Assembly (NCBI GenBank): GCA_017676125.1
Contig: GCA_017676125.1_4893.1
Length of the DNA: 52,493 nucleotides
Source: a phage
Reading direction: 5' to 3' (one strand)
Shown here: positions 1 through 52,493 of the stretch, in pieces
How positions within the stretch are numbered: position 1 is the stretch's first letter
Layout: each line of letters starts with the position of its first letter
Notes under the pieces: generated by a model
Databases searched by the model: none
What the model saw: the letters and a program-made list of their open reading frames with translations, nothing else
What the model was told of the DNA's origin: nothing
Made by a program: the position numbers and the translations under genes

Positions 1-279
1 AAAAAAACCCGTGAGGCAACAGAAGAGCTGTTGGCCACGATGCGACGCATCCAGCTGGACCCGTTGGAAGTTATGCAACGGGCTATCATACTTGCTGAAC
101 GTGAAGACGACTACAAAGCGATGATGGATGGTGCACTGGGCGTTATGCCGTACATGTATCCTAAACTGAAAGAATCCGTTGTCAAAGCAGACATCGACCA
201 GAACCTGTCTGGTAATGGTGTCAACCTGAACATTACAATAGGCGACCAGAAAGTGGTAGATACTACTGGGGAAGAGTAA
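1..279 (+). CDS. hypothetical protein, 5'-truncated at window edge; possibly terminase small subunit C-terminal part
   Basis: Frame is open from base 1 with no RBS before the first ATG at 31; lies immediately upstream of the large terminase gene. Confidence 0.3.
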   Translation, partial: KKTREATEELLATMRRIQLDPLEVMQRAIILAEREDDYKAMMDGALGVMPYMYPKLKESVVKADIDQNLSGNGVNLNITIGDQKVVDTTGEE

Positions 280-282
280 TAA

Positions 283-1731
283 ATGAATCTTGACTTTCAC
301 CTGCATGACAGACAAGGTGCCGCTCTGCGGTCTCAGGCAACTGAGATTCTGTACGGTGGTGCTGCTGGTGGTGGTAAGTCTCACCTTATGCGTGTAATGT
401 CAATTATCATGTGCTGCATGATACCTGACTTGCAGATTTACCTTTTCCGCCGAAACTATAACGACCTTACGGCTAACCACATGGTTGGTCCCACAAGTTA
501 TCCTGCCTTGCTGGACGGTATGTGCAAAGCTGGCAAGTGCAAGATTAACTACTCGAGCAACACGATTAAATTCTGGAACGGTGCGAACATCAAACTCTGT
601 CACCTCCAGTACGAAAAAGATATTTATACCTATCAGGGTGCGGAGATTCACGTTCTGCTGATGGATGAGCTTACTCACTTCACAGAAACGATGTACCGCT
701 TCTTGCGTAACCGTGTCCGACTCGGTGCTCTCAAAGTCCCTGAGAACTTTTTCCGGCCACTGCCACTCATCTTTTGTGGGTCAAACCCCGGTGGTGTTGG
801 TCATAACTGGGTTAAACGCACTTTCGTAACTGCTGCTCCTCCGATGAAAATCGTTAAGCAGGAAAAACGCGAAGGCGGTATGGCGCGTCAGTACATTCCG
901 GCTAAGATGACTGATAACCCTACGCTGATGGAAAACGACCCTGACTACGGTGACCGTCTTGAAGGTCTTGGTGACCCGGCTCTTGTTGCTGCGATGAAAG
1001 AGGGTGACTGGGATATTGTTGCTGGTGGTGCGCTTGACGACGTATGGTCAACCAAGTGTATTCTGCCGCGTATGCGTATTCCGAAAGGCTGGACTATCGA
1101 ACGTTCTCTTGACTGGGGTTCTACTCACCCGTTCTCTGTTGGTATCTGGGCTATTGCAAATGGTGCCTCGCTTACAGACGACGAAGGCAATGAGTACTTT
1201 ATTCCGCGTGGTTCAATTATACGTATAGCTGAATGGTATGGGTGCTCTGAAAAAGAAGCTAACAGGGGTATTAAATTATCTGCTGCCGAAGTCGCTCAAG
1301 GCATTATTCGTCTACAGGAAAATCTGCAGGCTGGTGGCTGGATTCAAAGCAACGTTAATCCTGGTCCGGCAGATAGTCAGATTTATGCGTGCAAGGAAAA
1401 AGACGTCGAGACTATCGCGAAGAAAATGGAAGACGAAGGCGTAACCTGGGTCAAGGCCGACAAGTCGCAAGGTTCGAGAATAAATGGCTTAGAGCTATTC
1501 CGTCAGCTTCTGAAAAATGTTAAGATGGACGAAACGGAAAAGCCGGGCATTTATTTCATGGAAAACTGTCCAGCAGCCATAAACACGTTGCCGGTTCTGC
1601 CGCGTGACAAGAACAACACGGAAGATGTCGACACGAACTCTGAAGACCACGTATACGATGATTGTCGTTACATGGTGTTGCGTGGCATCAACCGTTATAC
1701 TACCAAGCTCAAAATAAATATGGGACGGTAA
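283..1731 (+). CDS. terL: terminase large subunit
   Basis: 482 aa; Walker A-like ILYGGAAGGGKSHLM near N-terminus, acidic nuclease-like C-terminal half; followed directly by portal-sized gene. Confidence 0.85.
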   Translation: MNLDFHLHDRQGAALRSQATEILYGGAAGGGKSHLMRVMSIIMCCMIPDLQIYLFRRNYNDLTANHMVGPTSYPALLDGMCKAGKCKINYSSNTIKFWNGANIKLCHLQYEKDIYTYQGAEIHVLLMDELTHFTETMYRFLRNRVRLGALKVPENFFRPLPLIFCGSNPGGVGHNWVKRTFVTAAPPMKIVKQEKREGGMARQYIPAKMTDNPTLMENDPDYGDRLEGLGDPALVAAMKEGDWDIVAGGALDDVWSTKCILPRMRIPKGWTIERSLDWGSTHPFSVGIWAIANGASLTDDEGNEYFIPRGSIIRIAEWYGCSEKEANRGIKLSAAEVAQGIIRLQENLQAGGWIQSNVNPGPADSQIYACKEKDVETIAKKMEDEGVTWVKADKSQGSRINGLELFRQLLKNVKMDETEKPGIYFMENCPAAINTLPVLPRDKNNTEDVDTNSEDHVYDDCRYMVLRGINRYTTKLKINMGR

Positions 1732-1732
1732 A

Positions 1733-3295
1733 ATGTCGATAACCCCAAGCAGCACGCCGAACGTCGGATACCAGCGTCCTGAGCTGACTAAGAACGCTGG
1801 TAAGTACCGAATGATTAAGGACTGCATCGAGGGTCAGGAAGCTGTTAAAGCACGCGGTGATTTCTACTTGCCCCGTCCTGACCCTACGAACTGCACAGAA
1901 GAAAACATGATGCGGTACAATTCGTACTTGCGTCGCGCTGTGTTCTACAACGTACTGCAGCGAACTCTTTCGGGTATGACTGGCCTGGTATTCCAGCAGC
2001 AGCCTGAGATGCTGATGCCTGACGATATGGAAGTGCTGAAAGTAAATATCGACGGTGCAGGCATTGGTGCTATTCAGCAAATGCGTAAGTGCTTCAAGTC
2101 TGTTCTGGCTTTTGGTCGCGCAGGCCTGCTGACTGACTTCCCTAAAGCACGTATCGGTGAGTTTGGCGAGTCCATTGGCTTTACACGTAAAGAGCTGATG
2201 GACGGAGACGTACAGCCGACCGTAACGCTGTATATGCCATGGCAGATTATAAACTGGCGTGAAGAGTATCGCAACGGTAAAGTGATGCTCACTCAGGTTG
2301 TCATTTGCGAACAGATACCGGGGGTTACTGATGGCTTTCAGCAAGACTACACACCCGTGTGGCGTCACCTTTACCTGGATGAAGAAGGCAATTGCAACCA
2401 GTCTTTGTGGGTCAATAAGGGCGACAAGAATGCGCAGAACGTCTCCGGTGGCGCGTTGTATGTCACGCAAGAAAATGTTGTCTTACGCGACTCCAACGGC
2501 TTACCGCTGAAGTTTATTCCGTTCCAGTTTATTGGTTCTGAAACAAACAGCGCTGAGATTGACCCTCCGCCGATGTACGACTTAGCTGTGCTTAATATTG
2601 CACACTACCGTAACTCTGCTGACTACGAAGAGTCATGCTTCGTAACAGGTCAACCCACAGTATGGGCGTCTGGTCTTACTGAGGCATGGGTTGAAGATGT
2701 TCTGAAGGGTGAATTGCGACTCGGTTCGTTTGGTGGTATTCCGCTGCCGGCTAACGCCGCTGTAGGTATTATCCAGACCAACCCTAACACCCAGCCGTTT
2801 GAAGCGATGAAGCAAAAAGAAGCACAGATGATTGCAATCGGTGCTCGTCTGATTCGTGAGAATGGTAAGGTAGAACGACGCGAAGTTGAGATTAAGAATG
2901 AAGCGGCGTCTGAAGCTTCGCTTATCGTAACTGTTGCGCAGAACGTTGAAGCTGCTTATCGTAAGGCAATCGAATGGTGTGGCCTGTTCTACGGACACCC
3001 TAAAGAAGAAATTACGATTAACCTCAGCTACAACTTCATCTATAGCCAGTTGACTTATCAAGAACGTCAGCAGCTGGTTAACGAATGGATTGCCGGTGCT
3101 ATCACGTTTAGTGAAATGCGTAGCAATCTTAAACAAGCTGGCATTGCTAAGCTCACCGATGAAGAAGCCAAGAAGCTAATTGACGAAGAGCTGGCTGAAC
3201 GCGATGCGCGTGAGGTAGCAAAAGAAGCAGAAAAGAACGCTCAAGCAGCTAAGAACAGCGATGGGCAGGAAAATAATCCAGAAAAAACTGAATAA
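1733..3295 (+). CDS. portal protein
   Basis: 520 aa ORF immediately downstream of terL with 1-nt spacing; acidic C-terminus; canonical terminase-portal order. Confidence 0.7.
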   Translation: MSITPSSTPNVGYQRPELTKNAGKYRMIKDCIEGQEAVKARGDFYLPRPDPTNCTEENMMRYNSYLRRAVFYNVLQRTLSGMTGLVFQQQPEMLMPDDMEVLKVNIDGAGIGAIQQMRKCFKSVLAFGRAGLLTDFPKARIGEFGESIGFTRKELMDGDVQPTVTLYMPWQIINWREEYRNGKVMLTQVVICEQIPGVTDGFQQDYTPVWRHLYLDEEGNCNQSLWVNKGDKNAQNVSGGALYVTQENVVLRDSNGLPLKFIPFQFIGSETNSAEIDPPPMYDLAVLNIAHYRNSADYEESCFVTGQPTVWASGLTEAWVEDVLKGELRLGSFGGIPLPANAAVGIIQTNPNTQPFEAMKQKEAQMIAIGARLIRENGKVERREVEIKNEAASEASLIVTVAQNVEAAYRKAIEWCGLFYGHPKEEITINLSYNFIYSQLTYQERQQLVNEWIAGAITFSEMRSNLKQAGIAKLTDEEAKKLIDEELAERDAREVAKEAEKNAQAAKNSDGQENNPEKTE

Positions 3296-3300
3296 AGCTA

Positions 3301-3329
3301 TTTACTTTCGGTTTACCTGGCTATATAAT
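3301..3329 (+). promoter_or_regulatory. sigma70-like promoter TTTACT-N17-TATAAT upstream of scaffold/capsid genes
   Basis: -35 TTTACT at 3301-3306, 17-nt spacer, -10 TATAAT at 3324-3329. Confidence 0.55.
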
Positions 3330-3472
3330 CCTTCATGTCAACCGCGCAACAGCCGGCCACGAGAGTCTGCAGGGCTCAGTGGATTTCGGATGGCTGGCTG
3401 CGCGGTTTGACCCAAACCTGTTCGGAGCCCACTTGAGTGGATTGAGCCCCTCTCATATAGGATTGTAAAATT

Positions 3473-4186
3473 ATGGCACTTAAAACAGTTGTAACTGACC
3501 TTAACGAAGTTGATGAAGGCTTCCGTGGCCTGTATATCAAAGACGACGCGTCCGGTGCGTTTCGTTTGGATGTTGAACCAGACGAAAAAACGCTGAAAGA
3601 ATTAGAAGACCTGCGCAAAGAAAAACAGCGTATGGAGCAGCACACCAAAAAACTTCTCGAAGAGAAGAAAAAAGAAGCTGAACGTGCTCGCCTCGCTGAA
3701 GAAGAACGCGCACGTCGTGAGCGTGATGTTGAATCTCTTGAGCGTTCAATCAAAGAGAAGCATCAGGCTGAACTTGAACAGTATACCAGTCGTCAGGCAC
3801 AGCTGCAAGCACAGCTGGAAGCGCAGATGGTTGATAACATCGCGTTGAACCTGGCTAACCAACTCTCTGACACCCCGGCATTAATTATGCCACACATCAA
3901 GGCCCGACTGCGCGCTCAGGAAATTGATGGTAAGTGGCGTACTATCGTCGTGGATGTTATGGGTAACCCGACTGCTACAACGCCAGATGAGCTAGTGGAG
4001 CATATGCGCGCTGATAAGCAGTTTGCACCTCTTGTGCGTGGAACCAAGGCTGGCGGTGGCGGTGCCAACGGCGGCGGAGCTAATCCTGGTGGGAACGGCG
4101 GTGGCGAACAGCACACTTTCGGGGGCGGGGATGACCGCATAGCACGTGCTCGTGCTAAAATCCAAAACACACAATGGGGCAAATAA
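3473..4186 (+). CDS. scaffolding protein
   Basis: 237 aa, highly charged coiled-coil-like K/E/R-rich region, Gly-rich C-terminal tail; located between portal and major capsid gene. Confidence 0.6.
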   Translation: MALKTVVTDLNEVDEGFRGLYIKDDASGAFRLDVEPDEKTLKELEDLRKEKQRMEQHTKKLLEEKKKEAERARLAEEERARRERDVESLERSIKEKHQAELEQYTSRQAQLQAQLEAQMVDNIALNLANQLSDTPALIMPHIKARLRAQEIDGKWRTIVVDVMGNPTATTPDELVEHMRADKQFAPLVRGTKAGGGGANGGGANPGGNGGGEQHTFGGGDDRIARARAKIQNTQWGK

Positions 4187-4189
4187 GTT

Positions 4190-5167
4190 ATGTCACTGTA
4201 TATTTTTAACGAACAAGTACGTTCTACCGCCACCGAACTGGTCGACCAGGACGTACAGAAGTTCAACGAAGCTTCTGCAGGTACCCTTATCCTGGGTAAC
4301 CAGTACGTAATTGGTGATTACGTTGAGCAGGCAATGTGGCAGCTGGTTGATGGCATCGCTACTCGCCGTAACGCTTACGCTGGCACCAACAAAGTTGATG
4401 CTCAGACTCTGGGCCAGATTCTGGACCGCTCTGTTAAAATCGACGGCCGTGTTGGTCCTCTGAACATTACCGGTACTATGATGCGCCGCATCGGTGCAGG
4501 TGACACTGAGCCAGCAGCTGTTGTTGCTGCACAGGCTTCTGCTGCAATGTTCCAGGATTACCTGAACACCACTGCTGCATGTCTGGTAGCTGCTATCGGC
4601 GCAAACGCTGATGTTGTTCTGGACGTAACTTCAGGCTCCGGTGCTGCTGCAAACATCACCATGCAGAACCTGAACAAAGTCAACGCGAAGATGGGTGACC
4701 GTTCTCAGCAGATTCGTGCGTACATCATGCACTCTACTGCGTTCCACTCCCTCATCGATCAGGCTATCAACAACACGGAACACCTGTTCCAGATTGGTGA
4801 CCTGAACGTGTACAAAGACTTCCTGGGTCGTCGTTATGTCGTTTCCGACATCCCGGCTCTGGTTGATGGCGCCGGTGCTTCCGCTAAGTACCGCACTCTG
4901 GGTCTGACCCCGTCTGCTGCAATCGTTCAGGTCGGCGGCCTGTACGACATGGTTACCTCCGAGCAAACCGGTGGTGAAAACATCCTGCGTCAGATGCAGG
5001 GTGAATACGACTTCAACGTGTCGCTGAAAGGCTACAGCTGGGTCGGTCACAAAGCTGGTCAGTCTCCGACTGATGAAGACCTGGCTGCTCAGGCGTCCTG
5101 GTCTAAAGTTGCGACTTCCAACAAAGACACCGCTGGTGTTATGTTGCTGGCTAAGTCTGCAATCTAA
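4190..5167 (+). CDS. major capsid protein
   Basis: 325 aa ORF after scaffold gene; followed by strong intrinsic terminator; position typical for major capsid protein. Confidence 0.7.
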   Translation: MSLYIFNEQVRSTATELVDQDVQKFNEASAGTLILGNQYVIGDYVEQAMWQLVDGIATRRNAYAGTNKVDAQTLGQILDRSVKIDGRVGPLNITGTMMRRIGAGDTEPAAVVAAQASAAMFQDYLNTTAACLVAAIGANADVVLDVTSGSGAAANITMQNLNKVNAKMGDRSQQIRAYIMHSTAFHSLIDQAINNTEHLFQIGDLNVYKDFLGRRYVVSDIPALVDGAGASAKYRTLGLTPSAAIVQVGGLYDMVTSEQTGGENILRQMQGEYDFNVSLKGYSWVGHKAGQSPTDEDLAAQASWSKVATSNKDTAGVMLLAKSAI

Positions 5168-5187
5168 CCCACAAACGGGACTAACAA

Positions 5188-5216
5188 AAGGCGAGCTGAC
5201 GAGCTCGCCTTTTTTA
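5188..5216 (+). terminator. rho-independent terminator after capsid gene
   Basis: GC stem GGCGAGC/GCTCGCC (5190-5209) followed by TTTTTTATTT. Confidence 0.75.
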
Positions 5217-5245
5217 TTTACACGTATAAAGTTCTGGTATATAAT
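5217..5245 (+). promoter_or_regulatory. sigma70-like promoter TTTACA-N17-TATAAT
   Basis: -35 TTTACA 5217-5222, 17-nt spacer, -10 TATAAT 5240-5245, directly after terminator. Confidence 0.6.
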
Positions 5246-5271
5246 CGGACTAAACTTGCTGGAGGCTTTCT

Positions 5272-5772
5272 ATGGCATACACACTTGTTGTGGAAGACGG
5301 TTCAATTGTTCCGGGTGCTAACTCGTATGTTAGCGCTGCAGAAGTTGATGAGTTTATCACTAACGAAGGTATTCTCATTCAACCAGGAACTGACCCGTAT
5401 TACCAGGCTGCCAAAGCAGCTATTCGACTTGATAACCAGTTTAACTGGCTAGGTCGTAAGGTCAGCAAAACACAGAGCATGGCTTGGCCCCGTACTGGCC
5501 TCGGTGCATGTAATGTTGACATCGCTGAGTCTGTAATTCCGCGAGAAGTTAAGCTGGCACAGCTTTATATGATGGCCAGTGTATTGAGCTACGACGGTGA
5601 AGAAGGTGTGCGTAGCGACCAGGCTTTGCGCCGTAAGAAAGTTGGTAACCTGGAGATTGAATACTTCGACTCCAAATCAGGCGTTACCGGTGCAACTGAC
5701 CTTTGGACGTCAGACGTCAAGGCCATGCTCAAGCACCTTGTGGGTGCATCCCTGAGAACACGGAGAGTATAA
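5272..5772 (+). CDS. head-tail connector/adaptor protein (gp6-like)
   Basis: 166 aa ORF directly after capsid gene; N-terminal YVSAAEVDEF-type segment resembles head-tail connector proteins; gene order. Confidence 0.5.
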   Translation: MAYTLVVEDGSIVPGANSYVSAAEVDEFITNEGILIQPGTDPYYQAAKAAIRLDNQFNWLGRKVSKTQSMAWPRTGLGACNVDIAESVIPREVKLAQLYMMASVLSYDGEEGVRSDQALRRKKVGNLEIEYFDSKSGVTGATDLWTSDVKAMLKHLVGASLRTRRV

Positions 5773-6260
5773 TGATTCGTATACGCCTTGAACGTCGCGA
5801 CAAACAAAAGTTCGAGTTCACCTACCGTGCCTTTAAGTCGTTTGAAGGTCAAGGCGTATCAGTAGGTGTTCATCCAGAGCACAACAGACGTGTAAATCCC
5901 AGGGACCGTATAACAAACGCCGAGCTAGCAATGGTGCATGAGTACGGTCTTAACGGCCTGCCAGAACGAAGCTTTCTTCGTAGTGCTGTTGGTGGCAGGG
6001 GTAAAGGCCGACAGGCAATAAACAAAGCTTTCCGTGATAATGTGCCTGCTGTTCTCAGAGGAAGCATGACTGCGCATGAGCTTAATGACAAAATAGGTCG
6101 TATGCTTGTTGACGCTGTTCACGACAGAATGGACAGTGACGTGCCACCTCCTAACACCGAGCTGACAGAAGAACGCAAACGCGGGCCAGGTACACTTAGA
6201 GAATCTATGCAGTTGTATGATTCGATAGGGTACAAAGTTGGCAGAAACTGGAGGCTATAA
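5772..6260 (+). CDS. head-tail joining / head closure protein (hypothetical)
   Basis: ATG at 5772 overlaps upstream stop (TAATG); 163 aa; position in head-tail joining block. Confidence 0.45.
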   Translation: MIRIRLERRDKQKFEFTYRAFKSFEGQGVSVGVHPEHNRRVNPRDRITNAELAMVHEYGLNGLPERSFLRSAVGGRGKGRQAINKAFRDNVPAVLRGSMTAHELNDKIGRMLVDAVHDRMDSDVPPPNTELTEERKRGPGTLRESMQLYDSIGYKVGRNWRL

Positions 6261-6637
6261 TGCTCAAGATAACTTCGCTAATGAAGGATAAAACCTTTGT
6301 AGCATTAACAGATGTTCTTCTCCGAAATGATTCGCGCTTACCAAACGGCGACTTCGAAGACGAATATACAGCTGCAAAGTATCTGTGTAACATTCAACCT
6401 GGTGCAGCTACTAACCAGCCTAACCTGTTGACTAAAGACGATGGCGAGCATGAGTTCCCACGTATTGCGATATACTGTGGACAAGAACTAAAGCTCGGAG
6501 ACTTCGTTATATACGAAGACCAGCCATACCGTGTATTCCGTATCGACCCATGGAGTCGTCATGGCCACTACTACGTTACAGCAATTCTCCATAAAGGACC
6601 TCAGGGAGCTCGTTCAGAAGCTTTTAACATTACCTGA
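6260..6637 (+). CDS. hypothetical virion morphogenesis protein
   Basis: 125 aa ORF, start overlaps upstream stop; in head-tail joining block. Confidence 0.4.
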   Translation: MLKITSLMKDKTFVALTDVLLRNDSRLPNGDFEDEYTAAKYLCNIQPGAATNQPNLLTKDDGEHEFPRIAIYCGQELKLGDFVIYEDQPYRVFRIDPWSRHGHYYVTAILHKGPQGARSEAFNIT

Positions 6638-7088
6638 CGGTACATGCATTATTGGTGAAGAGTCTGGTACAGTTGATGGTACGCCGTATGTTTATCTGCG
6701 TCCTGGTGATGCTTATGACTTCGGACCTCCTAGAACCAGACAAGGCTCTGACGGCTTTGAGTACGTCAGCAAGCCAATGATGACAGCTGTACGTATTACA
6801 GCTGTCGGTAAGAATGCTGCTGAGCTAATGCGTAAGCTACACATAGCGCTGGGTAGTTCACCAGCTAAGCAGTTTAACCGTTTACGGCATTATGCAATAA
6901 CCAAAATATCGAAGATTGATAATGTCGGTGGTGCTATTGGTGCAGGCTATGCTCAGAAGTCAATGCTGACTGTTGATATTAGCTATGTGCATAAAGTTAA
7001 AATTGAGCAACCGTACATCTACAAGGTTGACATCACTTGTATGGATGACAACGGTAACAAAGCGACTGGTACAGTAGAGGAACCGTAA
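6561..7088 (+). CDS. hypothetical structural protein
   Basis: ORF in track starts at 6531; ATG at 6561 (MATTTLQQ) preferred; overlaps upstream ORF; start uncertain. Confidence 0.4.
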   Translation: MATTTLQQFSIKDLRELVQKLLTLPDGTCIIGEESGTVDGTPYVYLRPGDAYDFGPPRTRQGSDGFEYVSKPMMTAVRITAVGKNAAELMRKLHIALGSSPAKQFNRLRHYAITKISKIDNVGGAIGAGYAQKSMLTVDISYVHKVKIEQPYIYKVDITCMDDNGNKATGTVEEP

Positions 7089-7711
7089 TGGCAACTGAAG
7101 TAGACCCGGAACTGCAAGCGCAGCTGGATAAGCTAACAACTGCTGTCCAGCTCATTCATGACTTCGGTATGTCAGACAACCCAAACATCCCTAACCCGGA
7201 AGGCGGTGTCATACGCACACTCGAAGGCATTAACGCTGCAATCAACGAAGCTATACCAAACTTTGAAAACGCTAACGAAGCTGCTATCCAGGCGCGTGCT
7301 GCTCGTGACGCGGCTATTGCAGCCAAAGAAGCTGCAGAAACGGCAGCTGAACAGGCCACAGTAGCTTCGACGTCAGCAATCTATGAGTACGGCAACGTTG
7401 CAAGTGCAGCTACAGTGACTATACCAGCTGCATCTAAAACAATTGTCAGCCTTACTCTTAACCAGCCAAACACCGTAATTAATATCGGTGGTGTATCTGA
7501 CCCGTCTACTGTTGCGCGTCAGATTACTATTGCTATTAAGCAAGGCACTGGTTCTAACAAAGTGACTGCTTGGGATCCCAGAATAAAATGGGCTAATAAC
7601 AGAAAGCCCGTTCTGTCATTCCTTGTGGGTTACACAGATGTTGTTACGTTGCTTACCTTTGACTCAGGCGCAACTTGGATGGGTTTCTTTAACGGTGGAT
7701 GGATTAAATAA
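7088..7711 (+). CDS. hypothetical structural protein, Ala-rich
   Basis: 207 aa ORF with overlapping start/stop to neighbours; Ala/Glu-rich helical segment. Confidence 0.4.
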   Translation: MATEVDPELQAQLDKLTTAVQLIHDFGMSDNPNIPNPEGGVIRTLEGINAAINEAIPNFENANEAAIQARAARDAAIAAKEAAETAAEQATVASTSAIYEYGNVASAATVTIPAASKTIVSLTLNQPNTVINIGGVSDPSTVARQITIAIKQGTGSNKVTAWDPRIKWANNRKPVLSFLVGYTDVVTLLTFDSGATWMGFFNGGWIK

Positions 7712-10668
7712 TGCACACGATGTTGCTTAAAGACGGATCAGACCATCGAGCTAATGTCGAAAGCCTTATCGAAGGTCACCACCACTTTCTTGAGCGCAAT
7801 ACTGGCAGAACTGACGACGCTACGCGTCAGCACTATATCTTCAACCCAGAAGGAGTAGTGTCGAACAACCGCCATTTTATTGCACACACTATGATGGAGT
7901 ATCAGCCTAACGGTGATGCTCCGTCTGAAAGTCAGTCGCTGCTAATACTCGGCGAAATTCACGCGTACCTTGCTACTAAGGAACAGCGGTACCTTGACAA
8001 AGCAATTGAGTACTTCAATGCTTACGTCAAGTACTATTACGAGGGGGACCCAATCCCTGATACTCCTCGTCGCTGGATCGCTAACTGGCTTTGTAATGGC
8101 AAAGAGCCTGTGCTAGCCAGCTTCCCAATCAACCCTGATTCACCAACACAAGGCGGCTATAAAAATGTGCCAGTTAAATTTGTTAACGGCAAAGCACAAA
8201 TCCCTCATGGTTCTCCTTTCTGGGGCGAGTACCTGGATGTTGCTACTTGGGCCCACAGGGGACACATGGCTTGGCCTGCTATTAATGGTGGTGTCCGTGT
8301 TATTAAAAATAAAGTTGACTGGGACGATATTTACAACAATTATCGCATCACTACCATGCCAGCTGACCCGTGGAATCAGTTAGCCTGGATTGACTGGCCG
8401 AGGTATCTGGGCGAACCAAGCTACACTGTGGACTGGTCAGCTGCTGAACCTCCTGTACATCTCATCGAGTATATTGTTGCATGGACCAACAACAAGATTG
8501 GTGTTCTGCCTGGCAAAAACGATGAGCTATGGGGAGGCGAGATTCTTGAGACTGGACTGCCTGACTCTCGCAGAGGTGAGATTCAACTCCGTGACCACAC
8601 TGTTAACGGTGTGTATCTGCTTAACTATGCCGTTAAGCTTCCTGTTGAACACGGTGGTTATTTGCTTAAGCGAAATGAAGTATGGCACAACAGACCGGTA
8701 AACGTTCCACTGTACGGCGAGCTTCAACGTGGTAATGCTGCTGATGCTGAGTTGTGGTTCTGTGACTGCTGCTATATGCTGTGGCGAATTACTAAAGAGC
8801 AAAAGTATTACAACGCTTGGCAAGCTGTCCTGTTTACGCTGGAGGAGTATATTGATATTGATAAACAAGACCAGTTCTTCCGTCAAGACTCTCACGCGTC
8901 ATCTCCGTTTACTGATGGCATCTCTTATGATTGGTCTTATCCTGAACTGGCACAAGCTATATATTCACGTGATGAAAATGGTTATATAGTTCTACGCCAG
9001 AACCAAAAAGCTCAATCATCTCTGGAGCAACAGGCTGTATGGTTTAAGTGTAAGCCAACAGCTAAGATACGTACAGAGGTTGGTGGCAAAGATGATGCTG
9101 GTCAGAATATCAGTGTCAAGGTGGAAATGTACATGAACCGTGAAAAGGTTGACGTTGAGCAAAACATCTATCGTTTTGTCACACAGCTACCTGCTCTTGG
9201 TGCTTCACCTGCTAACTACGACATTCCGTTAAGCGATTTTGTCGCAGGTACTAAGCCAGATGGTTCTGAGTATATCTTAGCTGATATTCGTTCATCCACT
9301 GATTATGGCAATGCCACTATTGCAGTGTCTTACCGTACTGACATACTTGACAACAGACGTGGCAACACTGTCCGTATGACAATACCGGATAGTTCGTCAG
9401 GTGCCATTATAGGCTTTTGGCTACTGGAATCTTCCCAGGCACCTTTAAACTCGCTGACGTATACTTCTACAGGTCCGTTGTGCATCAAAGTAACTGACGC
9501 GCAAGGCTGGAGTTGGGTACGTGATTTACCTGCCGCACCAGGATGGGTAACTCAGCAGATTCGCACCTGGGAGTTCAGGCTGGCGTCATACCAGGAAAAC
9601 ACAGGTACACCACCAGCTAGTCCACAATTCGGCGAGATTAAGCAGTTCTCGTTTGTACTGCCTGATGGTGTTAATACGTCGACAAGTATTAGCTGGTACT
9701 GTGTGAATGATGTTCCGCCTCGCTATAACTGGCCAATCGGCTATACGATTAAGTATCGTCTTACTTTCTCGGCTGATAACCCGTACACAGCTAGACTTGG
9801 CGACTGTACTGTGCTGGACTATGAGAATGATAACCTTGCTTACACGCCAGGTGTTATTCCGTTCTCCAACATTTATAACCCTGATTCTAAGCAGTTCGAT
9901 GGTTGGCACGGTATACCTTACCCTGGTTATCAGTATCCGTTTGTCTTTACGCATGACGACACCGCAGCAGGTACAATCAGGCTGAACAACATGGTTAACT
10001 TTTTGTACGATTCTCAGCAATGGTACTATAAGAAGTTTGGTCAGCTAGGTCCTGGTGCATCTGCTTTTATCTGGAACCGTTGGGATAACTTTAAATACGG
10101 TGTACCTGATACGTTTACCATGTATCACTGGGGTAATGGTAGTGCATGGTCAGGTTACCAGCCTCGTGCTTACTTCTCCGCAGCACGTGGATGGTATGAG
10201 CTAGTAAACCGTGGTAAGCCAGTTCCGAGTAAGCTTATTGCTTATGTTGATAACTGGTCAAAATGGTTGCTTGACTTCATGGAAAGGTCAGGAGGTGTGT
10301 CACCTTCTAACTTCCCGCAAGAAGGTGTTGCTCTGCCAGTCCCTTCAGACTTCACAGGTCACATGTGCGGACTATGGCTTGCTGGTGCAGCTATGTCTGC
10401 CCTTTGTGGGTCAACGGTGTCAGGACTTGATAAGCTGATGGATATGCTTGTCAATGAGCTGGAAGACCACTATGACATAACTGGTATTCCTGGGCACGTA
10501 ATGGATGGTGGTTGGTCGCCAGCGTTACGCCTTGAAACTGGTACAGGACCTGAAAGCAACGCCATGTACTATGGTTTTTACTCTGGCGAAATATTGCGAG
10601 GGTTGGGCTTATACCTGCTGTACAAAAACAAAGGGGCTAAAGCAGATATTTATGATTTAGGCCCGTAA
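7711..10668 (+). CDS. large virion-associated protein, aromatic-rich; possible polysaccharide-binding/degrading (depolymerase-like) protein
   Basis: 985 aa ORF, translationally coupled to upstream gene; very high Trp/Tyr/Gly/Asn content typical of carbohydrate-active folds; no catalytic motif recognised by eye. Confidence 0.45.
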   Translation: MHTMLLKDGSDHRANVESLIEGHHHFLERNTGRTDDATRQHYIFNPEGVVSNNRHFIAHTMMEYQPNGDAPSESQSLLILGEIHAYLATKEQRYLDKAIEYFNAYVKYYYEGDPIPDTPRRWIANWLCNGKEPVLASFPINPDSPTQGGYKNVPVKFVNGKAQIPHGSPFWGEYLDVATWAHRGHMAWPAINGGVRVIKNKVDWDDIYNNYRITTMPADPWNQLAWIDWPRYLGEPSYTVDWSAAEPPVHLIEYIVAWTNNKIGVLPGKNDELWGGEILETGLPDSRRGEIQLRDHTVNGVYLLNYAVKLPVEHGGYLLKRNEVWHNRPVNVPLYGELQRGNAADAELWFCDCCYMLWRITKEQKYYNAWQAVLFTLEEYIDIDKQDQFFRQDSHASSPFTDGISYDWSYPELAQAIYSRDENGYIVLRQNQKAQSSLEQQAVWFKCKPTAKIRTEVGGKDDAGQNISVKVEMYMNREKVDVEQNIYRFVTQLPALGASPANYDIPLSDFVAGTKPDGSEYILADIRSSTDYGNATIAVSYRTDILDNRRGNTVRMTIPDSSSGAIIGFWLLESSQAPLNSLTYTSTGPLCIKVTDAQGWSWVRDLPAAPGWVTQQIRTWEFRLASYQENTGTPPASPQFGEIKQFSFVLPDGVNTSTSISWYCVNDVPPRYNWPIGYTIKYRLTFSADNPYTARLGDCTVLDYENDNLAYTPGVIPFSNIYNPDSKQFDGWHGIPYPGYQYPFVFTHDDTAAGTIRLNNMVNFLYDSQQWYYKKFGQLGPGASAFIWNRWDNFKYGVPDTFTMYHWGNGSAWSGYQPRAYFSAARGWYELVNRGKPVPSKLIAYVDNWSKWLLDFMERSGGVSPSNFPQEGVALPVPSDFTGHMCGLWLAGAAMSALCGSTVSGLDKLMDMLVNELEDHYDITGIPGHVMDGGWSPALRLETGTGPESNAMYYGFYSGEILRGLGLYLLYKNKGAKADIYDLGP

Positions 10669-10674
10669 CCACTA

Positions 10675-10703
10675 TTTACTTAACCGAGGCGCCAGCCTAT
10701 AAT
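10675..10703 (+). promoter_or_regulatory. sigma70-like promoter TTTACT-N17-TATAAT with palindrome flanking the -10
   Basis: -35 TTTACT 10675-10680, -10 TATAAT 10698-10703; GCGCCAGC (10689-10696) and GCTGGCGC (10706-10713) inverted repeat. Confidence 0.55.
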
Positions 10704-10735
10704 AAGCTGGCGCACCCAATAAGAGGATTCTCCAG

Positions 10736-11374
10736 ATGGCAAATCGTACTACAGCCAACCGTCCTGTTAAAGACGCAGACCTGCGTCAAGAGTCGGTTAC
10801 TCAGTTCCCATTAGCCAAGCCGACCAAGCTTGATGCGAACGGAAAATTCATTCCAACCCCAGTTACCGGTGTAACTGCTACACCTAAGGCTAAGTCAATT
10901 GCTGTTGGTGAGTTTACAACTCTGTCAGCAGCAGTAGCACCGGCAGACGCAGATGACGTCACCGTATTGTGGGAAAGCGATACGCCTGCTAACGCCACTG
11001 TTGATGGTTCAGGTCGTGTTCAGGGTATCAAAGTTGGTTCAGCAACTATTACTGCTAAATCCAAGCTTGACCCTTCCAAAACAGATACTGTAGCAATTAC
11101 GGTAACTGCTCCGCCGGTAGCCGTTACTGGTGTTACGTTAGCGCCTAAGTCGCCAAGCGTTGTAGTAGGCTCCACTGTACAGCTGACTGCAACTGTACTA
11201 CCTGCTGGCGCTACTAACAAAGCTGTTACCTACGAATCAAACGACCAGGCTAAAGCTACCGTTAGTGCAACTGGTCTGGTGACCGGTAAAGCAGCTGGTG
11301 TCGTCACCATCACTGTCAAAACAGCTGATGGCAGCTTCACTGACACCGCGTCAGTAACTGTTACTGCTGAGTAA
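10736..11374 (+). CDS. Ig-like (BIG2) domain protein
   Basis: 212 aa; two Ig-like repeats with the VTGVT...ATV...TVT pattern typical of bacterial Ig-like group 2 domains. Confidence 0.7.
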   Translation: MANRTTANRPVKDADLRQESVTQFPLAKPTKLDANGKFIPTPVTGVTATPKAKSIAVGEFTTLSAAVAPADADDVTVLWESDTPANATVDGSGRVQGIKVGSATITAKSKLDPSKTDTVAITVTAPPVAVTGVTLAPKSPSVVVGSTVQLTATVLPAGATNKAVTYESNDQAKATVSATGLVTGKAAGVVTITVKTADGSFTDTASVTVTAE

Positions 11375-11382
11375 GGAGCTGA

Positions 11383-13515
11383 TTGATGTCGCTTCCACTT
11401 AATGAGGTTGTCGACGTCCAGTTCAGTAAGAGCAACGGGGGTAAAGGTTTTACCCCCAATGTTCCGCTGGAAGGTATAATGCTTTCCAACTACGAGTACT
11501 CAATCGTCGCGGGTGATGACCCTGTTCAGCTAGCTGTGCGTTACATTCCAACCAACGCTACTGAGCGTGGTATGGCGTGGAAATCTAGCGACCCGGACAT
11601 TATCACTGTTGATGAGCTCGGATTTGTGAAGCCACTGGCGGAAGGTGTTGCATACGTGACTGGTACATCTGTTGACGGCGGTTATACAGTACGGGCAAAG
11701 TTTAACATTGCTCGGGCACCTATCCTTGTTGAATCTGTTACAGTGTCTCCCACAAGCGTGACGCTTGAAGAAGGCAAGACTCAACGCCTGACATACACCT
11801 ATTTACCTGCTAATGCAGACAAACCTGATTTCTACTGGATTTCAGACGATGAGTCTGTTGCTATCGTTAACGATAGCGGGCTTGTCACTGCCATTGGAGA
11901 TGGCGAAACAACTGTAAACGTACAGTACGGTGTTGACAGCTCTATATTCGATAGCTGTACTGTAACTGTTATTCCGCCTGTTGTACACGTTACAGGAGTT
12001 GAGTTTCTTACTCAGTCACCTCTTAACGTTAATATCGGAAGCACAGCTGGGACTAGTATTCGTATATCGCCAGAAGATGCCACTGACAAAACAGTGACAT
12101 ACGAAAGCAGCGCGCCTACTGTAGCAACTGTGGATACTGACGGAAATGTTACTGGTATTATAGCTGGTAATGCCACTGTTACTGTTAAGACGAATGACGG
12201 TGATAAGACTGACACTCTTGACATTATCGTCAGGGTGCCTGCTGTAAATGTTACCGGTGTAAGTATTGACGAAGGCGATACAGCTTCCATGGAAGTTGGT
12301 GACACTCTTCAGCTACATGCCACTGTGACGCCTGAAAATGCTACTGACCCGTCTGTTGTATGGAGTGCTCCTGTATCAGAAGTTGCGTCTGTGACTGAAG
12401 CTGGTTTGGTAACCGCTAACGCTGCAGGCTTAATTGATGTTACTGTTATCACTAACGACGGGAACTTTACTGACAGAATCGAGGTTAAAGTTACAGACCC
12501 CAGAATCGCAGTTACTGATGTTACATGGGCTCCTGACTCTCCGACTAAAGTAAGCGCTGGTCATCAGGTGCAGACTAAAATTGTTATAACACCTGACAAC
12601 GCAACTAACAAAAAAGTTAGCTACAATAGTTCAAACCCAGACGCTGTTACTGTTGACACTAACGGAGTTATATACGGCCAATCTCCTGGAACTTCGACTA
12701 TTACAGTTACAACAGACGACGGTGGACTTGTTGCTTCGTTTGTAGCGACTTGCACAGAGGTGGCTGTTATTACACCAGATGGTCTTGGTGGTATTCCAGT
12801 AGGTGGTACTCAGCAGTTCACTTACACTGTTAACCAGTCTGACGCTGAGCTGACTAATATTCGTTATGAGTCTGCTGACCCAGCTATTGCAACTGTTGAT
12901 TCATCAGGCGTTGTAACTGGTGTTGCTAGCGGCGGATGTAACATCTGGATTTATGCAACTAGTAATGGTGCTGATATTAGTGCAGCTACTTGGGCACAAA
13001 TTTCTGAGAAGGTACAGGTATACCCTCAGTATGCCGAATGGCTTGTGGGTAACACCAAACAGCTTGATGTTGAGATTTATCCGTCTGACTCTAAGAGCGT
13101 TACCGTTACTTATGAATCGTCAAATGACGCTATCATTAGTATAGATGCAAATGGCTTGATGACTGCTAAATCTGAAGGTTCAGCAACTATTACTGCTAAC
13201 GTTGTGATGAACGGTGTTGCTGCTTCTGGTACAACATCTCCTTACGTGTCTGAGCTTTCTGTTACTACCGATTCGCTGCCTGCACTTACTGTTGGCAACA
13301 CGCAGCAGCTGGTTGTAACTGTTAGACCTGAATACGCTAAGACAGACCCAGGCTATAACATTCAGTATACAACTACAGACGATACTGTCGCTACTGTAAG
13401 TAATACCGGTGTTATTACGGGCGTTGGTAACGGTGGATGCCGTATTGGTGCCACAGTAACTGTGAGAAATGCTACAGCGTCGGACAGCTCTTATCAGTCC
13501 GTCGATGCAGCATAA
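11383..13515 (+). CDS. Ig-like (BIG2) repeat protein, multi-domain (decoration or fibre-like)
   Basis: 710 aa; about seven tandem ~85-aa Ig-like repeats (V.VTGV....P....VG.T.QL.ATV.P.NAT...V.W.S....ATVD..G.VT...G.A.ITA). Confidence 0.7.
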   Translation: MMSLPLNEVVDVQFSKSNGGKGFTPNVPLEGIMLSNYEYSIVAGDDPVQLAVRYIPTNATERGMAWKSSDPDIITVDELGFVKPLAEGVAYVTGTSVDGGYTVRAKFNIARAPILVESVTVSPTSVTLEEGKTQRLTYTYLPANADKPDFYWISDDESVAIVNDSGLVTAIGDGETTVNVQYGVDSSIFDSCTVTVIPPVVHVTGVEFLTQSPLNVNIGSTAGTSIRISPEDATDKTVTYESSAPTVATVDTDGNVTGIIAGNATVTVKTNDGDKTDTLDIIVRVPAVNVTGVSIDEGDTASMEVGDTLQLHATVTPENATDPSVVWSAPVSEVASVTEAGLVTANAAGLIDVTVITNDGNFTDRIEVKVTDPRIAVTDVTWAPDSPTKVSAGHQVQTKIVITPDNATNKKVSYNSSNPDAVTVDTNGVIYGQSPGTSTITVTTDDGGLVASFVATCTEVAVITPDGLGGIPVGGTQQFTYTVNQSDAELTNIRYESADPAIATVDSSGVVTGVASGGCNIWIYATSNGADISAATWAQISEKVQVYPQYAEWLVGNTKQLDVEIYPSDSKSVTVTYESSNDAIISIDANGLMTAKSEGSATITANVVMNGVAASGTTSPYVSELSVTTDSLPALTVGNTQQLVVTVRPEYAKTDPGYNIQYTTTDDTVATVSNTGVITGVGNGGCRIGATVTVRNATASDSSYQSVDAA

Positions 13516-13540
13516 AAATTAATTAACTTTGCACTGGCCA

Positions 13541-13569
13541 TTTACTTGGTTAAACTTACTGAGTATAAT
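13541..13569 (+). promoter_or_regulatory. sigma70-like promoter TTTACT-N17-TATAAT upstream of tail genes
   Basis: -35 TTTACT 13541-13546, -10 TATAAT 13564-13569; bracketed by GGCCAT/ATGGCC inverted repeat. Confidence 0.55.
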
Positions 13570-13601
13570 GGCCGGAAAGTCCACCCAAGAGGTAAACAAA
13601 A

Positions 13602-14741
13602 ATGCCGTTGAATGTAAACCAGATTGTAAACGTTCAACTGAACAACACTCCAACTGGTATCAGCAAAGGTGACTTCGGTAAGCTGGCTCTTTTAACTCAG
13701 GACCCTGGTACTGCTTTTCCTGACAGCGACAACGGACACTATGTTGAAATCGGCAGCTACTCTGAAGCCGAGTCTTATTGGGGTACTGGTTCAGTTGTAC
13801 TTGGCGCGCTGAAGATTTTCTTTGCACAATCTCCGCGTCCTCGTTCAGTAGTTATCGCCTCATGGAGCAACACCTCTACTCTGGATGCGGCTATTAGAGC
13901 ATTCAACGATGTGTATCCTGACTGGTATGTTCTGCGTCCGCTTCCGCCTACTGGTGAGCTGTCTGACGATGACATCAGTTTGCTGGCGTCAACTGTTGCT
14001 GCTTACGATAAAAAACGTTGCAGCTACACTACCACTAAAGCAACTCATATTGAAAACAGCGACTCCAACCCGATTAAAACTCTGGCTGGTAAAGGCTACA
14101 ACAATATGTGGCTTCAGTACGATAAGAACAACCAACACTATGCAGACATTTCTGCTATGGCGCGTGCTCTGTCTGTTAACTTCTCAGGTAACCGCACTAC
14201 GATTACCATGAAGTTCAAACAAGAGCCTGGTATTACACCGAACAACACTTTAACGCTCACTGAAGCTAACAAGTGTAAGGCGCTGGGTATTAACTGGTAC
14301 ACCTACTACAGCACCTTTGCTATGCTTGCAGAAGGTACTGTCCTTGGTACGTCCAAGCCGCCGCGCTTCTGGGATGAAGTACATGGTCTCGACTGGTTCT
14401 GTAATGCTGTCCAGACTTATGTCTTCAACTCAATCGCTACGTCACCCACGAAGGTGCCGCAGACGAACAAAGGTCACGAGCGCCTTACTGGTGCTGCAGC
14501 TGTTGCTTGTCAGCAGGCTGTCGACAACGGCTTGGTTGCACCTGGTATCTGGTACGGTGATGAGTTTGGTACACTGTCTTATGGTGACCGACTCGAAACA
14601 GGTTTCTACATCTACATCCCTGACGTAGATGACCAGCCTCTGGATGAGCGTGAAGCTCGTCAGGCCGTTGTAATGCAAATCGCGATTAAGCTGGCGGGTG
14701 CAATCCACTCCAGCGACATCCTGATTAACTTCACTCGCTAA
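13602..14741 (+). CDS. putative tail sheath protein
   Basis: 379 aa ORF at head of tail module, followed by tube-sized gene, chaperone with frameshift and tape measure; assignment from gene order only. Confidence 0.5.
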   Translation: MPLNVNQIVNVQLNNTPTGISKGDFGKLALLTQDPGTAFPDSDNGHYVEIGSYSEAESYWGTGSVVLGALKIFFAQSPRPRSVVIASWSNTSTLDAAIRAFNDVYPDWYVLRPLPPTGELSDDDISLLASTVAAYDKKRCSYTTTKATHIENSDSNPIKTLAGKGYNNMWLQYDKNNQHYADISAMARALSVNFSGNRTTITMKFKQEPGITPNNTLTLTEANKCKALGINWYTYYSTFAMLAEGTVLGTSKPPRFWDEVHGLDWFCNAVQTYVFNSIATSPTKVPQTNKGHERLTGAAAVACQQAVDNGLVAPGIWYGDEFGTLSYGDRLETGFYIYIPDVDDQPLDEREARQAVVMQIAIKLAGAIHSSDILINFTR

Positions 14742-14752
14742 GGAGCAGATCA

Positions 14753-15184
14753 ATGATCATCGATTCTTCTGAATGCGTGTTGAGCCTGAATGGTGTTCAG
14801 CTGTCCGACTGGGCAGACGGTGCCGATGTCATTGACGTGCAATGGGTGGACCCAGCTTCCACCTATCTTGCAGGTGCAGATGGCAATGGCATTCAGATTA
14901 TGAACCCGTCCAAAGCCATTAAGCTAACTATCAAGGTTAAGCAAAATGGTCCGGATGCCAAATGGCTTAACGACCAGTACAACCTGCAGCGTAACAACAT
15001 TCGTGGATTTGTCCCGTTTGTGCTGCAAGCCAAAGACCTGCTAAACCAGGATTTGGCATGGGGCAAAAAAGGTTACTTTACCGATGGTTCCCCGTGGACT
15101 CGCGGTAACGGCCATAACCCGACTACCTTCGCTATTGTGTTCCACCAAGGTGGTATGCAGTTAACTGAAGGCTTTGACCAGTAA
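14753..15184 (+). CDS. putative tail tube protein
   Basis: 143 aa ORF between sheath candidate and tail assembly chaperone; gene order. Confidence 0.5.
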   Translation: MIIDSSECVLSLNGVQLSDWADGADVIDVQWVDPASTYLAGADGNGIQIMNPSKAIKLTIKVKQNGPDAKWLNDQYNLQRNNIRGFVPFVLQAKDLLNQDLAWGKKGYFTDGSPWTRGNGHNPTTFAIVFHQGGMQLTEGFDQ

Positions 15185-15202
15185 CAATAGAGGAAAGCAC
15201 AA

Positions 15203-15631
15203 ATGACTGAGCCCAAATCATTTGACATCGACGACGTAACGTACAACATGACACTCGCAAACGCGCTGCAAGCCTGGACGGTCCTGAAAAAAGCAGGTAA
15301 GCTGTTCAAAGGCATTGGTAACGCTGACATTGTGGGTAAAGACGGCAAAGTGGACGGTAAGAAAGCAATGCTGGTCCTGTTGGACGCTGTTCTGGAGAAC
15401 GCAGGTTCTGACGAGATGACAGCTATTGAGGAACTAATCTTCCGCAATACTGTTGTTGTAGTTGATGGCAAACCGCGTAAGCTGTCTGACTGTAAAGACC
15501 AACACTTCAACGCACATCGTAGCCATATCTTCGGTGTGCTCAAGGAGGGATTGGTATATCAGTTCGCGGATTTTTTCAAAGGGAATGGCCTGTCAGGTCT
15601 AGCGGGTCTAGCCACGCCCTTGACGAAATAA
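15203..15631 (+). CDS. tail assembly chaperone (G-like, short form)
   Basis: 142 aa ORF immediately upstream of tape measure gene; contains slippery heptamer T_TTT_TTC at 15571-15577. Confidence 0.6.
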   Translation: MTEPKSFDIDDVTYNMTLANALQAWTVLKKAGKLFKGIGNADIVGKDGKVDGKKAMLVLLDAVLENAGSDEMTAIEELIFRNTVVVVDGKPRKLSDCKDQHFNAHRSHIFGVLKEGLVYQFADFFKGNGLSGLAGLATPLTK

Positions 15632-15813
15632 AACGCAAGCAACAGTCAGGGACGCAAGAAACTGACTGGTTCGTTTGGCTTCCTATTCTCAAGGGTCATG
15701 TGACCCTTGCAGAATTAAAGTCGTCTTACAGCTTGTGTGATTTGTGCGACCTGCATATTGCTATTCTGGACTATGCCGAGTTAGAGGAAATCCATGGCGA
15801 CCATAATCGATAG
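15203..15813 (+). CDS. tail assembly chaperone, -1 frameshift-extended form (GT-like)
   Basis: After -1 slip at 15571-15577 the -1 frame stays open for ~80 codons to a TAG at 15811-15813, overlapping the tape measure start; classic conserved tail chaperone frameshift. Confidence 0.5.
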
Positions 15814-17476
15814 CTTTCTGGTAACGCTTGAGAGTAAAGCCGACAGTTCTGGCTTTGACCTCTTCGACCAGCTGTCCCGCCGTTTTGTGATTACCCTCGG
15901 CGATGTAATCAATCTTGCTGAGCGCGCAGCTGGTGCGCTCGGTAGGATGTTTGCGCCTGCGTTAGAGGCTGACGTACTCGCCGCCAAGATTAAAGGCTTC
16001 GGCTACGACGTTGAGTCGACGTGGAAAACGCTGATGGATATGTCTCTGCAAATGGGTACACCATTCCAGGAGGCACTAGACGGCTTTACTAAACTTAAAT
16101 CGTATGGCGTTGACCCGTTAAACGGTTCACTCCAGATGCTGAAAACTATTACCGCTGCAACTGGCGGTGACCTGTATCGTACGATTATTGCGTATGGCCA
16201 GGCGTCTGCGATGGGTTCATTGCAGGGTCAGGAAAAGAACCAGTTCATTAACGCTGGTGTTGACATCTGGGGCGCATTGTCCCGCTACACTGGTAAGAAG
16301 CTTGGCGAGCTTCAGGATATGATGCGGCAGAAGCAAATCACTGCCGACATACTGACTAGCGCACTCAAACAAGAAGCCGAACGTTTAAAACCAATTGCCC
16401 ACGAAGTGTCACAGACACTCAAAGCGCAGTTAACTAACCTGAGCACAATTTGGTATGCTGCTCGTTCTAAGATTGCCCAGACCAGAGTATGGGATGAGGT
16501 AACTAAAGGCGCGATAAGTATGGTTAAGTCACTCACAGCAGTGCTTAACGATACCACACTTACTGCGGCGTTTAAAAAGTTCGACGAAGTTGTATTCAAT
16601 ACAATTGAAAACGTAAAACGACTTATCTACGTTATCGGGGATAACTTCCCGTTAATGGTTGCGATAACCTCATACGCACTGCTGTCACTTATTCCCGTGC
16701 TGGCGGCACTTATTCCCTGGCTAGCTAAGGTCGGCAACGCCTTTGTGGGTTTAGCTACCAAAATGCTTATGAATCCGCTCACGTGGTTTGCACTGGCTAT
16801 CGGCACAGTTGTTGCTGTACTCACTGACCTCGATGACGCTCTGGCAGGACGTGAGACAGTTGTTAAGTGGTCAAAAGATGTTGTAGCCGCATGGGGAATT
16901 GTCAAGCAGTATATCGTAGTTATTGCAGACTTTATTCTGTCAATATTTGACGGTCGTTTATGGAACAAACTCGGTAACTGGTGGCAAGGTTTCCTTGTTG
17001 AAGTTAAGCAAGGCATAGAGCAGATAAAGCTTTGGTTGTCTGAAGCTCTTTACCAGCTACCTGGCGGTAAGTTCCTGATGGCGTTGTTTGGTAAGCTCGA
17101 TTCTACGCTTGGCTTTGCGGGCAATAAACTAGTGGCTGGTGCTGAAGCTACTGCTAACGCTGTGTCGCCTACCACTGAGCAGGGTGGAAGCTTCTGGAGT
17201 AGGGCACTCAACTGGTCTATGCGTAACTTCAACCCTATCACAGGGGAGATGACAGCTGGCGGTCAGGCTATGCAGTCAGCCATAAATACTGCTAAGCAAA
17301 ACCAACAGCAGAACGCAACTGTTATCCACCAGGATAATAGCGTTAAAGTTGATGCTACTATTACCGGTGTACAGAACCCACAAGAAGTAGGCCGTGAAGT
17401 CAACGACCAAGTCAAACAGGCGCAGAAAGAGAATGCTACTGTAAGGGCTAACAACAAAACGGCGGTAACACAATGA
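15794..17476 (+). CDS. tail tape measure protein
   Basis: 560 aa; helical N-terminal region, central hydrophobic segments (FPLMVAITSYALLSLIPVLAALIPWLAKVG...), position after frameshifted chaperone. Confidence 0.7.
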   Translation: MATIIDSFLVTLESKADSSGFDLFDQLSRRFVITLGDVINLAERAAGALGRMFAPALEADVLAAKIKGFGYDVESTWKTLMDMSLQMGTPFQEALDGFTKLKSYGVDPLNGSLQMLKTITAATGGDLYRTIIAYGQASAMGSLQGQEKNQFINAGVDIWGALSRYTGKKLGELQDMMRQKQITADILTSALKQEAERLKPIAHEVSQTLKAQLTNLSTIWYAARSKIAQTRVWDEVTKGAISMVKSLTAVLNDTTLTAAFKKFDEVVFNTIENVKRLIYVIGDNFPLMVAITSYALLSLIPVLAALIPWLAKVGNAFVGLATKMLMNPLTWFALAIGTVVAVLTDLDDALAGRETVVKWSKDVVAAWGIVKQYIVVIADFILSIFDGRLWNKLGNWWQGFLVEVKQGIEQIKLWLSEALYQLPGGKFLMALFGKLDSTLGFAGNKLVAGAEATANAVSPTTEQGGSFWSRALNWSMRNFNPITGEMTAGGQAMQSAINTAKQNQQQNATVIHQDNSVKVDATITGVQNPQEVGREVNDQVKQAQKENATVRANNKTAVTQ

Positions 17477-18369
17477 GTGACATCTTTGCTGGAATTACTG
17501 ATGCTGCCAACAACTTGTACCAAGACGCCCGTGACAGACTCATGGGCGACGGTACAACCACCTTACGCTTCCGCAACTGCGGAGGTATTAAGATGGATGC
17601 TGTCACAAATGAAGAGCATCAGTCTGACCTTGACATCGCTGACAACGAACTTGAGTCCGGGGCTAAGGCTTCGGACCATGCTGCAGTACAACCAAAAGTT
17701 ATTACTGTAACTGGTGTGGTAGTTGGCTATATTGACGAGTCGATTCAAGAGTCAACAGTTAACGACGTAACCGGCTTACGGTCTATGGATTTCTTGGATG
17801 ATATTCAGCTTCCACAGGTAGTGTCTACTGTCCTCGAAGGAACAAGGGACTTTGCTGTTAACAAGCTAGTCTCATTCATAGACTGGGGCGGTTTAGACGC
17901 CACCATTTCACGCTCTTTAGTTCCATGGCTTCCTGACTTTAGTATAGCTGAACAACTTAAGTCTTCGGACAACATGAGGATTGAACAGGTATACCGTACA
18001 CTGCTGGATTTACAGAAAAACGTTATTTACTGTGACGTTGATACTGGTATCTTCAAGTATACGAATATGCTTTTGAAGTCTGTTCGTGTTGTGCAGGAGA
18101 AAGATGGTTCAGCTACGTTTACCCTCACGTTCCGTGAAGTCATTGAAGTACCGATTGTAGTTACAAACGCTGTAGCCGCTAAGTCGACAGGGCGCCCTGC
18201 TAATAACGGCACTAAGAAAAGCGGACGTGCACAAGGTCAGGGTGATGCCACCAGTAAGAAGGACATAAACACAACTACACCGATTAGCGAGAAACGTGTA
18301 AACGATAACCGCGGTTTTGGTGTAACACTCGGTGACATGTTTGGCTTTAACTTACGGGGTATATTCTGA
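17473..18369 (+). CDS. tail/baseplate protein (Mu gpN-like position, DNA circulation-like)
   Basis: 298 aa ORF coupled to tape measure stop; gene order matches Mu-like tail module. Confidence 0.45.
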   Translation: MSDIFAGITDAANNLYQDARDRLMGDGTTTLRFRNCGGIKMDAVTNEEHQSDLDIADNELESGAKASDHAAVQPKVITVTGVVVGYIDESIQESTVNDVTGLRSMDFLDDIQLPQVVSTVLEGTRDFAVNKLVSFIDWGGLDATISRSLVPWLPDFSIAEQLKSSDNMRIEQVYRTLLDLQKNVIYCDVDTGIFKYTNMLLKSVRVVQEKDGSATFTLTFREVIEVPIVVTNAVAAKSTGRPANNGTKKSGRAQGQGDATSKKDINTTTPISEKRVNDNRGFGVTLGDMFGFNLRGIF

Positions 18370-18761
18370 TGATATTTACCACAACTGCTTTCCTTGACAT
18401 TATAGGTAATGATGGTTCTGGTATTTATGACTTGGAACCTACCTCCGAAGGTAAGCAATCAATATCAATTTCTATCGCTGGATATACGTATAACATTGAG
18501 TTGTACTATAACACGGTAGGTCAGCTCTGGCAAGCTACAGTGACTGACATATCAAGTAATGCTGTACTTTGTTCCAGTTATGCTTTACAATATGGGCGTA
18601 TTGCTTTTGGTAACTGGGACACGCGTATAGCGTTGCTGGTAAGTGACAAATCCTCCAGCCGCATCGGTCCTATGACTACAGATGACATGGGAGGACGTTG
18701 CAGTGTCTACATCGTCGACAAAACAGCCTACCCGTCAGTTTGGCCGCGCGTTAAAGCTTGA
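18369..18761 (+). CDS. hypothetical tail protein
   Basis: 130 aa ORF, start overlaps upstream stop (ATGA). Confidence 0.4.
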   Translation: MIFTTTAFLDIIGNDGSGIYDLEPTSEGKQSISISIAGYTYNIELYYNTVGQLWQATVTDISSNAVLCSSYALQYGRIAFGNWDTRIALLVSDKSSSRIGPMTTDDMGGRCSVYIVDKTAYPSVWPRVKA

Positions 18762-19662
18762 GGTCAGCAACGGTAAAGATGAAGGCATAATCATCTCAAA
18801 TCTTCGTGTTACCTTTGACATTCAAAAGGGTAACACGAAGCATCCAAATAAAGCGACAATCACAGTGTTTAACTTGACTGAATCCAACCGTTATAAGTTG
18901 GCGTCAGGTACCTGGGACTACGTCCGTCTCTCTGTGGGTTACGGTCTTGACAACATAGTTTATCGTTTGATATTCGAAGGCGATATTACTCGTGCTAACG
19001 ACCAACGAAACGGCCTTGACATTCAGACTGTCCTCGAATGTGGCGATGCCCGTAAATCTTACAACGATGGTTTTGTTAATACGACACTAGCTGCTGGTTC
19101 TACGTATGACAGTGTTGTTGACGTTTGCCTGGCTAGCATGCCAAACGTTGAAGAAGGGTATGTCTGTCTTGACAGCAACAAACCAGCTTTCCTGAGAGCA
19201 CGTACTCTGTTCGGACAAACGCACAGTGTACTGGACCAGGTTGCTGCTGCCAACAAGGCTACCTGGTCTATACAAGACAATAAACTCAATATCATTCCTA
19301 ATGACTCTGTTACTGACTACGACGTTGTTGTGCTGTCAGAATCGTCTGGTATGATTGGTGCTCCTCGCGGCACAGACAAAGGTCTTGAGGTTACTTGCAA
19401 CCTGAATCCTAGCCTGGCCATCGGTGGTCTTGTACAAGTAAATTCTATGTTTACACAGTACAACGGACAGTATAAAATCGACACTATAAGATTTCGGGGT
19501 GACAATAAACCGAAAGGACCGTGGCGTGCTGATTTGACGGTTCTCGGTGGACAGTTTGCGAAGAAAGTTCGTCGACTCAAGAAGCCACGCAAACTGTCGA
19601 AGATTGAGTACGACTATGTTACTGAACCCGGTGTTGACAATACAGTAGGCGGAGGTAGCTGA
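18682..19662 (+). CDS. baseplate hub / tail protein (gpD- or Mu gpP-like)
   Basis: 326 aa ORF; alternative GTG start at 18703 preceded by GGGAGGA RBS; position before spike protein. Confidence 0.5.
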   Translation: MTWEDVAVSTSSTKQPTRQFGRALKLEVSNGKDEGIIISNLRVTFDIQKGNTKHPNKATITVFNLTESNRYKLASGTWDYVRLSVGYGLDNIVYRLIFEGDITRANDQRNGLDIQTVLECGDARKSYNDGFVNTTLAAGSTYDSVVDVCLASMPNVEEGYVCLDSNKPAFLRARTLFGQTHSVLDQVAAANKATWSIQDNKLNIIPNDSVTDYDVVVLSESSGMIGAPRGTDKGLEVTCNLNPSLAIGGLVQVNSMFTQYNGQYKIDTIRFRGDNKPKGPWRADLTVLGGQFAKKVRRLKKPRKLSKIEYDYVTEPGVDNTVGGGS

Positions 19663-20309
19663 TGTCAGCTATTGACTATAACACAGCAACACTTGACGAG
19701 GCCATTGAGGCTGCACTGTTTGCTGCAATGATTGGTAAGCGCCACTGTTTACCTGGCCGTATAGTATCGTTTAACAGCAACCTACAGACTGTTGTTGTTG
19801 AACCTATGGTTAGTGCCGAAAACGAAGATGGTTCAATGAGACCGCTACCACCAGCCGCTGACGTTCCTTTATTCCAGCTAGGTGGCGGTGACTTTGTTAT
19901 AACGCTTGAACCAAAGAAAGGCGACCCGTGCTTACTTCTTGTTGCCGACAGGTGTATTGATGTATGGTACGAGCTGGCTGAAAACGCTATACCAGGTGAC
20001 TTCCGACAGAATGACCTGTCAGACTGCTTCTGTCTTGTGGGCTTCAGACCTAAGCCTCTGAAGATAACAAACTGGATGGAAGGCGTAACTATCCGTAAGG
20101 TTGACGGCAGTCACTTTATCAATATTAATAATGCTGGCAAGGTATCGATAAAGGCTATAGCAGTTGACTTGCTTGATACACCAACACTTAATGCACCAAA
20201 CACAGAAGCCAAGTTTAAAGAAGTTGACATCGGCGGCGTTAAGATGTCCAAACACAGACACCAAGAAAACGGTGACGGTGGCGGTATTACTAATGGCCCG
20301 CAAAACTAG
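19662..20309 (+). CDS. baseplate spike protein (gpV/Mu gp45-like)
   Basis: 215 aa; C-terminal HRHQENGDGGGITNGP resembles the conserved C-terminal motif of P2 gpV-type spike proteins; gene order. Confidence 0.65.
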   Translation: MSAIDYNTATLDEAIEAALFAAMIGKRHCLPGRIVSFNSNLQTVVVEPMVSAENEDGSMRPLPPAADVPLFQLGGGDFVITLEPKKGDPCLLLVADRCIDVWYELAENAIPGDFRQNDLSDCFCLVGFRPKPLKITNWMEGVTIRKVDGSHFININNAGKVSIKAIAVDLLDTPTLNAPNTEAKFKEVDIGGVKMSKHRHQENGDGGGITNGPQN

Positions 20310-20319
20310 GTAACCCACA

Positions 20320-20691
20320 ATGCGAACTAGACGACTCGATTCAAACTGGGACTGGAATTTTGGGCGTGGCCGACTTGACTACGCCGATACGTCTGAGTCC
20401 ATTGAACAACGCATCGTGCAGATACTCCGCTGTTATACTATGGACTGGGTACATGACCTGGACTATGGCATTGACTGGTTCGGACTAATGGAGAAGCCTG
20501 TTCGATGGGCTGACCTGGAGGCTGCAATCAAGACAGCAATACTTGCGGAGTATGGAGTTAGTTCTATCGAGAGCTTTACCCTAAGCTTCGACCCTGACTC
20601 ACGTCACGCTGTTTATTCGGTTGAGGTTAATGATATTTACCACAACACAACCTCTATTAACAGAAGTATTAATTTAACCGGAGAAAACTGA
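20320..20691 (+). CDS. baseplate protein (gpW/gp25-like)
   Basis: 123 aa ORF between spike and J-like gene; size and position match gpW/gp25 family. Confidence 0.55.
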   Translation: MRTRRLDSNWDWNFGRGRLDYADTSESIEQRIVQILRCYTMDWVHDLDYGIDWFGLMEKPVRWADLEAAIKTAILAEYGVSSIESFTLSFDPDSRHAVYSVEVNDIYHNTTSINRSINLTGEN

Positions 20692-21863
20692 TGGGCTCTG
20701 TAACTAGCACAGGCTATGTTCCCGTCAAGCTCGACGACTGGATCAGCAGATTCGAAACGCTCTTCCGTCGTGTGTATGGCGCGGATATTGATTTGTCAGC
20801 TAAGTCTGCTGACGGACAAATGGTTGGTATTCTGGCGCAGATGTTTGCAGACCAGGACGAGCAAGTTGCAATTCTGTTTTCTATGCTTGACCCTAACCAG
20901 GCATCTGGTGTATACGTAGACCAGTTCCTTGCCTACGTAGCGCTTCAGCGTAAAGGCGAGATGTCAACGCTGTTGACCAGGGTTAAGATTGAAGGTGACC
21001 GTAACACTATTATACGTACTCCTTACTACGTAACTGACAGCTCGAATAACGTGTACCAGCTTAACTCCACTGTTGCGCTGGATGATAACGGTGTAGTCGA
21101 AACAAGCTTCAGTTCTGTTAAGACTGGACGCTTTGTCGTACTTGCAAACGATGAGCTTAAACCACAGACCATCGTTTCTGGTGTGCGTAAAGTTACCAAC
21201 ATGCAAGTGTCGTCTGGCGGTGCGTCCACTGAGCTCGACTCTGAGGCAATAGACCGTGCGTATAACTCTTACGGCAAACCTGGCACGAACAGCTTAGACG
21301 GTATTGTTGCTGAGATTCGTCAGATGACTGATGTTATCGCGTGTAACGGTTACGAGAACGAAGAAGATACTCGGGACCCGTTAACTGGCTTACCTCCTCA
21401 CAGTATGCAGATTGTTGTGGATGGTGGTTCGCCTGCTGCTATTGCTGACTGTATCTTCCGCCGTAAGACTAATGGCTGTAAGCAGATTGGCACTGTGTCT
21501 TATCAGATTACGGATAAGTCAGGTACACAGCGCACAATGAAATGGAGTCAGCCTACTTATGTTGAGGCTTATGCTTCACTCGTTGTAGCCCGTAAGGAAC
21601 TGTTTACCGACGTTTCCGAGGAGCTTATTAAGAATGCTATTCTGTCCAAGGTATACAATATCGGTGAAGAGGTATCAACCTACGAACTGGGTCAGCTAAT
21701 TCAAGAAGCGAATGGCGTAAGCCCTAACTTCTACATCAAGACTTTCTTTGTGGGTAAATCAGCTAATCCGTCGACAGATACGATTCTGCGTATCACTGCT
21801 CTTGAGCGTGCAATATTCGCTGCAGACCGTATCACTATTGCAGTGGTGAATGCTGATGGCTGA
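20691..21863 (+). CDS. baseplate protein (gpJ/Mu gp47-like)
   Basis: 390 aa ORF, start overlaps upstream stop; position in baseplate cluster. Confidence 0.55.
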   Translation: MGSVTSTGYVPVKLDDWISRFETLFRRVYGADIDLSAKSADGQMVGILAQMFADQDEQVAILFSMLDPNQASGVYVDQFLAYVALQRKGEMSTLLTRVKIEGDRNTIIRTPYYVTDSSNNVYQLNSTVALDDNGVVETSFSSVKTGRFVVLANDELKPQTIVSGVRKVTNMQVSSGGASTELDSEAIDRAYNSYGKPGTNSLDGIVAEIRQMTDVIACNGYENEEDTRDPLTGLPPHSMQIVVDGGSPAAIADCIFRRKTNGCKQIGTVSYQITDKSGTQRTMKWSQPTYVEAYASLVVARKELFTDVSEELIKNAILSKVYNIGEEVSTYELGQLIQEANGVSPNFYIKTFFVGKSANPSTDTILRITALERAIFAADRITIAVVNADG

Positions 21864-22509
21864 ATATCATAAACTACTTATTCAACAGTACGCTGATAAG
21901 CCAAAAGCTGTTGCAACTATTAAGGGCTTCGATGATGCAATTCAGGGTATATGGGACGGAGCCCAACAAGTTGTTGATAGCCTTAATATCGATAAAGCTT
22001 TTGGTAAAGGTCTTGATAATGTTGCAGCCCGCGTCGGCGCATCTCGTGTTCTCAAGAAAGGCGTAGACCGTAAGTTCTTCGGCTTTACTAACAAAGTACC
22101 AGACGTGCTTGGCTTCGGTGGTTCGTCTGGTAATAAAGGTGGCCCGTTCTATCGCTACGGCGCATCAGTATGGGACCCGGTAATTCTTGATGACATTGAC
22201 CTGCGTACTTACATCAAGATGAAAATCTGGAAGAACATGCAAGACGGTACTATGCCGTATCTAATTGACTTCCTGATTGAATTCTTCGGAATGAATAACT
22301 TCGTTATAACTGACAACGAAGATATGACAATGACTCTGGAGATATACAGTACTCTGACACCACTTAAGCAAGTGCTGATTCAGAACTACGATATACTTCC
22401 GCGCCCCACAGGGGTGAAGATTGAACTTAACACGAGCGTTGACGTCACGGATAGTCTGTACCGTTACGCTACTGTAAACTTACCAGCACAGGTGAATGTA
22501 TATGGCTGA
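21850..22509 (+). CDS. baseplate/tail protein (gpI/Mu gp48-like)
   Basis: 219 aa ORF overlapping J-like gene end; position before tail fiber. Confidence 0.5.
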   Translation: MLMAEYHKLLIQQYADKPKAVATIKGFDDAIQGIWDGAQQVVDSLNIDKAFGKGLDNVAARVGASRVLKKGVDRKFFGFTNKVPDVLGFGGSSGNKGGPFYRYGASVWDPVILDDIDLRTYIKMKIWKNMQDGTMPYLIDFLIEFFGMNNFVITDNEDMTMTLEIYSTLTPLKQVLIQNYDILPRPTGVKIELNTSVDVTDSLYRYATVNLPAQVNVYG

Positions 22510-23836
22510 TGTACAAACAAGACCCGATAACGACATCTTCGCCAGCTCCGCGGGTACTGGTGAACTGCTGCCGTTCGGTGACCTTGCTCGTGGCTGGGGT
22601 GCGACCCTTGGCTACTCAGAAGGTATTCCTCCGATGGAGTGGTTTAACTTTATTGGTAACCGTACTGACAAAGGTATCCACTACATCCTTCAGCAGGGTG
22701 TTGATATATGGGTAGAAACTGAGACCTACCCGGTTGGTGCACTGGTTAAAGTTAACGCCGACAATATGCTGTACCGTTGTCTGGTGCAGAACATTAATAT
22801 GCCACCGTCTGCTAACCCTACACAGTGGCGCCCTGTACTTGACCTGACTGCAGCAACTGCGGCAGCACGACAGGTTGGTAAAGCCTCTGGTAACGTAATC
22901 CAGGTCGGTGCATTTGGCTTAGGTGGCAACGCTGAGGTAGTTACTAATGCTAACAGCATTGTAAACGACGGTATCTACCAGCTTCCAGCGTCAGGTACGG
23001 GCGGACCTACTAACGGCGTTGAGACTGAGATTCTGCATATCAACTGGGATGAGAAAAACGCTTCACAGTGGGGACGCACCAAGGGTAAGCGCGTAATAGC
23101 CATGCGCGAGAAGGTTAACAATACTTGGGGCGGATGGTCATACTCTTACGGGCCTGACAATAAGCCTACTGCCTCTGAGCTGGGTATTAATCAGGACTTC
23201 ATCCCTATGGATGGTTCTGACTCAATCCGTGGCAACTTAGGTACTGTCGGCTGGTTGCATATTGCACGTACTACTTCCGACTTGCTACGTGCTGCTAACT
23301 CCGCCGGCGTAGGTACTGTTGAGTATTCTGGTAACATCGCAGGCGGTACTGCTGTTCAGGAGTTGCTGACTTCAGTTTCTGTAGCGGCTAACAGTAATGT
23401 TGTCACTGCTGCTCGCTGGGGATCTGTGCCTATGTCGCACATCCAACACATCCTTGTGGCCGGCGGTGCTACACAGATTAACATGGCGGTATGTCGCCCT
23501 GGTGGTATTGCCGACCGCCGTACAGTAGCTTTACAGGTGGATGGTCTTAATAGCCGAGTAACTACCACAAATAGCTTTATTTTATGTGAGAATGGTGTTA
23601 GAGTATATTCACCTAACAACCCGCAGCCTATCGATACTTCAGCCGGTAACGTTCGGGGTATTCGACTCGGCGCTCGTATTGCTGCTGGTGTATCCGAGTC
23701 AACGTTCTATCCTGGGCATGTAATGACTGGCTGGCGCTTCGGTAATAAGAAAGAGCTGCGCGGTGGTACATACTGGTCAGCGCCGTTACAGTATTATATC
23801 AACGGCACTTGGATTAACGTAAGCAACGTATCGTAA
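22496..23836 (+). CDS. tail fiber protein
   Basis: 446 aa, Gly/Asn/Thr-rich, follows baseplate genes and precedes two chaperone-like genes. Confidence 0.6.
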   Translation: MYMADVQTRPDNDIFASSAGTGELLPFGDLARGWGATLGYSEGIPPMEWFNFIGNRTDKGIHYILQQGVDIWVETETYPVGALVKVNADNMLYRCLVQNINMPPSANPTQWRPVLDLTAATAAARQVGKASGNVIQVGAFGLGGNAEVVTNANSIVNDGIYQLPASGTGGPTNGVETEILHINWDEKNASQWGRTKGKRVIAMREKVNNTWGGWSYSYGPDNKPTASELGINQDFIPMDGSDSIRGNLGTVGWLHIARTTSDLLRAANSAGVGTVEYSGNIAGGTAVQELLTSVSVAANSNVVTAARWGSVPMSHIQHILVAGGATQINMAVCRPGGIADRRTVALQVDGLNSRVTTTNSFILCENGVRVYSPNNPQPIDTSAGNVRGIRLGARIAAGVSESTFYPGHVMTGWRFGNKKELRGGTYWSAPLQYYINGTWINVSNVS

Positions 23837-23845
23837 AGGTTTATT

Positions 23846-24388
23846 ATGACTAAGCATAAGGTGTTCCGTAACTTTACCATGTACCATCCTGAGGTAACAG
23901 AAGAGAACGAGAACATTGTAAATGCTGGTGCAATCTTCCTCAAGGATGAGGAAGGTCGCGACTGGTATAATCTCGCAAAAGAGTTCGCTATCAAATACGA
24001 AGGCGCAACGTTCTTGCAGGTAGATAAGAACGGAGTTGTAATTGCGGCACATACCGACCCAACTATGTTCCATCCTGTGGGTTGCGATATGGTTGTAACG
24101 TACGACCCGCCTTTCAACATCTTCGAGACGGTTGGCGAATGGCTGTTTGACGGTAAAGAGTTTACGCTTAACGCACCAATGATGAAGGAGATTGCTCGTG
24201 AGCGTAAAGAACAAGCTCTGTCCATCGCTTCGACCAAGGTCAGTGTTTTACGTGACACAGTTGATAGTGGCAATGCTACCGATGAAGAAAAAGAGCTATT
24301 TGCTAAATGGCGTGATTACAGGATTGCTGTCAATCGTCTTGACATTAACCTTGGTTCCGCTATGGTTGTTCCACCTATGCCGGAGTAA
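23846..24388 (+). CDS. tail fiber assembly chaperone (paralog 1)
   Basis: 180 aa; clear paralogy with next ORF (shared ...F.NFT.Y.P...IFLKDEEG.DW..LAKE... pattern); position after tail fiber. Confidence 0.5.
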   Translation: MTKHKVFRNFTMYHPEVTEENENIVNAGAIFLKDEEGRDWYNLAKEFAIKYEGATFLQVDKNGVVIAAHTDPTMFHPVGCDMVVTYDPPFNIFETVGEWLFDGKEFTLNAPMMKEIARERKEQALSIASTKVSVLRDTVDSGNATDEEKELFAKWRDYRIAVNRLDINLGSAMVVPPMPE

Positions 24389-24391
24389 ACC

Positions 24392-24895
24392 ATGCAACTG
24401 TCATTTTTCAACTTTACAGAATACAACCCACAAAGGACGGCGGAGACACTTCCGCTGATTAAGCAAGGCGTTGTATTCATCAAGGATAACAATGGTAATG
24501 ACTGGCGCAAGCTGGCTAAAGAGCTGGCTAAGAATAAAGAGCTGGTTCATTACATTGTTGTGGACAAGTACAATGCTGTTGCCGCGTATGCTAACGACCC
24601 TACGCTACTGTTTCCTGTTAATTGCGATTTGCATATTGTTGAGTCTGTCCCTGTTGCTAAGTTTGCGGATTGCTATTACGAATGGTCGTACGTTAATGGC
24701 AAGTTTGTTAAGCACTCTGAACTGCAGAAGGTGATTGCAGAAGAACGCCTGCAGGAAGAACAGGCTTGGGTTGAAGGACAACTCGACACTGAAGAAGATG
24801 AGGAACGTATTATCGCTCTCCATAAATTCCGTGCCGATTTGTTGCTGCTTGTTATGTCAGATGCGCCGCATATCGACTGGCCTGTACGACCGTAA
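24392..24895 (+). CDS. tail fiber assembly chaperone (paralog 2)
   Basis: 167 aa; paralog of 23846-24388. Confidence 0.5.
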   Translation: MQLSFFNFTEYNPQRTAETLPLIKQGVVFIKDNNGNDWRKLAKELAKNKELVHYIVVDKYNAVAAYANDPTLLFPVNCDLHIVESVPVAKFADCYYEWSYVNGKFVKHSELQKVIAEERLQEEQAWVEGQLDTEEDEERIIALHKFRADLLLLVMSDAPHIDWPVRP

Positions 24896-24902
24896 CTAAT
24901 TG

Positions 24903-24942
24903 CTACCAGCAAGCTTGTGCAGTTGCTGGTAGTGTTTCTTTT
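24903..24942 (+). terminator. rho-independent terminator after tail genes
   Basis: Stem CTACCAGCAA/TTGCTGGTAG (24903-24932) with 10-nt loop, followed by TGTTTCTTTT. Confidence 0.6.
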
Positions 24943-24997
24943 ACGCTTGAGTCGTGCTATAATCCACTCTGGGTATACAATAAACCGGAGATATGGG

Positions 24998-25258
24998 ATG
25001 TTTGACTACAACGACAAGTCTTCCCTTATTGGCCAGTTTGTGGCTTGGGTAACAATAACAGTAAGTACTTTATCACTAAGTGATTGGGGTACTCTTATCG
25101 GTATACTCAGTTCCTTGGTGATGCTGATTGTTGTTACGTATAACCAAACACGGCGAACCAAAATTATGTCGGATTATTACAATCGTAAGAAGCCGATAGA
25201 GGATGAAGTCGCATCGAAAGAAGAGGTGTTGCGTGAGTCTGAAATCAGCAGCGACTAA
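24998..25258 (+). CDS. holin (two-TM, pinholin-like)
   Basis: ATG at 24998 preceded by GGAG; 86 aa with two hydrophobic segments and charged C-terminus; immediately upstream of SAR endolysin. Confidence 0.6.
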   Translation: MFDYNDKSSLIGQFVAWVTITVSTLSLSDWGTLIGILSSLVMLIVVTYNQTRRTKIMSDYYNRKKPIEDEVASKEEVLRESEISSD

Positions 25259-25778
25259 AGGAGGTTGTAGCGTGCTCGCTATCATCGGGCTTGTATTGTC
25301 GATGACAAGTACGCATGTACGTACTAATAAAGAAGGTCTTGAAATAATCGGTAATGCAGAAGGTTGTATGCGCAACCCGTATGTATGCCCTACTGGTTAT
25401 TTAACAGTTGGCATTGGTAGCCGCATCTACAGCGATGAGCCCGCTGTACGGCGCGAAGGCCTGACAGACCAGGAGATTGCTGACCGCTGGGTCAAGAATA
25501 TTCAAGAGGCCGAAAAATGTGTTAATGACTGGTTCCACGGTAAAGATATGAACACGAACCAGTTCAGCGCCATGACCTCTATGGTATTTAACCATGGTTG
25601 CACTAGACTCCGTAAGAACAAGGATGGTTCACCTACCAAAATATATACTGCTGCTCGTAAACAAAACTGGACTGAAATGTGTAACAGCATAACTGACTGG
25701 GATATGGGCGGTAAGTACAGGGGCTTGACAATACGTAAGCAAAAGGAAAAAGCGCTATGTCTAAAACCGGTGCAATAA
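25203..25778 (+). CDS. SAR endolysin (P1 Lyz-like lysozyme, GH24)
   Basis: LEIIGNAEGCMRNPYVCPTGYLTVGIG closely matches the catalytic region of phage P1 Lyz-type lysozymes; N-terminal Cys-containing G/A/S-rich weakly hydrophobic signal-anchor-release segment. Confidence 0.85.
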   Translation: MKSHRKKRCCVSLKSAATKGGCSVLAIIGLVLSMTSTHVRTNKEGLEIIGNAEGCMRNPYVCPTGYLTVGIGSRIYSDEPAVRREGLTDQEIADRWVKNIQEAEKCVNDWFHGKDMNTNQFSAMTSMVFNHGCTRLRKNKDGSPTKIYTAARKQNWTEMCNSITDWDMGGKYRGLTIRKQKEKALCLKPVQ

Positions 25779-26086
25779 TTGCAGTTATTCTCGGCCTCGC
25801 CATTGTGTTCCTGTCTTTGTGGGTACGTGAGCTGAAAGGTGATATTACCGACCGCGACGGTATAATCAAACAGCTTAACAAGACTAATGGCGAGTTGTCT
25901 GCTGCTAATCAAACGCTGATTAATTCTGTAAAGGATGAACGTGAGGCTTCAGCCAAACGCGCCAGTAAGATAGCTGAACTTGAACAACAACTGCGTGATA
26001 AGAAGGGTAAATATGACGAAGCAACAAAAGATGATTCGTGCGCTAATACCGTTGCTCCTTCTGCCGTTCTTGAACTCATGCGCTGA
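25757..26086 (+). CDS. i-spanin (Rz-like)
   Basis: 109 aa; N-terminal TM segment (AIIAVILGLAIVFLSLWV) followed by coiled-coil-like periplasmic region; follows endolysin. Confidence 0.65.
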   Translation: MSKTGAIIAVILGLAIVFLSLWVRELKGDITDRDGIIKQLNKTNGELSAANQTLINSVKDEREASAKRASKIAELEQQLRDKKGKYDEATKDDSCANTVAPSAVLELMR

Positions 26087-26288
26087 TAAGCCTGAAGTTG
26101 TTTATGTTGACAGGGTAGTCAAGGTTTATCCGCCTGGTGCATACCTGGTTAAATGCCATAAGCCTGAATTAACAGGTAATACCTGGAAGGCAATAGGTCA
26201 GTTAGCTATTGAACGTGGAACAGCTCTTGATGATTGTGCAGACAAGATGGACAGCATAATTAACTGGAGTAACAAAGGGGCCGAGTGA
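26013..26288 (+). CDS. o-spanin (Rz1-like lipoprotein), overlapping i-spanin in another frame
   Basis: ATG at 26013 (track ORF starts at TTG 25980); lipoprotein-like signal MTKQQKMIRALIPLLLLPFLNSC with Cys after hydrophobic core; overlaps 3' end of Rz-like gene. Confidence 0.6.
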   Translation: MTKQQKMIRALIPLLLLPFLNSCADKPEVVYVDRVVKVYPPGAYLVKCHKPELTGNTWKAIGQLAIERGTALDDCADKMDSIINWSNKGAE

Positions 26289-26305
26289 TGGCCCCTTTAT
26301 TTATT
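26274..26305. terminator. bidirectional intrinsic terminator between convergent late and early units
   Basis: AAAGGGGCC-GAGTGAT-GGCCCCTTTATTTATT: GC stem with A-tract upstream and T-tract downstream. Confidence 0.65.
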
Positions 26306-26528
26306 AGCGTTTTCCTTTCAGCTCGTTATACTGCGCACATGCAGCACACAGCACTGTACCGGGTAAAAGCTGACGTCGTTTTTCTTCAATGTCTTCCCCA
26401 CACTGGTAGCACGTCAGCGGGCTTACTCCGGTGTATCTTACTCGGTTCGATAGTGCTGCGTCCCGGGCAACTTGTTCAGCTTCAGAAGCCATATCAGTAA
26501 TGTCCGATGTGCGCATAGTCTCAATCAT
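26304..26528 (-). CDS. DksA/TraR-family C4 zinc-finger protein
   Basis: 74 aa; C-terminal CxxC-x17-CxxC (CYQCGEDIEEKRRQLLPGTVLCAACAQ) typical of TraR/DksA. Confidence 0.6.
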   Translation of the reverse strand: MIETMRTSDITDMASEAEQVARDAALSNRVRYTGVSPLTCYQCGEDIEEKRRQLLPGTVLCAACAQYNELKGKR

Positions 26529-26803
26529 TATTTTCCCTCTTCTTCACAATACAGGGTTTCTAATTCATCGCATAGCTGTTGCGTCCAGTAATCATCCTCG
26601 CCACGTATCTGGAAGCACAGCACAGGAATATCCTGTCGTAAAATATCGCTCTTGTAAATCTTTTTGGCAACAGCTTCTGGTTCTTCCTGGAATATCCTCA
26701 TAAACCAGTCCAGGCCTGACGTGCAGCCTGAGGCGTCTAGTATCTCCTTCGCCCTTAACTTAAGCGTTTCATCTACCTCATACTCTAAACCTATCTTAGA
26801 CAT
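26528..26803 (-). CDS. hypothetical protein
   Basis: 91 aa ORF translationally coupled between polymerase and TraR-like gene. Confidence 0.5.
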   Translation of the reverse strand: MSKIGLEYEVDETLKLRAKEILDASGCTSGLDWFMRIFQEEPEAVAKKIYKSDILRQDIPVLCFQIRGEDDYWTQQLCDELETLYCEEEGK

Positions 26804-26818
26804 ATTATAGACCTTTAA

Positions 26819-28786
26819 TTAGTGTGCCTCTGCCCAGTTACTTTCTATCTTAGCATCAGTAAGAACAGGTACACGAAGCGGTAGTACAGTTTCCATGACC
26901 CGTACGAAATCATAGAATCCATCTTCTGCTTGTTTACCAGTTGGTAGAGAGAAGTTAAGCTCATCGTGTACCGTCAGGCGAGGTACGCCAATCACGTCAA
27001 AGTAACCGTCTTCATACCCTTTCAGCATTGCAGACTTCATCTGGTCTGCTGACGACCCTTGCAGCACTCGGTTGATTGCTTTGTGGGTGTCTGCCAGTTT
27101 AATGTTTGGACCATACTCCTGACGTGCTTCTTCAAATGGTAAAGGCATCTTACCGAATCCACCACGTTTTGGGACCCACTTGTTGAACCATGTCTTCCGG
27201 CCCATAAAGGTTTCTACATAACCCTGGCTATAACATAAATCTTCATAATGCTTCATGGTAGCACCAATGAATGGTGCACCCTGATGGTACGCCTTCAGAA
27301 CAGGTTCTGCTTCTTCAGGCGTCATTGCTAACTTACGGGCAAGAGCATTAAGCATCATGCCGTACAACAAACCAAAGTTAATGGTCTTAGCCGGTTTACG
27401 CTCTATAACGTGACCTGAGGCTTCCTTGATAATATCGACCATAACATTGTGGTAATCTGCTTCCGGGTTAGCCGCGAAAATTGCTCGTAACTCATCAGCG
27501 CCCGGGCCGACTGCAAAATGCGCCATGAATCGATATTCAATTTGGGCGTAGTCTGCTGACCCCCATCTGTGTCCGACATCCGGTACGAAACAAGCACGAA
27601 GGAGTGGTCCCAGTATTTTGTGTCGAGACGGTATATTCTGCAGATTAGGGTCAGATGAGCTAAACCTACCACTAACGGTTCCACCGTCATCACCGCGCAT
27701 TTGATGGAATTGACCGTGAAGGAAGCCATTTGTATTCATCCCCAATATATAGCCACGAATAAACGTGGACTGGATTTTCTCATAAGACTTAATCTCAGAC
27801 ACCAGTTCCGCAAACGGATGGTGCAAGCCTGCTAAGAAGTCTGCCGTAAACGACGGATTGCCCGCCGCTGTTCTGAAGTACTCCAGACCTAAATGGTCAA
27901 ATGCAAGAGCTAAGTCCGGACCTGAGTTAACGTTAATGTTAAAGCCAATCTGGTCTTTAATCTGCTGGTGCATTTTCCTTATTTCAGCGCTAAGCGTATC
28001 ATCCGCCTCTTTGGCCTTGTCAAGGTCAACACGCACACCCGCAAAACGCATCTTAAGCATTAATGGAATGAGCTTGCACTCCATATAGAATACGTCTGTT
28101 AAGCACCAGCGACTTAACAAAGGCCACTGGGCTTTGATAATGTGTATTGGTAAGTCGGCGTCAGATTCAGCATAGTAACCCACAAGACGAGGAGGCGTTT
28201 TGTAGATGTACTTTCTGGCTTCACCTGTTGGTTTACAGCCATAAGCATCTGAAATCCATTGGTACATCTCGGCTGAGTCTTTACCTTCGCCTACATACTT
28301 TCGTCCAAGTCCTTCAAGTGCAACACGCGCGCCTGGGTCGAGTAATGCTTCCGCGAATTGTACATCCATGCACAATCCTTTAACTTCCACGCCTTCTGCT
28401 GCAAGCCAGCCCAAGTCATATGTGATGTTAGCACCGACTTTAACTTGGTTAGGTCGCGAGAGTTCGAGCCGAAGCCAACCAAGTACTTCCTCAGCTGGAA
28501 GGTTATCCTCTTCGCCGAGCTCGTGTCTGATTGGGTAGTAAGCTTTGAAGCCGTTGTCCGTAGCGATACTAACTCCAACGATATGACCCTCCCTCCTGGC
28601 CCAACCACTACCATTTGTATCCATCCCTGGGTCGTATGTTTCACAGTCAAGACCGATAATCTTTGCAGAAGACAAATCCGGGTAATGCGCGCGCGGCCGC
28701 CATCCAGTATCCCTGACGTATGGTATAGGACGGTTGATAGGTTTAACATTCTTTGCACCTTCGAAGCTATCGAATAAAAAGCTCAT
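26819..28786 (-). CDS. DNA polymerase, family A (Pol I/T7-like) with 3'-5' exonuclease domain
   Basis: 655 aa; exo motif LDCETY; motif A DYAQIEYRF; motif B RKPAKTINFGLLYGM; motif C VHDE. Confidence 0.9.
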   Translation of the reverse strand: MSFLFDSFEGAKNVKPINRPIPYVRDTGWRPRAHYPDLSSAKIIGLDCETYDPGMDTNGSGWARREGHIVGVSIATDNGFKAYYPIRHELGEEDNLPAEEVLGWLRLELSRPNQVKVGANITYDLGWLAAEGVEVKGLCMDVQFAEALLDPGARVALEGLGRKYVGEGKDSAEMYQWISDAYGCKPTGEARKYIYKTPPRLVGYYAESDADLPIHIIKAQWPLLSRWCLTDVFYMECKLIPLMLKMRFAGVRVDLDKAKEADDTLSAEIRKMHQQIKDQIGFNINVNSGPDLALAFDHLGLEYFRTAAGNPSFTADFLAGLHHPFAELVSEIKSYEKIQSTFIRGYILGMNTNGFLHGQFHQMRGDDGGTVSGRFSSSDPNLQNIPSRHKILGPLLRACFVPDVGHRWGSADYAQIEYRFMAHFAVGPGADELRAIFAANPEADYHNVMVDIIKEASGHVIERKPAKTINFGLLYGMMLNALARKLAMTPEEAEPVLKAYHQGAPFIGATMKHYEDLCYSQGYVETFMGRKTWFNKWVPKRGGFGKMPLPFEEARQEYGPNIKLADTHKAINRVLQGSSADQMKSAMLKGYEDGYFDVIGVPRLTVHDELNFSLPTGKQAEDGFYDFVRVMETVLPLRVPVLTDAKIESNWAEAH

Positions 28787-29781
28787 CAGTCCCCTCTCAC
28801 ATACGCAATTACAACTGTACGAGTTGAGTTTTCCATTTTGAGCGCCTGACTACCAAGCCCTATTCTTTCCATGCCTTTAGCCAGTTTACTCATCTGACTA
28901 ATAACACAGTTGAATGGTTTACTAAACTTAGTCGACTGGAACTTAATGTCGACGGACATCTTTGGAATAATCTTATCTGGTAAGTCTGCCTTTGCAGTTG
29001 ACTCGCCTGTTATCTCCAGGATGGCTTGACCTTCGTCATACCCAGTAAGCTGGTCCATGACTTCCAGGAACTCAGGAGTGATGGCCTGCATATCCATTTC
29101 CATATTGAAGAACTTCGATACGTCTGGCCATTTGGCCGCAAGTACCGGGGCATCCATCTGTACACCATCTGCAAAGCCGAAGAACATCTGGCCGCGGGCG
29201 TATCCTACACTTGTGGGTTCCATCTTCAACTTAACCAGAGCCTCAAGCATTGGTTTGGCTATGGCACATTCAAATTCAAAATCTACGTTCAGCTTCTCGC
29301 GTATCATATACTTACCGTTAGTGGCGTAAGCATAACCATCGCGTAAAAGTAAGGATGTTGCCCATACCTGCGGTGCTTCGTTAGGTACCCATTTGGCTAA
29401 GGCAGTTAATACCGGGAGTAATTCGCCATGCGCTGAATACCAGTTGTTAACTGTAGCAAGTGGCGGTATTGGTTCATTAAGCGCTTGCATTCTTGTTTTA
29501 AGTACACCTGCTGTGACTGTGAGGTTTCCAGCGGCTGTAATGTTAAAAGTAATCTGTTCAGTTCTTGCCGCATTAACGGCCTTACGAAATGATTCAGCAT
29601 CCACTTGCAGGTCTGGAAATCCTTTACATGGCGCTCGTAGTAATACGTTCTTGTAGTATGAATGGATTGTTCCGTCTGCAATCCATATTTTGCCCATAAG
29701 ACCACTATCAGTATACTTGATGGGACGAGCTTGTTGAACGGCAGTCTGTATTTGTTTGGTGTCATAGTTAAACTTGCTCAT
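28786..29781 (-). CDS. hypothetical protein; possible DNA polymerase processivity factor (beta-clamp-like)
   Basis: 331 aa ORF coupled to polymerase start; weak by-eye resemblance to DnaN segments (ADGT..., ...NGKYMIRE); not verified. Confidence 0.4.
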   Translation of the reverse strand: MSKFNYDTKQIQTAVQQARPIKYTDSGLMGKIWIADGTIHSYYKNVLLRAPCKGFPDLQVDAESFRKAVNAARTEQITFNITAAGNLTVTAGVLKTRMQALNEPIPPLATVNNWYSAHGELLPVLTALAKWVPNEAPQVWATSLLLRDGYAYATNGKYMIREKLNVDFEFECAIAKPMLEALVKLKMEPTSVGYARGQMFFGFADGVQMDAPVLAAKWPDVSKFFNMEMDMQAITPEFLEVMDQLTGYDEGQAILEITGESTAKADLPDKIIPKMSVDIKFQSTKFSKPFNCVISQMSKLAKGMERIGLGSQALKMENSTRTVVIAYVRGD

Positions 29782-29811
29782 AGTATAACGGGGCCGAAGC
29801 CCCGCTCCATC

Positions 29812-30696
29812 TTATACGGCCATTTGGAGTTTGATGTTTGGCATTGGTTTGTACTTCTCAACCATTGGCGCAACATCGGCAGGAGTGAAGTCAAACACTG
29901 ACACGTCGTAAATCGCGTTAATGTCAGGACGACCTTCAAAGTTAGTGTCCAGTGTAGTGTCAGAATTGCTCACGATACGTTGCAGGAAAATCTTTGCCGC
30001 ATCAATATGATTCTGATAGATATGATAATCACCCAGCGTAACAGTCATGTCACCAACACCAGTACCCAGTTCAGCAGCAATGGTAATCTGCAACATCTGA
30101 TGCAACAGAATATCGTGAGGCAGACCAAGGATAACATCCGCGCTACGCATGTGGAACATCAGCTCTAATTCATTACGGTTGTTAATGAACAGCTGAAAAC
30201 CATGGTAACAAGGCGGAAGGGCCATGGCGTCCATCTCTTGTGGGTTCCATGCCGTAATGTACGCCCTGCGGTCGGTAGGCTTAACCTTCAGCGTTTCAAT
30301 AACGTCTTTAAGCTGGTTAGTAAGAACACCATTCTTATAGAATGGCTTAATCCATTGCACGCCGTACACAGGACCTAAATCACGGTTGTCTGGCGTACCC
30401 CAACGTTTGTTTGCGTCCTGCAGGTTACCTTCCCACCAGTTACAGCCAAAGCCTTTGAGCGTGTCGACGTTTGAAATGCCGTTGATAAAGCAGTAAAGCT
30501 CAGCAGCAACAGCTTTGATGTTAACAGGTTTAAATACCGGCACCATCAGTTTGTTGTCGTTAAAAGCCAGCTTAAACGCTGTACCAAAACAACGGCGTGT
30601 ACCAACACCTGTACGGTCTACAACATCCTCGCCTTTACGCAGGATAAAAGAAATGATGTCGCTGTAAAGAGAATCGACAGTGCTGTATGTTTTCAT
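29812..30696 (-). CDS. thyA: thymidylate synthase (ThyA family)
   Basis: 294 aa; ThyA motifs DRTGVGT, DLGPVYGVQW, catalytic Cys in LPPCYH, MRSAD, GDYHIYQNH (Asn retained, uracil-type specificity). Confidence 0.8.
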   Translation of the reverse strand: MKTYSTVDSLYSDIISFILRKGEDVVDRTGVGTRRCFGTAFKLAFNDNKLMVPVFKPVNIKAVAAELYCFINGISNVDTLKGFGCNWWEGNLQDANKRWGTPDNRDLGPVYGVQWIKPFYKNGVLTNQLKDVIETLKVKPTDRRAYITAWNPQEMDAMALPPCYHGFQLFINNRNELELMFHMRSADVILGLPHDILLHQMLQITIAAELGTGVGDMTVTLGDYHIYQNHIDAAKIFLQRIVSNSDTTLDTNFEGRPDINAIYDVSVFDFTPADVAPMVEKYKPMPNIKLQMAV

Positions 30697-31289
30697 TAAA
30701 ACAGTTCCTTTTGTGCCGGGTTAACGTGTGCGTCGATGATAGCCTGGATGTCAGGTGCTTTCCATCCTTCAGGCTTAACAATATCCTGACCAGACTTATG
30801 CTTACTGTTGCTTGCATCAGGCTTAGCACGTTCTTTCGCCATGTTAGCAGTCTGTACCGCATCCCATGCAGCATCAAGCGGCCAGTTGTTGTTTGCACAC
30901 CAGGTAATCAGGTGGATAATTAACTGGGCCAGACGGTCGCAATGGGTGTCTTCAGTATCTTTAACGTATACGATAAGACCATCAGCATCGAAGCGGTCCA
31001 TAAATCCGCATGGCGTAGTTAACAGAATCGGATATTCAAATTCGTTGGTGAACCATGCAGTCTGGTCGTACAGGTATAACGTACCTGCAGCAATATAAAT
31101 TAAATCTACAATACCGTCTAAGAATCCAGCTTTGTCGCCGTCCTTCTTAGCTTGTTTAATTTCTTCCATCTCCTCAATAAGACGGTCGTAGCGAAGCTTG
31201 AACTCAGGTTTACCGCCTTGGCTAACAGGCTTGAGGTCAAACTTCTCATGAAAAGCGGTAACGCCTGCAGCAATTTTACTGAATCGCAT
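30696..31289 (-). CDS. MazG-like nucleoside triphosphate pyrophosphohydrolase (putative)
   Basis: 197 aa; EEMEE...D acidic helix pattern resembling all-alpha NTP pyrophosphatase (MazG/HisE) fold; adjacent to thyA. Confidence 0.45.
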   Translation of the reverse strand: MRFSKIAAGVTAFHEKFDLKPVSQGGKPEFKLRYDRLIEEMEEIKQAKKDGDKAGFLDGIVDLIYIAAGTLYLYDQTAWFTNEFEYPILLTTPCGFMDRFDADGLIVYVKDTEDTHCDRLAQLIIHLITWCANNNWPLDAAWDAVQTANMAKERAKPDASNSKHKSGQDIVKPEGWKAPDIQAIIDAHVNPAQKELF

Positions 31290-31674
31290 TTCGTAACTCC
31301 TTACAAACAGTTTCGATAAACTTACGTTTAATTTCTGTAGACCAGATAATATGACGAGCCTGTTCTAAAGTGTCCCAACGTTCTTTACCCACAGGAAAGG
31401 GAACAATGAAAAGGCCGGTACGGGATATGCGCTTGATAAACGGGAATTTACAGCGCATGGTTGTTTCAAACTTGATAAAGTTTGTTTGCACTTCGCGTGT
31501 AAACTTGACCTTATCAAATTCACGTTCAAGAGTTTGAGCAATGTTGCATACTTCCTGGAAAGAAGATGCAGGCAAGTAATCTTCGCGGCCGACGGTGTTC
31601 ACGTAGTCGATTTGGCCCTCTAGCCGAAGTATCCAAATCCTGTAATAAGCTTCAGCAACACGTTGTAGGTTCAT
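31276..31674 (-). CDS. hypothetical protein
   Basis: 132 aa ORF downstream of a consensus promoter (minus strand), GAGGAGAG RBS. Confidence 0.5.
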   Translation of the reverse strand: MNLQRVAEAYYRIWILRLEGQIDYVNTVGREDYLPASSFQEVCNIAQTLEREFDKVKFTREVQTNFIKFETTMRCKFPFIKRISRTGLFIVPFPVGKERWDTLEQARHIIWSTEIKRKFIETVCKELRNAIQ

Positions 31675-31700
31675 TGTATCTCTCCTCTAAAAGATAACTT

Positions 31701-31729
31701 ATTATACCACATCACTCTCTAGTGGTAAA
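31701..31729 (-). promoter_or_regulatory. sigma70-like promoter (minus strand) TTTACC-N17-TATAAT
   Basis: On minus strand: -35 TTTACC (plus 31724-31729), 17-nt spacer, -10 TATAAT (plus 31701-31706); spacer contains CCAC...GTGG inverted repeat. Confidence 0.6.
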
Positions 31730-31749
31730 GCACTTTTTACGCTTCTGGT

Positions 31750-31780
31750 AAAAATAAAAAGGACCAGCGTTAACTGGTCC
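31750..31780 (-). terminator. rho-independent terminator (minus-strand transcripts; weaker on plus)
   Basis: Stem GGACCAG/CTGGTCC with 6-nt loop (31761-31780); on minus strand followed by TTTTTATTTTT. Confidence 0.7.
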
Positions 31781-32042
31781 TTTTGGCAGGGTGGCGTAAG
31801 GAGATACAAGGCATCGTAACTATGCAACCAGGCAGCGCATATGAGATTGGCCAAAAGACTTACCATTTTAATCCCCGCGACGAGACGAAAGGAGGTGTTA
31901 TCGAGTAGCCAATCACATATGCGTTACTTGCTGTGTGCTCTCACCGCGGAAAGTATAGAGCGTTGCACTTATTACACCGATGGAGTGGCAAAAGCACACA
32001 GCGAGTACAACCTTAGTTGTGGTGTCTTAGCACCTGAGTTAT

Positions 32043-32051
32043 TGTGGATAA
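32043..32051 (-). promoter_or_regulatory. DnaA box (perfect TTATCCACA on minus strand)
   Basis: Plus-strand TGTGGATAA at 32043-32051 is the reverse complement of the E. coli DnaA R-box consensus; sits in the loop of a 13-bp inverted repeat. Confidence 0.4.
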
Positions 32052-32350
32052 CCTGCACCCGACGGGTGTCAAAAAGATACGCCAAAACACCACAACTAAA
32101 ATTGTGACCGCCGTCTACACCAGGCGCCTGGGGTCAAGGTAGCGAGCCAATACCCTTTTCAGCGTCGGAGGAATCGAACCTCACACATCACGGCTTTTAC
32201 CAAATCTCGGTCAGCGAGCAGAATTGAACTGCATTCACTGGACACCCTCACTGTTTCAACACACCAGGCTTAATTGATTGTTGATAAGAAGAGAGATGTA
32301 AGGGTGTCCATTGAATGCACCTCCGTAGAGGTGCGTTCAGATCAGCGCTA

Positions 32351-32818
32351 TTATTCAGCAACTTCTTCGTTGTCGCCTTCGATCGCGCCAGCCAGTTTAG
32401 CAGCTTCAGCTTTAGCAGCTTCTGCTTTCTGGCGAGCTTTTTCAGCTTTCTCTTCAGCTTTGCGAATCTGCTCAGCAGCTTTCGCTTCGGCTTTTTCAGC
32501 TTTGATGCGAGCACGCTCTTCAGCTTTACGCTGTTTTTCAGCGGCTTTAGCAGCATCGCGTTCTGCTTTAGCGGTATCAACACGCTTAGCCAGAACTTTA
32601 CCAGTGGCTTTACGCCAGTAGGTCAGCTGGGAAGAAACAGTACCACGGGACATTTCGGTAGTGGCAACAACTTCGTCCATAACGTCAGAGCTGGACTTGC
32701 CTTCTTCATGGGCTTTATCAGCCAGGTCCCATACATAACGTGCACCAGTACCAGCTGCCGGATACAGTACGCCGTTAACTTCTTCTTTACCAGTTACAAA
32801 AGTCAGTTTCTCGCTCAT
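32351..32818 (-). CDS. histone H1-like / Lys-Ala-Glu-rich DNA-binding protein (putative)
   Basis: ATG at 32818 with GAGG RBS (track ORF extends to 32878); C-terminal ~75 aa is low-complexity AKAE/KAAEK repeats like histone H1 tails. Confidence 0.5.
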   Translation of the reverse strand: MSEKLTFVTGKEEVNGVLYPAAGTGARYVWDLADKAHEEGKSSSDVMDEVVATTEMSRGTVSSQLTYWRKATGKVLAKRVDTAKAERDAAKAAEKQRKAEERARIKAEKAEAKAAEQIRKAEEKAEKARQKAEAAKAEAAKLAGAIEGDNEEVAE

Positions 32819-32924
32819 AATTTTTTCCTCGTCTACAGGGCTTAATGTTTGTTCGTTACGTGAGTTAATATACGTCATTTAAAAGAGTGTGTAAACACCT
32901 TTTTTAAACTTTTTTCATTAGTGT

Positions 32925-33152
32925 CTAGAAAGGCACATCATAGTCAAAAAGTTTACATCCGGAAGACAGGACTGCCGGCGGTGGTGTTTTGCCTCCGGAT
33001 AATAGACAACCTCCTGCCTGAAAACTACGGCAGTTCGCACAGCTCATATCCTGCAGGTATATAATAAGCTGCCGGCGAACATGCCGCGGTAAAGCTTTAG
33101 CCTGGGTTGCTACCCGTTCAAATAGTTCTCTGTCATCGAGCGCCATAGCCAT
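32925..33152 (-). CDS. hypothetical small Cys-rich protein
   Basis: 75 aa ORF overlapping helicase stop by 20 nt; Cys pairs (CANC, GGC). Confidence 0.35.
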   Translation of the reverse strand: MAMALDDRELFERVATQAKALPRHVRRQLIIYLQDMSCANCRSFQAGGCLLSGGKTPPPAVLSSGCKLFDYDVPF

Positions 33153-34803
33153 TTCCCCAGTCGTAGTTCATGATTTGTGGGTAGGGTCGTTTAATCCATA
33201 CCTTGATGCGCTTAGGAATAGCCAGCTCACCCTTACGGCGAATAAACTCATCGCATGTTTCAGGCGGTTCTGTTCCTGCAGCATTACGCCACCAGGCATC
33301 TGCCATTTGCTTAGCATTGCCATGGGCCTCTATATTTACCCATGTTGTATACACTTCCAGGTTTGAGTAGTACACAACCTTTATACTGTCAGGCCGTCCC
33401 TGCTTCTGGAATAAAGAATAGTTTACCAGCGTAACATCTTTATCCACAACACGAAGCTGACCGTTAGTCATTACCTCTTCTTCTGATGAAGTGAAGGCAA
33501 TGGCAGGTCCGTTAACTGTAAACTCAAATTCATGTCCGCACATCGGATATACACCATTCTCGTCTGGCGTACTTCCTTTAGCCGGATGCTTACATGTACG
33601 GGCTGCATAGCCACTTACCTGGTGACAGATAGGGCACTCTTTACCGCCAGGTGTTTTCTCTGACCGTTTCTTTTTCTTCTTACCAAGACGAGGCGGAACA
33701 GCCGGGTCGTCAATAGGTCCAAGGTCAATGGTGTTAGATGTAAAGTCCATAACAAGACAGTCATGCTTGCCAGGCGCTGTACGTAATCCTCGACCAAGTA
33801 TCTGCACCCACAAGGCAACAGACGTGGACGGGCGCAAGATGCCGAGCATATCAATCTCAGGATAGTCAAATCCTGTCGTCAATACGTTTACGTTTACACA
33901 GACCCGTGCTCGTCCGCTTGTAAACTCTTCCAGTGCGGCTTCACGTTCTTTCTTTGTAAGACCGCCATGCACAACTACAGTCTGCCACCCTCGCAGATTA
34001 AATTCGTCTGCTATGTTGTGGGCGTGCTCAACACTTGTGGCAAATACAAGAACGTGGTTCCTGTCTTTACCGTAGTGCATCATCTCACGAATAGCCGCGA
34101 CTGTTATACTATGTTGGTTGGCTACCTTCTCAAGCTCTGACGGGATGTAGTCACCCATCCTTTCGCCAACATTACTGGTGTCAATCTTGGTTAACACTTT
34201 CTTGTTGACCAGGCGCGACAGGAAGCCTTCATTTACCAGTCGGGTGAATGCGTCAGGTGTTGTAAGGTCATAGCAGATGTCGGTAAATATACCACAGTCC
34301 AGCAAGTGACCACCTGCCAAGCGATACGGAGTTGCTGTGAGTCCTGTTACCTTTACCTTAGGATTAAGCTCTTTGAAGTGAGCAATAACCTTACGGTATG
34401 TTGTTTCAGACTTCTCAGGAACAAGATGGGCTTCGTCAATGAATATAAGATTGAACTTGCCTGCTTCTTCCAGGTTCTTAATGATTGACTGTACCGATGC
34501 TACAACGATACGACCTGAAAAGTCTTTGTGTCCTGCTCCTGAAGAGTAGATAGATACTGGGGCTTGTGGCCAGTGGCGTACAATCGCTTTGGCGTCTTGT
34601 TCTACCAGCTCCTTGACGTGTGTCAGTATAAGAATGCGCTGACGGGGATAGCTGGTAAGAATATCCTTCATCAGCATACCAAGCACAGGTGATTTACCTG
34701 AACCTGTCGGCATGACAATAAGTGGATTACCACTATAAGAATTGAAGTACGACCACCAGGCTGTGACCGCTTCTTGTTGATACCAGCGAGCTTCAAAAGC
34801 CAT
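33133..34803 (-). CDS. superfamily II DNA helicase (DEAH-box)
   Basis: 556 aa; Walker A PTGSGKS, motif II FIDEAH, TATP, motif VI QILGRGLR; C-terminal Cys cluster (CPICH...C...C) zinc ribbon. Confidence 0.85.
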   Translation of the reverse strand: MAFEARWYQQEAVTAWWSYFNSYSGNPLIVMPTGSGKSPVLGMLMKDILTSYPRQRILILTHVKELVEQDAKAIVRHWPQAPVSIYSSGAGHKDFSGRIVVASVQSIIKNLEEAGKFNLIFIDEAHLVPEKSETTYRKVIAHFKELNPKVKVTGLTATPYRLAGGHLLDCGIFTDICYDLTTPDAFTRLVNEGFLSRLVNKKVLTKIDTSNVGERMGDYIPSELEKVANQHSITVAAIREMMHYGKDRNHVLVFATSVEHAHNIADEFNLRGWQTVVVHGGLTKKEREAALEEFTSGRARVCVNVNVLTTGFDYPEIDMLGILRPSTSVALWVQILGRGLRTAPGKHDCLVMDFTSNTIDLGPIDDPAVPPRLGKKKKKRSEKTPGGKECPICHQVSGYAARTCKHPAKGSTPDENGVYPMCGHEFEFTVNGPAIAFTSSEEEVMTNGQLRVVDKDVTLVNYSLFQKQGRPDSIKVVYYSNLEVYTTWVNIEAHGNAKQMADAWWRNAAGTEPPETCDEFIRRKGELAIPKRIKVWIKRPYPQIMNYDWGNGYGAR

Positions 34804-34861
34804 TTATCATCTCCTCATTAACTTTATATATTATACCACTTCCTTGTGGTAAAGTATACTT

Positions 34862-35740
34862 TTATTTTAAGGAAAGTTTAACGGGCTTCTCATCCTGCGG
34901 GAAGACATCAGCAGGGCGATAATCATCACAAGCTGCTAATTGCTCTTCGATTGTTTCGAGTTCTTTCTGGTGCTTGTTGCAATACCACACTTTGCCCTGA
35001 AGCGGTTTACTGTAATGGCAGGTTCTGCAGTTCCTGTCTGGCATTGCCCCTTTGTGGCACAGGTGATGGTATTCGCACATCCCTGGTTTGCACTCCCACC
35101 AAATAGGCGATTCAGAAATCTTCGGCATATCCAAACCAGATTCCGCATATACAACAGCCTCCGCTTTACTCAGTTGTATGTCGCTTTCCAGTAAGTCAAT
35201 ATCGACCACTTCAAAATACATCTCGTCAGTGTTCTTATTGATTGCAATGTACACAGCTTGATTCAGCTTAAGCTTCCGCATGTATACCTGCATCTGGGCA
35301 TAGTGTACCGGCTTACTTGCTTTAACAGACTTGAGCTTGACTAACTCTTTAAACGACTTATCGCCATGCGTCTTGAACTCAGCAAGTGCCCATACGCCTT
35401 TGTATTTAATTACACAGTCACAAGACCCAGAGAAGATGTCATTGAATTCGTGTATGCGCCACTGCTTACCAGTCTTGGGATTGACGTCCAGCACTTCGTC
35501 ACATACGGTGCGAAGCCACTTTACAATTCTGCTTTCTTCAAGGTTACCACGTTCAAACAGACGAAGTTGCTTAGCCGAAAACTTCTCCTTGAACGACCAG
35601 TGCAGAACGTGCCAAAGATAGCGATAGCAGTTGTGTCCTATCTGCGATGCTCCAAGATGCCCGCGTCGTTCTTCTCTTTCGTGGGCTTCGACTATCTTGA
35701 TGTCAATACGTTTCTGCAGGTCGTCAAACGGACTTGGCAT
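34862..35740 (-). CDS. PD-(D/E)XK exonuclease, Cas4/RecB-like with Fe-S cluster cysteines
   Basis: ATG at 35740 with GAGGAG RBS; N-terminal Cys (GHNCYRYLW), D...EFK and QxxxY (HYAQMQVY) nuclease motifs, C-terminal C-x4-C-x5-C. Confidence 0.6.
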   Translation of the reverse strand: MPSPFDDLQKRIDIKIVEAHEREERRGHLGASQIGHNCYRYLWHVLHWSFKEKFSAKQLRLFERGNLEESRIVKWLRTVCDEVLDVNPKTGKQWRIHEFNDIFSGSCDCVIKYKGVWALAEFKTHGDKSFKELVKLKSVKASKPVHYAQMQVYMRKLKLNQAVYIAINKNTDEMYFEVVDIDLLESDIQLSKAEAVVYAESGLDMPKISESPIWWECKPGMCEYHHLCHKGAMPDRNCRTCHYSKPLQGKVWYCNKHQKELETIEEQLAACDDYRPADVFPQDEKPVKLSLK

Positions 35741-36209
35741 TGTTAAACTCCTCAACGCTGAATTCATCGTACACAATATTATGCGCCCACAAATGGGCAA
35801 CGGCATTTGCCATGCTATCCTTCCATTTGGATTGAGAAGCTGTATGAGCCAATGCAACTACACGTACCAGGTTAAGGTTGGCTATCAGCATGTCTGCACA
35901 ATGTTCGCACGGCGGGTAGGTTATGTAGATGGTAACCGGGCCTAATGAAGGAGTGTCTAACTCACTCCTTATATTAGCTAAGGTATTTATCTCGCTATGA
36001 ATAGTGAGAGCGTTCTTGAGGCTATTAGGCACTATTCTTATAGAGTCTAACTGCGTAGGCAGACCATTATATCCAGTGGAAATAATACGCTTGTTCTGGT
36101 CCACAAGAACGCTACCGACTTGGCGTTTCGGGTCCTTCGACCAGCTAGCAACTTCACAAGCTATGCGCATAAACCGCCTGTCCCACTTGTCCATCTTTTT
36201 CTTTTGCAT
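35724..36209 (-). CDS. dCMP deaminase (cytidine/deoxycytidylate deaminase family)
   Basis: 161 aa; zinc-binding H(S)E and PCxxC motifs (HSEINTL...PCEHCADMLI). Confidence 0.8.
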   Translation of the reverse strand: MQKKKMDKWDRRFMRIACEVASWSKDPKRQVGSVLVDQNKRIISTGYNGLPTQLDSIRIVPNSLKNALTIHSEINTLANIRSELDTPSLGPVTIYITYPPCEHCADMLIANLNLVRVVALAHTASQSKWKDSMANAVAHLWAHNIVYDEFSVEEFNNAKSV

Positions 36210-36270
36210 GGTAGTCTCCGTATACGAAAATAGGGGCCGAAGCCCCTATTGAATATCTACTCGGCAGGGA

Positions 36271-36816
36271 TTATTCTTCCCAAGGAGCTGCTGCACCGTC
36301 GTCAGCACCAGGTGCCGTTGCAGTAGCACTCGCCTTCGTTGAAGTACCCGCACCTGCACCTACTTTCTTCGTCGTCGATGCAGTTGCTTGAGAATGACCA
36401 CCTACTGCAGTAGTTGCTTCAGTTGACGCCTTGTATTCGCGAATATCGTTCTGCGGATCGTATTCACCGGTCTTGTCGATACGAACACCAACTTTACCAG
36501 CTACAATACGGTTTTCCAGTAAGTCGGTAGAAGTCAGTTCAACAATACCCAGCGCACGACACAACGCAGACAGTTTGCGATGACCGATTTCAACAGCTTG
36601 TGCATTAGGGTTGGAGTAGGTAATCATGTCAAATACAACACGGTTAGCGAACTCACCTTCCTGCACTTTCAGACGCAGGGACAGGTAAGAACCAGTGCCT
36701 GCTTTAGTCGGCTTCAGCTCAACCTCTTCAATCATGAAGTTGTACCAGCCTTTCGGGATTGGGTCAAAAGACTGTTGCGGTTCGACGGTAGAGCTGTTGA
36801 AGTTTAATTCAGCCAT
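36271..36816 (-). CDS. putative ssDNA-binding protein (DUF669-like)
   Basis: 181 aa; N-terminal OB-like domain, disordered Ala/Gly/Thr-rich acidic C-terminal tail; adjacent to Sak4-like ATPase. Confidence 0.45.
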   Translation of the reverse strand: MAELNFNSSTVEPQQSFDPIPKGWYNFMIEEVELKPTKAGTGSYLSLRLKVQEGEFANRVVFDMITYSNPNAQAVEIGHRKLSALCRALGIVELTSTDLLENRIVAGKVGVRIDKTGEYDPQNDIREYKASTEATTAVGGHSQATASTTKKVGAGAGTSTKASATATAPGADDGAAAPWEE

Positions 36817-36923
36817 TGTTTGGTATCCTGTTTAAGTTTAGTTTAATTTCGTTTAACGCTTTACCGGCAGCGTTCGGCCGTGATGCTTATTATACGCCAC
36901 TTTTTATCATGGCGTAAACACTT

Positions 36924-37808
36924 TTATTCGCTGGTTCCTTTCTCAGCTTGAGCGGCTTTCTTCGCCATCCAGGCTTGGTGCTTCTCTTTCGATTCGTCCG
37001 AACCGATTTTAGTGAGCTGCACGTTCGGGTCGTCGTTCTGCATCTGTTCTGCAGCTCGGCCTGTCAGAAGCAGGTAGCTGTCTGACTCCGGATGATAGTA
37101 CCACAGCTGGTAAGGATGATAGCCTTGCAGCTTGTCATAAATCCAGCCCAGGTCTGCAGGTTCACGTGCATCCAGTTCACGGCCTGGTGCGTTACGGCAC
37201 TTAGCTTCCCATTGGTAGTCGGGCTGGGTCTGGATGTAGCGCTCGCTGTTACCATTGGCATCAGGTGCAGTCATACGTAAAGCAAGCACCGCATCCATAA
37301 GATACGGCAGTTGTTTAGGTAACTGCTGACCAGGCATAAGAGGTGAGTACAACATTGCACCAGTAACTTCGTCCTTGTTCTTCTCAAGCTTGCAAAGGTA
37401 TGCAACGCTGAAAGGCAAGTCACGGAACTGACGCATGATATACATCATCTTGTCGTTGGTGTTACCATACGCCTGTCGTTTGTCGTTGACCTGCGACTTC
37501 TCATAGTCCAGGCAAACTTCAGCCACATCTGACAGCGAGTCGAAAATCAGATGCTCATACTTCTGCGCATCCTTACTTTCGGTAAGCCATTTGTACAGCG
37601 CCAAAATGTCGTTGAACGTATTGATTGGCGTAGAGTCGATGTCAGCATCTGCGATCGACATCAAACCGCCTTCAGCGTTAATGACAAGAACCTTATCGTG
37701 AGGCAAGGTCTTAGCCAGGCTGGTTTTACCAACACCTGATGCGCCGTAAATAGCGACCTTAGGTCGCTTATTTTCTACGGCTTGTTTAGTAGATACAATC
37801 TGAACCAT
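36924..37808 (-). CDS. RecA-like ATPase, Sak4/AAA_24 family recombination protein (putative)
   Basis: 294 aa; Walker A YGASGVGKTSLAK near N-terminus; Walker B-like LIFD; typical partner of DUF669 proteins. Confidence 0.6.
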   Translation of the reverse strand: MVQIVSTKQAVENKRPKVAIYGASGVGKTSLAKTLPHDKVLVINAEGGLMSIADADIDSTPINTFNDILALYKWLTESKDAQKYEHLIFDSLSDVAEVCLDYEKSQVNDKRQAYGNTNDKMMYIMRQFRDLPFSVAYLCKLEKNKDEVTGAMLYSPLMPGQQLPKQLPYLMDAVLALRMTAPDANGNSERYIQTQPDYQWEAKCRNAPGRELDAREPADLGWIYDKLQGYHPYQLWYYHPESDSYLLLTGRAAEQMQNDDPNVQLTKIGSDESKEKHQAWMAKKAAQAEKGTSE

Positions 37809-38038
37809 TAATGATAGTCCTCGTAAAGTGATTCTTCATCGCAGTACATACGATAAAGAGCTTCTTCGGCTTCTTCCAGGGTGTCAAACTCCTCGCCACA
37901 GACGGAGTATTTTGTGGGTTCATCGAATGACTCGACGATGTGCCAGTCATGATGAATACCGTATGTCCACAAGTCGCAGTCATCTTTTGCAACAAGCTTA
38001 CGTGTGGAACGAAATTGTGCTAGAGTATTGATGCTCAT
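37808..38038 (-). CDS. hypothetical protein
   Basis: ATG at 38038 with AGGAGAGAG RBS (track ORF starts at GTG 38077); 76 aa acidic. Confidence 0.45.
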   Translation of the reverse strand: MSINTLAQFRSTRKLVAKDDCDLWTYGIHHDWHIVESFDEPTKYSVCGEEFDTLEEAEEALYRMYCDEESLYEDYH

Positions 38039-38098
38039 ATTCTCTCTCCTCATGTGTATAGAGGTATTATACACCACTTACATGGGGTAAGTACACTA

Positions 38099-38581
38099 CT
38101 ATTTTACACTAACAGCTTGACACGATAGCCGTGACAAACCGAGGTTGGCTATGACACCATCGAGCAATACTCCTGCATGCTCTTCGTTGTATGCTTCTAC
38201 CCACAAAGGGATGGTGACACCCTTCAGGTGGTCGCTGTACACGTTGAACCTATATACCTGTTTGTGTGCTTTGTCAACACGTACAACAGTAAGGTTACCA
38301 TCCTCGTAAGGAGGAAGCTCAACGCCTTTCTTGCTCCAGAAGTTACGGAACTCAGCACTATTAACAATGCCGTGTACAACACGCTCAGTAAGTTCTGTTT
38401 TGAGGTCAGCACGTGCCTTTGTACTGATAAAGAAACGACAAGAGAAGAAAGCATTGACGTTTATCACATCAACCGCATACACAACGTTATGCTCTTCAGT
38501 AGTTGGTGCTTTATAAACAATGTATTTAGTTTTGAACAGGTCCATAGTACTCTCCAGGGAGGAAGACTGGCGGGCTTGCAC
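38099..38581 (-). CDS. hypothetical protein
   Basis: 160 aa ORF in minus-strand operon. Confidence 0.5.
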   Translation of the reverse strand: MQARQSSSLESTMDLFKTKYIVYKAPTTEEHNVVYAVDVINVNAFFSCRFFISTKARADLKTELTERVVHGIVNSAEFRNFWSKKGVELPPYEDGNLTVVRVDKAHKQVYRFNVYSDHLKGVTIPLWVEAYNEEHAGVLLDGVIANLGLSRLSCQAVSVK

Positions 38582-38593
38582 CCGCCTAAGTTA

Positions 38594-39499
38594 TTACAGC
38601 AGTTCTGCTTTCAATGCAGCGATGCCATCGAGCAGTGCTTTGATGTCCGGGTTAGATGCCGCCAGGTCAGCAACAACTGTCTGACGACGACGTTCCAGTT
38701 CTTTCTCAACTTCCAGGTCGAGGCGTGCTGACGCTTCACGCAGTAAGTCTTCAACCTGCTGACGACGCTGATACTTGTTAAAGTCAGGCACGTCAACCAG
38801 CCATTTGAGAGTTGCAGTGTTGTAACCAGAAGTATTGGCGGCGCTTACAGACACAACATCAACGAGCTTGGTACCGTTCAGCTCCGGATAGTTAACATTG
38901 CGAACGTCAACAACCGCTTTGTCACCTACACTTACTTTGCCGATGTACTTGTAAGTGTACACACGACCATTCGGTTCAAACTTAACACCAACAAACTTCA
39001 GTTTGTCGTCTGCAATAACCTCTTCCTCAACTTTGAAGTTGATTGCAGTGTTCTTGACAGGTGCGGCCGCTTTGAGCTTAGCGACCATGTACTGTTCGGA
39101 ATGAGACGGACGGCACAGACGGAAGACGTCTTCATTGTAGGTCAGCCAGTTACCGGTCTCATCCACGCATGCAATCTGATTAGTGCCATCCAGTGAACGA
39201 ACACCCGGGCGATTCTTCTCAACACGATACAGCTTACCTTCTTTCAGGTTAGTGTAAGAACGACGGGCGACACCCCAATTATGTTTTTCAGATTCGTACT
39301 TAGCGAAACGGTCAACGCTGAAGTTCTGCTTCAGACCACGGTCGTCGATTACCCATAAGTTATCGTAAGCCCCGCCGAAAGAACCCAGGTTGGCATACAC
39401 TTTGCCCTGCGTCAACAGGGAAGTGTTTCCCTCGTCAACACAGATAACAAAACCCAGAGCTTCGTGTGCTTTACCGCTGCGGTCAAATACTGTAGTCAT
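38594..39499 (-). CDS. hypothetical protein
   Basis: 301 aa ORF, coiled-coil C-terminus; no motif recognised. Confidence 0.5.
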   Translation of the reverse strand: MTTVFDRSGKAHEALGFVICVDEGNTSLLTQGKVYANLGSFGGAYDNLWVIDDRGLKQNFSVDRFAKYESEKHNWGVARRSYTNLKEGKLYRVEKNRPGVRSLDGTNQIACVDETGNWLTYNEDVFRLCRPSHSEQYMVAKLKAAAPVKNTAINFKVEEEVIADDKLKFVGVKFEPNGRVYTYKYIGKVSVGDKAVVDVRNVNYPELNGTKLVDVVSVSAANTSGYNTATLKWLVDVPDFNKYQRRQQVEDLLREASARLDLEVEKELERRRQTVVADLAASNPDIKALLDGIAALKAELL

Positions 39500-39613
39500 T
39501 TCTTGTTTCCTTGTATACCAGTTTGATTGTATGCCAGAGTTATTCCCTGCGCATGTGCTTTATTGCTTAACCGTTAAAGACATTATATCATTAGTGAGTG
39601 GTGACGTACACAT

Positions 39614-39904
39614 TTATTTTAAGGCAGAAGTGCAAATAGCATCACACAAACAATAATGAGCACGGTCGTAGTCTTCAAACAAGAACACTTCGCCATTGGC
39701 GACAACTTCATTACTGTTGACCTGCAGGCTAATACCTGAATGCAGAAGCACATCCATAGCCTGGTCCTTGTTCTTGTACGGGTCCCAAATAAGCTGGAAG
39801 CCTGACCCACAAAGGAGACATCCCTTGAGCTCCGGGAGAGTTGACTCCTTCACAGTCACATTACAAATCTTGGCCAGTTTAGCACGAGAATCTAGAGTAC
39901 TCAT
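39614..39904 (-). CDS. hypothetical protein
   Basis: 96 aa ORF, start overlaps upstream stop. Confidence 0.45.
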   Translation of the reverse strand: MSTLDSRAKLAKICNVTVKESTLPELKGCLLCGSGFQLIWDPYKNKDQAMDVLLHSGISLQVNSNEVVANGEVFLFEDYDRAHYCLCDAICTSALK

Positions 39905-40191
39905 TTACGTTTACCTTTACGTTTGTGTAGCGGAGTATATGTTTTCTTTGGCACGCCAAACATGGCCGCATATGTACCGACTTCTTTCTTTGTTGGCTTA
40001 TCCACAATTTCGTCAATCACGATTAAGTCATGGTTGATATTGCGAAAGACTTCAGCCGCTCTTTTCTCAACAGTAGTAAAGTCAATAACAAGCTCTTTGC
40101 CTATCAGGCTTTCTTTGAACTTGTCAAACAGCCATTTGTCTCGCGGACCAGGATTGCCCATAAACATAACACGCATCTGCTTACTGTCCAT
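39901..40191 (-). CDS. hypothetical protein
   Basis: 96 aa ORF, Lys/Arg-rich C-terminus. Confidence 0.45.
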   Translation of the reverse strand: MDSKQMRVMFMGNPGPRDKWLFDKFKESLIGKELVIDFTTVEKRAAEVFRNINHDLIVIDEIVDKPTKKEVGTYAAMFGVPKKTYTPLHKRKGKRK

Positions 40192-40259
40192 GGATGATAT
40201 ACCCCGTTATTTGTGTTGCCAGGTACAAACCGTATACCACACACCCAACGAGTATGGCA

Positions 40260-40613
40260 TCAAGAATCAGATGAGCTATCTTCACGTTTGACCTCCGGAA
40301 GGAATGAGTTATCAACCTTAATCAGTACGTTACGGCTGTTAACCACTTCCAGGCTGGTGCCATCCTTTTTGTGGGTTACACGAATAAATGCAACACCCTC
40401 AGCCTGTGCCTGCTCAATAGCTTTATTCAGCACAACATTATCCTGTACCATATGACGTACGCGAGGAAGGATATTGCAAAGAGGTTCCATCTCATCCATT
40501 CCTGCAGTACGCATGACTGACTTGAGAATGCCAAGATGATGCTTATAACGGTCTTCAAGATTGTACTTCTTGCCGTTATCACGAAAACGTTCTGATGCCA
40601 TGTAAGTCTCCAA
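40260..40613 (-). CDS. hypothetical protein
   Basis: 117 aa ORF in minus-strand operon. Confidence 0.45.
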   Translation of the reverse strand: METYMASERFRDNGKKYNLEDRYKHHLGILKSVMRTAGMDEMEPLCNILPRVRHMVQDNVVLNKAIEQAQAEGVAFIRVTHKKDGTSLEVVNSRNVLIKVDNSFLPEVKREDSSSDS

Positions 40614-40645
40614 AAGTTAGGGGGCTTGTGCTAAGCCCCGTTTAA

Positions 40646-41095
40646 TTACTCGGCTTCTTCCGTAGCTGCCGGGGTGAATGTTACAGTCGGAATACCAGGC
40701 GAGGTCTTCACAACAGGGTCGACGATAGCCAGTTGTTCTGGTGTCAGGTTACGGTATGCAGTAACTGACATTTCATACTTGGTTTTAAACAGCTTGGCAA
40801 CAACAGTCTTCGGTAACTTCTTCATTACGTCAGGCACAAGCTTCTGGTCAAGTGAGCGGTTAACCTTCTGCTCAACCTTGAGTTTACCAGGTACGCCATG
40901 CATGCTGAACTCAACCGTTTGTGTACCTTCTTTACCACGATTGATAATCATGTCACGTTCGAGACGTGCTTTAATGGTCCGGCGCAACGTCTCCTGGTCA
41001 GCTTTCGCTTGTGCCATCCAACGGTTCAGATTCGCCAGCTTGTCGTACAGCTGTTCCGTGTCCATCGATTCCAGTTCTTGTGGGTTCAATGCCAT
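40646..41095 (-). CDS. hypothetical protein
   Basis: ATG at 41095 with GAGGA RBS 8 nt upstream (track ORF starts at 41134); 149 aa. Confidence 0.45.
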   Translation of the reverse strand: MALNPQELESMDTEQLYDKLANLNRWMAQAKADQETLRRTIKARLERDMIINRGKEGTQTVEFSMHGVPGKLKVEQKVNRSLDQKLVPDVMKKLPKTVVAKLFKTKYEMSVTAYRNLTPEQLAIVDPVVKTSPGIPTVTFTPAATEEAE

Positions 41096-41348
41096 CAGTT
41101 GTTTCCTCAGGTTGCATGTGCATAGTTGCACCAATTAGTAGACAATAGTTATTGAACATTGTACGTAGTGCTTGGCCCGCAACAATATCCGTTATGTCTA
41201 TTATACCACTTTTAGTGGTGACGCGTAAAGCTTTTTCTTTCTTTGTTTTCTCCACAAATGCAATGCTGATGATTTCTTCCGCATGAATTACGTGGATGGT
41301 ACCTGCAAACTCACCAGTCTTAGCTGGTGCCTGGTACACTAACGACAT
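40998..41348 (-). CDS. hypothetical protein (uncertain; overlaps downstream gene and an internal promoter)
   Basis: ATG at 41348; overlaps 40646-41095 by ~98 nt; a consensus minus-strand promoter lies inside it. Confidence 0.3.
   Translation of the reverse strand: MSLVYQAPAKTGEFAGTIHVIHAEEIISIAFVEKTKKEKALRVTTKSGIIDITDIVAGQALRTMFNNYCLLIGATMHMQPEETTDGIEPTRTGIDGHGTAVRQAGESEPLDGTSES
41200..41229 (-). promoter_or_regulatory. sigma70-like promoter (minus strand) TTTACG-N18-TATAAT
   Basis: Minus-strand -35 TTTACG (plus 41224-41229), -10 TATAAT (plus 41200-41205); spacer contains ACCACT-AAA-AGTGGT palindrome. Confidence 0.5.
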
Positions 41349-41376
41349 AGACGGTTGGTTACTCACTTAATTGCTC

Positions 41377-41814
41377 CTATTTATATAAGTCCATCCAGTT
41401 ACGATACTCGTCATAAAACCGGTCAAACTCGTTTTTGGTGAGTGCAATAGCAACACCATTTACCAGATGCATGGTTCGTGTTTTGATGTTGACATACATG
41501 ACGTTGCTGTACGGGAACAAGCTACCGTCATTGTCAGTGAAGTAAGTCGGTGTAACATGAAGCACATCGCGCAATGCAACCAGCGCTTCAACAGCTTCTG
41601 CATGGCCTTCGCGGCGGAACGTCATGCAAGGCGGTGCACCGTCTTCGTCCTGAGTACCGCGCAAAGTAAGGTACACAGTTTCAGCAACATCATTGTGTAC
41701 TACTACGCTGATGTCAACGATGTCACTGGTACGGAAAGTAACAAAGTGCTGTACAATTACCTGTTCGTCGGTATTAGGACTGACGCCCTGAAAGGTCTTG
41801 AGTGTGTGAAACAT
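41377..41814 (-). CDS. hypothetical protein
   Basis: ATG at 41814 with AAGGAGA RBS (track ORF extends to 41898); 145 aa. Confidence 0.5.
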   Translation of the reverse strand: MFHTLKTFQGVSPNTDEQVIVQHFVTFRTSDIVDISVVVHNDVAETVYLTLRGTQDEDGAPPCMTFRREGHAEAVEALVALRDVLHVTPTYFTDNDGSLFPYSNVMYVNIKTRTMHLVNGVAIALTKNEFDRFYDEYRNWMDLYK

Positions 41815-41907
41815 TGGTTGTATCTCCTTAACAGAATGTAAGTCTATTATGTATATAAAGGAGGGGAAAGTAAATAGATATAAATGTATAAAATACATAA
41901 AAGTCTA

Positions 41908-41937
41908 TTTACTCTGGTTTAATAACGTGTATATAAT
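41908..41937 (+). promoter_or_regulatory. sigma70-like promoter TTTACT-N18-TATAAT for primase operon
   Basis: -35 TTTACT 41908-41913, -10 TATAAT 41932-41937, upstream of plus-strand gene at 41968. Confidence 0.5.
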
Positions 41938-41967
41938 GAGAGCCTCACAAACAAGAGGAGAGACTCA

Positions 41968-42300
41968 ATGATAAAGCCAAAACTGTTGCGGCATATTCGC
42001 AACGGTATTAAGCTACTCGCCGAAGGCAATGAATATGCCTGCAAGCAACGCGGTATTACAAAAGTCGGCCTGTTCAATAAAGAGTTACCGACTCGCTACT
42101 TTACCAAATCACCATTAACACTCGTACCTGCAGCGGAGTATTATAAAGACCCCGAAGCAGCTCGGGCTAAAATCAAGGAAGGTCTTGACCGACTTGTAGA
42201 GGAAGGCTATTTGACAGTACGTCAACACACTGAATCATCTTATTACTACAAGCCAACTTCTAAGGTAACCAGCAATGACAATGACGAGTCAGCCGAGTGA
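41968..42300 (+). CDS. hypothetical protein (possible DNA-binding/regulatory)
   Basis: 110 aa ORF with GAGGAGAG RBS, first gene of plus-strand island, overlaps primase gene start. Confidence 0.5.
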   Translation: MIKPKLLRHIRNGIKLLAEGNEYACKQRGITKVGLFNKELPTRYFTKSPLTLVPAAEYYKDPEAARAKIKEGLDRLVEEGYLTVRQHTESSYYYKPTSKVTSNDNDESAE

Positions 42301-44809
42301 TATTCTCGGTCTGAAATACTTTAAGCCAGAAGGGATTCCCCAAGTCTTCAAAGATATGAAGCGCTGGGCTATTTTTGAGCTGACGTACGAAGACGAGACC
42401 CTCGAAGTTCAATCCAAACCTAAGAAACCTGCAAGAGCGCCATCAGGCCGTTCCTTCAGCACAACAGTGCCTGAAGAGTGGATGACTTTCGACGACGCCC
42501 TGACACGTTGTATTCGCAATCGTGAAATGAAGATTAAAGCTGTACAGGGTAATATCACCTTTGTGCCGGCTTTGATTGTTCCTCGCCAGTGGTACTTTGT
42601 TGACCTGGACAACCATGATGATAATCCAGACATTGAAGCAACCCACAAAGCGATAATTGAGGGGACCCGTGGTGCGTATGCTGAGACATCAATCTCTGGC
42701 AAAGGGCAACACATTGCAATCCCTTTACCATGGACTGCAGCAACATCCAAAGAGAAAGACGAACAGCTGGACATCAAAATCCAGAAGGCTGAGATGTTCC
42801 TGGTAATGACAGGCAATGTATTGAGCGAGTTCAATGCTAATCCTGTTTCAGCCCGCGAATGGCATGCAGCAATTGAGAAGTTCTTTCTTGAAGCAAGCGC
42901 ACCTGATATTGATGTTGAGTTTGAGCAAGACGAAGACCGTGGCGAAGAGTATGACAAAGAGCTGTACGAACAGTTAGCCGACAATACTCGCTGGGCTTTA
43001 GAGCACTATCTGAATGAGCATGCACCAGACGGTGTTGGTGTGAGTAATGACGGTTCAGAACGGTTAAGCCGCATACTCAAAGATCTGCTTCGTGTAACCC
43101 GCAACTACGAAGTTACACAACGCATCTTCATGGCCAGCAAAGCTGCAGCATACGAAGGTCGCAGACCAAGCCGACATAACTTGTCTGTTGATAAGTACCA
43201 TCAATGGTTCAGTCGTGTTGGTAAGACTGTGCTGAAAGAAATGCAACGTGACGGCTTATTCGTTAAGACCAAGTTTGCTCTTGACATCAACAAAGAGTTA
43301 GCCAAGAATTCAGGTGTCTCCCTGGCTGAGAATGTTGAGTTCAAGGTCAACGACGATATTCTGCCTTCTGATGTATTCGTCAGAACGGCCCCGTCCGGGT
43401 TTAAACGGCTTATTGCTGAGATACAGGATAACATATCTCCTGCTAACAGGGTTAACGACTATGCCATCGGCACAGCTCTTAACATCCTGAGCAACTGCGC
43501 TGGTCGCAAGTATGTTTGTCCAGTAGGCGGTCATGCTAACTTCCTGGTAACCAACATCATTCTTGTGGGTGGTTCATCAATCGGTAAATCGCTGTATACC
43601 GAGTTGTTCCCACAAATCCAGGCAAGTGTGCCAGACACATCGCCTATCAGCCTTAACCGTATCCCAAGGGAACAGACTTTTGCAACCAGGACGTTTGCTG
43701 AACTGATGTCCAACCCGTCATACCATTCAGTCCAGTTGTTCTACCCTGAATTTGGTCTGGCTTTAGGTTCTGGCTTACGCATGAATCCTAACAACCCGGA
43801 CAACTTTCAGAAAGCTCTGATGGACGCTTCAACCAAGCGTAAGGTTGGTGGTATTCTGACAGGTATCAAACGTGCTAATGCTGACAATGATGTCAAGACA
43901 GTAAGCGAACCGTGCTACTCTATCCTGGGTGACTCAACTCAAGAGCTTATCCTTGACAACACCCGGAAGCAAGACTTCTCAAGTGGCTTTTTGCCCCGCT
44001 TCCTGTTCATCCCGAACTATGAACGAGCGGAGTTTGCCAAACCTGAGAAGGTAGGACGTCGCCAGCAGATTCGCCGTACTCAATTCTCCAAAGAGCTGAT
44101 TGAGAAGCTGGAGGCAATCGCTTATGTGAATGCTATCCCGCCTAACGGTAAACTAAGGCACGACCCGATTCCTATTTACGACGAATCGGACGACGACGAC
44201 TTCCTGTACGAGTACCAGTGCAATATTAATGACATGCGCCAGTATTACAGGGATAACGAAGTAGCATCTGCCTTTGTGGGCCGAATGGGCGAGTATGTAT
44301 TCAACATAGCAGCACTGATTGGATTACTCGACAACTGGGATGCTCCTGTAATGACCAGGGACAACATCGAATGGGCTTACAAATACGTTCTTCGTTGTAT
44401 AACCGCCTGGGTCAATAACACAAGCAGGATAGTCGCACCACCAACTACCAACGCCGAAGTAGTGGACGGCTTCCTCAAAGTCTACAGGGACATTTTGGCC
44501 CTTTACACCAAAAGAGGATGGTCTGGCATTGTCAAGCATTATCCCGAAGGTGTTGTAAGAAGTATCCGGGAGGAGCACCTCCAGATGAATGGTTTAAGCA
44601 TATATGCTATTCGTCAGTCTTTGAGCTGGTTTAAATCAAATTATGGTTTTAATATCACAGCTAATAACAAAGTCATTGACGGTATGCTCCAGGATATGAT
44701 TGACCAGGACTATTTAGCAGTACAAGTATATAAGCCCACAAGAGGCCGATCTGCTAACATTTACTGCCTGACAGAGCGAGGATATGACACTGCTAAGAAG
44801 TTAAAATAA
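42275..44809 (+). CDS. primase-polymerase (AEP/PrimPol) fused to P-loop (SF3/D5-like) helicase
   Basis: 844 aa; N-terminal FVDLDNHDD (DxD) and SISGKGQH (sGxGxH) PrimPol motifs; central Walker A VGGSSIGKS; DDDD Walker B-like run. Confidence 0.65.
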   Translation: MTMTSQPSDILGLKYFKPEGIPQVFKDMKRWAIFELTYEDETLEVQSKPKKPARAPSGRSFSTTVPEEWMTFDDALTRCIRNREMKIKAVQGNITFVPALIVPRQWYFVDLDNHDDNPDIEATHKAIIEGTRGAYAETSISGKGQHIAIPLPWTAATSKEKDEQLDIKIQKAEMFLVMTGNVLSEFNANPVSAREWHAAIEKFFLEASAPDIDVEFEQDEDRGEEYDKELYEQLADNTRWALEHYLNEHAPDGVGVSNDGSERLSRILKDLLRVTRNYEVTQRIFMASKAAAYEGRRPSRHNLSVDKYHQWFSRVGKTVLKEMQRDGLFVKTKFALDINKELAKNSGVSLAENVEFKVNDDILPSDVFVRTAPSGFKRLIAEIQDNISPANRVNDYAIGTALNILSNCAGRKYVCPVGGHANFLVTNIILVGGSSIGKSLYTELFPQIQASVPDTSPISLNRIPREQTFATRTFAELMSNPSYHSVQLFYPEFGLALGSGLRMNPNNPDNFQKALMDASTKRKVGGILTGIKRANADNDVKTVSEPCYSILGDSTQELILDNTRKQDFSSGFLPRFLFIPNYERAEFAKPEKVGRRQQIRRTQFSKELIEKLEAIAYVNAIPPNGKLRHDPIPIYDESDDDDFLYEYQCNINDMRQYYRDNEVASAFVGRMGEYVFNIAALIGLLDNWDAPVMTRDNIEWAYKYVLRCITAWVNNTSRIVAPPTTNAEVVDGFLKVYRDILALYTKRGWSGIVKHYPEGVVRSIREEHLQMNGLSIYAIRQSLSWFKSNYGFNITANNKVIDGMLQDMIDQDYLAVQVYKPTRGRSANIYCLTERGYDTAKKLK

Positions 44810-44821
44810 GTAGGTAAATCA

Positions 44822-44864
44822 AGGGCTTGGGTAATTGTAAAAATCCTAAGCCCTTATTTTTTAA
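44822..44864 (+). terminator. rho-independent terminator after primase-helicase gene
   Basis: Stem AGGGCTTGGG/CCTAAGCCCT with 13-nt loop followed by TATTTTTTAA. Confidence 0.65.
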
Positions 44865-45033
44865 GCTTATTTTACAAACTGATTAATATTTAAACTATAA
44901 TTAAATATATGGACCCTAAGAGTATGATTTTATTACTCTTTTACAAATCATAATATATGGGCTCCCTATAAAAAGATTAAGGGGGTAATAAGGGGATCCA
45001 AGTACCGGATAAAAGGGGGTATATATTTATTTT

Positions 45034-45053
45034 ATTATTATTATTATTATTAT
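45034..45053. repeat. (ATT)n microsatellite in AT-rich intergenic region
   Basis: ATTATTATTATTATTATTAT run, about six to seven units. Confidence 0.8.
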
Positions 45054-45210
45054 ATATTATTAATTATATTAGAAGTAATAAAAACAGCTACTTAGAGGCG
45101 TCTATATGTATGATCCGGTTTATCTCTTTATTAATATCAGAACCGGATGAAAAAAATTTACGCTGGCGAAAAAAATAAAAAAGCCGGATTGATAAATAAA
45201 TCTGTAGACG

Positions 45211-45239
45211 TTTACACTATAAAAAAGATGTGTTACAAT
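45211..45239 (+). promoter_or_regulatory. sigma70-like promoter TTTACA-N17-TACAAT
   Basis: -35 TTTACA 45211-45216, -10 TACAAT 45234-45239, upstream of resolvase-like gene. Confidence 0.5.
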
Positions 45240-45293
45240 ATTTATCAATGTTGCTGGTTACCAAATCTTTGGATTATATACGAGGCTGAATAA

Positions 45294-45725
45294 ATGGTAA
45301 ATATTAGAGCGAAGGGGCAGAACTTTGAGCGTAAAATGGCTAAGAAGTTCAATAGCTCGTTCGGATTAACTGTTGAGCGCAATCTTCAACAGTCTATTAA
45401 TGGCGGGGATGACTTGCTTGGTGTACCGTTTTTCAGCGTTGAACTGAAGAAGCACAATACCAAGTCTATCGGAACATGGTGGAGACAGTGTGCGGCATCG
45501 GCAAAGGCTCAGAACAAGATGCCGGTACTGATATACGAACTACCAAGAAAACAGCCTACCGTGGTGATGAATAAAGCTGATGTGATTGACTGTTTTCCAA
45601 GTGGCACGACTTTTAACGAGGCATCGAATCGCCTCTTTGTGGGTCTAGTAGAATTAACATGGGAACAATTTTGCCGGGTCTACAACTATTACGTTGCGCC
45701 CGGCACTCAATATCACGTCAATTAA
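45294..45725 (+). CDS. Holliday junction resolvase-like PD-(D/E)XK endonuclease (Hjc-like, putative)
   Basis: 143 aa; N-terminal KGQNFERK...GGDDLLGV...FSVELKK pattern (G.xFER, D, ExK) resembles archaeal-type Hjc resolvases. Confidence 0.45.
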   Translation: MVNIRAKGQNFERKMAKKFNSSFGLTVERNLQQSINGGDDLLGVPFFSVELKKHNTKSIGTWWRQCAASAKAQNKMPVLIYELPRKQPTVVMNKADVIDCFPSGTTFNEASNRLFVGLVELTWEQFCRVYNYYVAPGTQYHVN

Positions 45726-45907
45726 TCTTGTTTCAGCTCGTCACAAATGACACGCTGATTTTTGGCAGGGATAATACCAAGATTTAGCAGGGTGTATGGA
45801 CTATCAGCGACGCATTGTTCAACGGTAGTCCATTCAGGTTTGGATTCAACAATTTCGTAACTACAATCATGAGTAGCCACACATGTTGCCAGGATTAAGC
45901 CAATCAC
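45722..45907 (-). CDS. hypothetical small protein, hydrophobic N-terminus
   Basis: 61 aa ORF, GTG start overlapping upstream stop (GTGA); convergent with resolvase gene. Confidence 0.4.
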   Translation of the reverse strand: MIGLILATCVATHDCSYEIVESKPEWTTVEQCVADSPYTLLNLGIIPAKNQRVICDELKQD

Positions 45908-46083
45908 AAGTAATCACCTTCAACCAGGAACTCAAACAGCTGGTTGTAAACGTTGCAACCTTTAGCGAAAGAGCTTTCAGCAGGTTTACCGTCGCGGACA
46001 ATCATCATGTACTCACCGCCATGGATGTCCACCCAGTATTGCATGCCACCTTTGACCGGGTTACGTTGTAAGAATTTAAACAT
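45904..46083 (-). CDS. hypothetical small protein (59 aa, below ORF-track cutoff)
   Basis: ATG at 46083 overlaps stop of upstream gene (TAATG); translated by eye. Confidence 0.35.
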   Translation of the reverse strand: MFKFLQRNPVKGGMQYWVDIHGGEYMMIVRDGKPAESSFAKGCNVYNQLFEFLVEGDYL

Positions 46084-46328
46084 TATTTGCTCCTTATTCC
46101 AAGTTTATTCAATAACCAAATTGTCATGTCAACCCATGTTAACGGTACAGTTTTCGGGGGTTGATAATTCCAGCAGCTTGCAGTTCTTTGTATTTCTGCT
46201 TGGCGCCGCTCCGCTTCGCGTAATACCGCATCGTCAGAAGTGCCGGCAGAAAAAAGATCGGTAACACCAGATAAATCGCGTTGATTAACACGTCGAGCAA
46301 TGTCATATAAGTCATCCTTAGAAAACAT
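46083..46328 (-). CDS. hypothetical protein
   Basis: 81 aa ORF in coupled minus-strand chain. Confidence 0.45.
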   Translation of the reverse strand: MFSKDDLYDIARRVNQRDLSGVTDLFSAGTSDDAVLREAERRQAEIQRTASCWNYQPPKTVPLTWVDMTIWLLNKLGIRSK

Positions 46329-46534
46329 AAGCCAATACCATAAGAATTATCATAAAGACCACAACCAGCTTCCTCATTGCCCGACCTTCAGCATATGCAG
46401 GATTCACAACAGAATACTCAACAACATGTTTACAGCGGACCATAAGGCCTCCACTTGTGGGTTAATTCAATCATGAGGACTTTCATCAAATCCTCATTGT
46501 TGAATCAATCACCAGCGTCAGGACTTGACTAATA

Positions 46535-46738
46535 TCACTCTATCATTACCTGAACTACTATTATACACTCTTTATTGAAGCGAGTAAACACTTTTCCACC
46601 ATTAGTGCGTTTAGCCCCAGATTTTAGAGCTGACTGGCACCAGATATGCCACTCCTCAACTGTCAAGAATTTTTGCTCAGCTTTGGGTGGCAATCCATGG
46701 GCAAGGTCTACCGTCGTAAATTTGACTAGTGGCATCAC
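46535..46738 (-). CDS. hypothetical protein
   Basis: 67 aa ORF; start overlaps upstream stop. Confidence 0.45.
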   Translation of the reverse strand: MMPLVKFTTVDLAHGLPPKAEQKFLTVEEWHIWCQSALKSGAKRTNGGKVFTRFNKECIIVVQVMIE

Positions 46739-47124
46739 TTGACCTCAAATTTTGACTCGTCGTATTCCGGATCAGTCACGTCCCGGGTCGCACAATTTTT
46801 GATTGCTTCCCAGTAACGTTGGGCATCATCGCCATCGGCATAAACCGTCCAGTAGCCGTAACCACCTTCAAATCTGTCCCAGGCTTGTTCCCAGACTTTG
46901 CCATCTTCCAGCTTGTACCAAGTTGGACGACTGTCAAACTCACGAATTGGATGGTACCCCAACAAGGGATTCATCAGGTCAATAATGTCTTCCCGACTAA
47001 TCTCCTGGTTCTCCCACAACACCGTCATGAATTGCTCAAACTTGAAGGCGTTTGGCAGAACTTTGAGTACTTTACCGTCACAATATACGGTATAGGTACC
47101 ATCTTCGCATTTTGCACTGTACAT
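46735..47124 (-). CDS. hypothetical acidic Trp/Tyr-rich protein
   Basis: 129 aa ORF preceded by conserved leader GAAATTATTCACAATCAACAGGAGAGAGAAAC. Confidence 0.5.
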   Translation of the reverse strand: MYSAKCEDGTYTVYCDGKVLKVLPNAFKFEQFMTVLWENQEISREDIIDLMNPLLGYHPIREFDSRPTWYKLEDGKVWEQAWDRFEGGYGYWTVYADGDDAQRYWEAIKNCATRDVTDPEYDESKFEVK

Positions 47125-47197
47125 GTTTCTCTCTCCTGTTGATTGTGAATAATTTCAAAAATGAACTATCACAACTTTGGACAGTTCATTGTTGAAA

Positions 47198-47371
47198 CTA
47201 TGCTAACTTTGTTGCGATCTGAATTGTCAGCCGGAAATCTTCCATCAAGTTATCAAACTCTTTGGAACCACCAACAGCATCAGATATTTGATCTTTCACA
47301 ATTTGGGCATTTGATTCCAGTAATTCAATCAGGTGCGCCAATTCGTCTTCAGTCAATTTCAGATCTTTCAT
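47198..47371 (-). CDS. hypothetical small acidic protein
   Basis: ATG at 47371 overlaps upstream stop (ATGA); 57 aa, acidic helical. Confidence 0.45.
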   Translation of the reverse strand: MKDLKLTEDELAHLIELLESNAQIVKDQISDAVGGSKEFDNLMEDFRLTIQIATKLA

Positions 47372-47625
47372 AATGCATCCACCCAAGCCATAACTTTTGC
47401 CAGTCTTACAACGTCTTCATGGTCCCGCTCGCCATCAGAAAATTCGCTGGCGATGATACCCATAATTGACGCCAGATTCATGTTGATGATGTATGCGTGT
47501 TGGCGCACTTCATCAATTCCTGAATCTATCACCAGTTCCGCAAATTCTTGTGAACCTTCATCCCACTCAGCCCAATACTGCTCAGCATAAAAGTCCAGTT
47601 CTTTTTTCATCTCAATGTCAGTCAT
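47368..47625 (-). CDS. hypothetical small acidic protein
   Basis: 85 aa, strongly net-negative (many D/E). Confidence 0.5.
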   Translation of the reverse strand: MTDIEMKKELDFYAEQYWAEWDEGSQEFAELVIDSGIDEVRQHAYIINMNLASIMGIIASEFSDGERDHEDVVRLAKVMAWVDAL

Positions 47626-47630
47626 TTTGA

Positions 47631-47789
47631 TTACTCCTCAGAACCTGAAAATTTGTCGTCAATGGCTTCAACAATATAATCAAGAGTTGAAGTGTGAGAA
47701 CTATCAGAAAAAGTGCCCATCTTCTCTAACTCAATCATCATATCACGCAAGGCCATCGCCTGGTCTTTGGTCAGTTTGATTTTAAGCAT
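47631..47789 (-). CDS. hypothetical small acidic protein
   Basis: ATG at 47789 preceded by conserved leader (second copy); 52 aa. Confidence 0.45.
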   Translation of the reverse strand: MLKIKLTKDQAMALRDMMIELEKMGTFSDSSHTSTLDYIVEAIDDKFSGSEE

Positions 47790-47853
47790 GTTTCTCTCCT
47801 GTTGATTGCGAATAACTTTCATTGATGGCACTACTTGAGCGCCATCTCAAAAA

Positions 47854-48423
47854 TTACTCTTTAGTTTCTTGTGCTTCAGTTTCAGGTTTTACTTCAGTAT
47901 CAGGTTTTTTGCCAGTTACTGATTTGCCTTCGGTCACTTTACCAGATTTTACATCATTACGGTAGTATGACATATATGACTGGATAACACGTTTTGCCTT
48001 AATATCATCCGCTTCCATTCCGCAAGCTTTCATCGCATCAGCGAGCGCCAATTTGGAATCTTCCTTATCCATCAGGTTGTAATCTTTGAACACCAGATAG
48101 CAGGTATCTTTAGTTGACGGACCAGATGACGATTTGCGAGAGCCACCAGCGGATGCTCGTGTTGTCGCAACTTTGACTTCTTCAACTTCCAGTTGGTTCA
48201 GCTCGTCAAACAAAGCCTTCACCAGCACTTCTTTGGAGTCTTTGACGCTTACAGTACTTTCATCATTAAGCGACTTAATCATCTTAATGATCTGGTTGTT
48301 GGCAAAGTACTGAAGACTATCCATCTGCACTACAATAGTGCCAAGACTTTCAGTAGTCAGACCAGATTTCACAGACTCGACAGAAAAAGCGGAAGTCAGG
48401 TAAACGTAGTTGATAGTTGTCAT
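47854..48423 (-). CDS. hypothetical protein
   Basis: ATG at 48423 with GAGGA RBS (track ORF extends to 48492); 189 aa, Lys/Glu-rich C-terminus. Confidence 0.5.
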   Translation of the reverse strand: MTTINYVYLTSAFSVESVKSGLTTESLGTIVVQMDSLQYFANNQIIKMIKSLNDESTVSVKDSKEVLVKALFDELNQLEVEEVKVATTRASAGGSRKSSSGPSTKDTCYLVFKDYNLMDKEDSKLALADAMKACGMEADDIKAKRVIQSYMSYYRNDVKSGKVTEGKSVTGKKPDTEVKPETEAQETKE

Positions 48424-48518
48424 TTGATGTATCCTCGTTGATAGAATTTTTGATATGTGCCAATCCTTGGCAAGTAAGTCCAAACATGACAACTTTTGTC
48501 AAGTTGTCATGATTGAAA

Positions 48519-48821
48519 TCACTTCGCGCTTGCGTTTTCAACGGCTTGTACAACTTTCAACAAATGCCTGAAGTCATCATGATAAATTTCATTAAAGCCA
48601 TCTGCCGCAAAGTTTTCGCCAATTAAGATCAGTCTTTCGCGGACCAAGTCAATCAATAGTTTATTGTCAGTTATTTCCGCACCTGTAACAAGTTCAACAA
48701 ATAATTGCTGTACGTTATCATAACGGATGTTGCTTTCAATACACACTTGGCGCATGTCTTCAACTATTGACATGATTGTGACTTGCATTTCTACGTCAGA
48801 AGTGATGCTATTCAGTTTCAT
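48519..48821 (-). CDS. hypothetical acidic protein, first gene of leftward early operon
   Basis: 100 aa ORF adjacent to divergent control region. Confidence 0.5.
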   Translation of the reverse strand: MKLNSITSDVEMQVTIMSIVEDMRQVCIESNIRYDNVQQLFVELVTGAEITDNKLLIDLVRERLILIGENFAADGFNEIYHDDFRHLLKVVQAVENASAK

Positions 48822-49194
48822 AATAGTTACCTTTGTACTAGTTTCCAGGTGTGACTACTGTTACCAATAGTCACTAGTTGAAACTACTACTTGTGTTACT
48901 ATCAACAAGAAACATGTTACCAAATTGTTAAAGAGCAAAAGGTACCATTGACATCTACCAGATGTACCTGTTGACTGGTTAAGTACTACCTACCTAATCT
49001 AAACCATACCAATATCCTTTAGACCAGTTAGACTGGTCAATCAGTCATCACATTCAATAAATATATAATAGACCAATCGCTATTGATTGTACATAAAAGA
49101 ATTGCAAGTTTATGCAAGTTTTTAGAAATGATAATCACTTGCGATTGAGAGTGGTTCTCATATGCAATTGATATAGTTTCACATGTAATTATTC

Positions 49195-49440
49195 AATCCA
49201 AAATGGTCGGCAGGGGTTATAATAACATAGGGGTGCCACTTAAAGGAGCCGGCGAAATTATTTCTAAAAATATAATTTCAATCTGAATTATAGACGCTTT
49301 GTACTATACCGGCCGAAGTAGTTCACACGGTAATTGTACCAATCATAATAGTTACCAGAGTAATCATTTCAATTGAAATAGGTGCGGCGGGGGGGTAATT
49401 TCGCAGGGGTGCTACCTGCCAGGAGCCAGCAAAATTTTTT
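49195..49440. repeat. two ~75-bp imperfect direct repeats in divergent control region
   Basis: 49195-49270 and 49365-49440 share TCAAT..AAA.GG.GGC.GGGG.TAAT...AGGGGTGC.AC.T...AGGAGCC.GC.AAATT.TTT skeleton. Confidence 0.6.
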
Positions 49441-49669
49441 ATTTTTTCTCTATTTTCTCCTTATCAGGACCAATCATCATCAGATTGATACAACAGGAGC
49501 TAACCTTTTGCTTAACACAATAATAAGTGAAGCCCCTCTAAAATTTTTTTATATTTTTCGGAAATTGTGTAGACACTCACTAAAAAGTGGTGTACTTTCT
49601 CTCCTCCACGCGCTATCATTAATGTGAATCATCAAACGGCCTCACGGTCTCCTACTTGTGGGTAACATT

Positions 49670-50155
49670 ATGAAAATTGTTCAATTAGAGCCATATCCGC
49701 CTCAATTGGCTATCGTTTGCAGCGAAAAAGAGCACGAAGAGCTCCAAAAACTGATGGATTTGCCTGATTTTGGCAACTGGAATGACCGAGAAACGCGTAA
49801 TGCATCTACCTTTACATTCTCTCGCGTTAACTACCCATACCTGTTAATCGTCGTCGAGCTGTACCACCCGGACGACCTGAAGTACAACACCATTTCCCAC
49901 GAAGGCATTCACGTAATGTCGTCGCTGATGAACTATGTTGGCCTTAAATACGACCCAGAAAACGATGAATGGTACGCATATCAGCATGATTTCATCGTAA
50001 ATGCCATTTGTAAGGCCCATGACGAGTACCTGGAGCGCCAAAAAGCGCCAAAAACTAAGCCAAAAATTGAAACAGGTAACCATCCTGCTATACTGCCACA
50101 AGACGTTATGAACTCGCTTTTGACTGACACTACTGGGGACTTTTTAGGTGATTAA
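49670..50155 (+). CDS. hypothetical protein with HExxH motif (possible small metallopeptidase-like)
   Basis: ATG at 49670 (track ORF starts at GTG 49658); contains HEGIH; first gene of rightward operon. Confidence 0.4.
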   Translation: MKIVQLEPYPPQLAIVCSEKEHEELQKLMDLPDFGNWNDRETRNASTFTFSRVNYPYLLIVVELYHPDDLKYNTISHEGIHVMSSLMNYVGLKYDPENDEWYAYQHDFIVNAICKAHDEYLERQKAPKTKPKIETGNHPAILPQDVMNSLLTDTTGDFLGD

Positions 50156-50822
50156 TATTATCTTTGCAATGGGCCAAAATGGGGAATTCGGGTTATCTCC
50201 GGAGTTTATGAAGCATCAGGTTGACTCGTGCAAGACCATGGAAGAGGTTCGTGCACTTCCTAAATCGGGTCTACCCTGGAAATGTCAGTCAGACATGCTC
50301 TTTTTCAGGACTATGACTAATTCAATTGCGACAGAACCAGGCTATAATGCATATCAGCAACTACGTGGACAATTCCCAAATGACCAGTTGCGAAACATGA
50401 TAGCAGATGTAACGGTAAAAATGGTCGGGCATAGTGTATTGTTAGCCGGTCGTAATACGTATATGACTATGAGTCTGCCTATGTCAGCCCACAGAATACT
50501 GCTGCCGGTATCTCGCCAGATTATGGCTTCAGAAGGCTACAATAATCTGGGTGAGATGGCAGCAGACCTTGAATCCAGGGGTACTGACGTCTGGATTGTA
50601 GGTGGAGCCGAGTTGATACTTTCGGCCCTTGAAGAACACGCAAAAGACTTACTCCGTATCGACAACATGTTTATCAGTACAATCAAGCAGTCAGGTCCAA
50701 GTGATATTTTAATGGATCGTAGCAAATTAATGATGTACATTGATAGCGACTTCACTTATAATGATGAATATGTTGATAACAAACAAGTGCTGATACAACG
50801 GTACAGGAGTTTACACAAATGA
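50148..50822 (+). CDS. folA: dihydrofolate reductase-like protein
   Basis: 224 aa; N-terminal MINIIFAMGQNGEFG, LPWK..D..FFRTMT, GRNTY, VWIVGGAEL segments align by eye with DHFR conserved blocks, with insertions. Confidence 0.6.
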   Translation: MINIIFAMGQNGEFGLSPEFMKHQVDSCKTMEEVRALPKSGLPWKCQSDMLFFRTMTNSIATEPGYNAYQQLRGQFPNDQLRNMIADVTVKMVGHSVLLAGRNTYMTMSLPMSAHRILLPVSRQIMASEGYNNLGEMAADLESRGTDVWIVGGAELILSALEEHAKDLLRIDNMFISTIKQSGPSDILMDRSKLMMYIDSDFTYNDEYVDNKQVLIQRYRSLHK

Positions 50823-51325
50823 ACATCATAATCGAGGGGCCCGACAATGCTGGTAAATCTACACTTATTGAGTTCCTTAAATCTCGTACTGGCCGCAGCG
50901 TTATTCATAATACTGTTGATAAGGACCCCGAATCGGTCATGGCTAAACAGGCCAAAGAAAACGCGTTGGAAGGCAATTGCATTTATGACCGTAGCGCTGT
51001 TATATCTGAGTATATCTATTGCCTGGTTCTTCAACGTACGCCTGTCATCAATATTAATGTATCACATGTAGCAGATATGTGTGACAACGCCATCGTTATC
51101 TTTTGTATGCCGCCTGTTGAAAAGGTACTGGCAACTACTAAAGACGAAATGCCTGGTGTTGTGGAAAATCTTGAGGCGTTATATAATCAGTATGACAACC
51201 TCATTGACGAGCTGGTTATGATGAGTAAGCAGTTCTTCATTTACGACTGGACTGTTGAAGAAGACGGTCCTGAAGCAGCTCTCGAATATATCAATGAACG
51301 TATTAATAAGGAGTGGAATAAATGA
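50819..51325 (+). CDS. P-loop deoxynucleoside monophosphate kinase (thymidylate kinase-like)
   Basis: 168 aa; N-terminal IIIEGPDNAGKSTL P-loop typical of dTMP/dNMP kinases; clustered with DHFR-like gene. Confidence 0.6.
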   Translation: MNIIIEGPDNAGKSTLIEFLKSRTGRSVIHNTVDKDPESVMAKQAKENALEGNCIYDRSAVISEYIYCLVLQRTPVININVSHVADMCDNAIVIFCMPPVEKVLATTKDEMPGVVENLEALYNQYDNLIDELVMMSKQFFIYDWTVEEDGPEAALEYINERINKEWNK

Positions 51326-52014
51326 GCCCAGTATACAATACCTCAATCACGCTGTCAGCAACCGTAGGGGACGTCAACAAGACTGTTACTGTGGGTTCAA
51401 CTAACCCGAACCTGTCAGGCGAAGACCTGCTGCGCCTGGCCAAACGTGCTCTTGAAGATAACGAAGTGACTGGTACTGAAGGCGTCAGCATCGAAATTAA
51501 CGTCGAAGGATGTCCGCACAGCATCAGTATTGCGACCTCTGACAATGAAACTGAAAAGTTCAACGATGAGATGGAATATCGTACTGGTAAGATGTTCAGC
51601 AGTGCGCTAAACTGGTACTTGTGCAAGGCCTCTGGTTATACTGGTGCTCCTATGTCAGACCGCATGTTAGCTGATATGTCAGCACGTGAAATAGCTAAAG
51701 GCTGGGCGCATGTACAGATGCTGCAGGAGCATATCTGCAAGCTGGAAAGCTGCAATAAAGACGCGTCTGAGCTTATTACTGCCTATAAGCGACAGATTAA
51801 CGACCTGCAGCAACTGATGGGCAAACGTGCTGAAGAGTACGAGGCTGAGATTCGTAGCCTTAACGGTACAGCTGTTGCTAATAACCGTGCTTTCAGCGAA
51901 GAGCGTAAAGCGCTTATTGCCCAGCGTGACGCTGAAAAACGTCGTGCAGACGACCTGGCAGACCGTCTTAACTTTATCCGTAAGCATATGGATGCTATGG
52001 AAGGGGTAATCTGA
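51322..52014 (+). CDS. hypothetical protein
   Basis: 230 aa ORF, coupled start; C-terminal coiled-coil-like region. Confidence 0.5.
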   Translation: MSPVYNTSITLSATVGDVNKTVTVGSTNPNLSGEDLLRLAKRALEDNEVTGTEGVSIEINVEGCPHSISIATSDNETEKFNDEMEYRTGKMFSSALNWYLCKASGYTGAPMSDRMLADMSAREIAKGWAHVQMLQEHICKLESCNKDASELITAYKRQINDLQQLMGKRAEEYEAEIRSLNGTAVANNRAFSEERKALIAQRDAEKRRADDLADRLNFIRKHMDAMEGVI

Positions 52015-52304
52015 TGGACCTGTTCGATATGGTCGAACATCCTGAAGTAAACGGCTTGGCGGAAGCTAAGCCTTTTAGCTGGGATGAATTCGTAGCAGGC
52101 AAACCTGCTGTAACCCACAACGGGCAGATTGCATATTACGGAGGCCATAGCGAACATCCTATGTGCACTCACCTGTACAACGCTATCACAACCATATCCG
52201 ACGAAAACGTTATTAAGTACGGAAAAGAGGTAATGCCTTTTCTTGTAGATGAACGCGGTTACTTCGAAGGTAAATGGTTCCCGTTTCTGGTAGAAATGGC
52301 CTAA
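52014..52304 (+). CDS. hypothetical protein
   Basis: 96 aa ORF with overlapping start/stop (ATGA). Confidence 0.5.
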   Translation: MDLFDMVEHPEVNGLAEAKPFSWDEFVAGKPAVTHNGQIAYYGGHSEHPMCTHLYNAITTISDENVIKYGKEVMPFLVDERGYFEGKWFPFLVEMA

Positions 52305-52420
52305 AAACCGGATAAATATAAAGGCGTCTAAGCTAGTTCTTCATCTATATAAGCTACTTATTCGCCTTTCTACTGTAGACTTTCTCATCATCTCTCTAGA
52401 CACTCCATTTTTATATTCTG

Positions 52421-52449
52421 TTTACTTACTTCGCGTAACTCGTTATAAT
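52421..52449 (+). promoter_or_regulatory. sigma70-like promoter TTTACT-N17-TATAAT near window end
   Basis: -35 TTTACT 52421-52426, -10 TATAAT 52444-52449; followed by GAGGA RBS and ATG at 52483 (ORF truncated by window). Confidence 0.5.
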
Positions 52450-52493
52450 CCCGACTATCCGGATTAACGAGGACGATACCCATGGCAAAACCT

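Follow-up and report, generated by a model that had tools for sequence, protein, structure and literature searches.

The DNA analysed here, called the window below, is a whole Rosemountvirus (BP63-like myovirus) genome of 52.5 kb. A megablast search with positions 45000-49500 retrieved about 60 phage records with 92-98% identity, every one of them a Rosemountvirus. Rosemountviruses are BP63-like myoviruses of Salmonella and E. coli with genomes of about 52.5 kb. We focused on a minus-strand operon of small genes, the proteins of which had no Pfam matches and belong to PHROG families of unknown function. In a promoter scan, sigma-70-like sites for the operon were found only upstream of it (48822-49400), and the 840-bp non-coding region that precedes it holds several of them. 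In the related phage fHy-Eco03, the homologous operon lies within the terminal repeat. The operon can reasonably be taken as the early region of the phage. No phage RNA polymerase or ribonuclease is annotated in a well-annotated close relative. The operon and those of its genes that are referred to below are as follows.

45722..48821, minus strand: operon of about 11 small genes, from the open reading frames, with all hairpins inside
48519-48821, minus strand: first gene of the operon, 100 aa
47854-48423, minus strand: 189-aa gene, 5' of hairpin B
47631-47789, minus strand: 52-aa gene, 3' of hairpin B
46735-47124, minus strand: 129-aa gene, 3' of hairpin A
46318-46443, minus strand: 41-aa membrane-protein gene, 3' of hairpin C

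The block between hairpins B and A comprises three genes (47198-47789).

A first-pass annotation of this DNA had reported a conserved leader of 32 nt, preceded by a hairpin, immediately 5' of two unrelated genes of this operon (starts 47124 and 47789). On the minus strand, leader A reads GAAATTATTCACAATCAACAGGAGAGAGAAAC-ATG (47156..47122) and leader B reads GAAAGTTATTCGCAATCAACAGGAGAGAAAC-ATG (about 47820..47787). Alignment of the two yielded 29 matches in 33 columns (about 88%), in agreement with the identity of about 90% that had been announced, and the two genes that follow indeed belong to different protein families. The string originally given for the second leader comprises 31 nt within a 32-nt span, a trivial discrepancy. 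A 22-nt core, TTATTCRCAATCAACAGGAGAG, searched for with up to 3 mismatches, was present in exactly 2 copies in the 52.5 kb and had no match in 100 shuffles. No further copy of the 32-nt leader was found as plain sequence in the window, and a search of IMG/VR with the leader returned the same phage group only.

A similar leader had also been proposed for the gene starting at 38038. The sequence is real (GAGGAGAGAGAAT-ATG), but its context differs and it falls outside the hairpin family described below. It lies directly behind a TATAAT promoter-like box, and shares with leaders A and B only the ribosome-binding site and a purine-rich spacer. At the stringency of that comparison, 12-mer matches were not significantly enriched in the genome (7 found versus 3.7 expected). 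The motif GGAGAGA occurs 6 times in the genome; five of these copies sit 3-5 nt before an ATG and three just behind TATAAT boxes. GGAGAGA is thus this phage's preferred strong ribosome-binding site, and the 38038 leader is only that.

Folding each intergenic gap as RNA indicated that the anatomy of the element differs from that initially described. Hairpins do precede both leaders, but they are merely the upper tier of larger, two-tier stem-loops of 18-24 bp. Nor are leader and hairpin separate parts: the first 8-12 nt of each leader, its 5' third (UUGAAAUUAUU), pair with sequence around the upstream stop codon and in this way supply the 3' strand of the lower helix. The copy number is not two either, the operon holding four or five copies. 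Its four intergenic gaps each fold into one long interrupted hairpin, with z-scores of -3.5 to -4.1. The sites share one layout: the lower helix, of 5-12 bp, includes the upstream stop codon in its 5' strand and is topped by a small internal loop, typically CA facing GA, above which stand 8-11 bp of upper helix and a terminal loop that varies. The ribosome-binding site is outside the helix at sites A, B, C and E. The family consensus reads AGU(A/G)AUUUCAA, CA, AUGAnnnnnn, loop, nnnnnnUCAU, GA, UUGAAAUUAyU, and is followed on its 3' side by a short A/C-rich single strand, GGAG and the start codon. The elements found, in the order of transcription, are listed here with the scores of the covariance model described below.

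48835..48890, minus strand: site 0, a looser related hairpin in the 5' leader of the operon (weak model match, 15.3 bits, E=1.4; fold)
48472..48525, minus strand: hairpin D, between the 100-aa and 189-aa genes (59.2 bits, E=3.5e-10; 22 bp)
47810..47860, minus strand: hairpin B (45.8 bits, E=3.1e-7)
47790..47809, minus strand: unpaired spacer of site B, GGAGAGA, AAC, then the ATG of the 52-aa gene (from the sequence)
47147..47204, minus strand: hairpin A, two-tier, paired at 47149-47201 (55.1 bits, E=2.8e-9; 23 bp)
47125..47146, minus strand: unpaired, A/C-rich spacer of site A, GGAGAGA, AAAC, then the ATG of the 129-aa gene (from the sequence and a ribosome-binding-site survey)
46513..46534, minus strand: remnant (5' half) of hairpin E, with the last bases of an approximately 100-aa gene (from comparison across relatives)
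46460..46512, minus strand: hairpin C, 5' of the 41-aa membrane-protein gene (62.4 bits, E=7.4e-11; fold z=-3.9)

With RNAfold, sites A and B formed structures of about 21-23 bp, with energies of -23.9 kcal/mol (z=-4.1) and -22.9 kcal/mol (z=-3.5), respectively. In the lower helix of hairpin A, the 5' arm AUAGUUUCAA, which includes the stop codon UAG of the upstream gene (47200-47198), pairs with the 3' arm UUGAAAUUAU (47158-47149). The latter overlaps the leader of the first-pass annotation, of which it is the first third. The upper stem of hairpin A, AUGAACUGUC/GAUAGUUCAU, comprises 11 bp and is separated from the lower helix by an internal loop of one or two bases. The 12-bp lower stem of hairpin B is formed by GAGUAAUUUUUG, which includes the stop codon UAA of the 189-aa gene (47856-47854), and UGAAAGUUAUUC, this 3' arm (47821-47810) overlapping the second leader; its upper stem, GAUGGCGCU/AGUGCCAUC, has 9 bp and a 5-nt loop. 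Similarly, the lower 5' arm of hairpin D includes the stop codon UGA (48521-48519), and a 146-nt segment with this site folds at -41.2 kcal/mol (z=-4.1). Hairpin C is followed by UUAACCCACAAGUGGAGG..AUG. Hairpin E and the approximately 100-aa gene are present in SE13, SenM-1, S144 and SOI901 and deleted in the window. Site 0 folds at -33.7 kcal/mol (z=-5.9) and does so in the same manner in S144 and sp8: a 5x5 internal loop separates the lower stem AGUUUC/GGAAACU from an upper stem of 10 bp, and additional pairing on the outside extends to the start region of the first gene at 48821.

A promoter inside the leader was considered and rejected. TTGAAA in this arm is similar to a -35 box but lacks a -10 box 16-18 nt after it; the arm in question is the 3' one. 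The promoter scan detected no sigma-70-like site on the minus strand in 47125-47204 or 47790-47860.

A covariance model was built from 14 sequences, representing 5 sites and 2 genera, and was run unfiltered over the whole 52.5-kb genome. It identified exactly four sites, with scores of 46-62 bits and E-values of 3e-7 to 7e-11, and each of them lies on the strand that is sense for the operon. Apart from these four sites, only their reverse complements (28-38 bits) matched with E<1. The relatives that were examined carry 4-5 sites each. Absence from relatives had been named at the outset as the observation that would speak against the element; it is kept in about 56 records, and four genus-level groups have it. 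It is found in Loughboroughvirus phages, in which the 189-aa protein is about 69% identical to that of the window. The more distant Erwinia phage SOI901 and E. coli phage fHy-Eco03, with about 63% identity in the same protein, carry the hairpins with new, compensated stems.

In the 14-sequence alignment, standard pairs make up 91% of the cells, and 15 of the 22 pairs have changed on both sides. None of 500 shuffles reached these values, and sliding the partners by 1-3 columns lowered the proportion paired to 29-47%. RNAalifold independently predicted the same two tiers. According to per-sequence folds, the 38 distinct sites have 18-24 bp (mean 20) and energies of -19 to -25 kcal/mol. Pair counts were taken from the 14-sequence alignment and the per-sequence folds; a MAFFT alignment of the 38 sites misplaced the 3' arms of E-type sites and was not used. 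A genome-wide ranking of folding energies was uninformative, being dominated by G+C-rich coding sequence, and a permissive scan for single hairpins was too noisy before filtering.

Some stems have been replaced altogether. At site B, Rosemountvirus has the upper stem GAUGGCACU/AGUGCCAUC, which in Loughboroughvirus is fully replaced by CAGACCUCU/AGAGGUCUG. That of site D is ACAAC/GUUGU in most phages and GGGAC/GUCCU in JEP7, brunost and sp8, and the lower stem reads UUUUUA/UAAAAA in fHy-Eco03 versus UUUCAA/UUGAAA elsewhere. The loops differ freely and the stems are kept. No Rfam family matched the hairpins, the best E-value being 0.4 and all scores lying far under the gathering scores. These hairpins are a new, strongly supported RNA family.

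Several observations bear on the distinction between RNA and DNA. G-U pairs numbered 29 versus 6 A-C mismatches; the sense fold was more stable than the antisense fold in 35 of the 38 sites, with a mean gain of 4.4 kcal/mol; and the spacing of the conserved half-sites varied by more than 10 bp. The G-U excess, the advantage of the sense strand and the variable spacing together favour an RNA structure in mRNA sense over a DNA palindrome.

We also considered why leaders A and B resemble each other so closely. Of the three parts of the sequence they share, the lower 3' arm is under the constraint of pairing; the other two are an unpaired spacer and the ribosome-binding site. Only in this lineage is the spacer (CACAAUCAAC) nearly identical between A and B, site A of other Rosemountviruses having UAUCAAUAGGAGAG or CACAACAAGAGAGAG in its place. 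The site A spacer is UUCACAAUCAAC in the window, UUCGCAAUCAAU in yarpen, UAUCAAU in triss, JEP7 and sp8, and UUCACAACAA in BP63 and KE24. It thus varies in both length and sequence among relatives; at site B, the spacer is nearly constant. Furthermore, comparison of yarpen with the window indicated that the A/G variant positions are exchanged between sites A and B. Because the spacer varies among relatives and because of this swap, the approximately 90% identity over 32 nt would be best explained by a recent exchange between copies A and B in this lineage, rather than by constrained sequence.

The gene orders of four lineages are given below, hp designating a hairpin and F a protein family.

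Window: hp0-F0-hpD-F1-hpB-F2 F3 F4-hpA-F5 F7-hpC-F8...
S144: hp0-F23-hpD-F1-hpB-F3 F4-hpA-F34 F7-hpE-F32-hpC-F8...
SOI901: F23-hp-F32-hp-F5 F7-hp-F1-hp-F8...
fHy-Eco03: F23 F4-hp-F5 F7-hp-F1-hp-F8...

Among these four lineages, early blocks have been replaced, lost and permuted, and every joint bears a hairpin. Loss of the F32 block took place in at least 3 ways, which differ in what remains of hairpin E. Given the sequence they have in common, we infer that the hairpins act as, or at least coincide with, the joints where early cassettes are exchanged, lost and permuted.

By analogy with the early transcript of phage T7, the hairpins are probably host RNase III processing signals in an early polycistronic transcript. 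Host RNA polymerase would make one long early polycistronic transcript that holds the hairpin family. RNase III would recognise each helix of about two turns and cut its 3' side in or beside the internal loop. This would leave the upstream message ending in the protective upper hairpin, and a stretch of about 30 nt, GAUUGAAAUUAUU...GGAGAG...AUG, at the start of the downstream message; this stretch is in essence the leader of the first-pass annotation. The identity of the enzyme, the position of the cut and the effects on stability and translation are what we infer from this comparison. The proposal made initially was that of a translation-initiation or RNA-processing module; a conserved intercistronic RNA module is retained from it, with processing as its best-supported role, and its incomplete anatomy is replaced by the two-tier structure.

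Helix length, internal loop and location can each be compared with what is known of the enzyme. The helix that fits into RNase III of E. coli is about 22 bp long, and the enzyme's preferred targets in vivo are 5' UTRs and the intergenic regions inside transcripts (PMC6212723). A signal of this kind is expected to have about 20-22 bp in one stem-loop, and the mean over the 38 sites is 20; all sites are intergenic within the transcript or in its 5' UTR. Internal loops lead to single-strand cuts that leave stabilising 3' hairpins (PMC3867540), and a conserved internal loop is present 8-11 bp beneath the terminal loop at all sites. The enzyme needs a helix of at least about 11 bp beside the cut, and its proximal-box optimum is GC, then AU/UA, then AU (PMC1540722). 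The pairs AUG/CAU or AAG/CUU, conserved at the base of the upper stem, fit this optimum if the register is that of T7 R1.1, as we assumed. At site B, Rosemountviruses have an extra G-C pair next to the presumed cut, and a G-C pair at the position next to the cut lowers cleavage in a minimal T7-derived substrate. In addition, the internal loops are mostly 2x2, hence smaller than those of T7, so that cleavage could be double-stranded or weak. Stable intercistronic hairpins can also act without being cleaved, as barriers to 3' exonucleases or as insulators. Literature searches returned no paper on hairpins or transcripts of Rosemountvirus or Loughboroughvirus, and nothing informative on the ACCCACAA motif.

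The hairpin family may also be more than a collection of processing signals. In a reading that we put forward tentatively and hold to be a good deal less probable, it serves as an exchange system of the early region. Each hairpin would provide a self-complementary joint, possibly read by a phage factor, by which cassettes are swapped between co-infecting relatives, each cassette still being correctly processed and translated. Such a system would be an RNA-structured counterpart of the promoter-stem-loop cassettes of T4-type phages.

Several other explanations were weighed against processing by RNase III. In the first, the hairpins remain uncleaved and act as passive barriers to 3'-to-5' exonucleases that give operon segments different stabilities, in the manner of REP or malE-malF hairpins, and/or as insulators that keep the ribosome-binding site free irrespective of the upstream sequence. 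The stability of the structures (-19 to -25 kcal/mol) is consistent with this, as is their constant position just 3' of a stop codon and just 5' of an unstructured spacer and ribosome-binding site, the latter never being in a helix at A, B, C or E. Yet a plain barrier needs neither a conserved internal loop with conserved flanking pairs (AUG/CAU, UUCAA/UUGAA) nor a total length near 20 bp. Moreover, RNase III is expected to encounter helices of about 20 bp in the mRNAs of enterobacteria anyway (PMC6212723), and we regard a purely passive role as unlikely.

Conservation of the internal loop and adjacent pairs beyond what pairing needs could also reflect recognition by an RNA-binding protein of the phage, such as a translational repressor or a processing factor, which would be one of the early proteins, all of unknown function, and would coordinate expression of the early cassettes. 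However, a scan of ten operon proteins revealed no domain of the RNA-binding kind. If the hairpins were sites for such a protein, the upper stems and loops, which are the usual recognition surface, should not be the most variable parts, as they are here; and the hairpins persist across lineages with different early-gene sets. This explanation appears rather improbable.

A role at the DNA level, with the RNA fold being incidental, seems more improbable still. The hairpins would in this case be inverted-repeat recombination joints that bound mobile cassettes, as has been proposed for the PeSLs of T4-type phages, or palindromic operators. Lineages differ in the order of their cassettes, and each junction bears a hairpin; the cassette of the approximately 100-aa gene and hairpin E has disappeared by at least 3 distinct routes; in three phages, a C-like stem stands in place of the upper stem of site D; and A/B leader variants are swapped between yarpen and the window. 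All this would agree with recombination at these sites, but such recombination may be a by-product of their similarity. Selection on RNA is favoured by the compensated stem replacements, by G-U pairs being commoner than A-C mismatches and by the consistently greater stability of the sense fold. A half-site distance that varies by more than 10 bp is ill-suited to a dimeric DNA-binding protein, and, unlike PeSLs, the hairpins are not accompanied by a promoter.

Finally, it is highly improbable that the hairpins are intrinsic terminators or attenuators splitting the operon into temporal segments: although they directly follow stop codons, and a UUUUU run comes after the upper stem of site A in the window and in yarpen, a terminator scan found nothing at the sites, this U run is absent from site A in most relatives (CAUGAUUGAA) and from the other four sites (B to E), the sequence next to the full helix is CACAAUC, GCAAUC or CACAAGU rather than a U tract, the stems are AU-rich, and there are no downstream promoters to restart transcription.

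If RNase III does cut these hairpins, T7-style early expression, in which cleavage at repeated hairpins turns a long transcript made by the host into stable units that are translated well, would also operate in unrelated myoviruses used for biocontrol of Salmonella and E. coli. Cleavage would also allow the actual ends, 5' and 3', to be predicted for a dozen early messages whose function is unknown. The RNA family, with 38 distinct sequences and strong covariation, is suited to inclusion in Rfam and to use in genome annotation. The mosaicism of the early region would be explained by the coincidence of cassette boundaries with hairpins. The understanding of phage gene expression in general would be unchanged by this finding.

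Known systems resemble the hairpin family to different degrees. REP elements and intercistronic stabiliser hairpins are likewise stable stem-loops after stop codons inside operons, and can set the stability of each operon segment. REP, however, has its own consensus and no conserved mid-helix internal loop, whereas the phage family is clade-specific and absent from Rfam. The promoter-early stem-loops (PeSLs) of T4-type phages are mobile regulatory cassettes that carry an early promoter. As with PeSLs, the present hairpins are repeated intergenic stem-loops that flank small, variable early genes at points of modular shuffling; unlike PeSLs, they have no promoter-like site with them, and selection here is on RNA pairing. 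The early mRNAs of the Bacillus phages SP82 and SPO1 contain a small conserved family of stem-loops with internal loops, which are cut by Bacillus RNase III. These sites too are hairpins between early genes of a large virulent phage, in a different host and with a different enzyme specificity, and no sequence relation is expected.

The closest parallel is provided by the early sites of T7 and T3 (R0.3, R0.5, R1, R1.1, R1.3), which are also paralogous intercistronic copies with one copy in the 5' leader, within a polycistronic early transcript made by the host polymerase. Site 0, like T7 R0.3, is located in the 5' leader behind several promoter-like sites. We folded the five T7 sites at their published cut positions, and R0.3, R0.5 and R1.1 showed the same two-tier layout. 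Shared features include an internal loop about 10 bp under a small terminal loop, about 20 bp of pairing, AU-rich pairs flanking the internal loop of the phage family, and the ribosome-binding site of the next gene shortly 3' of the hairpin. On the 3' side, R0.3, R0.5 and R1.1 read ..UAU|GAUU.., where the bar is the T7 cut, and the phage family ..CAUGAUU.. or ..CUUGAUU... In R0.5, the lower 5' arm (GAGUGAUAG) includes the stop codon of T7 gene 0.4, just as the phage arms AGUGAUUUC, AGUAAUUUU and AUAGUUUC include those of the upstream genes. There are also differences. The internal loops are mostly 2x2 as compared with about 4x5 in T7, with the exception of site 0, and the stems are AU-rich here, whereas the upper stems of T7 are GC-rich. 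Furthermore, the window belongs to an unrelated myovirus with no RNA polymerase of its own or T7-like protein kinase annotated, and cleavage is in its case predicted. The covariance model of the hairpins had no match at E<=1 in T7 800-6600, a segment that spans R0.3 to R1.3. Since the model did not match T7 and no Rfam family matched the hairpins, the link to T7 is one of analogy rather than homology. The hairpins would therefore be functional analogues of the T7 processing sites, and at most a new family of the same kind.

The conserved two-tier intercistronic stem-loops of the early operon, which we read as putative RNase III sites, differ among relatives in ways that point to exchange and loss of individual elements. 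In three phages, the upper stem of hairpin D was found to be swapped for another, and this new stem and that of hairpin C have identical 3' arms:

L008:3453-3507, site D with replaced upper stem, JEP7
L011:3428-3482, site D with replaced upper stem, brunost
L013:3453-3507, site D with replaced upper stem, sp8

The sharing of this arm suggests gene conversion between paralogous hairpins. A further element, hairpin E, is carried with its own gene of about 100 codons by SE13, SenM-1, S144 and SOI901. This gene and its hairpin have been deleted in Rosemountviruses in at least three different ways: cleanly in BP63, triss and KE24, with retention of the 5' half of the hairpin in the window and sp8, and with most of the hairpin left, adjoining hairpin C, in yarpen and JEP7.

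46513-46534, minus strand, hairpin E loss region in the window; counterparts in L001, L008, L010 and L013

Site 0, the looser related hairpin in the operon's 5' leader, is enclosed by an additional pairing of 48904-48895 with 48830-48821 (minus strand, 48815-48905). The weak ribosome-binding site of the first gene is partly covered by this outer pairing, as are the bases just 5' of its AUG, and through the pairing putative processing at site 0 might, speculatively, alter translation of the first gene.

In fHy-Eco03 (L016, 1906-5604), the entire homologous early operon lies within an annotated 3.7-kb terminal repeat. By analogy, 45000-49500 of the window may be bordered by, or lie within, the physical ends of Rosemountvirus genomes, and the numbering of the record may be arbitrary. 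The window also contains two long non-coding regions, which are candidate origin and early-promoter regions:

44810-45290, of very high A+T content and containing an (AATAAT)n run at about 45040-45075; counterpart annotated as repeat_region in yarpen and triss
48822-49657, with repeated blocks GGCTCC..GCACCCCT and ATTGAAAT and several promoter-like sites oriented both ways

Elsewhere, a promoter-like box (GTGGTATAAT, GTGTATAAT or TATATAAT) recurs; 15-25 nt beyond it comes (A)GGAGAGA, the strong ribosome-binding site, and then an ATG. These sites probably head transcription units of replication and middle genes:

31660-31715, minus strand
34800-34845, minus strand
38030-38080, minus strand
41930-41970, plus strand

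A canonical terminator-like hairpin, preceded by a copy of ACCCACAAA, was found downstream of the major capsid gene:

5143-5212, plus strand, GGCGAGCU gacg AGCUCGCC followed by UUU

The most frequent 8-mer of the genome is ACCCACAA (31 copies, against about 17 of the unrelated word that ranks next). The 9-mer ACCCACAAR occurs 28 times in the window, 20 times on the minus and 8 times on the plus strand, versus about one copy expected, and no shuffled sequence reached five. Examples are:

773-781, minus strand
5167-5175, plus strand
24426-24434, plus strand
46454-46462, minus strand
49655-49663, minus strand

Copies lie in coding and intergenic DNA alike, and comparison of their flanks revealed no broader consensus. 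One copy directly follows hairpin C. The word was not found in the T7 stretch examined and is also enriched in KE24, ZCSE2, SE13 and SOI901. As a speculation, it could be a candidate recognition site for a protein acting at the DNA level, for example a primase-helicase or a factor for nicking or packaging.

Follow-up and report, generated by a model that had tools for sequence, protein, structure and literature searches.

What purpose is served by two large direct repeats in the non-coding DNA that separates two divergent operons of a myophage? The question stems from a first-pass annotation of the window (the entire 52,493-nt stretch of phage DNA analyzed here), which described a divergent control region of 830 bp with two imperfect direct repeats about 170 bp apart and offered duplicated small RNA genes, promoter/operator modules for an early-to-late switch, and regulator-binding arrays as possible explanations. 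The analysis presented here favors a different answer: the repeats, termed c1 and c2, are probably paralogous modules for terminase cleavage that lie along the right edge of a direct terminal repeat (DTR), set within a divergent early-promoter region, a reading that draws on homology to relatives with mapped ends. The features on which the argument turns are collected in Table 1, where, as in the text, a caret marks the position of a cut.

Table 1. Features of the terminal region in window coordinates, followed by the fHy-Eco03 PhageTerm peaks in the coordinates of that phage's PhageTerm table.
Feature	Position	Strand	Basis
GGGGT(A/T)A-type G boxes, 145-185 nt left of the L cut, then (TTA)15 tract	44981..45020	+	Sequence
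Left terminus site L, ACGCT^GGCGAAAAAAATAAAAAAGCCGG, predicted cut 45164^45165	45150..45190	+	Corresponds by homology to the first base of the fHy-Eco03 and Sz records; AEV23/ZCSE2 homology break
Predicted DTR, 4,263 bp	45165..49427	.	Homology to mapped relatives
Strong sigma-70-like promoter, TTTACA, 17 nt, TGnTACAAT, just inside the left genome end	45211..45239	+	Sequence; BP63 annotates a promoter at the homologous place
Leader hairpin 1 of leftward transcript, 10-bp stem, loop GUAA on minus strand	48851..48874	-	MFE -14.8 kcal/mol, z -3.4
Leader hairpin 2, AGGTAC...GTACCT (AGACAC...GTGTCT in other clades)	48940..48969	-	4/6 pairs changed on both sides
P_L, candidate leftward early-operon promoter, -35 TGTACA, 17 nt, -10 TATTAT	49065..49093	-	Hexamers kept in 14/14
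Most conserved block of the gap	49094..49184	.	58/91 columns invariant, mean majority fraction 0.90, 14 sequences
Repeat copy c1, predicted blunt cut 49250^49251, 177 bp inside the DTR	49185..49263	+	Paralogy with c2; fHy-Eco03 peaks
Spacer between c1 and c2 modules	49264..49359	+	Sequence and alignment reading
Repeat copy c2, predicted cut 49427^49428 (right DTR boundary, right virion-DNA end)	49360..49440	+	Homology; fHy-Eco03 minus-strand peak 51293; S144 restriction mapping
Partial third copy of c2 tail, GCCCCTCTAAAATTTTTTTATATTTTTCGG...TAGACA	49531..49575	+	17-nt match; conserved in relatives
P_R, candidate rightward-operon promoter, -35 TGTACT, 17 nt, -10 TATCAT	49591..49619	+	Both hexamers identical in 14/14
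fHy-Eco03 peak (L)	47595	+	tau 0.66, p 1.5e-114
fHy-Eco03 peak (c1)	51118	+	tau 0.40, p 2.1e-26
fHy-Eco03 peak (c2)	51293	-	tau 0.68, p 1e-195
fHy-Eco03 peak (c1)	51117	-	tau 0.59, p 3.9e-149

Composition and conservation of the gap

The gap measures 848 bp (48822-49669) and not 830; it is flanked by a leftward ORF (48519-48821) and a rightward ORF with its ATG at 49670. The two imperfect repeats were recovered both by alignment and by profile search, with an offset of 177 bp in place of the approximate spacing first given. In the best local alignment, c1 and c2, each of about 80 bp, are identical at 59 of 78 aligned positions (76%), and the alignment score of 28 compares with 12.1 +/- 1.5 (maximum 19) for 100 shuffles of the region. 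The profile search, for which an nhmmer model of c2 was built from other phages only, with the window sequence excluded, found c2 at E 3e-18, c1 at E 3e-11, and no third match below E = 1 in the whole 52-kb window; the repeat family therefore has two members here. The G-rich blocks reported earlier (AGGGGTGCCAC/AGGGGTGCTAC and AGGAGCCGGC/AGGAGCCAGC) are present as quoted and are followed in both repeats by the A/T runs likewise reported, and the TGCAAGTTTA tandem occupies 49103-49121 (period 10, 1.9 copies, 100% match). Copy c1 consists of a G-rich half (GTCGGCAGGGGTTATAAT...AGGGGTGCC...GGAGCC) and then GGCGAAATTATTT, and c2 of a G-rich half ending in GGAGCC and then AGCAAAATTTTTTATTTTTT; the left half common to the two, about 60 bp in length, can be written as GTCGGCAGGGGT(T/A)A ... 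(A/T)GGGGTG ... GCC. The spacer between the modules contains, in order, an A/T tract with TATAAT (49271-49276), TAGACG at +40 from the c1 cut, and three imperfect 15-bp units at 49329-49373 (GGTAATTGTACCAAT / CATAATAGTTACCAG / AGTAATCATTTCAAT).

The recurring GT(T)ACCA motifs noted at the outset are modestly enriched, but they do not constitute a single motif family. With expectations taken from genome density, the gap holds nine copies of GT(T)ACC against 2.9 expected (about three-fold) and five of GT(T)ACCA against 1.1. The copy at 48860 falls in the loop of the covarying leader hairpin 1, three copies (48941/48942, 48964) are arms of leader hairpin 2, and those at 49336 and 49351 are part of the stretch of three 15-bp units upstream of c2; some copies only are conserved in relatives.

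The window belongs to a Rosemountvirus-like myophage, with 96-98% identity to Escherichia phages swi3 and SD350 and Salmonella phage nenneke, 86-95% to other Rosemountvirus-type phages, about 77% to Loughboroughvirus (ZCSE2, S144, AEV23, SE4), and 71-75% to fHy-Eco03, vB_SE1_KM, KE25, and Erwinia phage SOI901. The gap was aligned in 14 sequences, namely the window and 13 Rosemountvirus, Loughboroughvirus, and allied phages. The first-pass annotation had suggested such an alignment as a check and had held that a lack of conservation would count against the repeats; since both c1 and c2 are kept in all 13 compared phages, that objection falls away. The cut-to-cut spacing is likewise 175-177 bp in every one of the 14 sequences, despite a second half of the spacer that is only 0.73 conserved, and the conservation of c1, its right flank, and c2 amounts to 0.85, 0.90, and 0.77, respectively. 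Outside the clade, none of the modules was found in Acinetobacter phage DMU1, its closest terminase relative (59% TerL identity).

Transcription signals and the readings built on them

The candidate promoters of the gap are well preserved and stand apart from the repeats. The -35 hexamer of P_L is invariant and its -10 hexamer reads T/CAT(A/T)AT in 14/14 sequences; this promoter lies approximately 335-360 bp from the right genome end and is oriented inward. P_R, for its part, is located beyond the DTR, and an invariant TAGACA...TAAAAAGTGG and a T-rich tract come before it; an exact-match scan of IMG/VR with the invariant 18-mer of this promoter returned only contigs that match known isolates in length, plus one chance match. 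Leader hairpin 1 of the leftward transcript shows compensatory changes in three pairs, a C-A of the plus strand corresponding to a U-G pair in the minus-strand RNA. What remains of the gap is ordinary divergent control DNA, with P_L and its structured leader and with P_R just outside the DTR.

The description of the region as a divergent control region consequently holds for P_L and P_R, but its extension to the repeats as promoter/operator modules does not, as the -35/-10 pairs kept in 14/14 sequences fall outside them. It is unlikely, then, that c1 and c2 are duplicated promoter/operator modules or regulator arrays for an early-to-late switch, even though the gap is a divergent promoter region, a -10-like TATAAT occurs inside c1 (49218-49223) and another just to its right (49271-49276), TAATTT occurs inside c2, and the TGCAAG block and the 15-bp periodic units resemble protein-binding arrays. 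Neither repeat contains a conserved -35/-10 pair at a spacing of 16-18 nt; the -10-like hexamers in and beside c1 are accompanied by no usable -35 (CCGGCG, AATCCA), and the one at 49218-49223 is lost in the clade of fHy-Eco03, SE1_KM, KE25, and SOI901. Such modules would, moreover, leave unexplained the two DNA-end positions observed experimentally in a relative at homologous nucleotides of c1 and c2, which are described below.

The suggestion that each repeat is a small structured RNA, or an intrinsic terminator with a G-rich stem and a U run, appears highly improbable. A T run does follow c2 (AAAATTTTTTATTTTTT), and a 6-bp GUCGGC/GCCGGC stem can close c1. Structure prediction and an Rfam search of each repeat, which had been put forward as a check, revealed no RNA: a permissive Rfam search of the repeats (E up to 10) gave no match, ARAGORN reported no tRNA or tmRNA, and no terminator-like site was found on the plus strand. 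Compared with shuffled sequences, c1 has MFE z-scores of +0.70 (plus strand) and +0.04 (minus strand) and c2 of +0.63 and +0.36, respectively, and RNAalifold gave nine almost invariant pairs for c1, broken in three of nine sequences and with essentially no covariation, and essentially no structure for c2. As neither an RNA-family match, nor covariation, nor a folding energy beyond that of shuffles was obtained, and as no stable hairpin followed by a U run and conserved through covariation was found, both small RNAs and terminators are unsupported, and the reading is largely refuted in silico.

A replication origin at the point of divergent transcription, to which the repeats would contribute iteron-like elements and A/T-rich unwinding tracts, is improbable as well. 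The cumulative GC skew reaches its minimum at about 48-50 kb, and A/T tracts, the TGCAAGTTTA tandem, and the 15-bp periodic units are nearby; the skew minimum, however, is not independent evidence for an origin because it coincides with the switch in gene orientation. There are only two large copies and no iteron array, the short arrays (TGCAAGTTTA in 1.9 copies and three 15-bp units) are weak, the neighboring genes include no initiator, and the exact coincidence of the repeats with DNA ends would go unexplained. An origin could nevertheless lie within the most conserved block of the gap (49094-49184), with c1 and c2 uninvolved; this block includes TGCAAGTTTA-TGCAAGTTTT, an inverted CTTGCG, and TGCAAT, and its candidate functions are an upstream element of P_L, a packaging-recognition region, or an origin.

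Predicted chromosome ends and cut sites

The predicted DTR contains a resolvase (RusA)-like gene, assigned by homology to annotated genes of fHy-Eco03 and vB_SE1_KM; the leftward operon of small early genes also lies within it, as does the greater part of the gap. Its boundaries in the window, 45164^45165 on the left and 49427^49428 inside c2 on the right, are homologous to the DTR ends of relatives that are 65-95% identical to the window in the gap. DTRs have been mapped in three relatives, fHy-Eco03 (3,699 bp), AEV23 (3,915 bp), and vB_SalM_Sz (4,263 bp), with boundaries at homologous nucleotides. The fHy-Eco03 record annotates terminal repeats at 1..3699, the right edge of which falls within the homologous gap (3101-3966), and the passages on termini in the corresponding paper give a 3,699-bp DTR from PhageTerm with confirmation by restriction digests. 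In the 57,020-bp record of vB_SalM_Sz, the two ends are exact copies of one 4,263-bp repeat; this repeat begins with GGCGAAAAAAATAAAAAAGCCGG, the same 23 bases that begin at window position 45165, and ends with ...CCTGCCAGGAGCC, the last bases of which match the window up to 49427. The window interval 45165-49427 and the Sz repeat are both of 4,263 bp and share 3,890 identical positions. In AEV23, the homologous sites are 3,915 bp apart, which is the DTR length stated from PhageTerm in the published account of its ends, and homology between AEV23 and ZCSE2 breaks exactly at the left-cut nucleotide. Lastly, restriction mapping of S144, as described in the section of its paper on genome ends, locates one physical terminus between clusters E and A, in the gap that corresponds to the one studied here.

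As these four independent lines (fHy-Eco03, Sz, AEV23, and S144) agree, the repeats are, by homology, located at a physical chromosome end. Homology to fHy-Eco03, Sz, and AEV23 provides fixed left and right ends at specific nucleotides, as expected of a DTR, and the predicted DTR length across the clade is 3.6-4.8 kb. The DTR boundary is, by this comparison, very probably marked by c2, and support extends to the view that the virion DNA would be linear and that its 4,263-bp terminal repeat would end on the right at the c2 cut. As a separate observation on AEV23, the DNA joined beyond the left cut is unrelated and includes an IS5 transposase gene, for which the annotation indicates similarity to E. 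coli.

The sequences at the cuts are related. The right boundary reads GGAGCC^AGCAAAATTTTTT (GGAGCC^AGCAAAA) in the window and AAGCCCC^GGCAAATTTTTT in fHy-Eco03, and the c1 cut reads GGAGCC^GGCGAAA and CCCC^GGCG, respectively; all three cuts fall in CC^GRCR followed by an A/T tract, with L of the window reading CT^GGCG. L is without the G-rich half of about 60 bp beside its cut, and G boxes of the GGGGT(A/T)A type are found farther to its left (Table 1). Six of the 39 occurrences of GGGGT in the genome, each of them on the plus strand, are found on the left side of one of the three cuts at a distance of at most 250 nt (0.5 expected, Poisson 1.5e-5), a pattern that was spotted post hoc.

The right half of c1 opens like the left genome end (GGCGAAA as compared with ACGCT^GGCGAAAAAAA), and an A/T tract and TAGACG at +40 occur in both. 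The proposal that this half is a clear paralogue of the left end, co-varying with it between phages, was dropped: a profile of the L right half did not detect the c1 right half, the pairwise score of 10 is at background (7.6 +/- 1.3, maximum 14), and the GGCGCAA and TAGACA shared by the two sites, which gave the appearance of co-variation, are found in fHy-Eco03 only. The only elements behind the notion that c1 might be a junction of a right end and a left end are a CC^GGCG core, an A/T tract, and TAGAC at +40, and these are too short to be significant alone.

More direct information on c1 comes from the PhageTerm table in the fHy-Eco03 supplement, a single table for a single phage, from which the four peaks of Table 1 were taken. 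The authors used the peaks at 47595 and 51293 and left the pair at 51117/51118, which is 176 bp from the right terminus of fHy-Eco03, without comment. Because 51293 is position 3699 of the record, 51117^51118 is 3523^3524 and therefore the CCCC^GGCG of c1, and the two minus-strand ends (51117 and 51293) fall at homologous nucleotides of c1 and c2. According to the theory behind PhageTerm, a tau of 0.5 is expected at a DTR terminus and approximately 1/fragment length elsewhere. Strong peaks on both strands at the c1-homologous nucleotide therefore identify c1 as a further blunt double-strand end site in fHy-Eco03; this end is blunt, two-sided, and comparable in frequency to the accepted termini, and it places cleavage at a fixed position within an element present in 14/14 sequences. 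Simple mixture models of alternative ends fail to reproduce the four tau values, c1(-) and c2(-) both being above 0.5. A minor minus-strand peak (tau 0.07) also appears in the fHy-Eco03 PhageTerm data near the partial third copy of the c2 tail.

Paralogy with c2, combined with these peaks, makes it likely that c1 is a genuine cleavage site in the window phage also. The opposing case, in which c2 alone would function as the DTR boundary, c1 would be a decaying duplicate, and the fHy-Eco03 c1 peaks would be an artefact of preparation or library construction, is improbable. It is true that the c1 peaks come from one data set, that a preparation-specific break is possible, and that the authors, in their passages on termini, described a simple DTR of 3,699 bp with which the restriction digests agreed. 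Against a decaying duplicate, however, stand the conservation of c1 (0.85) and its right flank (0.90), which exceeds that of c2 (0.77) among the 14 sequences, and the spacing fixed at 175-177 bp; against an artefact, the peaks are blunt, occur on both strands, are highly significant, and lie at the exact paralogous nucleotide. Likewise, contamination by a nuclease of the NaeI type, whose recognition site is GCCGGC, would not explain the break, as c1 of fHy-Eco03 (CCCC^GGCG) is without this site.

A proposed packaging model and its relation to known systems

If c1 and c2 are terminase cleavage modules, a packaging enzyme, presumably the terminase, would make double-strand cuts at both and thereby set the ends of the virion chromosome. 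The enzyme would recognize the G-rich boxes of the GGGGT type to the left of the cut, and cleavage would occur at CC^GRCR beside a bendable A/T tract. Since c1 in fHy-Eco03 is a blunt end on both strands with a frequency near that of the accepted termini, it probably forms right ends as c2 does and left ends as L does. With the modules 177 bp apart, the use of L, c1, and c2 would give rise to chromosomes with different terminal redundancies (L-c2, L-c1, c1-c2, and perhaps c1-c1) or would introduce an extra programmed break near each chromosome end. By analogy with T7, the inward-facing P_L would let the early operon be transcribed by host RNA polymerase during entry of the DNA from the right end. 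As for the enzyme itself, TerL is encoded at window positions 283-1731, and no terminase small subunit was identified, the small ORFs next to TerL, at 31-279 and 52014-52304, matching only families of unknown function.

A bolder extension of this model, which must be considered doubtful, is that three related cleavage sites (L, c1, and c2) on one concatemer cause more than one chromosome form to be packaged or, alternatively, that a programmed double-strand break is present in each virion at 177 bp from the end of its DNA. The forms would then be a long-DTR chromosome (L-c2, 4.26 kb), a short-DTR chromosome of T7 size (c1-c2, 177 bp), and possibly a blunt, unit-length chromosome (c1-c1), and cutting at c1, in the manner of a blunt cos site, would permit processive packaging without repeat duplication. 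Should this be true, multiple chromosome forms or a programmed break would represent a packaging strategy not described for tailed phages.

Several known systems offer partial parallels. The terminal repeats of T5 and SPO1 carry early host-takeover genes, and the repeat in the window holds an operon of small genes without known function. The likeness to these phages consists of fixed ends flanking a repeat of several kilobases, and PhageTerm classed fHy-Eco03 as 'DTR (long), T5'; the repeat of the present clade is, however, much shorter (predicted at 3.6-4.8 kb), and it possesses a duplicated module of about 80 bp at its inner boundary as well as a second blunt break 176 bp inside the repeat. 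The junction signals of T7 and T3 (short DTRs of 160-231 bp with flanking pac) appear to resemble the system described here in their sequence-specific termini, in their size, which the c1-c2 interval (175-177 bp) shares with T7-type DTRs, and in host-type promoters that point inward from a few hundred base pairs inside the end. The dominant repeat nonetheless measures 4.26 kb in place of 177 bp, no similarity to the T7 signals is seen in the sequence, and, unlike in T7, no phage RNA polymerase is reported in the portions of the clade literature that treat the subject. Phage N4, with a precise left end and several right ends, likewise has more than one right-end position and hence terminal repeats of different length, but the alternative site in this clade is a full paralogous module 176 bp away, blunt and two-sided with a plus-strand (left-type) end, in place of scattered right ends.

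Repeated terminase-binding elements and bendable A/T tracts beside the cleavage point are also familiar from the R sites of lambda cosB and from pacL/pacR of SPP1. The predicted cuts in the window are similarly adjoined by repeated elements and A/T tracts, but the ends in this clade are blunt and terminally redundant and not cohesive or headful. PhageTerm calls COS when plus- and minus-strand peaks are at most 20 bp apart; the adjacent c1 peaks (51117/51118) fall within that limit, and the dominant peaks of fHy-Eco03 define a 3.7-kb repeat. In this regard, the published passages on the Rosemountvirus vB_SenM-1 give COS by PhageTerm without coordinates, and those on other members of the clade refer variously to a long DTR and to "short direct repeat ends", statements that conflict with one another. 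Terminal repeats in the Rosemountvirus/Loughboroughvirus clade have thus already been published, whereas the termini passages of the papers on the clade in the searched library describe neither the boundary sequences, nor the duplicated module, nor the c1 break; the last two may reconcile the conflicting reports on the ends of these phages.

Rosemountviruses and Loughboroughviruses are widely isolated as biocontrol and therapy candidates for Salmonella, E. coli, and Klebsiella, and most of the deposited genomes examined are opened away from the true ends and, judged by length, are missing the terminal repeat. The boundary sequences ACGCT^GGCG... and ...GGAGCC^AGC would allow the correct genome ends to be assigned across the clade by inspection of the sequence. 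Finally, the duplicated module and the strong second blunt break inside the repeat would offer a testable handle on how terminase generates and measures long terminal repeats.

The gap between the operons

The most conserved part of the non-coding gap is the block that separates P_L, the candidate leftward promoter, from c1, the first of the two direct repeats read as terminase cleavage modules (58 of 91 columns invariant among 14 sequences, namely the window and 13 other phages). Its sequence includes TGCAAGTTTA-TGCAAGTTTT, CTTGCG in inverted form, and TGCAAT, and it may serve as an upstream regulatory region, in recognition by terminase, or as an origin.

Two hairpins lie within the leader of the leftward early operon (approximately 237 nt), and the arms of both vary in a compensatory manner across phages (GTGACTA/TAGTCAC vs. 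GTGGCTA/TAGCCAC vs. GAGACTA/TAGTCTC in hairpin 1; AGGTAC/GTACCT vs. AGACAC/GTGTCT in hairpin 2). In hairpin 1, two bases that are mismatched (C-A) when read from the plus strand can pair as U-G in minus-strand RNA, an indication of RNA structure in the leftward transcript. Stability, an RNase III site, and translational control are candidate roles for the hairpins.

Features of the gap, the left terminus, and the rightward operon (window positions)
Feature	Coordinates	Strand	Remarks
Non-coding stretch upstream of left terminus	44870-45164		
Candidate promoter	45211-45239	+	Near-consensus extended -10: TTTACA, 17 nt, TGnTACAAT
Leader hairpin 1	48851-48874	-	Compensatory base changes across phages
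Leader hairpin 2	48940-48969	-	Compensatory base changes across phages
Conserved block	49094-49184		Between P_L and c1
First gene of rightward operon	49670-50155		S144 annotation: putative Ku/Gam-like DNA-end-binding protein

Flanks of the predicted termini

The non-coding stretch upstream of the left terminus carries GGGGGTAATAAGGGGAT...AAAAGGGGGTATATA boxes, a (TTA)15 microsatellite (45027-45071), and, immediately before the left cut, an inverted repeat with an 8-bp stem (ATCCGGTT...AACCGGAT); this layout is conserved among relatives, with the microsatellite being variable. Inside the left genome end, at a distance of 46-75 nt, the candidate promoter is directed into a resolvase (RusA)-like gene, facing the leftward early operon in a convergent orientation. 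In the AEV23 record (OR810919), positions 1-1744 show DNA that carries a methyltransferase gene and an IS5 transposase gene, the latter with an annotated similarity to E. coli, joined without a gap to the left terminus of the phage. The join, at a physical end, is probably an assembly chimera.

The published PhageTerm table for fHy-Eco03 also lists two minor, nominally significant peaks, at 51453 (-; tau 0.07) and 41280 (+; tau 0.10). Measured from the cut in c2, the second direct repeat, the former maps approximately 160 nt further right, in a T-rich element upstream of the candidate rightward promoter P_R (homologous window position, about 49560).

The rightward operon

According to the fHy-Eco03 paper (PMC8145870), ScaI was the only enzyme to cut fHy-Eco03 DNA, which resisted all other restriction enzymes tested, and an unknown DNA modification was proposed by the authors. 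The rightward operon adjoining the gap (49670-52000) encodes dihydrofolate-reductase-like and thymidylate-kinase-like proteins, along with several unknowns, and its products could be involved in the suggested modification. For the first gene of this operon, a Pfam search returned no match and the PHROGs match was solely to a family of unknown function; a DNA-end-binding protein encoded beside the terminus would, if confirmed, be notable.
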